From Squalus acanthias (lineage: Eukaryota): a DNA stretch of 64,000 nucleotides. Shown here piece by piece: positions 1 to 64,000 of this stretch. The first letter of the stretch is position 1; each line of letters begins with the position of its first letter. The position numbers were made by a program, and so were the translations under genes. Below the pieces are notes generated by a model. It saw nothing but the letters and a program-made list of their open reading frames with translations. It was not told the origin of the DNA and searched no databases. The stretch spans positions 126,544,001-126,608,000 of the forward strand of contig CM059431.1 of NCBI GenBank assembly GCA_030390025.1. The letters are read 5' to 3'.

Positions 1-1050
1 CATTTTTGCTGTCTCCCCATCATCGCAGCCGTTAATGGCTGCGGCTTGCTCAACTTCTCTGAAATGTACGGAAGGGTCGTCTGCCTCGGTCAGCTTCCAT
101 ACGTCATTTATCATAGCTCTCAGCTGATGTGAACTGTGAGGCAACACCAGCTGTCCGAGGAGATCCCCCGGTTCTTCCCCACCGTTTCTGCTTGGGCCCC
201 TTTTAATACCCGTTACTGGATACAACGATCCCTTTCCTACTTCTTTTTCAATGGGCTCTTTTGTTTCTTCCATTGCTTCCTCCCTAACCCAGGTTTCCGA
301 ATAGCTGGGTGGCGCGGAGGGCGCAGTGGCTACTACTTCTTCTGCTTTACTTGGTGGGGATTTCTTAAACCTCTCACTTACTAGCGGCTGGTGTGCCGAT
401 GGATTGATAAGGCACACCATGCCGTTCGCATTGTTCACGGCCTTTTTGAGGTGCTCTATCTCCCTTTGGCAGGCGCTATGATCGGCTCCCTGAAACTTAT
501 CCTCAAGGGCCAACTTATATGCCGCCCTAACCCCCGTTAAGCTCTCTTCTTGAGTTCTTATCTGGGCAGCTTGGCGGTTACATCTTTCCTTTAACCTGCT
601 CTCATTCAATTTTGCCTCAGTGACCTGGCACTCGAGATAATCTATCCTTGTTTTAAGGTGACTGGAGACTTCCTGGCTTTCTTGGTGTAACTCATTTAAA
701 TTCTTAATGAGCACCTCCCCTCCAGAAACCTTCTCATCCATTTCTCCCTCTAAATGACTGATTCGAGCTACTAGCGCTGTAATGGTCTGGTTTGAAATCT
801 GAACCTGCCTTTTGTAACACATAAGCCAGACTGCTTTCTCAAGTGTCTTTCTATGTTCTTTACTATCTGTCCACCTTTCAGCTGCCTCTAGTGGGCTCTT
901 ATCCGCTAACAATTCACTTATCCATTTCTTAGTTAGATTAACCTTTCCAAACACATAATCCGCTATCTTTTCCTGCATAACATTTCGTACAGTCATTCCA
1001 AAATCTAACACACTACCCTCTCGCTGCCAGTGTCCTGCCGCGGTCGCCAT
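1..1050 (-). CDS. gag: Gag-like polyprotein of an LTR retroelement (5' part, runs off the window edge)
   Basis: Manual translation gives 350 codons with no stop from the ATG at 1050 to base 1 (MATAAGHWQREGSVLDFGMTVRNVMQEK...DHSACQREIEHLKK...ATAPSAPPSY...DDPSVHFREVEQAAAINGCDDGETAKM). It lies directly downstream of the LTR and PBS. It is absent from the ORF track because no stop falls in the window. An alternative start is the ATG at 996. Confidence 0.8.
   Translation of the reverse strand, partial: MATAAGHWQREGSVLDFGMTVRNVMQEKIADYVFGKVNLTKKWISELLADKSPLEAAERWTDSKEHRKTLEKAVWLMCYKRQVQISNQTITALVARISHLEGEMDEKVSGGEVLIKNLNELHQESQEVSSHLKTRIDYLECQVTEAKLNESRLKERCNRQAAQIRTQEESLTGVRAAYKLALEDKFQGADHSACQREIEHLKKAVNNANGMVCLINPSAHQPLVSERFKKSPPSKAEEVVATAPSAPPSYSETWVREEAMEETKEPIEKEVGKGSLYPVTGIKRGPSRNGGEEPGDLLGQLVLPHSSHQLRAMINDVWKLTEADDPSVHFREVEQAAAINGCDDGETAKM
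1032..1049 (-). promoter_or_regulatory. Primer-binding site complementary to tRNA-Arg(UCG)
   Basis: Minus strand reads TGGCGACCGCGGCAGGAC. Plus strand GTCCTGCCGCGGTCGCCA matches the 3' 18 nt (with CCA) of vertebrate tRNA-Arg-TCG as I recall it. It sits 5 nt inside the LTR end. Confidence 0.88.
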
Positions 1051-1054
1051 TTTC

Positions 1055-2662
1055 TGTAAGGGATTCTGACCCTGCGTGTCTCGCAGCCTGTGAGATTCAC
1101 GCGGCTCTGTGCGGGTCTAGGACTTGTTGCCTGTTCTGGTCTCCAGCCAGTCTGGGAACACTAGACACACCTGTGAGTGGTTCGAATCACTCTCCCTTAC
1201 GGTTCTAGACACTGGACTTAGATGCGAGAGCAGTAATGGAGATGAAACTCATGTAGACTCGGTTTGAATGGTACGAAATGGAAAATCTTTATTGCATGAT
1301 ACTTAAGATTATGAAATACATGTCATAAGCACAGATTAATGACAGTACAATCTTACAAACAGTTATATAGTCGATCTTAGGGAAACGAGGAACGAACGGC
1401 ACAAAGTAAATAGGGGCACACATTACAAATATCCTTAATCCTTAAACCCTCCCCTATCAATATCTATCCTAAACTAGATTCGTAGGATCTCGAGACTCAT
1501 GCTCACCACTCGTGATAACTCGGAGAAATTCCGAATAGCTGATCGGATGTTTTTCACCGCAGCTCCCACGTGTCGGTCAGGAGATCTCCTGGTCCCACTT
1601 GTTTACTTGCTTCTGCTGCTCCGGCTAGCAGGCTGGAACGTCTGCTGTGATGAAGATCTGTATTGGTTGGTTTAACAGGTACTCTTCGAGCACAGTTGTC
1701 GATATCATCGATACGATATGTTTCTTTGCAAGTTCGAAGAAGTCTTCCTGGCAAGGAAAAACTTGGCTAATCGACCTACAGGCGCGGTCGGGATTTACTG
1801 ACCGTGGCGATGGATATGGTCTTCCTTTCTTCTCATCTCATCTCATCTCATCTCTTCTCGGGCCTTTTGGTTCCGATACCGGTTACCAATATAGGTCTTC
1901 GTTACGCGACACGAGGTAGATCCGAACGGATCAGAAAGTTCAACCGTCTTTTCAGAAGAGGCAACAGGCAAGCAGGAGCGAGCCCAACTACGAGTACACA
2001 GGAGCAACCACGATGATAAGAGCAGCAAGAGAAAGATGGACGGTTTGGAGCCTGCAATTATAGTGCAAAATCTTCCGTTTCCCGCCCAACTATAATGTCC
2101 ATTCTTTTGTTTAAGGTCTGGCGCTCAAATGTCTTGTATGGGTGATCTCCGTTCTTAATGGGTTTCGGGGCTACTCGTAAATGTCTGAGTACCTGTTAAT
2201 ATTTCTCCCATTGTTAAATCGGTCGGTGTTCTCCCTGGAGGGGTTTGGGGCTTCCAAGTGTCCTGTATAACTACCTGCTAACGGCTCTCTCATTGTAGAG
2301 TCGTTGGGATTTTACATATTAATGTCTTTTGGATGGGCCCTTGATTACTCGGTACAATGGCTTTCCTTTGTACCTGGGAGACCGATTTCAGTATCTATGT
2401 GTATACTGCAAACCCATAATGTCTCGTGTATTATCTTCACTGTGCTGACTCTTAATCGATCTTGCACAAATGTTTATTGGAACGCCATCTTGTCTGCCTG
2501 TTGAAAAGTCTAGAATGTTCTGTCACGAGGTGCGGCGGCCATTTTACAGGCTGCTTGTGTCCACTTTAAACCTGTCAGCATTCTGCTGAAATAAAAGCTG
2601 TTTGAACGAAACTCTGTGTTTTCTCCTTATTAATAAAATCGCGATATATTGCGAATTCTACA
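1055..2662 (-). mobile_element. 5' LTR (~1.6 kb) of the LTR retroelement
   Basis: Termini are TGTAG...TTACA on the minus strand, followed by PBS and gag. There is a TATAA near 2058-2062 and an AATAAA at 1288-1293 (minus). Its R/U5 part is homologous to the repeats at 2663-4215. Confidence 0.8.
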
Positions 2663-3383
2663 GCCGCCACTGTCAGTAAACCCCGACCGCGCCCGAAAAT
2701 ATAAATACAGGATTCTTCTTTGAGTTCTACCGACTACAACCTGTGTCGAGCACAGGAAGACCCTTCTTTGAACTGTGTCCGAGGTCCGTCGAGTTCTTCA
2801 TGACAACAGGGAGTCTGGCCTGCTTTTCGCAGCAGCGAAAGTAAACAAGTGGGGTGCAGAGACTCCTCCAAACACGTGACAGTCAGGCGCTGCAGCGAAA
2901 CGAGCTGAGTGCCTCACTTTAAAAATTTCCGAAGTAAAACGAGTGGTGAGCATGTTTTCCGATCCTACAAATCCAGACGTAGTGTAGGTATTGTTAAGGG
3001 AGGGTGGTTTTAATAAGGTTAAGATATAATGTGTTCCCCTTTCTACGATGTGCCGTGTGTTCTCCATTTCCATCGACCAAGCTTTATGAATGTATGTATA
3101 CTTGTACTATCTTTGATTTGCGCCTATGACATGTATTTCATGATTTTGGACGCCATGCAATAAAGATTACCATTTCGTACTATTCAACCGGGTCTATTTG
3201 AGTTTTCTCTGCATTACTGCTCCTTGCACCTAAGTCCACTGTTAGAACCGTAAGGGCGAGTGGGTCGAACCACTCACAGGTGCTTATTGCAAAAAGGCTG
3301 GCCGGAGACCAGAGCAAGCAATAGTATCAGGCGACGAAGGCCTAACCTCGCACCAGCACCGTCTGTGACACGTCCCCCTTACA
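2663..3383 (+). mobile_element. 5'-truncated LTR (R-U5 part) of a related family, copy A
   Basis: Shares GTCAGTAAA.CCCGACCGCGCC, GCAATAAAGATT..CCATTTCGTAC and AGAACCGTAAGGG..GAACCACTCACAGGTG blocks with the reverse complement of 1055-1900. It ends in CCCTTACA like that LTR. AATAAA at 3159. Confidence 0.8.
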
Positions 3384-4215
3384 GCCCCGACAAGGGCAAG
3401 TAACAGGGTACACCATCCCGAGTGTTGGTAAACGGTGTCTGGACCCGGAGGCCCGAGGAGACAAGACGAGAGAAGACGAGAAGAAATTCCACGTGCCGGC
3501 ACGGTCAGTAAACCCCGACCGCGCCCGAAAATATAAATACAGGACTCTTCTTTGAGTTCTACCGACTACAACCTGTGTCGAGCACAGGAAGACTCTTCTT
3601 TGAATTGTGTCCGAGGTCCGTCGAGTTCTTCATGACAACAGGGAGTCTGGCCTGCTTTTCGCAGCAGCGAAAGTAAACAAGTGGGGTGCAGAGACCCTTC
3701 CAAACACGTGACAGTCAGGCGCTGCAGCGAAACGGGCTGAGTGCCTCACTTTAAAAATCTCCGAAGTAACACGAGTGGTGAGCATGTTTTACGATCCTAC
3801 AAATCCAGACGTAGTGTAGGTATTGTTAAGGGAGGGCGGTTTTAATAAGGTTAAGATATAATGTGTTCCCCTTTCTACGATGTGCCGTGTGTTCTCCATT
3901 TCCATAGACCAAGCTTTATGAATGTATGTATACTTGTACTATCTTTGATTTGCGCCTATGACATGTATTTCATGATTTTGGACGCCATGCAATAAAGATT
4001 TCCATTTCGTACTATTCAACCGAGTCTATTTGAGTTTTTCTCTGCATTACTGCTCCCTGCATCTAAGTCCAGTGTTAGAACCGTAAGGGCGAGTGGGTCG
4101 AACCACTCACAGGTGCTTATTGCAAAAAGGCTGGCCGGAGACCAGAGCAAGCAATAGTATTAGGCAACGAAGGCCTAACCTCGCACCAGCACCATCTGAG
4201 ACACGCCCCCTTACA
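3384..4215 (+). mobile_element. 5'-truncated LTR (R-U5 part), copy B
   Basis: 3495-4215 is a near-identical direct repeat of 2663-3383 (about 20-25 differences by eye), with ~110 bp more upstream LTR sequence. It ends CCCTTACA. AATAAA at 3991. Confidence 0.8.
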
Positions 4216-4379
4216 CAGTTTAACCATGACCAGACATCTTCCCATTTCAGCTCGCAATAACTCCCTTCAGCACACAGCCGCTGCTGCCGCCGCCATGGTA
4301 ACCGATCACCGCCCCGCTCAGCAGCACCTGGCCGCTCTGCACCGGCACCGTTTAGGGTTTTTTTTTCGCGGACCCGCTG

Positions 4380-4431
4380 GAAAGTCTCGACAGACACAAG
4401 GGGTCTGCAGACCACAGTTTGAGAACCACTG
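4380..4431 (-). mobile_element. hAT/Charlie-like DNA transposon terminus
   Basis: Minus strand CAGTGGTTCTCAAACTGTGGTCTGCAGACCCC resembles Charlie-type TIRs. The partner end was not found. Confidence 0.45.
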
Positions 4432-4867
4432 TACTAACAAATGCCTCCCTGCTTTTAATGTCAGCTTTTTCTCATTCAGCAATCCCTCTATGTTGGTCAT
4501 CGCCGTCACATACGGCTCGTCTGTTTAGCTCATTACGGTGACCAACACCTCACAACCAGCCGTGTGAATAAGCTTCTTTTGAAGAGCTTCCCTGACAGTC
4601 ACCATGGTTACCCAAACTGCTGCAGTGATAAACTCACACACCCAATGAAAGGGGTTCCGACCTAAACGAAATTCAGTTTTGTACAAGTCCCGAACGTCCT
4701 AGGAACTTGGTGTCACACAATCAGGAGTGTTGCGAGTCAGGTCCTGTTTCATTCGACAATTGTAAGACAAATCAAATCTGAGAAACCAAATATAGTTGCA
4801 ACTTACTCCTTGGATTATGTTCAACCAAGTCCAGACAAATGTCATGTCTTAAAGCAATAGACACACA

Positions 4868-6613
4868 GACCACGATTTTATGAACCTCGGCCGTTCTGTG
4901 GCGGGCAAGGTCGGTGGCGGGTCCCGACCCCGCTGCTGGCTCCATCCCGGCCACTGAAATGAATTTTCCTTGATTGGGTTTGTTAAGCCCGCCCAGTGTG
5001 TTTCCTGGCCAAATAGAGGAAGCGGGTCTGGTGACGTAATTTGATGATGCGTCATCAGCCGGTTTCCTTAAAGGGTTCGTGGCCAAATTAATTTTGACAT
5101 TTATGCTGTCAGTGTTCGACAGCATTGAGGTGCTGCAAACACTGACAAGCACTGCACAGAGGTGCAGGGTTGCACCCAGGCTCTCCCATGACTGCCTCCC
5201 TATGCTTATGGAGGGAGTCACAACACGCAGGGAGTTCCTCTTCCCTTCCGATGGGCGGAGGAGACCTCCCCAGGAGATCAACACAGCCTGGTTGCACATT
5301 GCACAGGAGGGCACAAGCAGGGATGTGGTCAGGAGGACCAGGTGCAGTGCCGCAAACGTTTCAATGATCTCAGTAGATCACAAAATGTTAGTACAAAGCC
5401 ACACTCAAACTCATCTTGCTGTGCCTTTCATCACATCCCCATCACTCTGCCTTCCCTACCCTACTCCTGCACATCCTTACTCACACCAACTTACCTTGCA
5501 CCTCCACCTAGTCCTCTCTATCTATATTATCGCATCCCCATCTCACTAGCCACCCCTCACACTCACCCTCATCCTAGTCCAATCATACCAACTAACAACA
5601 CACAAGGGTAGGCACTTGGGTGTTTTATGTAATGTTCATGTAAAGTTTCTGTTAATGTGGTGCCAAACATTTAAACCTTTATTTTCAACACTTTGTGTTC
5701 TTGGACAGATTTGTGTGCACCTTTGGAAGTGGCTTAGTCAATGGTGAGACATAGCGGTAGCCCCCGCAATGGTCATGAGTGTGAAAGGAATGGCTTGGGC
5801 ATTGTAGGGTGGTGCCAACCTGGCACATCATGTGGCAGCCAGGGTGTACAGCATCAAGTGAAGTAAATCTGGCCATGGTGAGGCCATCCCTGGCTTCCTG
5901 GGTAGCAATGCGGTCGGGTGCTGATGCCCTGTGTCCTGTGCAGCATCAGTTGATTGGGGAGAAGATTGATGTTATTGTTGGTGCTGCTGGTGTCCTTGGT
6001 GCTGCTGGTGTGCCTGGTGATGCTGGTGTTGTGGCTGATCGTGGTGGGGTTCTGAGGACCAAGGTGAGAGAGTTTCAAGGGCACCCATGCTGATGGAATA
6101 GATGGCAGGTTACGCAGAGATGACAGAAGTGATCTGTCAATGGTGAGAGAGGTAATGAGATCAGACTGGATGGAGACTTGTGTAAAGACTTGCCAAATCC
6201 TGAATCTGTAGTGGAAATACAGTTTAGTGAAGCTAGTGGTTAAGGGAACGTTTCTCAATAAGCTGGGAGCTTTGACTTGACATTTGAAGCTGTCAACTCA
6301 TCAGCTGATTCAATGGCCACTGATCTCCCACCTCAGCTTCACAGACGAGATCTAGGCACAGCGGGAAACTGGTGGGCGACCTGTCAAATCCAAAAAGATG
6401 GGGAAAAACCATAAATAAGTGGCTGTAAACAAGCCACTAATGATTTTAATTGTGTGTTGGGTCTGCTCAGCGCTGACAGACCCGACATTTGATCCAGGCG
6501 CGTGGCGGTGGGTTCACAGTGGAGTCCCGCGACCCACTGGCGGAAAAAAAAACACTTTCCCACCCGATCCACCACCAATCGTGCCCGCTGACCCCCCTCA
6601 CAAAATCCAGCCC
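4868..6613 (+). mobile_element. Internally deleted PIF/Harbinger element, copy 1
   Basis: Imperfect TIRs (GACCACGATTTT / AAAATCCAGCCC). Degraded Myb/SANT exon 1 on + (APRLS...AWLHIAQE...QCRKRFNDL). On the minus strand the transposase N-terminus is joined to its C-terminus. Homologous to 34215-35920 and 62100-63398. Confidence 0.75.
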
Positions 6614-6874
6614 TAAGAGAAATAAACACAATTACCCCATTTTTCCCTGAGTAGAGTTGTAACCTTCATCGATCCTTTTGATCCTGACTCTCTCTACAAA
6701 TTGTTAAGGAAAGCTCAAGACCTTTATAGGACTCTAGTCATGCACCCTAAATGATTTATTATATCCTGTGATCAAGACCCCATTTTCAGATACTTACATA
6801 TATATGAGCATTTCTGAAGTAAAATTTCCTCAAGGAATTATTAATACAACTAATCTTCATACATATCAACACAA

Positions 6875-8441
6875 CTGAATATCGTGAGAGAGGAAATATT
6901 AAGGGATTTAGCATCTTTGAAAGTAGTTAAATCGCCAGGCCCGGATCAAATGTAAAGAGAAGCAAGGGAGGAAATTGTGGAGGCTCTGACCATCATTTTC
7001 CAATCCTCTCTGGCTACAGGTGTGGTGCCGGAGGACTGGAGGACAGCTAACATTGTACCATTCCTTAAAAAGGGAGAAAGGGATAGACTGAGTAATTACA
7101 AACCAGTCAGCCTAACCTTGGTGGTGGGCAAATTATTGGAAAAAATTCTGAGGGACAGTATTATTCATCATTTATAAAGGCACAGATTAATCAAGGACAG
7201 TCAGTATGAAATTGTTAAGGGAAGGTCATGTCTCACTAACTTGATTGAATTTTTTGAGGAGATAACAAGGAAAGTCGATGAGGGTAGCAAGTTTGATGTA
7301 GTCTATATGGATTTTAGCAAGGATTTTGACACGGTCAGGAAAGTAAAAGCCCATGGGATCCAAGGGAACGTGGCAAATGGATCCAAAATGGCAGGAAGCA
7401 AAGGGTAATGGTCAACGGGTGTTTTAGTGACTGGAAGGCTGTTTCCAGTGGGGTAATGCAGGGCTCAGTACTAGGTCCCTTGCTTTTTGTGGTATACATC
7501 AATGATTTAGACTTCAATGTAGGGGCTATGACTAAGAAGTTTGCCAATGATACAAAAATTGGCCATGTGGTTGATAGTGAGGAAGAAAGCTGTAGACTGC
7601 GGGAAGATATCAATGGACTGGTCCGGTGGGCAGAAAAGTGGCAAATGGAATTCAATCTGGAGAAGTGTGAGGTAATGCATTTGGGGAGGGCTAACAAGGC
7701 AAGGGAATACACAGTAAATTGTAGGATACTGAGAAGTGTAGAGGAACAGAGGGACCTTGGAGTGCATGTCCACAGATCCCTGAAGGTAGCAGGACATGTA
7801 GATAAGGTGGTTAAGAAGGCATACGGGATACTTTCCTTCATTAGCCGAGGCTAATAAATAAGAACAGGGAGGTTATGCATGAACTGTATAAAACATAAAT
7901 TAGACCACAGCTAGAGTACTGTGTACAGTTCTGGTCAGCACATTACAGGAAAGATGTGATTGCACTGGAGAGGGCTTAGAGGAGATTTACAAGGATTTTG
8001 CCAGGACTGGAGAATTTTAGCAATGAGGAAAGATTGGTTAGGCTGGGGTTGATTGCTTTGGAACAGAGGAGGCTGAGGGGAACTTAATTGAGGTGTATAA
8101 AATTATGAGGGGCATAGATAGAGTAGATAGAAAGACCTAATTCCCTTAGCAGAGAGGTCAATAACCAGGGGACATAGATTTAAAGTAATTGTTAGAAGAA
8201 TTAGAGGGGAGTTGAGGAGGGCAGTGGGGGTCTGGAACTCACAGCCTGAAAGGGTGGTAGAGGCAGAAACCCTTATCACATTTAAAAAGTACTTGGATAT
8301 GCACCTGAAGTGCCGTAGCCTACAAGGCTACGGACGAAGAGCTGGAAAGTGGGATTAGGCTGGATAGCTGTTTTTCGACTGACACAGACACGATGGACCG
8401 AATGACCTCCTTCTGTGCCATAAATTTCTATGATTCTATGA
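6875..8441 (+). mobile_element. CR1 LINE, 5'-truncated RT/3' end, degraded
   Basis: PEDWRTANIVP, QGSVLGPLLF..YIND, KFANDTK, WQMEFN..KC motifs with stops; CTATGATT tail. Confidence 0.9.
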
Positions 8442-8799
8442 TCTTCTGAATTGGAATGTTGATAAAAATTGTCCAAGAGATTGGCAGGAATAATGTGGGA
8501 ACTGGTAATTAATGAGGCAATGATTTGCTATTCATTTAAGATTCAACTTAAAATTCATTGTTCTCCCACCATTTCTTTTTCTCCTTATTCATTTTCTTCC
8601 ATCCTCCCCTCTCTTGGAGATATTGACTCCTTGCTCATCTCATGGGCACAGATTTGCCTTGCCCAAATTGTCAGTATTTATTTGTCGACCTGACAGCGAG
8701 TGGTGCTGGTCTATTCCATCATAGGAGACATCACAGTTGAACCTAATACAGTCCATATCAATAAATAGCGATCAGAAGCAAGAAATATGGCTGTTTTCA

Positions 8800-9315
8800 C
8801 CCTCCACCATTATCCTTGCCAACCTCCACTGGCTCCTTGTGCCCAGCAATTTGATTTTATTATCCTTGTCCCTGTTTACAAATCTTCTATAACCTCATGC
8901 AACACTAGCCGAGTGACCTTATCTAGCCATTAGTCCCATCCCACATTCTTTTTTCCTGACTACTGGTTGTTCCCTGCTCCTTCCACTTCACCATCAGTGG
9001 CTGATATTTAATAACTGTGCCCCTGGTCTCTGAAATTCTCTGGCTTGCTACGTCCGTCCCTTCCATCAAGAGTTTCTTAAAAGCCCATATATTTGACCAT
9101 ATCTTAGGCCTAACCCCACACCGCCGAACCCCCACAACCCTCACCACCCACCGCCCTTCACCCCCACCTCCATCCTTCTCTCCAACCTCCACTTCCACCC
9201 CAAGCTCCATCTCCACCACTTCTGTTCCTTTCCAGCTCAGTGTCCACTTCTCTACTTGTAAAGTGTTCTGAGCTTCCTTTCACCTGAGAAGTACTGTATG
9301 AAATGCACATTGTTG
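8800..9315 (+). mobile_element. L2-like LINE 3' remnant
   Basis: Encodes an LANLHWL-like start and FKS.LK.H.FD-like end; similar to the L2 pieces at 21786, 23815 and 37187. Confidence 0.5.
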
Positions 9316-10506
9316 TGTGGCTCAGCTACTCTAAACCAGCAGGAGAGTTATCACCATGGTTACCTCAATAAACTATTGTTTTGCTAATTATATATAATTG
9401 GATAAGGATCAGTTGATAAAAATAAAGTGAAGTTGTCATTTGTTACATGTTTTTAATATTGATCATTGAAGAAAGGTCCATGAGAACCTTGATGAGATAA
9501 AAAATGGGTTTATTTCTAATTAGCGAATGAAACAGGTTGCTATTTTGTTCTTTTCATCTACTAATGTGTGTATTTATAATCAGGCCTCTTATGTATTAGG
9601 TTTGTAATATATGGAGTAATAGCTCAGAACATTAGCTAAGAATTCTTTGATATTCTTATTGCAATTGATAAAAATGCCCTATGAACATAATAATGACCTG
9701 TTCCTTCTAATTAATAATTGGCAAAAAAAAAAGTGAGGTGTGAAGCTATCACATATGAATCTACACAAATTAAATTAACTTGATATTTTCCTTCTAATCT
9801 CAGGAAATACCACATAACAGGACTAGTTCTATTTATTATTCAGAATTGTTGCAACTTCCCTGCAGAAATTAAAGATGACCTGATGCCATATGTTCAACAT
9901 TCGATTTGAACGCTCCTAATTTTTGATTATTTCATTATTTTCAGCTTCCTTTGATAATGCACATCCTTCTTTTATTTCTTGATTGAGTTTTGTCTTGTTG
10001 ACATTAACCACATTTCACGGATAGAGGTTTTATTAAATAAATCTGCACCTGTTTCAGTTTTTCTTTTCTTCCTGCGTCAGCATAAAAAGAATTAGTGATA
10101 AGCGCTCTGCCGATAATCACTTTTAGCTTCTTCCATCCTCTTCTCATTAATGGCACTTTGTTCCATTAAGGGCTTGATGCATATGGCTTCTGTTTCTCCA
10201 TATTACCATTGGGCAATGTTGTTAACTTATTAAACTCAAACTCAAGCAAGAACTTCAAAATTGAACAAAAGCATTCAAGTCAGAGTGCTTTTTGCTTTTC
10301 AAGTATTAAAATATAATAAAGCACAGTTTATGCGTTTACAGATTATGCTCCATCGTTGATGGGGTATGTGCTAGAAATGAAAAGATTGGCAAAGGTCAAG
10401 TAGTTCTTGTTGACTGATTTAAATTAACTCAATGTTGATCAAACTTAACGATTTAACATAGCTTTAAAAAGCTATACATCCCAAATACTACTGCTCCAAA
10501 ACACTC

Positions 10507-11148
10507 ATAGGAACATCGGAACACAGGAACAGGAGTAGGCCATTCAGCCCCTCGAGTGTGTTCCGCCATTCAATTGGAACATGGCTAGTCTGTATCCTAA
10601 CTCCATCCACCTGCCTTGGCTTCATATCTCTTAATACCCTTGGCGAGCAAAAATCTATCGATCTCAGATTTAGAATTATTAATTCAGCTAGCATCTATTG
10701 TTTTTTGTGGGAAAGAGTTCCGCACTGCTACCAACCTTTGCTTAGAGAATAGTTTCCAAATTTCTCCCCTGAATGGCCTGGCTCTGATTTTAATGCTATG
10801 TACCCTTGTTCTAGACTCTCCCACCAGCAGAAATAGTTTCTCTCTATCTACCCTATCAATTCCTTTCAAAATCCTAAAAGCCTCAGTCCGATCACCTCTT
10901 AACCTTCTATATTCCACGGAATACAAACCTAGTTTATGTAATCTCGCCTCATAATCTAACCCTTGGAGCCCTGTAATATTTTGGTGACTCTACGCTGCAC
11001 TTCTTCTAAGGTGCGGTGCCCAGAACTGTACACAGTACTCCAGATGTGGTCTAACCAGGACTTTGTATAGCTGTAGCAAAACATCCTCCCCTATATATTC
11101 TAGCCCTCTAGTTATAATGGCTAACATTCCATTAGCCTTCTTGATTAT
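10507..11148 (-). mobile_element. CR1 LINE 3' fragment
   Basis: YS.EYRRLRGD...RTR.HS.KI...FF.QR motifs and a CR1-type tail. Confidence 0.85.
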
Positions 11149-11280
11149 CAGTCCTTGATAATCAGAACATTACACTTTGAAGCGACTAATCTGCACCATA
11201 AACCTATAGCACACACCCACACTAGTTTACTCACGACTACTGCCATTTATGAGGTCGATGCCATTATCTTGTGTGATATG

Positions 11281-11925
11281 AGGGCTGATTTTAACTTAAT
11301 CTGCCAAGTGGGAACAGGGCTGTAGCAACCTTAAAATCGGAATGCAGCATTTACTACTCCATACCCGCCTCTAATCCCGCCTACTGCCATTTTGTGCATG
11401 ACTTTTACAAGGGTGGCCCAGGCACCCATCTGAGTCAGGTGGGAGCCTCATTAAATTTTGCAAGTTGGAGCTCGATGACATACTTGACTTTGTACCCTGA
11501 TTGTAATTTTGAGGTATGACTGAGTAGAATGTACGCTGTGCACAGTGCACCCATTGGCACTGGGTAATGAGTGGCCCAGCAAGAGGACCTTAAAGGAAAC
11601 CACTGGAGGCTACTCACAAAACGGCCCAGGAGATGCCTAATTTTTTTTTGGTGCTCCTCCTTAGGCCCACTAAAAATATCTGGGCCAATGCTGGCCTGAC
11701 TGAGGCCCTCTCCAAGATTGCCTCCCCATCTCCAGGCTCTAATGAGATCCAACGTCCTGAAGCGGGGTGTTGGGCGCTCGCAGCTCGACAGCGAAATGGA
11801 AATCAGTCCCGGGCCTCTAAATGGCTTGGGCCTCCCGTTGGCAAGAACAGGTGGGCAGTGGGCAGTGGGCCTGCTCTGCCCGCCTGCCTCCTGCCTGTTC
11901 TCCACCGGTAGTTAAAATTGGTCCC
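11281..11925. mobile_element. Harbinger-type MITE
   Basis: TIRs AGGGCTGATTTTAAC / GTTAAAATTGGTCCC; flanks ATG/ATT. Confidence 0.55.
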
Positions 11926-12194
11926 ATTCTCTCTGAAAACAACGAAATGGAAATTTTATTTTACAGTCAAAATTGAATTCTGGATTAGGCGGGTTTACTT
12001 GGTGTCCAGCTTAATTCGGCACACAATCCGAGTACGTGAATTAACTTTTGGCTCTCTGCAATCCTGCTCAATGTGATGTACACCTTGTAACATTTTGGGA
12101 TTCCTTGTATCTTTTTTAACTCGATATATTTGTAGGCTTTCATATTTCAGACTACTGTCATAGATGAGCCTTAGTTCACTGTATCTCAAATGTT

Positions 12195-12930
12195 GAGCAG
12201 GAATTTCCGCGAGGTTGCGCTGATTTTTTTGCTAGGACGTGCTGGACTGAAATCGGCCAAACCAGCGCAAAAGATCGAGGAAATTCAAAAGCAAATTACG
12301 TCCAGCGCAAAATCAAGTTTCCGCGATCTTTAGCACTAGTTTAAAATACATCACGTTTGAAGCCAGCTCTGCTCACAAAACTGGCCCCGTCCCCAGATCA
12401 AATTAATCACCATTGGGAGTTTCAGCTAATTGCGCCCGTTAGTGGGTCTCTGAGGATGCTCTGAAAATTAAGCTGTTTTCTTAGGCGCAAGGACACTAAT
12501 AGGAATGTTATAAAACCTTTTAAATATTTTTTACTTTACTAAGAAACTGACTACTGTACACCAATGAAACTAGTAAATGGTTCTGTATCGTTTTTTAAAG
12601 TCATTTTCAGTTATTTAAAATACAGGTGGTGGACTAGACACTCCGATTAAAAAGGCTTATTTTTAGTTAAAAACCATTTTCAGCTGTATTAGTCAAACTG
12701 CACCAGGTTACCACTCTTGCATACATCAAGGAATATTTTTTAAAACAATTTTTTTTTAAAATTACATTCTGAAATGCTGCCTGATTGCACTGGTTCATGG
12801 CAGATTTTCTTTTCATCCATATTCAAATGAGTTAGAATTGAGCAATAAATACACTTCTTAAAAGTAGCGCAATTTGGAGCAATACTTGCGCCCGGATCGC
12901 TGATTGTGCCCAAAGTGGAAACTCTTGGCC
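12195..12930. mobile_element. Non-autonomous DNA transposon (Harbinger-like MITE)
   Basis: Inverted ends GGAATTTCCGC / GTGGAAACTC. A second copy lies at about 36725-38192. Confidence 0.6.
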
Positions 12931-12980
12931 GTTGCCTTTGATTCTTAATATCAAGGTAATGATATATATTTAATAACAAA

Positions 12981-13634
12981 GGGCTAGAAATTCAATAGGT
13001 TAGCGCCCCCAGTTAGCACCTGGTGGGGGCACTAATGGGACGCTCAGGCATTAGTGCCATGGTGGGGCGAATCCCGCGCCGCACGGCAAATTCGCCGGCC
13101 CCGTAGCACCAGCGATAACAGTTAGTGCCTCGGTCCCTTTCGCCATGCAGATCATGACGTCAGCAAGTGTGCAACGCTCGCTGGGCGCCTGATTAGCAAA
13201 CTTCAGTAGCGCCCCCTGCCTTACTGCCTCACGCCGACAGTGAACCAGCTGGCTGGCGGCTGGCGGGGCGCTACTTAAAGGGATGCGCCCCAGCTGTCAA
13301 GGAACTTCTGTTCCAAAGGTCAGTTATGAGTGGCAGAGAGCGCAGGATGTATCTGCAGCCAAATAAAGGCTGCTTAGTCCCCGGAGTGTTACAGGCCGTC
13401 AAAGGAATTTGCATTTCATCCCACAACATATTGCCATTCTGCACTCCCCGAATCATTGGGGGCTGGTGTGCAGACTCCAGTGACCCTCCCCTTTAATGGC
13501 TGGTAGGCGCCTGCGCCAATGCTCATTGCTAATTACACAACACCTCATATTCATTAACGATTAGAGCCTAACACCAAACTTCACATTTCTCAAAAGTTAG
13601 CGCTCCTTCCTGGGCGCTACTGAATTTCTCCCCC
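12981..13634. mobile_element. Harbinger MITE
   Basis: TIRs GGGCTAGAAATTC / GAATTTCTCCCCC, 3-bp TSD AAA, subterminal TAGCGCC-type motifs. Confidence 0.75.
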
Positions 13635-15367
13635 AAAGATACTTTTTCTTAGCTTATTTCAGCTACTGGTTCTATTCTGTGCCTTTATGGGATCCTCCTT
13701 GTGTTTGTAAAGCTGCAGATTAACTGCAAAAGAAACTTAGGAAATGTTAGAAGGAACACAATGTGTATTTTTTAAGGTAGTTGTTAAGCTTAGCCTGCTC
13801 CTTATTGTAATAGATAATAACAAACAGTTTGCAAGCGTTAAGCTAAATGACAATATATGTATTTTTTCTTATGTAGTGGTTGTTTTTCCTTTTCTCAACA
13901 ACGGTGGAAGCTATCTGGCTTCACTAAATGTTTTTAAAGGCTCCAGATAACATCTGTTGAAAATAACATCTGTTCAAAGGCTTCACATGGACTCACTTGA
14001 CTTGAAAAATGCAGGCAGCTGAATACCAAAAAACTGGACCTGAGCAGAATTTAAACAACTGTTTTAGTTATCAGAATGCTAATCAAGAATGTATCTGAAC
14101 TATTCACACAGAATGCTTGGGTCCTTCTCGTGGACACCTGCCTTCAAACAAACTGATTACATGGGCAATAATTTTGTCAAAAATTAGTTAGAATATTCTT
14201 TTATGAGTGAAGCTGGTTTTTAATAGCACATAACATAACAGAATCAAGGAGGATTCATACTGAGCTAAATCTTACACAAAAATGCTTATTTTTTGTGACA
14301 GCCCTATTAAAAGAAAAACAGTTGGCAGGGGAGGGGGAAATGAGAATTAGGGTCATATTCACTTTTTTTTTGAGCAAACTATTCATCATCCTTATTTTAG
14401 CGATTTTAATGGACCCAAATTAAAATGATAGGTGTGCACAATTTTACCAAAGGTCATGTGGTGCAGTATAAATGCAGTATGGAATTAGAAGAAAAATGGC
14501 CAATCAGAATGCAGTTGTAATAATGCTACTTTCATACTACACAAGTGGCTCAATTGCCAATTAATTGGTATAATTGATGCATGTTTCTGTGATCTGGTGT
14601 ATGCAAAATGAAAATGTGGAGAATGCTGATTTATTCACAAGGCATTGTGTTCAAGCAAAAGAAGCTTCAGATCCAAAACAAATGTTGCTCTTCCAGTTTA
14701 AATTGGCAATCCGCTTTACACACCGCCCGATTTTGATTTCAATGGAAAGAAACATTGGCCGAATTGTAAAACAGGCTGCCGATTTGCTATCGCCTGTTTT
14801 ATGCTGCCGTCCAAGACAAATTTGTAACCCATGCTGTTCATCAGGCAGTATCATTTAATCTACTTGTCAATCACTGAAAACTCAATGGGCTCATGCATGG
14901 GGGTGGTTTTAACCATACTCGCTCAGCAGAAACCTGGCGGGTGGGTAGTTAAAATCGCCCTGGCTCTTACCTGTCTGAAAGCCGCCAGGATCGCAACATC
15001 TGCAATTTTAACCTGCTCTGCTGAGCAGGCAGCAAGGACACGCGCCCGGAGCCAACAGTGTCCTTCTTTCCACATGCATGCATCTACATATGCACGTTGA
15101 GGCCTGATAACATCATTGACATCCGACTGTAATTTTAACTCAGGCCTGAGCGGGGAATCCACCTGGAGTGAAAATGTTGTTTAATAACTTCTAATCTACA
15201 GCAGTAAATTTCAATGTTTACTATTAAATGATTAATGGAATTGGCAGCCTTGCGATGATGAAAAAGAGGTGATTGCGGGTGAAAGGTTGCATCAGTAACA
15301 TTAAATATTGCAGGCAAACAAGAAGTAATTTTCAGGTTTAAATTAAATTGATTAAATAACACATTGC

Positions 15368-16112
15368 AGGGGCAAAATTCAGTTGCTTAGCGCCTCCCGT
15401 TAGCGCCCTCTTAGGGCGCTAACGGGGCGCAAAGCAACTAGCACCTGGGCGCGGCGCCGCTAACGCCTCCTGCAAATTTCAGCGTGAGGTTAGTGGCAGC
15501 AGTAACCGGTAGCGCCCTGCGGCACTGCACCTCCGGCGATGACGTCATTGCCGTGCATGACGCGCCCCGCTCGCGCGCCGGCCGCCAACTTCAGTCGCAC
15601 CCCCTAACTTACCGCCAGACGTTATGTCCGACAGGGTCAGGGGGGCGTACGTGCGGCCGGGGCGGCGATATGTAAAGTGGAGATGCCAGATGGCCATTTT
15701 TGTTGCTGGCGGCCTGCCAGCACCTGCCCCCTTTGCCGTCCCGGCCTCCTCTGTAGCCCCCCCTGCGGGGTGCCGGCCGCACTCCATCATCGCGGCACTC
15801 AAGGGGAGTGCCGGGCTGTTTTGCTGGCACTCCGATCCCTGGTAGCCCAGCTGGGCCCCGGGTCACGCTGCCCTAGGCCCCTCCCCTTTAATAAGGGGAG
15901 GAAGGCCTGCAGTACCACGATGTGCCACAGCGTGTGCCGCGTTATTCACTGGTAGCACCCCAAGGGGGAGGGGGAATGCTTCCAGTAGCACCCCGCCTCC
16001 CTCTTGGGGCGCTACCAGTGAATTTCGGGCACGGGGGTGCTAACTTTTTCGGGGTGCTAAAAGTAGTGCCCCGGCGAAGTTAGCGCCCCCTTTTTTACAG
16101 AATTTTTCCCCC
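15368..16112. mobile_element. Harbinger MITE (GC-rich)
   Basis: TIRs AGGGGCAAAATTC / GAATTTTTCCCCC; many TAGCGCC motifs; related copy at 57489-58045. Confidence 0.75.
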
Positions 16113-16274
16113 TGGACATTTTATCAAAATGTTATCAAAATATAAACTATAAATTCGACTTTTTCTGTACTTCGGTTATGAAATGCAGATCTCCTGTGGT
16201 GTTACCTATGATAATTTAGAGACATGCGGAATGGTGATCATCCCTATTTTCAGGCTAAATGGGGCGGCAGCACA

Positions 16275-16440
16275 CTGGGATATAGAGGATTTGGCAAAGG
16301 TTCAGAGGAGGGTCACAAGAAAGATACCTACCTTAAAACACCTAAGTTACCCAGATAGGCTCAAAAAGCTAGGTTTTTTTACTTTAGACAAGCGTAGACT
16401 CCAAGGAGAACTGATGGTGCTGTTTAAAATAATGAAGGCC
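16275..16440 (+). mobile_element. Old CR1 RT C-terminal fragment
   Basis: LAKVQRRVTRKIPTLKHLSYPDRLKKLGFFTLDKRRLQGEL. Confidence 0.7.
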
Positions 16441-16814
16441 CCCGAAATCAATGCAAATTAATGTTAATGAATCTGTGACAAAAGTTATGAGGGAAAAATT
16501 CGGTATCGACCATTTTGGGGAGCTAACATCGCCTGGGCACTAACTTTAGTGTCAGCGACCGCAAAATTCAGTTTTATCGCCCCAAGAGGGAAGTGGAATT
16601 CGAAATCAAGCACTACACAATCCTCTTCGGGCGCTAACGTTGGAGAGCGAGGCACAATCGCAGAGCGCTACTCAAGTTCCGGCGCTGTCAATTACAAGTA
16701 CTCAGACAGACTGGCGCCTTCCAGTTCTTAAAGGGGAGGTTCCATCATGCTGCACAGCCTCACTCTGATCATTGCTGCTTGTGAACTGGGCCTGCAAGGA
16801 GCTGCAAACCATCC

Positions 16815-18153
16815 TTGAAGGATCTCGTGGTTGACCAGAGGCCCAGGGAGAGAGCTCGCCGGTTCAGTGACCAGGCTTTGGAGGCTCTGGTCGTGGCTGT
16901 GGAAATCCGACGGGCAGTGTTCTTCCCGGACACTGGCAGGAGGCCATTGCCACAGGACTTCAGGAGGATGTGGAGGGAGGTCGCCCAGTACGTCTCGGCC
17001 AGAAGCCTGGTCCACAGGACTCCCACCCATTGCCGCAAGAAGTTCAACGACCTCACTCGGGTGGTCAGGGTGAGTACATGCTTCAGAAACCTCGACATCC
17101 CACCATCTCAATCTCACTCTGTGCACAGACAGTATAAACCGCCAAATCCCCAACACGCACCCACCAACTATGCCCACCTACTAAAAGTCACATCCACATC
17201 TCACACCTTGCATACATTAACAGCTATTCAACTATGGTAGGCACATCTGCCAAACACATGTCTGCAGACTCACTCACATGCTGTCCTTTTTGTTGCAGGC
17301 CAACTTGCTCATAACAGGAGGGAGCAGCAACGCACGGGAGGAGGTCAGGCAGAGCTGCACCCCCTTACAGACCTGGAGGAACAAGTGCGCAGCATCATTG
17401 CGGCATAGGTCGTGGGTGCTGTGGCAGTCGGAGACGTCGACCCCCTTGGGGTCAACAATGGTATGTTCATCAACTCTCCCTCTTCTCTCAAACCACTTCC
17501 CCCTCCCACTTTCCATCTAAGTATACTGTCTCCTTTCCTTGCTCCCTTGCTGCCCCCCTCCCCTGACGTTAAACCCACTCTAATGCCTTTATGCTTTCAG
17601 ATAATCAGCCACCAGCTGACCAGCCTGTTCCTCAGCCTCCTGGTGCAGCGACGCGGGAGAGGAGGAGGAAGAACAAGCCAGAGCCTCACTGCCTGTGTCT
17701 CATGAGGGCAAGAGGTCTGACAATGGCCATCTCCCCGGAGGGTGAGTGCGCGTGCGAGATCTGCTGCACAGGACTCAGATGATGACCTCGAGGTTGAGGC
17801 CTTGACCACACAGGCGATGAGCATGCACACTGAGCTCATGGGTGCAATGGCAAGGGTGCCCGAGAGCATGGATGCACTGGCGAGGAGCGTGGAGGAGTCC
17901 GCCGCCAGCATTGCACTCATCTGTGCTCGAGCAGATTGCTCCGGATGCTGAGTTTCTGCCACAGGGGAGTGCCAGTGCGTCAGTCGAGCAGGAACTTGAT
18001 GTCCTCTCTCAGGATGACAGCATTCCTGCTCCCACCACTGCCACTCCACCATTGCACTTGCCACAGCCTGTAACCCAACCAGCCCAGATTGATGCCGCAC
18101 ATGCAGAGTTGGTGCAGTCTGCAGCCGGGCTTTCCAGGCCCAGAGCTGGTTGA
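16815..18153 (+). pseudogene. Harbinger Myb/SANT-like DNA-binding protein, 3 exons, disrupted
   Basis: RARRFSDQALEALV...WREVAQYV...RTPTHCRKKFNDL. Exons are about 16815-17069, 17299-17460 and 17601 onward, with GT-AG sites. Frameshifts in exons 2-3. Confidence 0.75.
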
Positions 18154-18608
18154 GGGGGTCCTGCAAGGCCATCTGCAGTCTCTGGCTCCCAGACTCAGCA
18201 GCCTTCCGCCAGCCTTGCTGCAGCCCCTGGGGCCACATTACGGGGGAGCAGTAGGGTTGGGAGCGGGGAATTCCAAAGCGGAGGGAGATCATTGAGGAAT
18301 AGCGAGTGAATAATACGGTATTAGCAAATGGGGGGAGTGTGTGTAAATAATATGATTTGTTTGTAAATATATTGTTGAGTTTGGTAACAAATAGTTCAGT
18401 TTGCTAAGAAAGAGTTGTGTTTGTTGATAAATTGTTGTGTTTGTTTATTATTGGTTGTGTTTCATAAGAGATTGTGCACAATAATCAATATTTAATTCGA
18501 CGTAGCACTTTTTGTGATGTTTCTCATTTGACCCTTGCCCAGTGATAGGGGCTGCGAGCTGGATGTAATGATGTGGTTGTTCTGCACAAAGACCATGTGC
18601 TGTCTCAT

Positions 18609-19777
18609 TTATTGGAAGCGCTGTGTAATGAGGCGATCATGAACGACCCTTGCAGAAGCAAGATTGAGTGGCTCCCTCCTATGTTGCTGCTGCTCATCCT
18701 CCTCTTCATCCTCCTCCTCCAATTCCTCCTCCTCCTCTCCCTCTTCCTCCTCCTGAGGTGGACCTGCAATCCTTGGTGGCAATGACTGTGCCCTCAGAAT
18801 GGCCAGGTTGTGCAGCATGCAGCACACAACTATGAAAAGGGAGACTCGATCAGGGGAGTACTGCAGGGCTTCTCCAGAGTGGTCCAGGCAGCGGAACCGT
18901 TGCTTTAGCACGCCGATAGTTTGTTCGATCAGGTTCCTGGTGGCACTATGGCTGTCGTTGAGCAGGAGTGTTGGGGTTGCGGAGGGGTGTCATCAGCCAG
19001 GTGGCGAGTGGATAATCCTTGTCTCCAAGCAGCCAGCCGCAAGCTTCATGTGGTGGGTAGAACAGTGCTGGGACACCAGTCTGTCGCAGGATGAATGCAT
19101 CGTGGCTGCTGCCAGGATAGCAGGCATTGACGGCGAGGATAAGCTGTCTGTGGTCACACACCTACTGAACGTTCAGAGAGTGGTAGCGTTTGTGGTTACG
19201 GAACACCTCTGCATTGTGATGAGGTGCCCGCAATGCCACATGAGTGCAGTCAATGACGCCCTGAACCCTGGGGAAGCCCGCTATCCTTGCAAAGCCACGT
19301 GAGCGTTCATCCTGTTTCTCTCTGGTCATGGGAATGAGATCTACTCCCTTCTCCTTCTGTACAGAGCATCTGTCACCTCTTGGATGCAGCAATGGATGGC
19401 GAACTGTGAAATGTTTGCAATATCCCCTGTTGAAGCTTGGAAGGAGCCAATGGCGTAGAAATTGAGAGGGACTGTGAGAGTTTCACTGCCACTGAGAGAG
19501 ACGTCCTGGTCCTGAGCTGAGGCTGGAGGTCTGGCTGCAGGAGGTGGCAAAGCTCCGTGACCACCTCTTTGCTGAAGCGGAGTCTTCTAAGGCACTGCTT
19601 CTCTGACAGATGAATGTAGGAAAACTGCTCCCGGAATACGCTGGGAGGGTAAGGTCTCCTGTTGAGAGCCCTGTTGGCCCTCCTCCCTCTGGCCATGTTT
19701 TCCAAACTTTCTCTCTGCCTCTGCTGCCTCCGACGGTGAAGCTGGGGGGCGAGGTCCCGTGCCAGTACAGCCCCCAT
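18609..19777 (-). pseudogene. HARBI1-like DDE transposase, frameshifted
   Basis: [58 protein letters not shown] and an acidic tail, spread across several frames. Confidence 0.9.
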
Positions 19778-20290
19778 TAAGTGATGGAAATGTTGCACTA
19801 TCAAATGTAACACAAATGAAAGTGATAATTTTTTCTCAGGAGTAAAACTCCTTCAAGTAGGAAAAGCTCAAATGGGTCAAAACACCTGTCTGCTTCTGTC
19901 AAACTGACAAGGCAGCATTGTTTGCCGACCAAACAAACCCGGAAGTTTACACCTTTAAATAGTGCTCCTCCAGCCCTCAGCCAACTGCAAACTGCCTCCT
20001 CTACCTGTTGTTCTTAACAGCTGAGGCAGGGGGCGAGGATGAATTTCCGGTCAGGGTGCTCCCGGGACGATGACGTCATGATCTCCGGCCGCAGGCGGGC
20101 GTGGCGATAGTGGTTAGTGCCTCCGCAAACCGCCAGGTGAATTTCACGGACGGCGCTAACATCGCCGCGCCATGGCGGTAAGTCGTTAGCGCCCCGTTAG
20201 CGCCCCCCCCCGGAGCCGCTAATGGGAGGCGCTAAGGTACCCAATTTCTAGCCCCAAGGTTTTTTTGGTACGTTTTTATTCAGTGTCTTT

Positions 20291-21185
20291 GGGAGAAAAA
20301 TTCAGTATCGCCCCATTTGGGGCGCAATTATCGGCTGTGCGCAAAGTTTAGCGCCTGGCGCTAATTATTGCCTCCGACTGCAAACTTGGCTTTTATCGCC
20401 CCTGGAGGTGATTGGAGCGCTAAATCAGGCGCTACACATCTGTCTTAAGGCGCAAAGGCCGAGGAGCGAGGCACTACCTCAGAGCGCTGGTGAAGCTTAT
20501 GTAATGTCAGTCAGCAATGGAACACAGACACAATGGCCCCGGCCAGTTCTTCAAGGGGAGGGTTGCTCTTGCTCTCCATCCACACCCTGCTCATTGCAGC
20601 CTTGAATCTCGGCCTGGAGAGACCTGTACATGAAATCTGCTGGAAAGAACAATGGAGAGGCCCAGGGAAAGAGCTCAGAGTGCAGCCCCCACAGTCTCTT
20701 CTAAATAGATGCAAGGAAGGGCAAATCAAAATGAACCTGCAAAGTGCTGCTCAGTACCCAAAACTCCTTCACACAGCATTGAATCTCTCCAGAAGTCTCT
20801 CTCCTCTCTCTCTCAGAATGCGTGGTGCAAAAATGTCACCAACAAAAAAAGTCAGGAAGCGTTCGCCTTTAAATAACGCTCCCCCAGTCCCTTCCTGACT
20901 GCAAAACGCTCCCCTCAACCTGTCGTTGCTAGCAGCAGGCGGTAAGGCAGGGGGCGCCACTCAATATCCGCTCCGGGGTGCTACCGGGGCGTTGCGCACT
21001 CGACTGACGTCACGATCTGCTGGCGCAGGAGATCGTGGCGGTAGTGTTTAGCGCCGCCGCAAAATGTCTGGTCAATTTCGCAAGAGGCGCAAACATCGCT
21101 GCGTCTGGACGCTAGTTGCTTTGCGCCCCATTAACGCCCTCTTAAGGCGCTAACGGGAGGCGCAAACCAACTGAATTTTTCCCCC
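20291..21185. mobile_element. Harbinger MITE (~0.9 kb)
   Basis: TIRs GGGAGAAAAATTCAG / CTGAATTTTTCCCCC, TSD TTT. A highly similar inverted copy lies at 50649-51563. Confidence 0.85.
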
Positions 21186-21785
21186 TTTCTCTTTAAAACT
21201 CAGTCTTGTGCTTAGGAAGATTAACAGTCAGCTAAACCAAAATCTTGCTTAACTTAATACGATGTTGCAAAGTAACAGCTTGAGAAGAACTCTAACACAC
21301 GATTTTGAAATATAGGCAGACTTCTTGATTAGTTCACTTTGAATTTGACTAACATTTCCTTTTGGAAATCGAAGTCCCAGTCATTTTAACAGCCTATAAA
21401 AAAGGAATGGTTCAATTCAAATAACCAGTTGGCAGCTGAAGAATCTCATGAAGATTGATAGTTGAAATCTCTAAGAGGTGATTGTATAAAGATTTCAGAA
21501 ACAAGAGGTTGATATTCCTGAAAGACAGGAGAAACACCTCTTCCATCGTAAAATTCTATTATATCACTATTGAATGATTTGTATTGTTTGTTTAATAAAT
21601 TTGCTTCAAATTTTAATTTTTAATCAAAGTATGATATGATGCTGCACTGCTTGAGCTGAAATAGGATCTTATGGAGACATAAGATAGTCCAGTGCTTAAA
21701 AGCAAATACCAAACAGGATCATTGTTTATTTACCAAGGCATGTTAATGAAAGCCTACCTAGACAATAAGGCATAGATAGACAGCA

Positions 21786-22235
21786 ATAACAACAACAACT
21801 TGCATTTATATACCGACTTTAACATAGTAAAATGTCCCAAGGCACTACAAAGGAGCAGTATCAGACAACATGTGACACTGAGCCACATAAAGAGATATTA
21901 GGACACATCAAAGAGGTAAGTTTGAAGGAGCGTCTGAAAGGATGAGAGAGAGGTAGACATGTGGTGAGGTTTAGGATGGGAGTTCCAGAGCTTAGGGCCT
22001 AGGCAGCTGAAAGCACAGCCACCAAATGGTGGGGCGAAGGATGTAGGGATGCGCAAGGGGCCAGAGTTGGAGGAACACAGAGTACTGGGAGGGTTGTAAG
22101 GCTGCAGGAGATTACAGAGGTAGGGAGGGACAAAGCCATGGAGGGATTTGAACATGAGGATGAAAATGTTAAACTCGAGGTGCTAGTGGACCAGGGGTCA
22201 TCAAGCACAGGGGTGATGGGTGAACGAGCAAACTG
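21786..22235 (-). mobile_element. L2-like LINE 3' fragment
   Basis: FKSLHG..PPYL, AFS.LGPKLWNS, KT.LF motifs; tail TATATAAATGCAAGTTGTTGTTG. Confidence 0.8.
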
Positions 22236-23699
22236 GCATGATGTCACCAGCACTTGTCTGGAAGGACTTCTGCTCATAAGAATTGTGAATTTAGGTGAAT
22301 TTGCAAGGTGCTACTAGTACTGTCCAGATGGCTCATTGGCCTGGATTTTTCTGAGTTACCATCCATTTTGGGATGGATTTGGGGAGGTAAACAGAGGAAA
22401 ATGCATTCATAAAAGATACTACCTCAAATAAAACTGCACCTGAAATTTCCTTCCAAAAAACTGGTCAGTGTCACAGGAGACTAAATAGTCCCAGTGAGGT
22501 CTGGGAAGCCCTGGGAAAGTGTTTTGTTCAAAGGATCTACTGAAGCATTGGTAGCTGCCATTCAGAAAGCCACCATTTTCCTGAGAAGCTTTTGCTGGAG
22601 TCTTGATGCTGCAGCAATTTCCAGGGCTGTCACAGTCTCCAGGGTTTTCTGCAGGTCATGAGAAACTTCCTACAAGATGTTGCATATGTGGTAGTGGACT
22701 CATCCTATTATCCATCATCCCAACCATATGCATGGAAACGGTCTCCACTTCCTCCACATGAGATTGATGTACCCAAATCATTGCTTTTTTGAAGATTGCG
22801 TTTCTAGGCTCCTCAGTTGGGGACAGTGGTTTCTCCCCCCTCCATGGTGGAAAGGCACTCTCCTTTTCCATTTTGAGGTTCTCATTCTCACTAGTGCTCC
22901 GTGACTCACCTAACCATGACCCTTCTGTTTAATTCCTCATGAGTGGGTGGGGAGAAATTCTACTTCAGCCCAAAATGGACGCAAAGTTGGGGAGGGTGGC
23001 TGCACTGCCTGCCTGTTTGTGTCGGTGCAAGACCTGAACCAAATTCGTTTTCAGGCCTCATTATCTTGCTGCTGCAAGCAGTGGGTGCCAAACGGGTATC
23101 CTCTGCAGCGCTCCTGCTCTGGGTGGTGCAATATGTGGCAACACAAAGGCTGACCAGGCTGGCAGGAAGGTAGGGCCCAGTGGGGGACTAATTGTGGTCC
23201 GGGAGAGCCTGAGGCAGCTGCGGCCAACCTTATTCTTGTAGAAAACAGAGGAGCACCCCTGATACACTTACCAAATAAAAATCTATCAGTCTCAACCTCC
23301 AACCTCGCCCTATCCTACGGGGCCTCCTGTCCATCTCTCTATTATCTAACGCCTGCAGGTTTTTGGTGATGCTGATCCTCCCTCAGTTGCCCATCTGTGC
23401 ATTTCTTTCCTTTGGAAGGAAATAACACAATATTACAGGCCATGAGTATCATGGAGACCCATACAAGCTAATAACTTGGCCCATTGAAGAAAGTGTCCTT
23501 AAAGAACAGTCGAAGAGGCAGGCACAGTAATTTGAGAGAGTGTTTTTGAGTGAAGAAAGTGCTTCAGCGTTTGGTGAGGTTGCCCTTAGCAGAAATAAGT
23601 TTTCTTGTCACCTAAATGCTGAGAGAAAAAGGACTCTGATAAGTAAAGAAGAGAGTGAAGATTGTCTGAGTGGTAGAGCATGTGTATTGGCACCAGAGC

Positions 23700-24400
23700 T
23701 TTGACTTACCTTGTTCACCCTTATGGGCTTATTGAACTTCTTTCTGCATTGTGTGGCATTTCTTGCGGTGATGGAGGTTGAATTGATTGCCTCTGCCACC
23801 TCCCTCCAGAAAAGAACAACAGCAACTTGCATTTAAATAGTGCCTTTAATGTAGTAAAACATACCAAGGAGCTCCACATGAGTGTAATCAGACAGGTGAT
23901 CAAAAGCTTGGTCAAAGAGGCAGGTTTTAAGCAGTGCCTTAAAGGAGGAGAGAGGTGGCGAGGCAAAGAGGTTTGGGACGGGGGGGGGGAATTCCAGAGC
24001 TTAGGGCCTAGACGGCTGAAGGCACCGCTGCCAATGGTGGGGCAAAGAAAGTGGGGGATGCACAAGAGGCCAGAGTTGGAGGAACACAGACTTCTGGGAT
24101 TGTAGGGCTGGCGGAGGTTACAGAGATGGGGAGGGGGGAGGCCATGGAAGGATTTGAACATGAAGATGAGACGTTGTTGGATCGTGGTGTGGCGTTGGTG
24201 GACCGTGAGCTAATGTAGGTCAGTAAACACAGGTACAGACTGCATTGCTCTCATATGGGGGCCTCCTTCTCTCAGTGTCCATCAGGCATTCCCTCCTGAC
24301 CCTCACTTCTGGCAGCAGCATCTCCACAGACTCATTGGAAAATGTGGAGGCCATCTACCTGCTACTTCTCCTTTGGTATCATGCTGAGAGGTGATGGATG
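23700..24400 (-). pseudogene. Old Harbinger Myb/SANT exon 1 remnant split by an L2 insertion
   Basis: WREVAEAINSTSITARNATQCRKKFN followed by a GTAAGT donor; the N-terminal part appears to lie right of the L2. Confidence 0.55.
23815..24232 (-). mobile_element. L2-like LINE 3' fragment
   Basis: FKSFHGLPPPHLCNL...GAFSRLGPKLWNS; same family as 21786-22235. Confidence 0.8.
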
Positions 24401-25371
24401 CCACTTTTTAAAGGCTCCACTAGAACTGTACTCTCCTCCCTCCCAGTGGTGGCAAGCCAGTAAAGGCCAATTTTCTGACCTGCAAACTGCACTGCGCAGT
24501 CGTGGTTCTGGGAGGAAATTGTGGAGGGTTAGCAGCGGTTCCACATTAGCATGTGTTAGGACCGCCCCACCACAATACTGACACAATACTGACACTGGGT
24601 GGAGAATTTCGGCCATCATAGCTGGAGGTCTTCAGTGAGGTGATTGCATAGCTCTGTCACAGTCTCCTTGCTAATGCTTAACTTTCAGTCATTCAAAGGT
24701 AGGTCAGTTGGTTGGTAGACCCAATGTATTGAAAAAGTAGGACTTCATGGTGCTCCTGGTGTGACACTGGACATCATGGGTAGCTCGCTTCTGCCATTGC
24801 TGGTTCTCCTCAGCCAGTTTCACTGCAGTAAGTCCAATAATGACTGTAAATGAAGCTCAGTTACATAGCAGATCGCGTGTCTGTATAGTCAAGCAGTTTG
24901 TGGCCTTTGCTGCAACTGCAGATTTGTATGAGGGCTAACAAAGTGTGAGTCACGAAAAATGGGTGAGTTATGGAGCTATTATGGTAGTAATAATTATCTT
25001 ACTAAACCTAATTCATATATTCGGCAGTACAGTGCTGAAGAAACCACTTCTCCTCACAGTAACAAGGCACAAAGTATGCACTATTTGGCATTCCTGATAA
25101 TATTCTGTCTACAAATGACTAATACAGGCATTCATCATAATACCAACAGTAATTTCCAGGCTTATGTGTCCATAATCTGTAAGGAACCCACTCAATGCTC
25201 TTCCATTAAATGAATGGAAGGAAAATGAGGTGGGTTCCTTTATAGGTGTGTGCTCCGACCCTCTCAACTTTCCGATAAACATTGCACCCAAGAGCACCAT
25301 TGCATCTGGGCGCAGGCGCTGGAAAATCTCTCCTACATTTGTAAATCTTCTGTTGCAGGTAAGACTCTGTA

Positions 25372-25720
25372 CAGGAAACTTTCGTTTATCCGGCATCGAC
25401 GGGACCGGCGTGGTGCCGGTTTATCGAAAGTACCGGATAACGGAGAGTTATATCTACCGAGGCTATTTTTAACAAAGAGACTCCAGGCAGCGCGGGAGAA
25501 TCAACTCCTGCTACTGCAGTGTTTCGGACTTCCGACAGCGCCAGGAGGCCGAGTAGTGGCACTTTTGAAAAGTACCCCTACTGACTAAATCGGCGTTCGC
25601 GGACTCGGACTCGGGATCGGCAACATTGCCGGTTATTTGAGAGGAGTTTTCGGAGGATGATTTTTGCCGGTTAAGCGAGAATTCCGGATATTTGGGTGCC
25701 GGATAAACAAAAGTTTCCTG
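25372..25720. mobile_element. Tc1/mariner-pogo (Tigger-like) MITE
   Basis: 24-bp TIRs CAGGAAACTTT(C/T)GTTTATCCGGCA with 1 mismatch and TA on both sides. Confidence 0.9.
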
Positions 25721-26346
25721 TACATTGTAAATCATCCTATGATGATTAACTAATCTTTTTACAACAATGTATGAGTTCACATCTCACTGGAAGTACTACA
25801 TGATCTAAACAGTTAATCCACTCATTATATGAGCAGCTGCTTAAAAAGATCTGGTACACAGTCTAGTAAAATGTAGCTCTAAAAAGGAAATTAGATCTCA
25901 ATGTAATTACCTCTCTGTTCCCGGAAAGCTTGTTATGATAAACCTGGAAAGGTACCAGTATCATCTTATGATAATAATTTATAGCATGTTTCTATGTCAT
26001 TGTTAGCACCATTTTTAATGTTACAACATATTCTCTTACAAGCATGCTCAGAATGGATTGTCTAACATCCTTTTATTGTGCAGGCACATCAACCTCTCGA
26101 GTGAATGCTTCCATTAAAAAGACATGCTGCTAAGTGACATATAAACATATAATGCTGGACACGCTGGGAGCAGTGCAGCACGTCTGTCAATGGCTTTTTA
26201 ACTGAGCAACCTCTTTATCATTTTACTTTCTGGTTTTGCACCCAATTATCGTCAGCGGGCGGGATGACGACACGCATGACGTGATTTCAACTCCTGTATT
26301 TAAAGGGGCACTCCAAGCATCCAAGTTGAAGGAGTTTGGAGATGGG

Positions 26347-26570
26347 ATGGAGAGCCACAGACCTGCTGGTATGGAGTAGAGACAGGCAGAGGCTGCGCCC
26401 CGCTTCAATGACACCTCCCTGGATGTGCTATTGGGGGCGGTAAGGGTCCAGAGGGAGATACTGTTCTCTACTGACAGGAGGAAGAAGCCTGCAGGTGACA
26501 CAAAGAAGGCATGTTGGAGGTTGCCCACGCTCCTGGATTCAATGCAGGAAGTGGTTTAATGACCTAAGTA
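26347..26570 (+). pseudogene. Harbinger Myb/SANT exon 1 remnant
   Basis: AAPRFNDTSLDVLLGAVRVQREILF...SWIQCRKWFNDL, preceded by TGACGT and TTTAAAGGG. Confidence 0.6.
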
Positions 26571-27222
26571 GTGCACCCATATCTGGCAGCAAGTGGTCTC
26601 TGCAGAATCCTTGAAGTCAGGACAAAATCCTTCAGCAGGTGCCGCACCACTCCCTGTAGACTGTAGCAACTTTAAAGTGCTCTGGAAACCACCAAACATT
26701 TCTAAAATTGCAGCAACAGCCAGTAGAAATCAATCAGCAACTAACCTGTAAGTAGTTGATGATCCCTTTAAATATGGGGGGGGATCCTTCCTGCTGATGT
26801 ATGCGTGTTCAGCTGTGCGTATTTAAGAAAGGGCGTTAGCTGGAGCATTGAGCTCCAAAATAGCAGTGATGGCTTCAAATCAGCATTAAACATGGCCACC
26901 ACGGTGGTTTGGGCAGGGTAGATGGTGGGAAGTATAATCACTTGGAAGTTTAACCAGGTGGCCTCAGAAAGGGGCAAGGTGTCATCACCCGTGAGCCAGG
27001 TTTCAGTCAAAATCACCCAAAAACGGACACGCACAGATCGAGGTGTGGACTAACCATGCCAGTTACTATCAATATCAGCAAGCGCTACTTGCGCTATTCA
27101 TTGGCTGCACGCCTATCCCCCCGACCTATATCGGAGGCCAGGATGCTACTTAAAGGTAGCCAGCTCCTCCTAAAGGGAAGGTGCATTCTGGCTGCAGAGA
27201 CTGTGGAACAATTTGAGGAAGA

Positions 27223-27320
27223 AATGGTTGAAGGAGGGAGCGAGCGGGCACCAAGGTTCTCCGATGCTGTACTGGAGGCCTTGGTGCAGGTAGTGGTGAG
27301 GAGGAGGGACATCCCTCCTG
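27223..27320 (+). pseudogene. Harbinger Myb/SANT N-terminal remnant
   Basis: MVEGGSERAPRFSDAVLEALVQVVVRRRDI. Confidence 0.55.
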
Positions 27321-27672
27321 AACATTTAGCATGGCTATGTACTGGTTACAGTCTCGACCCCAGGTGTTGATTGGTGGAAACTGTAAATCAGAATCGAGGG
27401 TGGCACTGAGACAGCAGATCCTCAGTGCAAGCTTTGTGCATAGCTGGGAAGACAGAGAGGAGCTGTGGTAAAGTTTCGGTCTCTAATAGCTGCTTTGTTT
27501 TGCCGTTTGGTGTTGGCTGGTGCATTCTGGACCACAGCCTGGTTTTGGATTGGCACACAAAACGCAGAGAGAGAGGCTGGGAAATGGATTACGGAATAAC
27601 AGAACATTAATCTGCAATGTAATTGGGGAATGTTCTTGCCAAAAGAAGAGGGATGTGGTTGAAACATTGCAT

Positions 27673-27965
27673 AGAAAGAAAATCCTTTCATGACCTCAGG
27701 ATGTCCCAAAGCGCTTTACAGGCAATTAAGTACTTTTGAAGTGTAGTCACTCTTGTAATGTAGGGAATGTGGCAGCCAATTTGCAGACAGCAAGCTCCCA
27801 CAAGCAGCAATGTGATCATTTCCACAAAATTTTGATTTTAGTGATGTAGATTGAGGTATAGCTATTGGCCAGGATACCAGGGATAACTCCCCTGCTCTTC
27901 TTCAAAATAGTGCCATGGGAACTTTTAAATCCATCTGAGAGAGTAGAAGAGGCTTTGGTTTAACA
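27673..27965 (-). mobile_element. tRNA-derived Deu-domain SINE, 3' portion
   Basis: Reverse complement of the SINE body at 47921-48238; continues at 36140. Confidence 0.7.
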
Positions 27966-29922
27966 TTTTCTTTTATTCATTCATGGGGTGTGGGCGTTGC
28001 TGACAAAGCCAGCATTTATTGCCGATCCCTAATTGCTCTTGAGAAGGTGGTGGTGAGCCGCATTCTTCAACCGCTGCAGTCCGTGTGGTGAAGGTACTCC
28101 CACAGTGCTGTTAGGGAGGGAGTTCCAGGACTTTGACCCAGCGACGATGAAGGAATGACAATATATTTCCAAGTCAGGATGGTCTGTAACTTGGAGGGGA
28201 ACTTGCAGGTGGTGGTATTGCCATGTGTTTGCTGCTCTTGTCCATCTAGGTGGTAGAGGTCATGGGTTTGGGAGGTGCTGTCGATGAAGATTTGGCAAGT
28301 TGCTGCAGTGGATCTTGTAGATGGTACACACTGCAGCCATGGTGCACCAGAGGTGGAGGGAGTGAATGTTTACGGTGGTGGATGGGGTGCCAATCAAGCG
28401 CACTGATTTGTCCTGGATGGTGTCGAGCTTCTTGAGTGTTGTTGGAGCTGCACTCATCCAGGCAAGTGGAGAGTATTCCATCACACTCCTGACTTGAGCC
28501 TTGTAGATGGTGGAAAGGCTTTGGGGAGTCAGGAGGTGAGACACTCGCCGCAGAATGCTCAGCCCTCTGACCTGCTCTTGTAGCCACAGTATTTATGTGG
28601 CTGGTCCAGTTAAGTTTCTGGTCAATGGTGACCCCCAGGATGTTGATGGTGGGGGATTCGACGATTGTAATGACATTGAATATCAAGGGGAGGCGGTTAG
28701 ACTCTCTCTTGTTTGAGATGGTCATTGCCTGGCACTTGCATGGCATGAATGTTACCTGCCACTTATCAACACAAGCCTGAATGTTGTCCAGCTCTTGCTG
28801 CATACGGGCTCAGACTGCTTCATTATCTGAGGAGTTGTGAATGGAACTGAACTCTGTGTAATCATCAGCAAACATCCTAACCACTGACCTCATGATGGAG
28901 GGAAGGTCAGTGATGAAGCAGCTGATTATGGTTGGTCATCTGACACTACCCTGAGGAACTCCTGCAGTGATGTTCTGGGGCTGAGATCACTGCCCTCCAA
29001 CAACCACAATCATCTTCCTTTGTGCGAGGTATGACTCCAGCCAGTGTAAATTTTTCCCCCTGATTCCCATTGACTTCAATTTTACTAGGAATCCTTGATG
29101 CCACACTTGGTCAAATGCTTCCTTGATGTCAAGGGCAGTCACTCTCACCTCACCTCTAGAATTCAGCTCTTCTTTCCATGTTTGGACCAAGGCTGTAATG
29201 AGGTCTGGAGCCGAGTGGACCTGGCAGAACCTGAACTGAGCATTGGTGAACAGGTTATTGGTGAGTAAGTGCTACCTAACAGCACTTTCGATGACACCTT
29301 CCATCACTTTGCGGATGATTGAGCGTAGGCTGATGGGGCAGTAGTTAGCCAGATTGGATTTGTCCTGCTTTTTGTGGACAGGACATACCTGGAAATATTC
29401 CACTTTGTCGGGTAGATGTCACTGTTGTAGCTGTACTGGAACAGCTTGGCTAGAGGCGCGGCAAGTTCTGGAGCACAAGTCTTCAGCACGACAGCCGGGA
29501 TGTTGTCAGGGCTCATAGCCTTTGCTATATCCAGTGCGCTCAGCCGTTTCTTGATATCATGTAGAGTGAATCGAATTGGCTGAAGACTGGCTTCTGTGAT
29601 GTTGGGGACCTCAGGAGGAGGCCGAGATGGATCATCCACTCAGCACTTTTGGTGAAGATGGTTGCAAACGCTTCAGCCTTGTCTTATGCACTTACATGCT
29701 GGGCTCCGCCATCATTGAAGATGGGGATGTTCATGGAGCCACCTCCTCCCATTAGTTGTTTAATTGTCCACCACTATTCATGCCTGGATGTGGCAGGACT
29801 GCAGAGCTTTGATCTGATCCGTTGGTTGTGGGATCGCTTAGCTCTGTTTATAGCATGCTGCTTCCTCTGTTTAGCATGCATGTAGTCCTGTGTTGTAGCT
29901 TCACCAGGTTGCTAGCTCATTT
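27966..29922 (-). mobile_element. Non-LTR retrotransposon ORF2 (RT), distinct from the classical CR1 copies, degraded
   Basis: KAMSPDNIP..VLK.CAPEL, ALDIKEAFD.VWH, WL.SYL..R, YKAQVRS.MEY motifs; continues at about 33945-34214 and 35921-36140. Confidence 0.85.
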
Positions 29923-29968
29923 TTTACCATCTGGAGCACAATTCTTCAGCATGACAGCTGAGACTTTA

Positions 29969-32900
29969 AGAACATAAGAAATAGGAGCAGGAATAGGCCA
30001 CTTGGCCCCTCGAGCCTGCTCCACCATTCAATAAGATCATGGCTGATCTTGAGCTCAAAGCCACTTCCCCGCCCGCTCCCCATAACCCTTCACTCCCTTA
30101 TCTTGCAAAAATTTGTCCATCTCCACTTTAAATGTATTTAATGACCCAGCCTCCACAGCTCTCTGGGGCAGAGAATTCCACAGATTTACGACCCTCTGAG
30201 AGAAGAAATTCCTCCTCATCTCACTTCTAAAAGGGCGACCCTTTATTCTAAAACTGTGCCCCCGCATTCTAGATTTCCCCACGAGTGGAAACATCCTCTC
30301 TGCATCTACCTTGTCGAGCCCCCTCAGTATCTTATATGTTTCAATAAGATCACCTCTCATTCTTCTAAATTCCAATGAGTATTGGCCCAGCCTGCTCAAC
30401 CTTTCCTCATAAGTCAACCCCCTCATCTCTGGAATTAACCTAGTGAATTATCTCTGAACTGCCTCCAATGCAAGTATATCCTTCCTTAAATAAGGAGACC
30501 AAAACTGTACGCAGTACTCAAGGTGTGGTCTCACCAATATCCTGTACAGTTGTAGCAGGACTTCCCTGCTTTTATACTCCAACCCCTTTGAAATAAAGGC
30601 CAACATTCCATTTGCCTTTTTGATTACTTGCTGCACCTGCATGCTAACTTTTTGTGTTTCATGCACAAGGACCCCCAGGTCCCTCTGAACTGTAGCATTT
30701 TGTAATCTCTCTCCATTTAAATAATAATTTGCTTTTTCATTTTTCCTGCCAAAGTGTATAACCTCGCACTTTCCCACATTATATTCCATCTGCCAAATGT
30801 TTGCCCACTCACTTAGCCTGTCTATATCCCTTTGCAGGTTCTTTGATTCCTCTGCACAACTTGCTTTCCCACCAATCTTTGTATCATCCGCTAACTTGGC
30901 TACATTACACTCGGTCCCTTCATCCAAGTCATTAATGTAGATTGTAAATAGTTGAGGCCCCAGCACCAATCCCTGTGGCACCCCACTAGTTACCGTTTGC
31001 CAACCGGAAAATTACCCATTTATCCTGACTATCTGCTTTCTGATAGTTAGCCAATTCTCTATCCATGCTAATATATTACCCCCAATTCCATGAGCTCTTA
31101 TCTTATGCAGTAACCTTTTATGTGGCACCTTATCGAATGCCTTCTGGAAATCCAAATACACCACATCCACTGGTTCACCTTTGTCCACCCTGCTCGTTAC
31201 CTCCGCAAAGAGCTCCAGCAAGTTTGTTAAACATGAGTTCCCTTTCATAAAACCATGCTGACTCTGCTTGACTGCATTATGATTTTCCAAATGCCCTGCT
31301 ACTACTTCCTTAATGAGGGACTCCAGCATTTTCCCAACGACAGATATTAGGCTAACTCGTCTATAGTTTCCTGCTTTCTGTCTCCCTCCTTTCTTAACTA
31401 GGGGTGTTACATTTGCGGTTTTCCAATCCGCTGGGACCTCTCCAGAGTCCAGGGAATTTTGGTATATTGCAACCAATGCATCCACTATCTCTGCAGCCAC
31501 TTCTTTTAAGACCCTGGGATGTAGGCCATCTGGTCCAGGGGACTTGTCATCTTTTAGTCCCATTATTTTACCAAGTACTATTTCCTTAGTGATAGTCATT
31601 GTCTTTAGTTCCCCCCTCCCTGTGGCCCCTTGATTATCCATTATTGGGATGTTGTTAGTGTCTTCTACCGTGAAGACAGAAACAAAATATTTGTTCAGAG
31701 TCTCTGCCATTTCCCCGTTCCCCATTATTAATTCCCCAGTCTCATCCTCTAAGGGACCAACATTTACTTTAGCTACCCTCTTCCTTTTTATATACCTCTA
31801 GAAGGTCTTACTATCTGTTTTAATGTTTCTTGCCAGTTTACTCTCATAATTCATCTTCTCTCTCTTTATTATTTTTTTAGTCATCCTTTGCTGGTTTTTA
31901 AAAATTTCCCAATCCTCTGGTCTCCCACCAACCTTGGCAACATTGTATGCCTTCGTTTTCAATTTGATACCATCTTTTACTTCCTTAGTTAGCCACAGGA
32001 TGGTGCTCCCTTCTCTTAATATCTTTCTTTCTCACTGAATATATTTTTGTTGAGAGTTATGAAATATCTCCTTAAATGTCCGCCACTGCATTTCGACTGT
32101 CTTACCCTTTAATTTATTTTTCCAGTCCACTTTAGCCAGTTCTGCTCTCATGCCACTGTAATTGCCTTTGTTTAATATCAGGACTGGTTTGAGATACAAC
32201 TTTCTCACCCTCCAACTGAATTTGAAATTCAACCATGCTATGATCACTCTTTCCTAGAGGATCCTTTACTATGAGATCATTTATTAATTCTGTCTCATTA
32301 CATAGTACCAGATCCAAGATAGCCTGCTCCCTGGTTGGTTCCATTACATACTGTTCTAGGAAACCATCCCGGATGCACTCTATGAACTCCTCCTCAAGGC
32401 TACCATGGCTAATTTCATTTGTCCAATCAATATGGAGATTAAAATCACTCATGATTATTACTGTACCTTTTTTACAGGCCTCCATTATCTGTTGATTTAT
32501 ACTCTGTCCAACAGTATTGCTACTGTTTGGGGGCCTGTAGACTTCGCCCACCAGAGACTTTTTCCCTTTATTATTTTTTATCTCCACCCAAACCGATTCT
32601 ACATCTTGATCTTCTGAGCCAATATCACTTCTCGCCACTGCACTGATCCCATCCTTTACCAACAAAGCCACCCCACCTTACTTTCCTTTCTGTCTATCCT
32701 TCCGAATTGTCAAATACCCTGGAATATTCAGTTCCCAGCCCTGATCACCTTGCAACCACGTCTCTGTAATGGCGATCAGATCATACCCATTTGTATCTAT
32801 TTGTGCCGTCAACTCATCTATCTTGTTACGAATGCTGCGTGCATTCAGATATAGAACTTTTAACTTTGCCCTTTTACCATTTCTCCTTGTTTAGGCCCCA

Positions 32901-33933
32901 TTTTCTGTTGCACTCTTATTTTTAAACATTCTGTCCCGTCCTGTCACACTCTGGTTATTATTTCCCCCATCTCTATCCTGCTCTATTGCTTTCTCATTTC
33001 TCATTGACTTTTTATTTTCCCGCTCACCTGGATCCTCCCCCCCCCCCACTATTTAGTTTAAAACACTCTCTACAGCCCTAGTTATTCAATTCGCCAGGAC
33101 TCTAGCCCTAGCATGGTTCAAGTGAAGCCCGTCCAAACGGAACAGCCCCCTCTTATCCCAGTACTGGTGCCAGTGCCCCACAAAACTAAACCCATTTCTC
33201 CCACACCAGTCTTTGAGCCACTCGTTCATTCCTCTGATCTTATTTACCCTATGCAAATTCGCTCGTGGCTCAGGTAATAATCCAGAGATTATTACCTTTG
33301 TGGTTCTGCTTTTTAATTTAGCCCCTAGCTGCTCATACTCTCTCAGCAGAACCTCTTTCTTTGTCCTACCTAAATCATTAGTGCCTACGTGGACCATGAC
33401 AACTGGATCCTCCTCCTCCCACTCCAAGTTTCTCTCCAGCCCAGAGGAGATGTCCTTAACCCTGGCAACACAGCCTTCGGGACTCATGCTCTCGTCTGCA
33501 GAGAACAGTGTCTATCCCCCTAACTATACTATCCCCTATCACTACAACATTTCTTATTACTCCCCCCACTTGAATGACCATGGTGCTGTGGTCAGATTGC
33601 TCATCCTCCCTGCAGGCCCTGCCCTCGTCCACACAGGGAGCAAGAATCTCGTACCTGTTGGACAACGCCGAGGGACTGAGGCTCCTCCATCACTACCTCC
33701 TGGATCCCAATACCTGCCTCGCTTGTAGTCACACCATCCTGTCCCTGACCATGGTCCAAATTGGAAGTAATTACTCTAGTGGGTGTGACTGTCTCCTGGA
33801 ACTTAGTGTCCAGGTAACGCTCCTCCTCCCTAATGTGTCACAGTGTCTGAATCTCGGACACCAGCTCATCAACTCTGAGTCGAAGTTCCTCGAGCAGCCA
33901 ACATTTGCTGCAGATGTGGTCGCCTTGGACCTC
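29969..33933 (-). mobile_element. Near full-length CR1 LINE: ORF1 (Zn finger/coiled coil + SGNH esterase) and ORF2 (APE + RT), frameshifted
   Basis: ORF1: HICSKC..LEEL, VVIGDSIVR, VHVGTND, DGLHL. ORF2: VYRPP, SDFN, LDLVL, SDH, KSPGPDG, YLDFQKAFD, PQG.VLGP, LADD. TTCTTATG tail. Confidence 0.93.
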
Positions 33934-34214
33934 AATGGTGTCGGGGCCCATAGCCTTAGCTGTATCCAGTGTGCTCAGCCATTTCTTGATATCATGTGAA
34001 GTGAATTGAATTGGCTGAAGCCTTGGTGCAGCTCCTGGCATGCTCTTCTACACTCTTCATTGAACCAGGGTTGGTCCCCTGGCTTGATAGTAATGGTAGA
34101 ATGAGGGATGCATAGTTTTGTGCTGCTAGATCTGTTCTGAATCTATCCTAATAAGCATGGTGGTAGTGCCACACAGCACTATGGAGGGAGTACTCAGTGT
34201 GAAGATGGGGCTTC

Positions 34215-35920
34215 GGGCTGGATTTTACCAACCTTGGACGGTCTGTGGCGGGCGCTGTCGGTGGCGGGTTCCGGCCTCACTGCTGGCTCCAGCCCGCTGT
34301 CCAAAATGATTTTCCCGATTGGACTTGTTAAGCCCGCCCAGCGCGTTTGCTGGCCAATTGAAGGAAGTGGGTCTAATGATGTCATTTGATGATGCATCAT
34401 CAGCCGGTTTCCTTAAAGCGACATTGCACAAATTCAGTTTGACAGTTGTGCGGTCAGTGTTCTACAGCATTGAGGTGCTGCGAACACTGACAAGCACTGC
34501 ACAGAGGTGCACGGCTGCACCCAGGCTCTCCCATGACTCCTTCCATATGCTTATAGAGGGAGTCACAGCACGCAGGGAGGTTCTTTTCCCTTCCCATGGG
34601 CAGAAGAGACCTCCCCAGGAGCCCAACGCAGCCTGGTTGCACATTGCACAGGAGGACACAAGCAGAGATGTCATCAGGAGGACCTGGCTGCAGTGGCACA
34701 AACCTTTCAATGATCTCAGTAGATCACGAAACGTTACTGCCAAGCCACACTCAGCCTCATCCTGCTGTGCCACTCATCACATCCCCATCACTCTGCCTTC
34801 CCTACCCTACTCCTGCACATCCTTACTCACACCAACTTACCTTGCTTCTCCACCCATCCCTCTCTATCTACATTATCACTTCCCCATTTCACTAGCCACC
34901 CCTCACACTCACCCTCATCCTAGTGCAATCATACCAACAAAAAACACACAAGGGTAGGCACTTGGGTGTTTTATGCAATGTTCATGTAAAGTTTCTGTTA
35001 ATGTGGTGTCAAACATTGAAACCTTTAGTTTCAATACTTTGCCTTCTTGGACAGATCTGTGTGAACCTTTGGAAGTGGCTTAGTGAGTTGCAGTGATTGG
35101 TGAGATGTAACGGTATCCTCTGCAATGGTGATGAGTGTGAAAGGAATGGCTTGAGCATTGTAGGGATGCTTTATGGTGTTGATGTGGGGTGGTGCCAACC
35201 TGGCGCATCATGTGGCAGCCAGGGTGTACAGCCTCAAGTGAACTAAATCTGGCCATGGTGAGGCCATCTCTGGCATCCCGGGCAGCAGTGTGGTCGAGTG
35301 CTGATGCCCTGTGTCCTGTGCTGCATCAGTTGACTGTGGAGAAGGTTGGTGTTGTTGTTAGTGCTGCTGGTGTGCCTAGTGTTGCTGGTGTTGGGGCTGA
35401 TTGTGGTGGGACTCGGAGGACCAAGGTGAGATAGTTTCAGGTGAACCAATGCTGATGAAATAGATGGCAGGTGAACTTGAGATGACAGAAGCGATCTGTC
35501 AACAGTGAGAGAGGTTGTTCCAATGAGGTGACACTGGATAGAGAGTTTGCTCCAAACACTTGCAGCCAGCATAAAGCTCAATCTGTCTTCCAAATGCAGT
35601 AAGCAACAGCTTCTGAGCTTGGAAAGTGAACAGCTATGAGATGGGAGTTTTTATAGCACATTTGCAGCTGCCAATTAATGAGATGATTCCATGGTCATTC
35701 AACTCCCGACCTTCTTACCTGACGTGACCTGAACTGCATAGAGCCCGTGGGCAACCTGGTAAACTCTGAAGGTGAGCTCAAAATAGTTCTCAATGGTCTG
35801 TTAACAATGTCATAATGACCTGAATTGCCTCCCTTGCCGCTGCGTGTCGGGTCTGCTCAGCACTGACAGACCCGACATTTGGGAAATGCTCGTGGCGACG
35901 GGTTGACAGCGGGGTCCCCC
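34215..35920 (+). mobile_element. Internally deleted Harbinger element, copy 2
   Basis: Begins GGGCTGGATTTT; collinear with 4868-6613; right TIR missing; interrupts a LINE. Confidence 0.8.
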
Positions 35921-36139
35921 CTTTGGCTCCACAAGGACTGTGCGGTGGTCACTGCTACCAATACTGTCATGGACAGATGCACCTGCGACAGGTAGATTGG
36001 TGAGGACGAGGTCAAGTAGATTTTTCCCTCGCGTTGGTTCCCTCACCACCTGCCGCTGACACAATCTGGCAGCTATGTCCTTTAGGACTCGGGCAGCTTG
36101 GTCAGTAGTGGTGCTACCGGGCCACTATGAGTGATGGAC

Positions 36140-36288
36140 ATCTCATCTGAAAGACGGTACAGTACTCCCTCAACTCTGCACTGAAGTGTCAGCCTAGATT
36201 TTTGTGCTCAAGTCTCTGGAGTGGGACTTGAACCCACAACCTTCTGACTCAGAGGCAAGCGTGCTACCAATTGAACCACGGTTGACAC
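36140..36288 (-). mobile_element. SINE 5' portion with tRNA-like head
   Basis: Minus strand has an A-box-like TGGTTCAATTGG and B-box GGTTCAAGTCC, then runs into the SINE body that resumes at 27965. Confidence 0.75.
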
Positions 36289-36724
36289 AAGTTGACACAA
36301 GCATGAAGGCAATGGATGGGAAAACAGTGGTTGTCAAGAGTCTGGAAAAGTGGTTGGAGGCAAGGGAAAGAGACTGGAGAGGGTCTGGGAGTGGTATTGG
36401 AGCAAATAGTAAGAGGTGCAGGAGGTCTGGATCAGGGTGTTTGAAGTTTGATTTATGATGAAGGTCTATTGCTGCTAGGATTCACTTAATTTAGTTGCGG
36501 CTCTTGATCTCACTGATTTTACCTCTTTTTAGGTGTTCAAAAGTATCAGGGACTTTGATAACAAAAGTCAGGAACAACTAGTCAGTGAATTAGTAATGAG
36601 AGGGAATCATTGTAAGAGCATCACCAAGAAAGCAAGGAAGGAGGGGTGCAGAAAATGCTCACATCTTGGAACATCTGGAACATCTGCAGTGTAAGGCTAC
36701 CCAGCTTCCCCAAAACACAATAGG

Positions 36725-38192
36725 AGTGAGTTTCTGCAGAGGTTCTCCTGTTCATCCACCTTAACTTTGTGAAAGAGACATGGAAACCACAGAAAAACAG
36801 CAGTTTCCTTGCGGTTGCGCTGGTATTTTAGGTGCAATTTGCCCAAAATCGGCCAAACCAGCACAAAGGATCGCAGAAGTTTAAGCGCAAATTATGTTCA
36901 GCGCAAATCGAGTTTCCGTAATCTTTTGCGCTAGTTTAAAAACATCAGACTAGAAGCCGGCCCCGCCCACAAAACTGGCTACGCCCCCAGATCGAATTAA
37001 TCACCATTTAAATTTAAGCTAATTGTGCCCGTTTGCGGGCCTTCGAGGAGGATCTTAAAATTAAGCTGTTTCTATTAGGCGCAAGGACAATAATAGACAC
37101 ATTTTAAAAGCTTTTAAAAAATGTTTTAATTTTCTAAGAAACTGACTACTGTACACCACCTTAACTAGTAAATGATTCTGTATAACTTCCGCTCCATCAC
37201 CAAGGCTGCCTGCTTCCACATCCGTAACATTGCCCAAATCCAACCCTGTCTCAGCTCATCTACTGCAGAAACCCTCATTCCTTGTTACCTCTAAACTTGA
37301 CTATTCCAATGATCTCCTGGCCAGCCTCCAATCTTCCACCCTACATAAACTTGTGCTCATCCAGAACTCTGCTGCCCGTATCTTAGCGCACACCAAGTCC
37401 CGTTCACACATCATCACTCCTGTGCTTGCTGACCGATACTGGCTCCTGGTCTGGCAACACCTCAATTTTAAAATTCTCATCCTTGTTTTCAGATCCCTCC
37501 ATGGCTCCACCCCTCCCTATCTCTGTAAGCTTCTCCAGACATACAAGCCTTCGAGATCTCTGCGCTCCTCCAATTCTGGCATCTTGCATATCCCCAATTT
37601 TAATTGCTCCAGCATTGGCGGCTGTGCTTTCAGCTGCCTTGGCCCTTAGCTCTGGAATTCCCTCCATAAACCTCTCTGCCTTGCTACCTGTCTCTTCTCC
37701 TTTATGATGCTGCTTAAAACCTACTTCTTTGACCAAGCTTTTGGTCATCTGTCCTGATATCTCCTTCTGTGGCTCGGTGTCAATTTTTGCTTAATAACTT
37801 TCTTGTAAAGTACCTTGGGATATTTTACCACATTAAAGGCGCTATATAAATACAAGTTGCTGTTTTTGTATAGTTTTATCAATTCATATTCAGTTATTTA
37901 AAATCGGGTTACTCACAGGTGGTGGACTAGACACTCTGATTAAAAATGATTTTTTTTGGTGATAAACCCATTTTCAGCTGCATTAATAAAACTGCACCAG
38001 GTTACCACTCTTAAATATATCAAGGAATATTTCTGAATGCAAAACTTAAAAAAAATTGTGTTCTAGGTGCAGCCTGATTGCGCTGGTCCATGGGAGATTT
38101 TATGTTCACCAATATGCAAATGGCTTTGAGTGGAAACTTGAGACAAAACAAACACTTCTTGCCGATTGTACCCAAAGCGGAAACACGATGCC
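36725..38192. mobile_element. MITE (copy of 12195-12930) split by an L2 insertion
   Basis: AAATCGGCCAAACCAGC...AAGAAACTGACTACTGTACACCA lies left of 37187 and CAGGTGGTGGACTAGACACTC lies right of 37862; both match 12195-12930. Confidence 0.7.
37187..37862 (+). mobile_element. L2-like LINE 3' fragment
   Basis: SKLDYSN.LL, IQNSAARIL, HIITPVL, FKILILVFRSLHG; tail GCTATATAAATACAAGTTG. Confidence 0.85.
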
Positions 38193-39276
38193 CATAAATG
38201 CTGCTTTTCCAAGGTTTCTGTGGCTCTTCCACCAAAATTATGGCTGACGAGAATGTGAACCCCCATATGAAATTCACCCACAATGTTCCCCCAGACTGTG
38301 TCTGGTCTATTCATATCCCTGTGAACTTTTCTATCAACATTTTTCACATATCTCCCCCAAACTGCATCCAGTACTTTCTGGGCTATTTCTCAGTAAGTTT
38401 AATGCTAGAATAAGCTGTTTCAATGCTTGCATTGGTAAACTTCCTCAGAGCACTGCCCTCAGAGGAAATTCGCAGGCAACCTACAAGATGTCCACGCTGT
38501 TACACAGGAAGCTCTGGCCTGGATATCTGACTTAGATATTGACATTTGATTTGCTTTGCTACTACCATACGAAAGAAGAAGACGGTAAGCTTCCAAGAAC
38601 GCTGCATGTGTTTACCATAGTGATCCAAGCCACCTGACCTTAATCGTTCAGTTCCCGGGCTTCTCATATATTCTGACTCCACAACTAAATATTAGTCTTT
38701 GCATCTTTAGTTGGTACATAAGAACATAAGAAATAGGAGCAGGAGTAGGCCATTCAGCCCCTCGAGCCTGCTCCGCATTCAATAAGATCATGGCTGATCT
38801 TCTACCTCAACTCCACATTCCTGCACTATCCCCATATCCCTCGATTCCCTTAATATCCAAAAATCTATCGATCTCTGTCTTGAATATACTCAATGACTGA
38901 GCCTCCACAGCCCCCTGGGGTAGAGAATTCCAAAGATTCACCACCCACTGAGTGAAGAAATGTCTCCTCATCTCAGTATAAATGGCTGACCCATTATTCT
39001 GAGACTATGGGCTGGATTTTGTCATTGGGGGTGGGCTGGGGGCGTGGCAGGTGGTTTTCGTGTCAGGACCCTGCCTCTGATGTGAAGTGGGACAAAAGTG
39101 CGATTTTGCCCTAATTGGGCACTTGATTTCCAGCGTCTGGGAACCCCGGGCCCAATGAGTCTTTTGATACTGAAACTCGCCTCCGATGACGTTATCTATG
39201 CAGCTGGATTTAAGGCCTGCAAGCAGTCTTGGTTCTTTTTCAGCCTTACAACTTTATTGGGATTCCGACTGCAACT

Positions 39277-41346
39277 ATGTCCAGCACCAGACCAAAGTGT
39301 GCAACCAAATTCGATGAGGCCTCCCTCCAAGCTCTGGTGGAGGGAGCAAGAGCAAATAAGGAAGTGCTCTTTCCTTCCTCAGGGAGGAAAAAGCCTCCCC
39401 AACAGACCAAAGCTGTGTGGCTGCAAGTGGCACAGGAGGTGAATGCGATATCAATGTGCAGCAGAACCTGGCTTCAGTGCAGAAAGAGGTTTCATGACCT
39501 TCTCCGCACAGGAAAAGTGAGTATTCCATCCCCATGACCCTCAATCTGATCCCCATCACCTCTCATCACCAGCACTCTGCTTTGTCAACCTCCTCCTCCA
39601 CATCCCACTTCACCCTAACATCCTTGTACCCTTACCCATTCCCTCTCTCTGTATGTTCACATTCACTTAACTATTCGACTATGCAACCCTCACACTCCCT
39701 ATCACTGTGATGCGATGACAACAACTTACAACACACAGGGAGGGCCCTTGGTCTTGGCACCTCACTCCATCTTTGTGTCCTTCTAAGCATCTATGCTATG
39801 GATTCTCTACACTCACTCCATCATTATCACTCAAACTTCACTTGTGTCCCTCATTGCAGGAAAAGAGAGCCCACAATAAGAGGGAGAGGGCAAGGACAGG
39901 AGGAGGGCCACCCTCAATAGCCCAGCTCACCACTGCAGAGGAGACGGCCCTGGAGATCGTGGGAGTGGAGGAGGATGTGCAAGTGGGGGACGGACAGACG
40001 GGCGCATCAGAGCAAACTGGTGATAGAATAGTTTTTCATCTCTCTCATTGACATGCATGAGTGACTGATATTGATTCTGATGCTCTAACAGATTGACTTA
40101 TGATCATCTGCACAATTCAATGTGCATGCAACGTTTATCTCACATGTCTAACACTTTCCTTCACTCCCCCACAGGACCATCGACAGCCCCCCACCCCACT
40201 GTCCAGGAGGAACAGCCTGAGCACCCAGACTCCTCAGAGGAAGCTGCAACCTCTGAGGGCGCAGCGTCAGCAGAATTCAGCTCACCCAGCACCAGCGCAG
40301 ACACTCACACCTCGGTGGGACCTTCGGGACATAGAGTAGAATTGTCACCTGGTGTATCACAGCTCACAAGTGAGCATCAGCAGATGGTGGAGACAGGGAC
40401 AGCAGTGGAGAGTCCTCGTCGCAGTGGAGAGGACGCTCCCAGCTCGGCTCCGCTGCATGTCGACCCTGTGCCTCCGGGTCCATCCAGAAGGAGAGCGGTG
40501 CTGGAACTCCAGGAACAGGTGCAGGAGTCTCTGGCAGGTTTTGTCTCCAGGGTCGCTGCGAGTGTGGAGCGAATGGAGGAGTCCATCGCGAACATGAGCA
40601 GAGCATTTGTGGAGGCGTTGCCGCATGAACGCATCACCACGGAAAGGATGGCAAACTCTGTGGAAAGGATGGCTAACTCCGTGGTAAGGCTGGCTACCGT
40701 AGAGGAGCGGAGATAATGGCTACAGTAGAGGAGATGATGGCTACAGACCATGGAGGAGCTTAGTCGTCAGGGTCTTGAAAACATGGTCATTGTTCAGAAT
40801 AGAATGACATCTCTTGAGGAGCGATGGTCAGCTATTGAGCAGAGAAACCAGACCTTCATGGAAGTCCTCTGGAGTAGGACTTCCAGTGCAGAAACGGGTC
40901 CTCATGGCCCCCCTCAAGTGCAGCAAGGTGCTGTCAAGCCACTTGCTAGCTCTGAAGTGGGGCTGACCCATGAGAGGGATGTTGGTGGCAGACAACAAGG
41001 AAGTGGGGGCTCCTGTCCAAGCACTCACATGACCATGCCACTGCAGAGCCCTTGGTCAGAGCCCCACCAGAGTCCCCACCCAACTGAGATCGACATTTCA
41101 GCCCCTGCACAGCCGCAGGAGCAGCAGACTATTGCCGAGCCCCCACAGGCTCGCAACCCCAGAGGACGCCCGCCAAAGGTGTCGAGGCAGAAACAGCAAG
41201 AAAGTGAGCAAGGGGCCTCCACATCTGCTGAAGCCACAGGGGAAGCATCATGTAGGAGCACGCGTAAGAGGAAAATGAAGCACAGTAGTCACAAAGGTAG
41301 TCACTTGGGTGTTCTGTTGTGTTTATCTTTGAAATGCCATCCATGA
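39277..41346 (+). pseudogene. Harbinger Myb/SANT-like protein, 3 exons
   Basis: Exon 1 39277-39516 (KFDEASLQALV...WLQVAQEV...RTWLQCRKRFHDL). Exon 2 39860-40019 (EKRAHNKRERARTGGGPP). Exon 3 from 40175. Splice phases are compatible. Stops near 40714-40740. Confidence 0.8.
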
Positions 41347-41546
41347 ATTGTTGTGATAAAAAAATTTGATGGCAAACTGTTGAAGTTGTGGCCTGTGTCA
41401 TTTTGCAAATGGGACTTTCATATTGAGGGCTTAGGGTGACTTGCAATTGTCAGTATGGTGGTCAGAGTGATAGGAATCGGCAGGTTCTTGGTCATTGTCG
41501 ATGCTCTGGTAAGAAGATGCGAGGCAAAAGTGTTTGATTGGGCACG

Positions 41547-42754
41547 CTAAGCAAATCTGGCCAAGATGAGTGTGTCCCTTGCATCTTGGGCAGCCGCTGG
41601 TTGATGCGCCTCCGCAAGCTGTTCATTGTCGCTCTCCTCCTCCTCCTCCTTCTCATCTGAGGAGCCTATGCAATGAGCCACTTGTACCTCAGGCAGCTGC
41701 AAGCCACGATGCTGTGCCATGTTGTTAAGTGCACAGCAGATCACGACGATTCCGGAGACCCTGGCTGCTGAGTACTGCAGGGCTCCACCTGATCTATCAA
41801 GGAATCTGAATCGTATCTTCAGCAAGCCGATGGTTTGCTCAATTATGGATCTGGTGGAAATGTGGCTTGAGTTGTAGCACTCCTCAATTTCATTGGATGG
41901 GCTCCTCAATGGCGTCATTAGTCACGTCTTCAGGGGATAGCCCTTGTCTCCAAGTAGCCATCCGAAAAGTTGTTCTGGCGGACTGAAGAGTGGAGGCACA
42001 CTAGACTGGCACAGGATGAAGGAGTCATGGCAACTGCCAGGGTACTTGGTGCAAACATGCAGAATTTCCTTCTTGTGGTTACACACCAGCTGCACGTTGA
42101 GGGAATGGAAGCCTTTGCGGTTGACAAAAATACCTGGATTGTGATGGGGTGCCTTAAGGGCCACATGTGTGCAGCCCTGCACCCTTGGAAAGCCTGCCAG
42201 ATTAGCAAATCCAACCGCACACGCGGTTACACTTGCTTGATCCTTGGTGAAATGGATGTGATTGTGCGCGATGGCAAAGAGGGCATCGGTTACCTGCGTG
42301 ATGCAAGTGTATGCGGCCGCCTGGGAGAAGCCATCTGCTGTTGATCCCTGGAATGAGCCTGAAGCAAAAAAGTTGAGTGCGGTGGTGACTTTGACGGCCA
42401 CTGGTAAGGGGTGTCCACCCGCTCCTCTGGGCTCCAGGTCTTGCTGCAGCATTGCGCAGATATCACCCACTACCTCTCGCGAAAGTCGGAGCCTCCTTTG
42501 GCACTGCTGCTCAGTCATGTTGAAGTGGCTCATCCTCTGTCTGTAAACCCTGTTTTTTGGGTATCTCCTGCGGCGACGTGCTTCCATGCGCTGGCACCTT
42601 CTGGCCTGTGCAGCTTCAGGTGGGTGAGCAGCAGCTTGGTGCTCCTGTTGTTGCTCCTGCTGTTGGTGCTGCTGTTGTTCAGGGTTCTGCTGCTGCCGCG
42701 GCTGGTCTTTGTCCGAATCTGAGGTCAGGAGGAAAGGAAATAAATGGTACCCAT
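41547..42754 (-). pseudogene. HARBI1-like DDE transposase
   Basis: [59 protein letters not shown] replaces a conserved Trp at 41922-41924, and the xID codons before CTHV are deleted. Confidence 0.9.
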
Positions 42755-43935
42755 TCTTCTGGTATATGCCTCAGTTGAGAAGCGCTCAGTCAAGGTGGGG
42801 AGAGGGGTTTCCCAGGAGGTCACACTGGAGATGGGTCTCAGGCTCCAAACTTCCACAACAATGAGTAGGCCTGCTAAAAATTCTCCCAGACCTAAGAAAA
42901 CAAAGTTCTGCCACCTGCAAATGATGTTTGCTGAAAACTCCTTTTTATTGGTGGAGCTGCAGCTGTTAGTAAGCAGTCCACTTGTGAGGCCGCCAGGATT
43001 AACTGGCGTGTTCCAGAGGAGACGTGCAGCACGGGGGAAATGTGTTAAATTCAGAAAGGCCTCTCAAAATGGGATTATAGAGGACCTTAACTGGTTGTTA
43101 AGGGACTTAAGGGCCTATCCCGCCTCTTCGAGGCGGGATGGAAACGGGGTCTGAAACCCCGATTTTGGGAAAATTGCTCAGAGGCGGGCTGGAGGTGGGT
43201 TTGGATCCACCCGCCATTTTTTTGCAATTTTAACACCTCACACGCCTCTAAACCCGCCTCCTCGGACCTGGCAAAATTGAGCCCTGTGACTCTAGTTCTA
43301 GACTCTCCAGACAGGGGAAACATCCTCCCTGCATCTACCCTGTCAAGCCCTGTAAGAATTTTGTATGTTTCAATGAAATCACCTTTTATTCTTCTAAACT
43401 GCAGAGAATATAAGCCTAGTCTACTCAATCTCTCCTCATAAAATAATCCCCCCATCCCAGTAATCAGTCTGGTGAACCTTTGTTGCACACCCTCTATGGC
43501 AAGTATATCCTTCCTTAGGTAAGGAGACCAAAACTGTACACAATACGCCAGGTGTCGTCTCACTAGGGCCCTATATAATTGCAGTAAGACGTCTTTACTC
43601 CTATACTCAAATCCTCTTGTAATAAAGGCCAACAAACCATTTGCTTTCTTAATTGCTTGCTGTACCTACATATTAACTTTCAGTGATTCGTATACAAGGA
43701 CACCCAGATCTCTCTGAACACCAACATTTCCAAATCTCTCACCATTTAAAAAATACTCTGCTTTTCTATTTTTCCTACCAAAGTGGATAACTTCACATTT
43801 CTCCACATTATATTCCATTTGCCATGTTCTTGCCCACTCACTTAGCCTGTCTATATCCCCTTGAAGCTGCTTTGCATCCTCCTCACAACTTACATTCCCA
43901 CCCAGCTTTGTGCCATCAGCAAAATTCGATATAAT

Positions 43936-44624
43936 GGCCCGAAAATTAGACCTAATACGCGAGAGTACGCACTGTGAATTCAAAAGGGGGCGGTTCCTAA
44001 GTGAACCGCGTGCGCGCTACAGGCTGCGCGCACGCAGTGCACTTAGTTATTTTTGCAGCTTTGAACGCGCAGGTAAGCAAGGAAGATTTTACACATGGAG
44101 AAAGGAGGCGTAAGACCCTCTTTTAACAAGGTAAGTAGTTAATTAAGTATTATTTAAAAAAAATGTCAACAGGTTTATCTTTTTTAGAGAATTTAAAGAA
44201 AGGTAAGTTTATTTTTATAACTTTTAAAAAGATTTTAAATTTTTTCAAAAATTAAATTTTTTGTTTAAAGTGGTTAATTTATTTAACTATACTTATTTTA
44301 TTAATGTGATGGCTTTTTTTTAAATTTAATTGAGGTTTAGCTGTTCTTTTGGGGGTGTGTAGGATTCATAGCTTTGACAGCTCTTGCTGTAAAAACTATG
44401 AATGAAAGATGGTGTGCTGCCATTGGCTCTAACAGAATCACGTGATCCCAGAGCTCGCACGAACTAATTGCGTCTCTGGGTCACGCAAGCACTGCACAGC
44501 TGCATGTGGGACTGGCCTTGAAACTAAAGTTCGTGTGGGCCTGGAGGAAAAAGGTAGGTGCGGAGTGAGATATCGCGGGGAAGCCTTACCCCCGCGGGAA
44601 CACTCACTGTTTAATTTCTGGGCC
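43936..44624. mobile_element. Harbinger-type MITE with AT-rich core
   Basis: TIRs GGCCCGAAAATTA / TAATTTCTGGGCC; flanks AAT/ATT; interrupts the CR1 RT. Confidence 0.7.
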
Positions 44625-45211
44625 ATTACATTTTGTTCCCTGATCCAAATCATTGATATAGATTGTGAATAGCTGAGGCCCAAACACTGATCCTTGTGGT
44701 ACCCCGCTAGTTACAGTCTGCCAACCCGTAAATGACCCGTTTATTCCTACTCTCTGTTTTTCTGTCCGTTAACCAATCCTCAATCCATGTTAGTATATTA
44801 CCCCCAATCCCATGAGCCCTAATTTTGTTGAATAGCCTCTTGTGTGGCACCTTATCGAATGCCTTCTGAAAATCCAAATACACCACATCCACTGGTTCCC
44901 CCTTATCTATTCTGCTAGTTACAATCTCAAAAAACTCTCACAGATTTGTCAAACATATGTGTACAATACATATCGTCATGTCAATCAAGCTCTGCGAAAT
45001 ATTACTTATACATTTTCTGTAAATGTTTACATTCCAAAGCATCTTACATGAGTAGTTCATTTCTTCAAATAATTCGAAGAGTTAATTCCATTATATCTTC
45101 CTAACTAATTAAAACTAGACCAATGCAACTCATGTAACTCACTGTTCTGAATCTCTGAAGAAAATTGTAGTCAGTTGCTGCCAGCTTGATTTATTTTCCT
45201 TGTTTCTGAAT

Positions 45212-45353
45212 AAGAACATAAGATCATAAAAACTAGGAGCAGGAGTAGGCCATACAGCCCTTCGAGCCTGCTCCGCCATTCGATAAGATCATGGCTGATC
45301 TTCGACCTCAACTCCACTTTTCCGCCCTATCCCCATATCGCTTTATTCTCTTA
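45212..45353 (-). mobile_element. CR1 3' tail fragment
   Basis: Same tail as 29969, 38717 and 47524. Confidence 0.75.
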
Positions 45354-47523
45354 GGCCGCGATTTTGCCGGCGCACAGAGGGCGGGATTGGAGGCGGGTCA
45401 GAGGTTAAATTCGCAATGATTGCCGGCTGGTTCTAAACCCGCTGTGATCCCGCCTCCACGCAACTTTCCCGAGTGTCGGGTCTCCGATTTGCAATCGGAC
45501 CCGACACCAAGTGGCGGGAAAGGGATTAAAGGCAATTAACTGCCTATTAAGTGGTAGTTTAGAGCTATTTTCACAGGGTTTTGGGATTTTCCAGCTTCTT
45601 GGTCGGGTTTCACGACATTCTGACAACACGCCAGGTAAGTGTGGCGTGAACACCAGCGAGCTGGAGACTTCACAGCTGCAACTGCAGTGTAAAAGCTGCA
45701 CTCTCAAATCGGGTCATTTAGAAATCTGTGAGGTTGGTGATTGAATAATTTGGGGGCATTTTCTGTGTTTAGGCTGCAAGTATGTATTGTGCACTATAGA
45801 TCCACTGTAACCTGCATTGCTGGATTTTAAAGGCTCACTTACCCTAAACTGTGCCACCTCAAATTGTCAGCACACATATGTCAATGATGCGAAACCTTCA
45901 TTCTACATAAATTTATTACAATCTTGGCAAAGAACAGAAACTTTACAAATAAATCTATCATAACACCCAAGTGAGAACCCTTGTGATTATTAATGTGATA
46001 TTTTCCTCTTACGAGTGCTTCTACGTTGTGAGACCCCTGTGACTTCAGCAGATATGGAGGCAGCCTGCTGACTTCCCTGCTGCTCCTGCTTAGACGCCTT
46101 TGGCGGCCTTCCTTTGGTTTTGGGAGCCTTGGAGGGCCCCGCCAAAGTCTGCTCCTCCTGCGGCTGTGCAGGGGCAGACTCGGCCATCTCTGTTGGCTCA
46201 GGCAGATGGGGCTCTGACCGAGGGCTCAACAGTGGCAAGGGAGTGTGAGCACTTGGAGAGGAGCCCCCACTTCCTTGTGCTCGAACACCACCGTCCCTCT
46301 CATCAGTCAACTGCACTTCACTGCTAGCAAGTTGCTGGAGAGCACCTTGCTGCACATCGGTGGGGCAATGTGGACCCATCTCTGTACTGACAGTCCTCAT
46401 AACCAGGACGTCCATGTACCTTCTGGTTCCTCTCCACAATAGATGGCCTTCTATCCTCCATAGCTGCCCATCTATCTAGAAGAGCCACCATGTTGGCTTG
46501 TGTCTGGCGAGCTAGGTCCTCCATGGAGGTTGCCATCTTTCTATGACGGCACCTAGATTACCCATAGCGTTCACCACCGGCATTGCTAATGGTTAAGATG
46601 GACTGCTGCATTCTCTGCACACTCAGCAGTTACCGTGGAAGCAAACCCACTCAGAGCCTCCTGCACTTGTTCCTGAAGCTCCAGCACCGCTCTCTTTCTG
46701 GATGGCCCAGAGGCTCAGCGTTTACATGCAGCTGAGCAGAGCTGGGAGAGCCCAGCGTCCTCCGACGAGGACTCTCCACTGCTGTACCTGTCTCCAACAT
46801 CTGCTCCTGCTCACTTGCGAGCTGTGATTCACCAGGTGACAACTACTCTATCTCGCAAACTACCCACCGAGGTGTGCGTCTCTGCGCTGGTGCTGGGTGC
46901 GCTGAATGCTGGTGATGCTGCTCCCTCAGAGGTTGGTGGTTCCTCTGAGGAATGCTCCTACTCTTCCTCCGTCGACATTGGGGAGCGGGGCTCTCGATGG
47001 TCCTGTGGGGGAGTAAAAGCATGAGTTAGACAAGTGAAATGTATATTGCAGACACATCCCATTGTGCAGATGCTTAGCACTCAATCTCTATGAACATCAT
47101 CTCCCATATTAGTCACTCATGAATGCTAAATCAGAGGGTTGGAAATCAATTCTGTCACCAGCTTGCTGTTCTACGCCCGTCTCTCTGTCCCTCACTTCCA
47201 GCTCCTCCGACGATCTCAAGGGCTGCCTCCTCAGCGCTCGTTAGGTGCGCCAGGGATGGTGTGCCTCCTCCTGTCCTCCCCCTCTCCCTTTTATTGTGGG
47301 CTCTCTTCTCCTGTAATGAGGGACACAAGTGGAGTTTGAGAGAGATTGATGAAGAGAGTGTAAAGAATGGATGACATAGATTTTTAGAGGGAGACTATGA
47401 AGGAGTGAGGTGCACAAACCAAGTTCCCTCCCTGTGTTGGCATTGCATAAGAGTGTGAGTGGTGCATAGTAAGATGATTCTGTACAGAGAAAGAGAGGGA
47501 TGGGTGAGGGTGCAAGGGATGTT
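45354..47523 (-). mobile_element. Partial Harbinger derivative: one terminus plus Myb exons 2-3, transposase absent
   Basis: The end GGCCGCGATTTTG is homologous to the right end of H2. Exon 2 47310-47159 (EKRAHNKRERGRTGGG). Exon 3 from 47002 to about 45990 (RRSTRKRK). Confidence 0.75.
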
Positions 47524-47920
47524 AAGAACATCAGAAATAAGAGCAGGAGTAGGCCATACGGCCCCTTGAGCCTGCTCCACCATTCAATAAAATCATGGCT
47601 GATCATTGACCTCAACTCCACTTTCCCGCCCATCTCCATATCCCTTGATTCCCCTAGAGTCCAAAAATCTATCTATCTCAGCCTTGAATATACTCAAAGA
47701 CTCAATACGCACAGCCCTCTGGGGTAGAGAATTCCAAAGATTCACAACCCTCTGAGTGAAGAAATTCCTCCTCATCTCAGCCTTAAATGGCCGACCCCTT
47801 ATCCTGAGACTATGCCCCCTAGTTCTAGACACTCCAGCCAGGGGAAACAACCTCTCAGCAGCTACCCTGTCAATCCCCTGAGAATCTTGTATGTTTCAAT
47901 GGGATCATCTCTCATTCTTC
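47524..47920 (-). mobile_element. CR1 3' fragment
   Basis: FPLAGVSRTRGHSLRIRG...FFTQRVVNLWNSLP plus tail. Confidence 0.88.
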
Positions 47921-48238
47921 ACCTTTTGGATGAGATATTAAACTGGGGCCCCATCTGCCCTCTCAGGTGGGTATAAAAGATTCCATGACACTATTCGAAG
48001 AAAAGCAAGTGCATTTTATCAGTGTCCTGGCGAACATTTATCCCTCAAACAGCATCACCAAAAATATATTATCTGGTCATTTATCTCATTGCTGTTTGTG
48101 GGTTCTTGCTGTGCACCATTTGGCTGCTGCATTTTCCTACATTAAAGCACATACTACACTTAAAAAGTACTTTACTGGCTGTAAAACACTTTGGGACGTC
48201 CTGAGCACTATATACATGCAAATGTTTTCTTTCTTTCT
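47921..48238 (+). mobile_element. Deu-domain SINE body (head missing)
   Basis: GGATGAGA..TTAAAC...GTGTCCTGGC..ACATTTATCCCTCAA...CATTGCTGTTTGTGGG..CTTGCTGTGC; homologous to 27673-27965. Confidence 0.7.
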
Positions 48239-49851
48239 TATCACTGACCTCAATTTTGCTCCCCTGCCCTTGCCAGGAAGGCTGCTTCTTTACCCTCACC
48301 ACTCACCACATATAAATGTCAGCGGGCAGATGGCCCTCAGATTTCCAGTTAATTTTTCTTCTTACCACTGCTGTTTCTGCTAACCCCAGGGACTACCAGG
48401 AGAAAGGTAGTGGTAGGCCCTAGAGCAGCAACGGTTAATCAGTGGAGAAAGAGGACCTACTAGTGATCTCCTCTCTCTGAAGAAGGCTTTGATCCTGTCC
48501 GAGGAGTCCAGTAAAAAAGTTCCCAACATGTTTGGGGTGCTTCTTCCCCCTATAAGGCATCCCCTGCTTCTTTGCGTGCTGCAGCAGATCTCTCATTGCA
48601 GCATAGTCTTATTTCACTTGCTCTGCAGTGGCAGGTGGTGGAGACCCTGTCAGGAGCCTACTCTGCATAAATAATCAGCTCTGACCCAGGAAATTGGATC
48701 AGGTTTACAGCAGGTTCAGTTCAGTGGGCAAAAGTCGTGCCCTGCCACAGTACCATCAAGATGAAGGAAATCAGTCCAGGATTTCTGTTCATTTATTGCT
48801 TCCAGTGTATTTCTGGAGAGGGATTTGATGGGCACAGGAAAATCTCACCTGATACAGGTGGGACCTTCATTTCAATATGCTAATGCTGTCCTGATGTCAC
48901 CATTTAGACATGCATGTATTTCCTACGCTTGTGCATATACTTACATTGATTCACCTACATTTCATAAAAAGGCACCAGGGTACTGTCAATAAGCAGCGTA
49001 TGAGAAGCCTGTAAGAAGATACTTTGTACAATTTTCAGTCCATTTCTCATGCATTTCTCTTGCTTTTTTATGCTGCTGTCATTTAAATGGTCAAGAGCAT
49101 TACACTGTGGCACAACTACAATAATACCACAATAGGTTTTCCCCATGGGAATCCTCCTATGTCTGTGTGTTTTGGAGGATAGAGAATAGAACCATTGGAG
49201 GTATTCAATGTAGAGAGCCTACATTTTCAGACCAGGTCACACATACCTGCAACTATCAGAGGAGCATTGCTTGTGCAGGCTGCTGTGCAAAATGGAAACT
49301 GTGGCTGGAATTTTCCCGCTGCTGCGCATGCTGGTTTGTGGGCGGGTCAGCAGTAAAAATCGGCAAAATTGCCAGCGTGTCGGAAACCCGCCGTCATCCC
49401 GTCGACTTCCGCATTTAACTCCGATGCGTTTCCCAGCGTGCCACAGACCCGGTCGGCAAAGGCGGGCGACCTCATTGAAGTAATTAACTGCTTGTTGAGA
49501 GACCCTTAAGAGGGTTTTTAACACCAGCTTTTGGCTTTAACTTCAGGAGCACGGGATTCACACACCTCAGGAACCTCGCCTGTGAAGGGGAGGCGGAAGC
49601 TCAGTGGCCATTGTGCGAGTCCATTAACTGTGAGCTGGCAAAAACACATAAATACTCCCACATTACACTTGATTACTTGGCTAATGGAAAGGCTCTTGCT
49701 GACTCCATTTTGTGCAGAGATTTAGCTGTCAGCAGTTTGCAGGTCATTTCTGCAACCTCGGAAGTCACTCTCACCACATTGCTCGTCACTATCACAACAT
49801 TGAGGGATTGGGCCTCTGATCTCCACTTCACCTACCATATATTACATCAGC

Positions 49852-51961
49852 ATGGGTGCCACTTATGCTCTTTCACTTTAACCTCAGAATCGGACCAAGA
49901 TGAGCCCCAGCACCAACAACACCAGCAACACCAGCAGCAGCAACAACCACAACAGCAGCCTTCTCCTCAATGACCTCAGGAGAGAGGGGGGCACCACAGG
50001 GCTGGTGCACACCGGAAGCGATACCCCCAACACAGGGTATACAGGCAGAGAATGAGCTTCTCGAACTTGACTGAGCAACAGTGCCAAAGGAGGCTCAGGC
50101 AATCACGCCAGGTCGTCGCAGACATTCGTAGCTTGCTGCCCAGAGGACCTGGTAGACATGCCTTACCAGTGGCTGTCAAAGTCACCACTGCCCTCAACTG
50201 CTGTGCCTCAGACTCCTTCCAGGGATCTGCAGCAGAAATTTGTGGGATCTTGCAGTCGTCCGCCCACAGATGCATCACCCAGGTGACCGATGCCATGTTT
50301 GACAAGTCAGCTTTGCCACTGATGAAGCCTGTGTTACTGAGTGGGCACTCGGTTTTGAGGCTCTGGCTGGCTTCCCACGGGTGCAGGGCATCATCGACTG
50401 TATACATGTGGCCATCAAGGCACCCCCATCACCCAGGAGTGTGAACCGCTCCCACTCCTGCTTCCACTCCCTCAATGTGCAGCTCGTCTGCAACCATAAA
50501 AAGATCATCATGCATGTTTGTGCCAGATTCCCTGGCAGCTGTCATGACGCTTTCATGCTGTGCCAGTCCACCCTCCCTCAGCTCCTCGCAACTCCAAACA
50601 GACTTACTGACGGCTGCTTGGAGGTAAGGGCTATCCAGTGAAGACATGGGGGGAAAAATTCAGTTGGTTGCACCCCCCGTTAGCGCCTTAAGAGGGTGCT
50701 AATGGGGCGCAAAGCATCTAGCGCCAGGGCGCAAAGCATCTAGCGCCCGGGCGCGGCGAAGTTTGCGCCGCTCGCGAAATTAACTAGACATTTTGCGGCG
50801 GCGCTAAATACTACCGCCACGATCTCCTGCGCCGGCAGATCGTGACGTCAGTCGAGTGCGCAACGCCCCGGTATCACCCCGGAGCGGATATTGAGTGGCG
50901 CCCCCTGCCTTACCGCCTGACGCTAGCAACGACAGGTTGAGGGGAGCGTTCTCCAGTCATGAAGGGAAAGGGGGAGCGCTATTTAAAGGTGACCGCTTCC
51001 TGCCTTTTATTGTTGGTGCCATTTTTGAACTACGCATTCTGAGAGAGAGAGAGAGAGACTTCTGGAGAGATTCAACGTTGTGTGAAGGAGTTTTGGGTAC
51101 TGAGCAGCACTTTGCAGGTTCATTTTGATTTGCCATTCCTTGTATCGATTTAGCAGAGACTTTGGGGGCTGCACTCTGAGCTCTTTGCCTGGTACTCTCC
51201 ATTGTTCTTTCCAGCACATTTGATGTGCAGGTCTCTCCAGGCCGAGATTCAAGGCTGCAATGAGCAGGATGTGGATGGAAAGCAAGATTAACCATCCCCT
51301 TTAAGAACTGGCCCGTGCCATTGTGTGTGTGTTCCATTGCTGACTGACCTTACATGAGCTTCGCCAGCGCTCTGAGGTAGCGCCTCGCTCCTCGGCCTTT
51401 GCGCCTTAAGACAGGTGTGAAGCGCCTGATTTAGCGCTCCAATCACCTCCAGGGGCGATAAAAGTCAAGTTTGCAGTCGGTGGCGATAATTAGCACCAGG
51501 CACTAATCTTTGCGCCCGGCCGATAATTGCGCCCCAAATGGGGCGATACTGAATTTCTCCCCCATGGCTCCTGACACCCTTGAGGAAGCCAAGTAATGAG
51601 GCTGAGGAGCTTTATAATGAGAGCCACATGTCCACCAGATGTGTCACAGAGCAAGCAATAGGCATGCTGAAGATGCGCTCCAGCTGCCTTGACAGGTCTG
51701 GAGGAGCACTTCAGAACGCAGCAGCCAGGGTCTCCAGAATGATCGTCGTATGCTGCACGCTGCACAACATAGCGCAGCAGCGAGGATAGGAGCTGCAGGA
51801 GGGGAAAGGCACAGAGTGCACAGCCTCTTCTGAGGAGGAGGAGGATCAGGTGGAAGACAAGGAGGAGGAGGAGGAACGTGAGGTGGAGATGGGAACAGCC
51901 AGTGGCACACATTGCTGCCCGGGAGGCCAGGGATGGCCTCATCTTGGCCAGATTTACTTAA
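49852..51961 (+). pseudogene. HARBI1-like transposase interrupted by a MITE
   Basis: Q-rich N-terminus, [53 protein letters not shown], ending LILARFT*. Confidence 0.88.
50649..51563. mobile_element. Harbinger MITE, inverted copy of 20291-21185
   Basis: TIRs GGGGGAAAAATTCAG / CTGAATTTCTCCCCC; exact TSD ATG (50646-48, 51564-66). Confidence 0.92.
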
Positions 51962-52275
51962 GTTACTCAAATGCACCCATATGGCTGCCACATGCTGTAC
52001 TAAGTACCCCTCCCCAACAACACCATAAAGCATTCCTACAATGACCAAGCCATTCCTGTCACACAAACCCCCATTGCTCGAGGTTAATGTCTCACCATTC
52101 ACTCCAAGTGACAAAGCCACTTCCCAGGTAGCAGGCAATAATGAACAAGACCAGAAAGTGATGCAAATAAATACATTTATCTGTGTCATAAAAATAACTG
52201 AATCTTAACAGTAACAGTTGTTCATACACCCATGTGCAAATCCTTGTGCATCTAGGATTGTGTCTTTTTTCTTTT

Positions 52276-54120
52276 TCAAGTGCTTCTACTAGGTGCAACC
52301 CCTGTGGCTTCAGCAGAGGTAGAGTAAGGCTGCTTACTTCCCTGCTGCAGCTGGTTAGACTCTTTTGTCGGACGTCCTCTGGGTTTTGGAGCCTGTGATG
52401 CCAAAGTCTGCTCCTCCTGCAACTGTGCAGGGGCAGACTCGGCCATCGGGATCCGAGGAACTATGTGGGGCTCTGACTGTGGGGGAGACAACAGAGGAGA
52501 AGTGGGAGCGTTTTGAGAAGAGCCTCCACTTCCATGTCCCCTCTCACCATCATCTCTCTCATGGGCCACCCACACTTCCCTGCTAGCAAGGAGCTGGAGA
52601 GCAACTTGCTGCACAGCAGTGGGGCAATGAATGCCCAGGTCTAGGTTTATATCCCTCCTAGAGATGAGGTCTAGGAGCGCCTGCCATCTGTTGTCCACAG
52701 CAAGCATGTGCTCATGTGACTGGCGCATTTGCTGCTCCTTGCAGGTGGCCATCCTTTCCATGGAAGAGCACATTGTCGCCCTCGCTTGCAAGATGGTGCT
52801 GCTCATGTTGGAGATGGACTCCTCCATTCTCTGTACATTTGCAGACATTGTGGCTGCAAAAGCTGCCAGAGCCTCATGCAATTGTTGCTGCCCCTCCAAG
52901 GTCACCCTCTTTCTCGATGGCCTCCGAGAATCAGTGTCTTGATGCACCTCAGCAGATCTTGGAGCATCCTGCGCCCGCCGGCAAGGAGTCTCCACTGCTG
53001 TCCCTCTCAACACCATCTGCTCATGCTCACTTGTGATGTTTGAGACACCAGGTGATAACACTACTCTATCTCGCACAGGACTCAACAAGGTGTGCGTATC
53101 TGCACTGGTGCTGGGTGCGCTTGGATCTGCTGACGCTGAAACCTCAGAGGCTGGAGCTTCCTCTGAGGAGTCGTCTTCCTCCTCCGGCTGGACAATGCGG
53201 GAGGGGGGGTTTTGATGGATCTGTGGGAGAGTAAAGAGATGAATTAGAAGTGTTATATTGAGAATGGGTTACATTACCATTATGCTCGTGATGAACATTC
53301 ACTGGCTGCTGACATCAGTCACCATTTGAGTGACTTCTGTATGCCATGTGCCTGTATGAGATGTAATTCTGTCACCAGGTTGCTGGGATGTCCTCCTCTC
53401 TCCGTCTCCCACTGCCAGCAGCTCTGCAACTCGAGAGATCTCCAGGGCCTCCTCCTCTGCTGGAGTCAATTGAGTGAATACTGGAGGGCCACCCCCAGTT
53501 CTTTCACTCTCCCTATTGTTGTGGGCTCTCTTCTCCTGCAAGGAGGGAAAAAAGAGAACTTTGAGTGAGAGTGATGGAATGGGTGTAAGGAATGGATGGG
53601 TTACATCTGTAGAGGGTGACTATGAGGGAGTGGTGTGACATTGCCGAATGGTCTACTTCTGTGGTATTACTTGCTATGATTGCATTAAGATGAGGGTGAG
53701 TGTCTGTGGTGAATAGTCAGATGGGGATGTGAGTATGTACATAGACAGAGAGGGATGGGTGGACATACAAGGTAAGGTTGGTGTGAGGAATGATGTGCAG
53801 GAGTAGGCTTGGGAAGGCAGAGTGATGGGGATGTGGTGACAGGCACATCAGGATGAAGGTGAGTGTGGCATTGCACTCACCTTTCCTGACCTCATGAGAT
53901 CATTGAATCTTTCCCGGCACTGGATCCAGGTCCTTCTGACAACATCCCTGCTGCTGACCTCCTCTGCAATCTCCAACCATGCTCTTTTGGTATCTTTGGG
54001 TGATCTTTAACACCTATCAGCAGGGAAGAGGACCTCCCTGCATGCTCTCACTGCCTGCACCAGAACATCGAGGGATGAATCGCTAAATCTTGGTGCGGCC
54101 CTCTGCCTTTGTGTATCCAT
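52276..54120 (-). pseudogene. Harbinger Myb/SANT-like protein, 3 exons
   Basis: Exon 1 54120-53881 (MDTQRQRAAPRFSDSSL...RTWIQCRERFNDL, one internal stop). Exon 2 53535-53376 (EKRAHNNRESERTGGGPP). Exon 3 from 53220. Confidence 0.8.
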
Positions 54121-54424
54121 GAGTGACACTTTTATCAGCTTTGTAATAGTAGCCAGACCTCTGGAAATGACCTTGCACACTCCTTCATCAACCTTCCATG
54201 AGATGTGTGCAAGGCTGCTTTAAATACCGGCGCTGGAAACGGGTCATCGATGACATCATCAGACCCGCTCCATTTAATTGGGCCAGGAAACGTGCATGAG
54301 TCTTTCAATTGGGGCCATTAAGTAAAAGTCACACTGAACAGCGCGCTGCTCACAACATCGCGTTCCCGACCCGCTACGTGCCCTGCATGCACAAAACCCG
54401 ACTTCAAGGTAAAGATTCCGGCCT

Positions 54425-55300
54425 GAATGAGTTGTGTCACGTGCTGCAGAGTGATCTGCAGAACACAGGCATAGCACTGCCAATGGCTGTGAAGGTTACA
54501 AGAGCTCAACTTCTATGCCTCTGGATCGTTCCGAGGTGCCACTGGCAACATCATCCACATTAGTCAATCCACAGTATATTGGTTGTGCAGTGGAGCACGT
54601 AAGGCTTGATGGGTGCAATCTATAACTTCCTGGACCTTAGGAAATCCTGTCATTCAGTAAAATTACAGAACCAGTGATGGATGCCTTGTTTGTTCAGGCA
54701 ACCAGTTCCATCTTCTTCTCCATGGACAACTGTGAGCAGTATGACAAAGGCTTTACAATCTTATCAAAGATGCGGTGAGTTATAGATTGCATTCTTACAT
54801 GCCCCATGGCATAATGCTACTTGCCTACAGAGGTCTGAAAGATTTCACTCCTTAAATGTTTAGCTCATTTGCAACTATCAGCATCAAATTATGCATGTCA
54901 ACAGCTACTTCAAGGCAGCTGTCACAATGCCTTCATTTTAAGGCAGTCCAAGCTCCCACCGATATTTGATCCACAAACACAATCAAACTACTCCCTGGAG
55001 TCATGGCTAATGACACTTCTGCAGTATTCCACGGCACCAGCTGAACACAAGTATCAGAAGGCGCATGTATCCACTTACATAATCATCAGGCACACCATTG
55101 GCCCATTGAAGCAGCACTTCAGATAGATTGATGGCATCCTGCGTACAGACAGGCTAAGGTTTCAAGGATTTCTGTTGTGTCCTTTACTCTGCACATCTTT
55201 TCTATGAAAAAAGGCATTATCATGGAGAGTCCCAATGAGGAAGGGACCAGGAAGAACCCAGTGCCAGCTGAAAAAACAGTCATCAAGTTCTGATACAGAA
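54425..55300 (+). pseudogene. Older, heavily decayed Harbinger transposase remnant
   Basis: ELCHVLQSDL..ALPMAVKVT, FHSLNV, GSCHNAFILRQS, WLMT, TIGPLKQHFR. Confidence 0.7.
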
Positions 55301-55306
55301 CATATT

Positions 55307-56029
55307 GGTCCTGAATTTCCGATCGGAGGCTTCCTGCGGGCGGATGCCTCCGATCGGAAAAAAATCTACGAACTTACCTGCTGGTTCCGTAGATACCGAG
55401 GTATGCAATCCTGGGTCTCTCCTCTTCGAAATCCACAGAGGCCCACATAACCCAAGGGCACATGCAGTTCGCAAGCGCCCCTGGGATCTCGTGGGCCAGG
55501 CAAACCAATGGAAGAAGGGAATCCCCCTTCATACTTTTGACAGTTCTGTACGCACAGAACTAACAGAAGTATGAATAGGGATGACTGCAAAAATGCACCA
55601 ACACACTGAAATAAATAAAGAAAAACCATTACATATATAAAATTAATTAAAATGCCACTTAATTAAATATTTTAAACAAAAATTTAATTTTTTGAAAAAT
55701 AAATGTAAATGTTTTAAAGGGGCTAAAAATAACCTTACCTTATTGCACAGGTTTTTTAATTTTTAAATGGTTGAAAAAAATTTATTTTTATGTTATTTTA
55801 AACTCTTATGCTTTTACCAGGCGTAAGAATTCTGGCCTTTCAGCGGGCGAAAGTTGTGCCAAAAGCGCAAATCTCCACCCGCAGAGGCACTTTTCCTGGG
55901 GACGCGTGCAATCTGTCAAGAAGATTCTTGACAGATCGCAAGTGCCGGGTTTTAGCGCATGCGCTTGCGCGGCCCCTATGGGTGCGTACACACCTCGTAC
56001 GCACCTGTAGGGGTCGCAAAATTTGTCCC
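55307..56029. mobile_element. MITE with AT-rich core
   Basis: Ends GGTCCTGAATTT / AAATTTGTCCC; architecture like 43936-44624. Confidence 0.5.
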
Positions 56030-57488
56030 AATATTTTAACATTGCAATGTGCTTACTGCACCTTCTCATGCACTCCACAAATATGCCTGCACCTATAGTG
56101 CCTTGTGCCTTCCAGGAAATTTACTAATCTCCCATTTCTGCCATTTTATAAAATATGCTTGCAAACCTTTGGAAGGAACATTCACTGAACACAAAACATT
56201 TATGCAACCAGATATTTAACGTCAAACCCATATCATGTGTGGAAGCCCCTAGTGTGTGTTTCCACAGTGCTTCCCTTTGTGACAATATGTGACTTATGTC
56301 CTATTAAATCTAATGCAATGCTTCAGCTAGGTGCTAACTTAGAGGCACGAGTACGTGAGATGGTTGGTTGTGTCCAAATCTTAGGATCAAGGTGGACCTT
56401 GCCTCCTGATACTGAGTTCTGAGATGGACCAGCTACAAGCTCCACCACTTCCACAACTGCATGGGTGGCCTGGCCCTGTACACTTTGTGAACTATGCAGC
56501 CATCTGAGAAGACTGGTGGAGATGTACAGATGCATTGCCATCCTGAGTGTCAGCATCAACATCTGTTAGCATTCCAGCCATGCCCTTGCTGCTGGTCCTT
56601 GCCTCATCATGGCTACTAATCAACATGAAAGCAGAACTAATGGCATCGATGAGATCAATGAAGTCTTACCTCATGGTTCTGCGAGCGTATACCCAACTCT
56701 GCAGAATCTGGAAGAGATAACCCATTCAATCCTAAAACCTCAGCCCCCTGTGGCAGTACTCTGTGTACTAATGGGAGAATTATCAAATAACCATATGGCC
56801 TCTGACATGGGACTTCTGCTGCAGATATTTCTGGAGTTGCCGCACGTTCCATGTTGGACTGCAGTGTTGTAAAGTTGTTTAGCAAGGCCGTATACATATA
56901 GCCAGTGGAGTCTGCCACCTGAGTCACCATCTGCAGCAGGCTGCTTCGCATGATCCTCAATGAATGCCATAATGTACAATGCCAAAAAATAATCCTTCTT
57001 CTGAAAGCAGGTCCCATAACGTCGAGATCCCGGAACATATCAGCTACAAGCTGACTCTCCGAACCACATTTTCCTACTCACTTGTGCTCAGCAGTACACT
57101 CCCATGTATGTTAGTAACTAAAACCCCTAGATGGATGTTTGGAAGGAATGAGTGATATTATGACGTGCTGGCGGACCTGGTGTCCCTGCAAGTGGGCTTG
57201 ACTTCCTCCGACACATCTAGAGAAAGAGAAGAGAGTGAGGCTTTATAATGGTGTCTTTATCAGAAGCCTTCACTTACCACTTCCAATGGAAGGAGTGACA
57301 TGGTCAAGTGCTTCAGTGTACAGTCTGTTGGCAGCAAGTTAATGATAGAATAGGATGAGAAGAAAGAGCAGAAGAAAGTATGAACCCTGACCTGGAGTCA
57401 GTTGTCTTACTTTCCCAGCTCCAACCCTCTCTCTGGCTATGCTCCGCAGGAGAGCTTCTTCCCATACAGCATTAGTGGATAAAGGCTA

Positions 57489-58045
57489 GGGGGGCAAAAT
57501 TCGGTTGCTTTCGCGAGAGGCTTTAGCAGCGCCACACCCGGGCGCAAAGCAACTACAGCCCGGGTGTGGCGCTGCTAAAGCCTCTCGCGAAATTCAGCAG
57601 AGGTTAGCGGCAGCGGTAACCGGTAGTGCCCTGCGGCGCTGCGCCTCCGGCGATGATGTCATCGCTGTGCGCAGCACCCCAGCTGCGAACTTCGGTAGCG
57701 CCCTCTGACTTACCGCCGGACGCTAGGTCCGACAGGGTCAGGGGGGCGTACGAGTGGCCGGGGCAGCGATATTTAAAGGGGAGGTGCCGGGCAGCCATTT
57801 TTGTTGCTGGCCGCCTGCCAGCACCTGCCCCCTTTGCCGTCCCTGGCCTCCAAGGCAGCCCTCTGCGCTCTTTTGACGGCATCCCTGGTGGCCCAGCTGG
57901 GCCCCGGGTCATGCTGCGCAATGTCCCTCCCCTTTGGGGCGCTACCAATGAATTTCAAGTGTGGGGGTGCTAAGTTTTTCGGAGCACTAAAAGGAGCACC
58001 CCGACGAAGTTAGCGCCCAAAAGGGGGCACGACCGAATTTTTGCC
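57489..58045. mobile_element. Harbinger MITE related to 15368-16112
   Basis: Collinear internal sequence (GCCATTTTTGTTGCTGG..GCCTGCCAGCACCTGCCCCCTTTGCCGTCCC); starts GGGGGCAAAATTC. Confidence 0.75.
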
Positions 58046-59113
58046 TGATTGACTCCTGCTCTGCCATTGGCCCAGAGCCTGCTCCCCTCCTCCAATCCAC
58101 ACACCCTTACCCCAACCCAGTCATTGGCCCAGAGTTGGCGCACCTCCTCCAATCCACACACCCTGCATCCCACCCTGCCATTGGCCGAGAGCCTGCTCGC
58201 CTCCTCCGATCCATACATACTGACTCCTACCCGGTCATTGGTCCAGAGTCTGCTCACCTCCTCCAATCCACACACACTGACTCCTACCCTGCCATTGACC
58301 CAGAAACTGCTCACCTCCTCCAATCCACACACACTGACTCATACCCGGCCATTGACCCAGAGCCTGCTCACCTCCTCCAATCCACACACACTGACTCATA
58401 CCCGGCCATTGGCCCAGAGCCGTCTCACCTCCTCCAATCCACACACACTGACTCCTACCCTGCTATTGGCCCAGAAACTGCTCACCTCCTCCAATCCACA
58501 CACACTGACTCCTACCCGTCTATTGGCCCAGAGCCTGCTCACCTCCTCCAATCCACACACACTGACTCATACCCGGCCATTGACCCAGAGCCTGCTCACC
58601 TCCTCCAATCCACACACTGACTCCTACCCGACCATTGACCCAGAGCCTGCTCACCTCCTCCAATCCACACACACTGACTCCTACCCGACCATTGGCCCAG
58701 AGCCTGCTCACATCCTCCAATCCACACACATTGAATCCTACACGGCCATTAGCCCGGAGCCATCTCACCTCCTCCAATCCACACGAACTGACTCCTACAC
58801 TGCCATTGGCCCAGAGCCATCTCACCTCCTCCAATCCACACACATTAAATCCTACACGGCCATTGGCCCAGAGCCTGCTCACCTCCACAGATCCACAGAC
58901 ACTGACTCATACCTGGCCATTGGCCCAGAGCCTCCTCACATCCTCCAATCCACACACGCTGACTAGATAGGCTGCAGCTAGAATAAAGCGTGCAGTTCTG
59001 GTCACCACATTACAGGAAGTGTGTGATTGCACTAGAGAAGGTGCAGAGGAGATTTACGAGGATGTTGCCTGGGCTGGGGAATTTTAGCTATGAGGAAAGA
59101 TTGGATAGGCTGT

Positions 59114-60170
59114 CCTCACTTTTCACCCCACCAGCCTCCACATTCAACAGATCATCCTCCGCCATTTCCACCACCTCCAGCGTGATCCCACCACCAAATG
59201 CATCTTCCTCTCACCTCCCCTTTCAGCATTCCGCAGGGACCGCTCCCTCCGCAACACCCTAGTCCACTCCTCTACCACCCCCAGCACCCATTCCCCTTCG
59301 CCCGGCACCTTCCCGTGCAAGCGCAGGAGATGCAACACCTGCCCTTATACCTCCCCCCTTCTCACTGTCCAGGGCCCCAAACACACCTTCCAGGTGAAAC
59401 AACAATTTACTTGTACTTCCTGCAATTTAGTATACTGTATTCGCTGCTCACGATGTGGTCTCCTCTACATTGGGGAGACCAAACACAGATTGGGTGAACG
59501 CTTTGCGGAACACCTCCGTTCAGTCCGTAAGGGGGACCCCGAGCTCCCGGTGGCCTGTCACTTTAATTCACCGCTCCATTCCCACTCAGACCTCACCGTC
59601 CTCGGCCTCTTGCATTGTTCCACGGAAGCTCGAGGAACAGCACCTCATCTTTCGATTAGGAACTCTACAGCCCTCTGGACTCAACATAGAGTTCAACAAT
59701 TTCAGATCATAACCCCGGCCCCCATCACATATATGTATATTTTTATTTCATTTTTTTATCCACACTTTTGTGTGGCATTTTTTTCTTCCCTCCCAGAAGC
59801 TGGCAGCTGACCTTCATTCTGCCAGCGCATTTCACACTTCATCTAGAGCCATCCTTTGTTCCTGTCCCATTTCCACCTCCTCTTGCCTTGAATATCTCTT
59901 AATGTCTCTCAATGTCTCTTAATCTCTCCTGCTTTCTATCCTATCACTGACCTTCCCTTTTGTTCTTTCATCCCCTCCCCCTTTTCCCAGCCCTAAACCT
60001 GCTTTAAAATCTATTTAATTTCCTGCTTTTTTCCAGTTCTGACAAAAGGTCTTCCACCTGAAACGTTAACTCTGTTTCTCTCTCCACGGATGCTGCCTCG
60101 CCTGCTGAGTTTTTCCAGCGTTTTCTGTTGTTATTTCGGATTTCCAGCATCTGCAGTATTTTGCTATCGT
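59114..60170 (+). mobile_element. Penelope-like element 3' part (GIY-YIG endonuclease)
   Basis: CKRRRCNTCP...FTCTSCNLVYCIRCSRCGLLYIGETKHRLGERFAEH...P.GLN; flanked by the 14-bp direct repeat ATTGGATAGGCTGT (59100-59113, 60171-60184). Confidence 0.9.
60035..60071 (+). ncRNA. Degenerate minimal hammerhead ribozyme motif of the Penelope element
   Basis: AGTT-CTGACAA-A-AGGT(cttcc)ACCT-GAAA-CGTT-AACT; the CUGAnGA core carries a G>A change. Confidence 0.55.
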
Positions 60171-60930
60171 ATTGGATAGGCTGTGGTTGTGTTCTTTGGA
60201 ACAGAGGAGGTTGTGGGGAGACCTAATTGAGGTGTATAAAATTATGAGGGGCCTAGATAGAGTGGATAGGAAGGACCTATTTCCCTTAGCAGAGGGGTCA
60301 ATAATCAGGGGCATAGATTTAAAGTAATTGGTCGGAAGTTTATAGGGGATTTGAGGAGAATTTTTTTCACCCAGAGGGTGGTGGGGGTCTGGAACTCACT
60401 GCCTGAAAGGGTGGTAGAGGCAGAGACCCTCATCATATTTAAAAAGTACTTGGATATGCACTTGAAGTGCCATAACCTACAAGGCTATGGACCAAGTGCT
60501 GGAAAGTGGATAGTGAAAGGGTGGATAGCTCTTTGTCTGGCCGGCACGGACAAGATGGACTGAATGGCCTCCTTCTGTGCTGTAAATTTCTATGATTCTA
60601 TGACTCCTACGCTGCCATGGGCCTGCTCACCTCCTCCAATCCAGACACATGGACTCCTACCCGGTCCTGGCTCAGATCGTATTCACCTCCTCCAATCCAA
60701 ACACCCTGCCATAGCTACAGAGCCTGCTCACCTGCTCCAATCCACACATACTGACTCCGACTCGACTATTGGCCCAGAGCTTGTCGCCTCCTCCTCCATC
60801 CACACACAGCACTCCTACCTTGCCATTGACCCAGAGTCTGCTCTCCTCCTCCAGTCCACACACAGTGACTCCTACTCTGCCATTGGCCCAGAGCCTGATC
60901 ACCTCCTCCAATCCACACACAGTGACTCCT

Positions 60931-61490
60931 AATAAAAGATGGGATAAAGACAGTAGAGAGAAAGGATCTTAGCTCTGAAAATCAAGAAGTAGAATCAGTT
61001 TGGGTGCAGCTAAGAAACAGCAAGAGGCAGAAAACATTGGTTAAAGTTGTTTATAGGCCCCCAAACAGTAGTTGTAAAGTAGAGCAGAGTATAAATCAGG
61101 AAATTAGAGACGCATGTAACAAAGGTAATACAATAATCATGGGGGACTTTAAGTTACATATAGACTAGGCAAACCAAATTAGCAGTAATAGTGTGGAGGA
61201 CGAATTCATGGAATGTATGCAAGATAGTTTTCTAGATCAGTATGTTGAGGAACCAACTAGGGAACAGGCTATTTTAGATCTAGTATTGTGCAACGAGAAA
61301 GGGTTAATTAATAACTTTGTAGTAAAGGGGCCTTTAGGGAAGAGTGACCATAATATGATGGAATTTTATATTGAGTTTGAAAGTGACTTAGTTAAATCCA
61401 AAACTAGGGTCTTAAATCTAAACAAAGCAAACTACGTAGGTATGAGGGGCGAGTTGGCTATGGTAGATTGGGAAACGACATTAAAAGGTA
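60931..61490 (+). mobile_element. CR1 ORF2 endonuclease fragment
   Basis: VYRPP, MGDF, EPTREQAILDLVLCN, LGKSDHNM. Confidence 0.85.
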
Positions 61491-62099
61491 TGGCCCAGAG
61501 CATGTTCACCTCCTCCAATCCACACATACCGACTCCTACCATGCCATTGGCACAGAGCTTGCTCAGCTCCTCCAATCCACACACACTGACTCCTACCCTG
61601 CCATTGGCCCAGAGCTTGCTCAGCTCCTCCAATCCACACACACCAACTCCTACCCTGCCATTGGCCCAGAGCTTGCTCACCTCCTCCAATCCACACACAC
61701 TGACTCCAACCCTGCCATTGGCACAGAGCCTATTCACCTCCTGCAATCAAGGCATACTGTCTCCTACCCTGCCATTGGCCCAGAGCTTGCTCACATCCTC
61801 CAATCCACACACACTGACTCCCACCCTGCCATTGGCCCAGACTCTGCTCACCTCCTGCAATCCACGCATACTGAATCCTACCCTGCCATTGGCCCAGAGC
61901 CTGCTCACCTTCTGTAATCCACACACACTGATGGCACTGTGTAAGAGCAGACAGCCAATCAGATGAAACTCTCCCCCTGCCCCACCCCCTGTGACACTGT
62001 GTCCCTCGCTCTTTGCTGGCTCGCACTCTGGTCATTGGGCCCAGCCCCGTGAATTTGACTACGCGGGTGTTTACAAATCGCCGCACACCTGCGCCTTAG

Positions 62100-63398
62100 C
62101 GGGAACATTTCTCATTACCTCTCACTATTGACCGATCGCTTCTGTCATCTTTACTTCACCTGCTATCTATTCCATCAGCATGGGTGCCCTTTATACTCTC
62201 TCACCTTAGTTTTCAGATTCCCACCATGATCAGCCCCAACACCAGCAGCACCAGGCACACCAGCAACACCAACAACAACACCAACCTTCTCCACAATCAC
62301 CTGATGCTGCACAGGACAGAGGGCATCAGCACCCGACCACATTGCTGCCCAGGAAACCTGGGATGGCCTCACCCTGGCCAGATTTAATTCACTTGACGCT
62401 GTCCACCCTGGTTGCCACATGATGCGCCAGGTTGGCACCACCCCACACCAACACCTTAAAGCATCCCTGCAATGTCCAAGCCATTCCTTTCACACTCACC
62501 ACCATTGCGGGGGGGGGGACGTTATGTCTCACCAGTCACTGCAACTCACTAAGCCACTTCCAAAGGTGCACACAAATCTGTCCAAGAACGCAAAGTGTTC
62601 AAAATAAAGGTTTCAATTTTTGACACCACATCAACAGAAACTTTACGTGAACATTGCATAATACACTCAAGTGCCTACCCTTGGGTGTTGTTAGTTGGAA
62701 TGATCGCACCAGGATGAGATGAGTGTGAAGGGTGGCTAGTGAGATGGGGATGTGATAATGTAGATAGACAGGGATGGGTGGAGGTGCAAGGTATGTTAGT
62801 GTGAGTAAGGATGTGCAGGAGTAGGGTAGGGAAGGCACAGTGATGTGGATGTGATGAGAGGCACAGCAGGGTGAGGTTGAGTGTGGCTTTGTACTAACGT
62901 TTTGTGATCTATTGAGATCATTGAAAAGTTTGCGGCACTGCACCCAGGTCCTCCTGACCATATCCCTGCTTGTGCCCTCCTCTGCAATGTGCGACTAGGC
63001 TGTGTTGATCTCCTGTGGAGGTCTCTTCCGCCCACGGGAAGGGAAGAGGATCTCCCTGCGTGCTCTGGAGGGAGTCATGGGAGAGCCTGGGTGCAGCCCT
63101 GCACCTCTGAGCAGTGCTTGTCAGTGTTTGCAGCACCTCACTGCTGTAGAACACCGACAGCCCAAATGTCAAAATAAATTTGGATATGGTCCCTTTAAGG
63201 AAACCGGCTGATGACGCGTCATCAAATGACGTCACCAGACTCGCTTCCTCGAATTGGCTGGGAAATGCTCTGGGCGGGCTCAGTAAGCCCAATCAGGGGA
63301 AATTTATTTCAGAGGCCGGGATGGAGACAGCAGCGGGGTCAGGACCCACCACTGACCTCACTCGCCACGCACCCGCAGGGGTTAGTAAAATCGTGGAC
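62100..63398 (-). mobile_element. Internally deleted Harbinger element, copy 3 (one end missing)
   Basis: Reverse complement is collinear with 4868-6250; terminus GTCCACGATTTTAC; RRTWVQCRKLFNDL. Confidence 0.8.
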
Positions 63399-64000
63399 AA
63401 TGTCTTCGGAGCCCAGCACAAAGTCCGTTCCCTAGCCATTGACTCTATCCCTCTACATAGCATCTGCCTGAGGCTGAACCAAACTCTTCACAACCTTGGT
63501 GTCATATTTGAACCAGAAATGAGCTTTCGGCCTCATATCTGCAGCATAACTAAGACCGCCTATTTCCACCTCCGTAACATTGCCCGACTCCGCCCCTGCC
63601 TCAGCTCATCTGCTGCTGAAACCTTCATCCATGCCTTTGTTTCCTCTAGACTTGACAATTCCAATGCACTCCTGGCTCGCCTCCCACGTTCTACCCTATG
63701 CAAACTTGAGGTCATCCAAAACTCGGCTGCCCGTGTCCTAACTCGCACCAAGTCCTATTCACCTGTCACCTCCATGCTCGCTGATCTACATTGGCTCCTG
63801 GTTAAGCAATGCCTTGATATTAAAATTCTCATTCTTGTTTTCAAATTCCTCCATGGCCTCACCACTCCCCATCTCGGTAATCTCCTCCAGATATCTGCGC
63901 TCCTCCAATCCTGGCTTCTAGAGCAACCCTGATTTTAATCGCTCAACCATTGGTGGCCATGCCTTCAGCTGCCAAGTCCCTAAGCTCTGGAATTCCCTCC
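63399..64000 (+). mobile_element. L2-like LINE RT C-terminal part
   Basis: NLGVIF...AYFHLRNIARLRP.LS..AAE..IHAFVSSRLD.SN..L, IQNSAARVL. Confidence 0.9.

Follow-up and report, generated by a model that had tools for sequence, protein, structure and literature searches.

Three related LTRs stacked in the Squalus acanthias genome, probably by serial nesting of retrovirus-like elements

Three related LTRs, which we call C, A and B from left to right, stand directly against one another near the left edge of a 64-kb stretch of the Squalus acanthias genome (hereafter the window). This three-LTR geometry is confirmed and lies far beyond chance. The reading that we prefer, with a probability of about 0.62, is that it was produced by two ordinary integrations with a loose CpG or promoter preference and no fixed target site. 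Provirus A would first have integrated, via integrase, into the LTR of its relative B, and the younger provirus C would later have integrated in the reverse direction into the LTR of A, again via integrase. A loose preference for promoter-like, CpG-rich chromatin would have raised the odds of both insertions. With integration as the joining step, the left halves of A and B would lie beyond the window. Coordinates are given in Table 1; positions counted along LTR C carry the prefix C.

Table 1. Features of the LTR stack and of element C, in window coordinates.
Feature	Positions	Strand	Evidence
gag ORF of 350 codons; its ATG overlaps the primer site and it stays open to the window edge	1..1050	-	
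Primer-binding site, 18 nt, 5 nt downstream of the LTR end	1032..1049	-	
LTR C, complete 5' LTR, TGTA...TACA	1055..2662	-	termini; high contig depth throughout; contig starting at 2662
AATAAA, likely poly(A) signal, at C1370; kept in A (3159-3164) and B (3991-3996)	1288..1293	-	
Putative TATA box of the LTR (C601)	2058..2062	-	motif scan
Junction 1, C 5' terminus / middle of A (B-equivalent 111/112, about C850); right target word GCCG(C)	2662..2663	.	
Right part (721 bp) of LTR A up to its terminal CA, no primer site after it: 3' or solo LTR	2663..3383	+	
Junction 2, A terminal CA / middle of B (about C746); right target word GCCC(C)	3383..3384	.	
Right part (832 bp) of LTR B up to its terminal CA, then host CAGTT: 3' or solo LTR	3384..4215	+	

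LTR C is the reverse complement of 1055-2662, is 1,608 bp long, starts with TGTA and ends with TTACA. Downstream of its end come a 5-nt spacer, the 18-nt primer site and the gag ORF, within which the window's left edge falls. LTRs A and B also terminate in TTACA. A is truncated on the left and adjoins the 5' terminus of C at 2662, and its own terminal CA adjoins the truncated B; the primer site is absent after the end of A and after the end of B. Over positions 112-832 of B, A and B have the same letter at 698 of 720 aligned positions (96.9%), with 22 substitutions, two indels and a K2P distance of 0.031. B and the matching part of C (about C746-1608) agree at 608 of 762 positions (79.8%), with local blocks at 74-76%. 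The two breakpoints are separated by 111 bp in target coordinates. The right-hand flanks read GCCGCC at 2663 and GCCCCG at 3384, and B's own right flank starts with CAGTT. The initial annotation had described a minus-strand LTR ending at 2662 against the middle of a related plus-strand LTR, the TTACA end of the latter at 3383 against the middle of a near-identical copy, breakpoints about 110 bp apart and flanks that both start with GCC; the termini and alignments bear out each of these points. The remainder of the 64-kb window holds no further copy of the LTR family.

The putative TATA box, with a presumed transcription start, precedes the breakpoints by about 145 and 250 nt. LTR C carries a second AATAAA at C185. 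A 5-nt tandem of 5.8 copies lies inside LTR C at 1831-1859, between the two breakpoint positions, and the version in B is shorter and different.

Contigs of four runs (X1, X3, X5 and X6, of twenty-two runs listed) were aligned on window positions 500-3494. In these contigs, 3384-3494 is high-copy family LTR that in other copies continues into the sequence at 2663. The joint runs from 3494 to 2663 in X1, X3 and X6 and from 3492 to 2663 in X5, so that the target is continuous across junction 1 in four of four runs. The sequence interrupted by C is thus uninterrupted in other copies. At junction 2, target continuity comes solely from homology to C746 onward. LTR C is high-copy throughout, with a contig depth at least that of gag, and one X3 contig starts exactly at 2662. 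As a rough guide, since depth is not copy number, contig depth suggests hundreds of copies with gag and thousands of LTRs. Scans of viral contigs and of metagenomes, by LTR start or LTR motif and by Gag, found no other copies.

The two joints themselves stand on the assembly, because none of the 32 contig pieces listed (of 24,874) bridges 2662/2663 or 3383/3384. These unbridged junctions, the high copy number of the repeat and the fact that the best runs contain 0.62-0.64 of the sampled words are what an assembly misjoin between repeat copies has in its favor. A misjoin, however, needs common sequence at the joint and has no reason to fall on LTR termini twice, and the gradient of private letters described below agrees with a real history. 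We consider a misjoin extremely unlikely.

Both joints lie exactly at a terminus of the inner element, namely the TGTA start of C (2662) and the TTACA end of A (3383). A and B are nevertheless adjacent, on the same strand and 96.9% identical, and they could in principle descend from one copy, either through an 832-bp tandem duplication, which the initial annotation had named as the alternative, or as the two LTRs of a single provirus that lost everything from the 5' LTR end to a point within the 3' LTR. C would then have inserted once, and since a single insertion suffices, the improbability of the triple would vanish. Against duplication or deletion, neither of which need respect LTR termini, stands the exact position of both joints at such termini; the breakpoint would have had to hit the terminal CA exactly.

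The letters of A and B speak to the same question. The family variant table was seen for 40 of its 158 rows, 25 of them in A and 8 in C. In 16 of the 25 A rows the letter is common to A and B, and none of these letters is rarer than 5.8% in three runs of organism A; in seven, A has a letter of its own at a family frequency of at most 4%. None of the 16 shared rows holds a private letter shared by A and B, a result (0 shared of 7 private letters) that still permits a shared fraction of up to 0.35. At 2927 and 2938, A carries minority family letters (1-19% and 3-15%) that are absent from B. The extra T after 3202 in B is a 5-18% family variant absent from A, at a T run that could slip. Since the two copies made by duplicating an old LTR would have private letters in common and A and B have none in these rows, a one-copy origin is disfavored; two LTRs of one provirus are disfavored because A and B differ at these three family-polymorphic sites. 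A tandem duplication should leave shared private changes and no family-polymorphic differences, and the 40 of 158 rows seen have neither property. Nor do A and B look like a tandem LTR array, with a whole LTR between two internal regions, for there is no primer site or internal region between them. Origin from one copy is in our view distinctly unlikely. Serial nesting, with C inserted into A and A into B as the initial annotation had proposed, is favored by the terminus-exact joints together with the variant letters, and the duplication that it had offered instead loses ground on the same evidence.

The variant letters also give an order. C has one private letter in 1,608 bp (eight rows) and A has seven in 721 bp (Fisher P = 0.0016, for the rows seen). 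C is likely the youngest layer, as nesting requires, and B is likely the outer layer; the geometry points to A having entered B. For B, exclusion leaves at most 13 private substitutions, with the aligned contigs stopping at 3494, before 3495-4215. A (seven private letters in the rows seen) and B could be of like age, as would be expected if the DNA of B, whether A's own or a sister cDNA, had still been unintegrated when A inserted into it and the two had then entered the chromosome as one molecule, leaving the insertion of C into A as the only chromosomal one. Such a course would account for a terminus-exact joint in an LTR of the same subfamily without chromosomal targeting. True autointegration, however, requires that A and B started out identical, and the polymorphic sites contradict this; among the paper listings searched, we found no documented case of germline fixation of such a product. 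We judge it very unlikely.

Three other routes to the joints were set aside. A strand-transfer (strong-stop) origin of the A/B joint was rejected, as the spacer seen after the end of C is absent after A, and a retrocopy origin was rejected, as A and B continue beyond AATAAA as far as the LTR end. Joining driven by microhomology was not taken up for junction 1 (P 0.02-0.07). The C terminus at 2653-2662 resembles the sequence upstream of the target at 7 of 10 letters with one gap, which 2-7% of LTR sites equal.

Element C is likely a retrovirus-like provirus, with its pol, reverse transcriptase included, and its env outside the window. It has TG...CA termini, a tRNA primer site and a gag with a capsid fold, the fold having been tested on a protein 47% identical to its Gag. 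Two tRNA-shaped genes have a 3' end that matches the primer site, L002 at 18 of 18 letters and L001 at 17 of 18; ARAGORN gave no isotype for them, and we take the primer tRNA to be tRNA-Arg(UCG). The gag ATG overlaps the primer site (1032-1050, minus strand), where the first residues MATAAGHW are encoded; the Rhinoraja relative starts with MATTKGHW. That relative, the closest to the Gag of C, is the 47%-identical Rhinoraja longicauda protein (P0002), which is 588 aa long and has one CCHC knuckle. The named Gag relatives come from one skate, two sharks and Xenopus.

The predicted fold of P0002, from 18 sequences with a mean pLDDT of 75, comprises a long coiled coil, a beta-hairpin (281-302) and a helical capsid fold; an earlier fold from three sequences, at pLDDT 45.8, was discarded. 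The best structural match of the predicted capsid is the C-terminal domain of MLV CA, with Z 11.5, rmsd 2.3 and 87 aligned residues (a further MLV CA match has Z 11.4), followed by Copia (Z 10.0) and by PEG10 and dArc2 (9.3). Foldseek likewise gave the MLV capsid as its best match (E 0.005), and an Atlas feature search tended to Retrotrans_gag/Ty3_capsid clusters (0.95). Sequence searches of the PDB matched mainly zinc knuckles, a Pfam search of the window's gag ORF matched no gag family, and an Rfam search of 1-8000 gave nothing credible (one match at E 0.32). PSAP, PPSY and LYP motifs stand at about 250-330 on the minus strand (residues 245-275 of the window's Gag, P0001), between the coiled coil and the capsid, and we take them to resemble retroviral late domains. 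Troyka was set aside as the family identity because of its CG termini, and neither the description of Odin nor wider literature searches put a name to the family. The Gag of zebrafish BHIKHARI, a lokiretrovirus-related element, is described as an N-terminal coiled coil followed by a capsid, with a glycine-rich patch at the end of Bik-1 Gag (PMC12067270). P0002 has the same predicted order of coiled coil and capsid, whereas the relatives of C Gag have one CCHC knuckle instead of a glycine-rich patch.

We then come to what brought the insertions together. Both joints fall in C701-900, the CpG-richest segment of the LTR, with 9 and 7 CpG per 100 nt; the other bins have 1-7 and the window mean is 2.5. 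A soft promoter bias would be the likeliest driver of the stack, a reading drawn from two events and an unmapped start site. Under uniform integration, 0.0005-0.05 three-deep stacks are expected at 3,000-10,000 copies in a genome of 3-5 Gb, and up to 0.38 at 20,000 copies, all inputs being assumed. The argument from rarity for a bias is weakened because the genome contains many LTR families.

A stronger proposal is family-specific homing. The initial annotation had suggested that the family may home to a segment inside the LTRs of its relatives and build nested stacks; on this reading the integration complex would recognize part of early R in such LTRs, and stacks would arise genome-wide. The lineage would in that case direct its insertions to the CpG-rich early R region of related LTRs, whichever way round they lie and even in subfamilies that differ by 20%. 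The two successive insertions (n = 2) do lie within 111 bp of one LTR region with GCC after both, uniform integration would seldom give a stack three deep, and the window is without other family copies. However, two points in a 1,608-bp LTR fall within 111 bp of each other with a probability of 0.13. Two LTR sites share their first 3-mer with a probability of 0.017, for a GCC feature that was picked post hoc. The insertions hit different bases in opposite orientations, and in element orientation the target words are CGGC (C), GCCC (A) and CAGT (B). Base-specific homing fails because these three words differ and the joints lie 111 bp apart; that spacing is unremarkable. B itself sits outside any family LTR. 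The two hits in the same LTR region stand, and homing to it, with its differing bases and words and a spacing of P = 0.13, is not shown; we think it unlikely. Our search of the literature, mostly outside subscription journals, found no description of LTR-directed self-targeting by a vertebrate retrovirus.

Other loci were represented in the contigs by joints within the family. One opposite-strand joint, 2917/3377, occurs at another locus at a depth of 11-19 in X1, X3 and X5 (three runs, two samples) and brings nearly the end of one A-type LTR up against the interior of a second one; as aligned, the last 6 nt to the terminus are missing. This joint may possibly be a further nested LTR-end-in-LTR insertion, going by the contig sequence. 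Being 254 bp downstream of junction 1, it falls outside the segment to which homing would be directed, and in this respect it counts against homing. At most one of the 15 joints listed (of 23) joins a terminus to an LTR. Among the 24 loose ends listed (of 798) there were no LTR-end flanks, and the share running on into unlike sequence was 0-0.01, a view of low sensitivity. The small number of terminus-to-LTR joints is not evidence against homing, because the contig view displayed no LTR-end flanks. The joints 1165/3282 and 1168/3279 were rejected as insertions because they are length variants of the C type that align to A; 1660/2788 was rejected because it connects homologous places.

Several known systems resemble the stack in part. 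In plants, LTR retrotransposons insert into older members of their own family, and Jedlicka et al. (2019; PMC6911290), writing on these 'autoinsertions', give the LTR as the least-hit part of the target, which speaks against our preferred reading. Our stack is alike in its nesting within own-family copies, and a position bias along the target is reported for theirs; it differs in being made of a vertebrate retrovirus-like element with two successive hits in the LTR. For the human genome, comparable statistics come from a study that we take to be by Levy et al. It describes 'TE nepotism', in which THE1A/B are over-represented in MLT1 and Alu in Alu, with position hotspots on the targets (PMC2836564). 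Theirs are statistics on thousands of events, whereas ours is a single locus with two events, whose partners are much closer in age and sequence than theirs.

BET proteins guide MLV integration to promoters, enhancers and CpG islands (PMC4176367, PMC4027182), and the first of these papers presents the tether as gammaretrovirus-specific. Our joints are similar in lying in a CpG-rich segment behind a putative LTR promoter, and with the MLV capsid as the top fold match, MLV may serve as a working model. The integrase and genus of element C lie outside what the window shows. The promoter preference of MLV is an analogy here and not a test, because its BET tether is described as gammaretrovirus-specific.

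In rice, tandem arrays of LTR retrotransposons are described as sharing whole LTRs between internal regions (PMC11899658). The present row of three LTRs from one lineage recalls these arrays, but A and B lack their left parts and adjoin without an internal region, and C is inverted and only about 80% alike. The site-specific LINEs Zepp/ZeppL and Tx1 form self-nesting stacks by hitting a fixed base through their endonuclease. Relatives are stacked in relatives here as well, but a single base or word hit repeatedly is not what we see, the joints being 111 bp apart with different target words.

The window around the stack is rich in other repeats. Self-repeated sequence makes up 47% of it, and the LINE and DNA-transposon ORFs are broken. 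A broken LINE reverse transcriptase and endonuclease, a Myb/SANT ORF and a DDE_Tnp_4 ORF occur at 30451-32677, 34310-34954 and 41925-42770. Between two arrays of 57-bp repeats at 57954-62018 stands an ORF that matches GIY-YIG weakly (59109-59807, E 2e-4, below the cutoff), an arrangement that suggests a putative Penelope-like element. A candidate terminal repeat lies at 4400-4431 on the minus strand, 185 bp to the right of B, and its second copy is absent from the window. We presume it to be a look-alike of a hAT/Charlie-type terminal repeat. B itself may lie inside a DNA transposon.

Nesting within the same family is already known in plants and humans, and the present stack is a further instance. 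Taken alone, the locus is a neat though unexceptional trace of a high-copy retroviral family that has inserted into its own relatives, and it places two subfamilies in relative order, with C younger than A. If an excess in the promoter segment of the LTR were found genome-wide, it would be a rare case of retrovirus-like self-targeting in a vertebrate germline. If such self-targeting is true, nested stacks would silence the promoters of older copies and would give new copies a harmless landing site.
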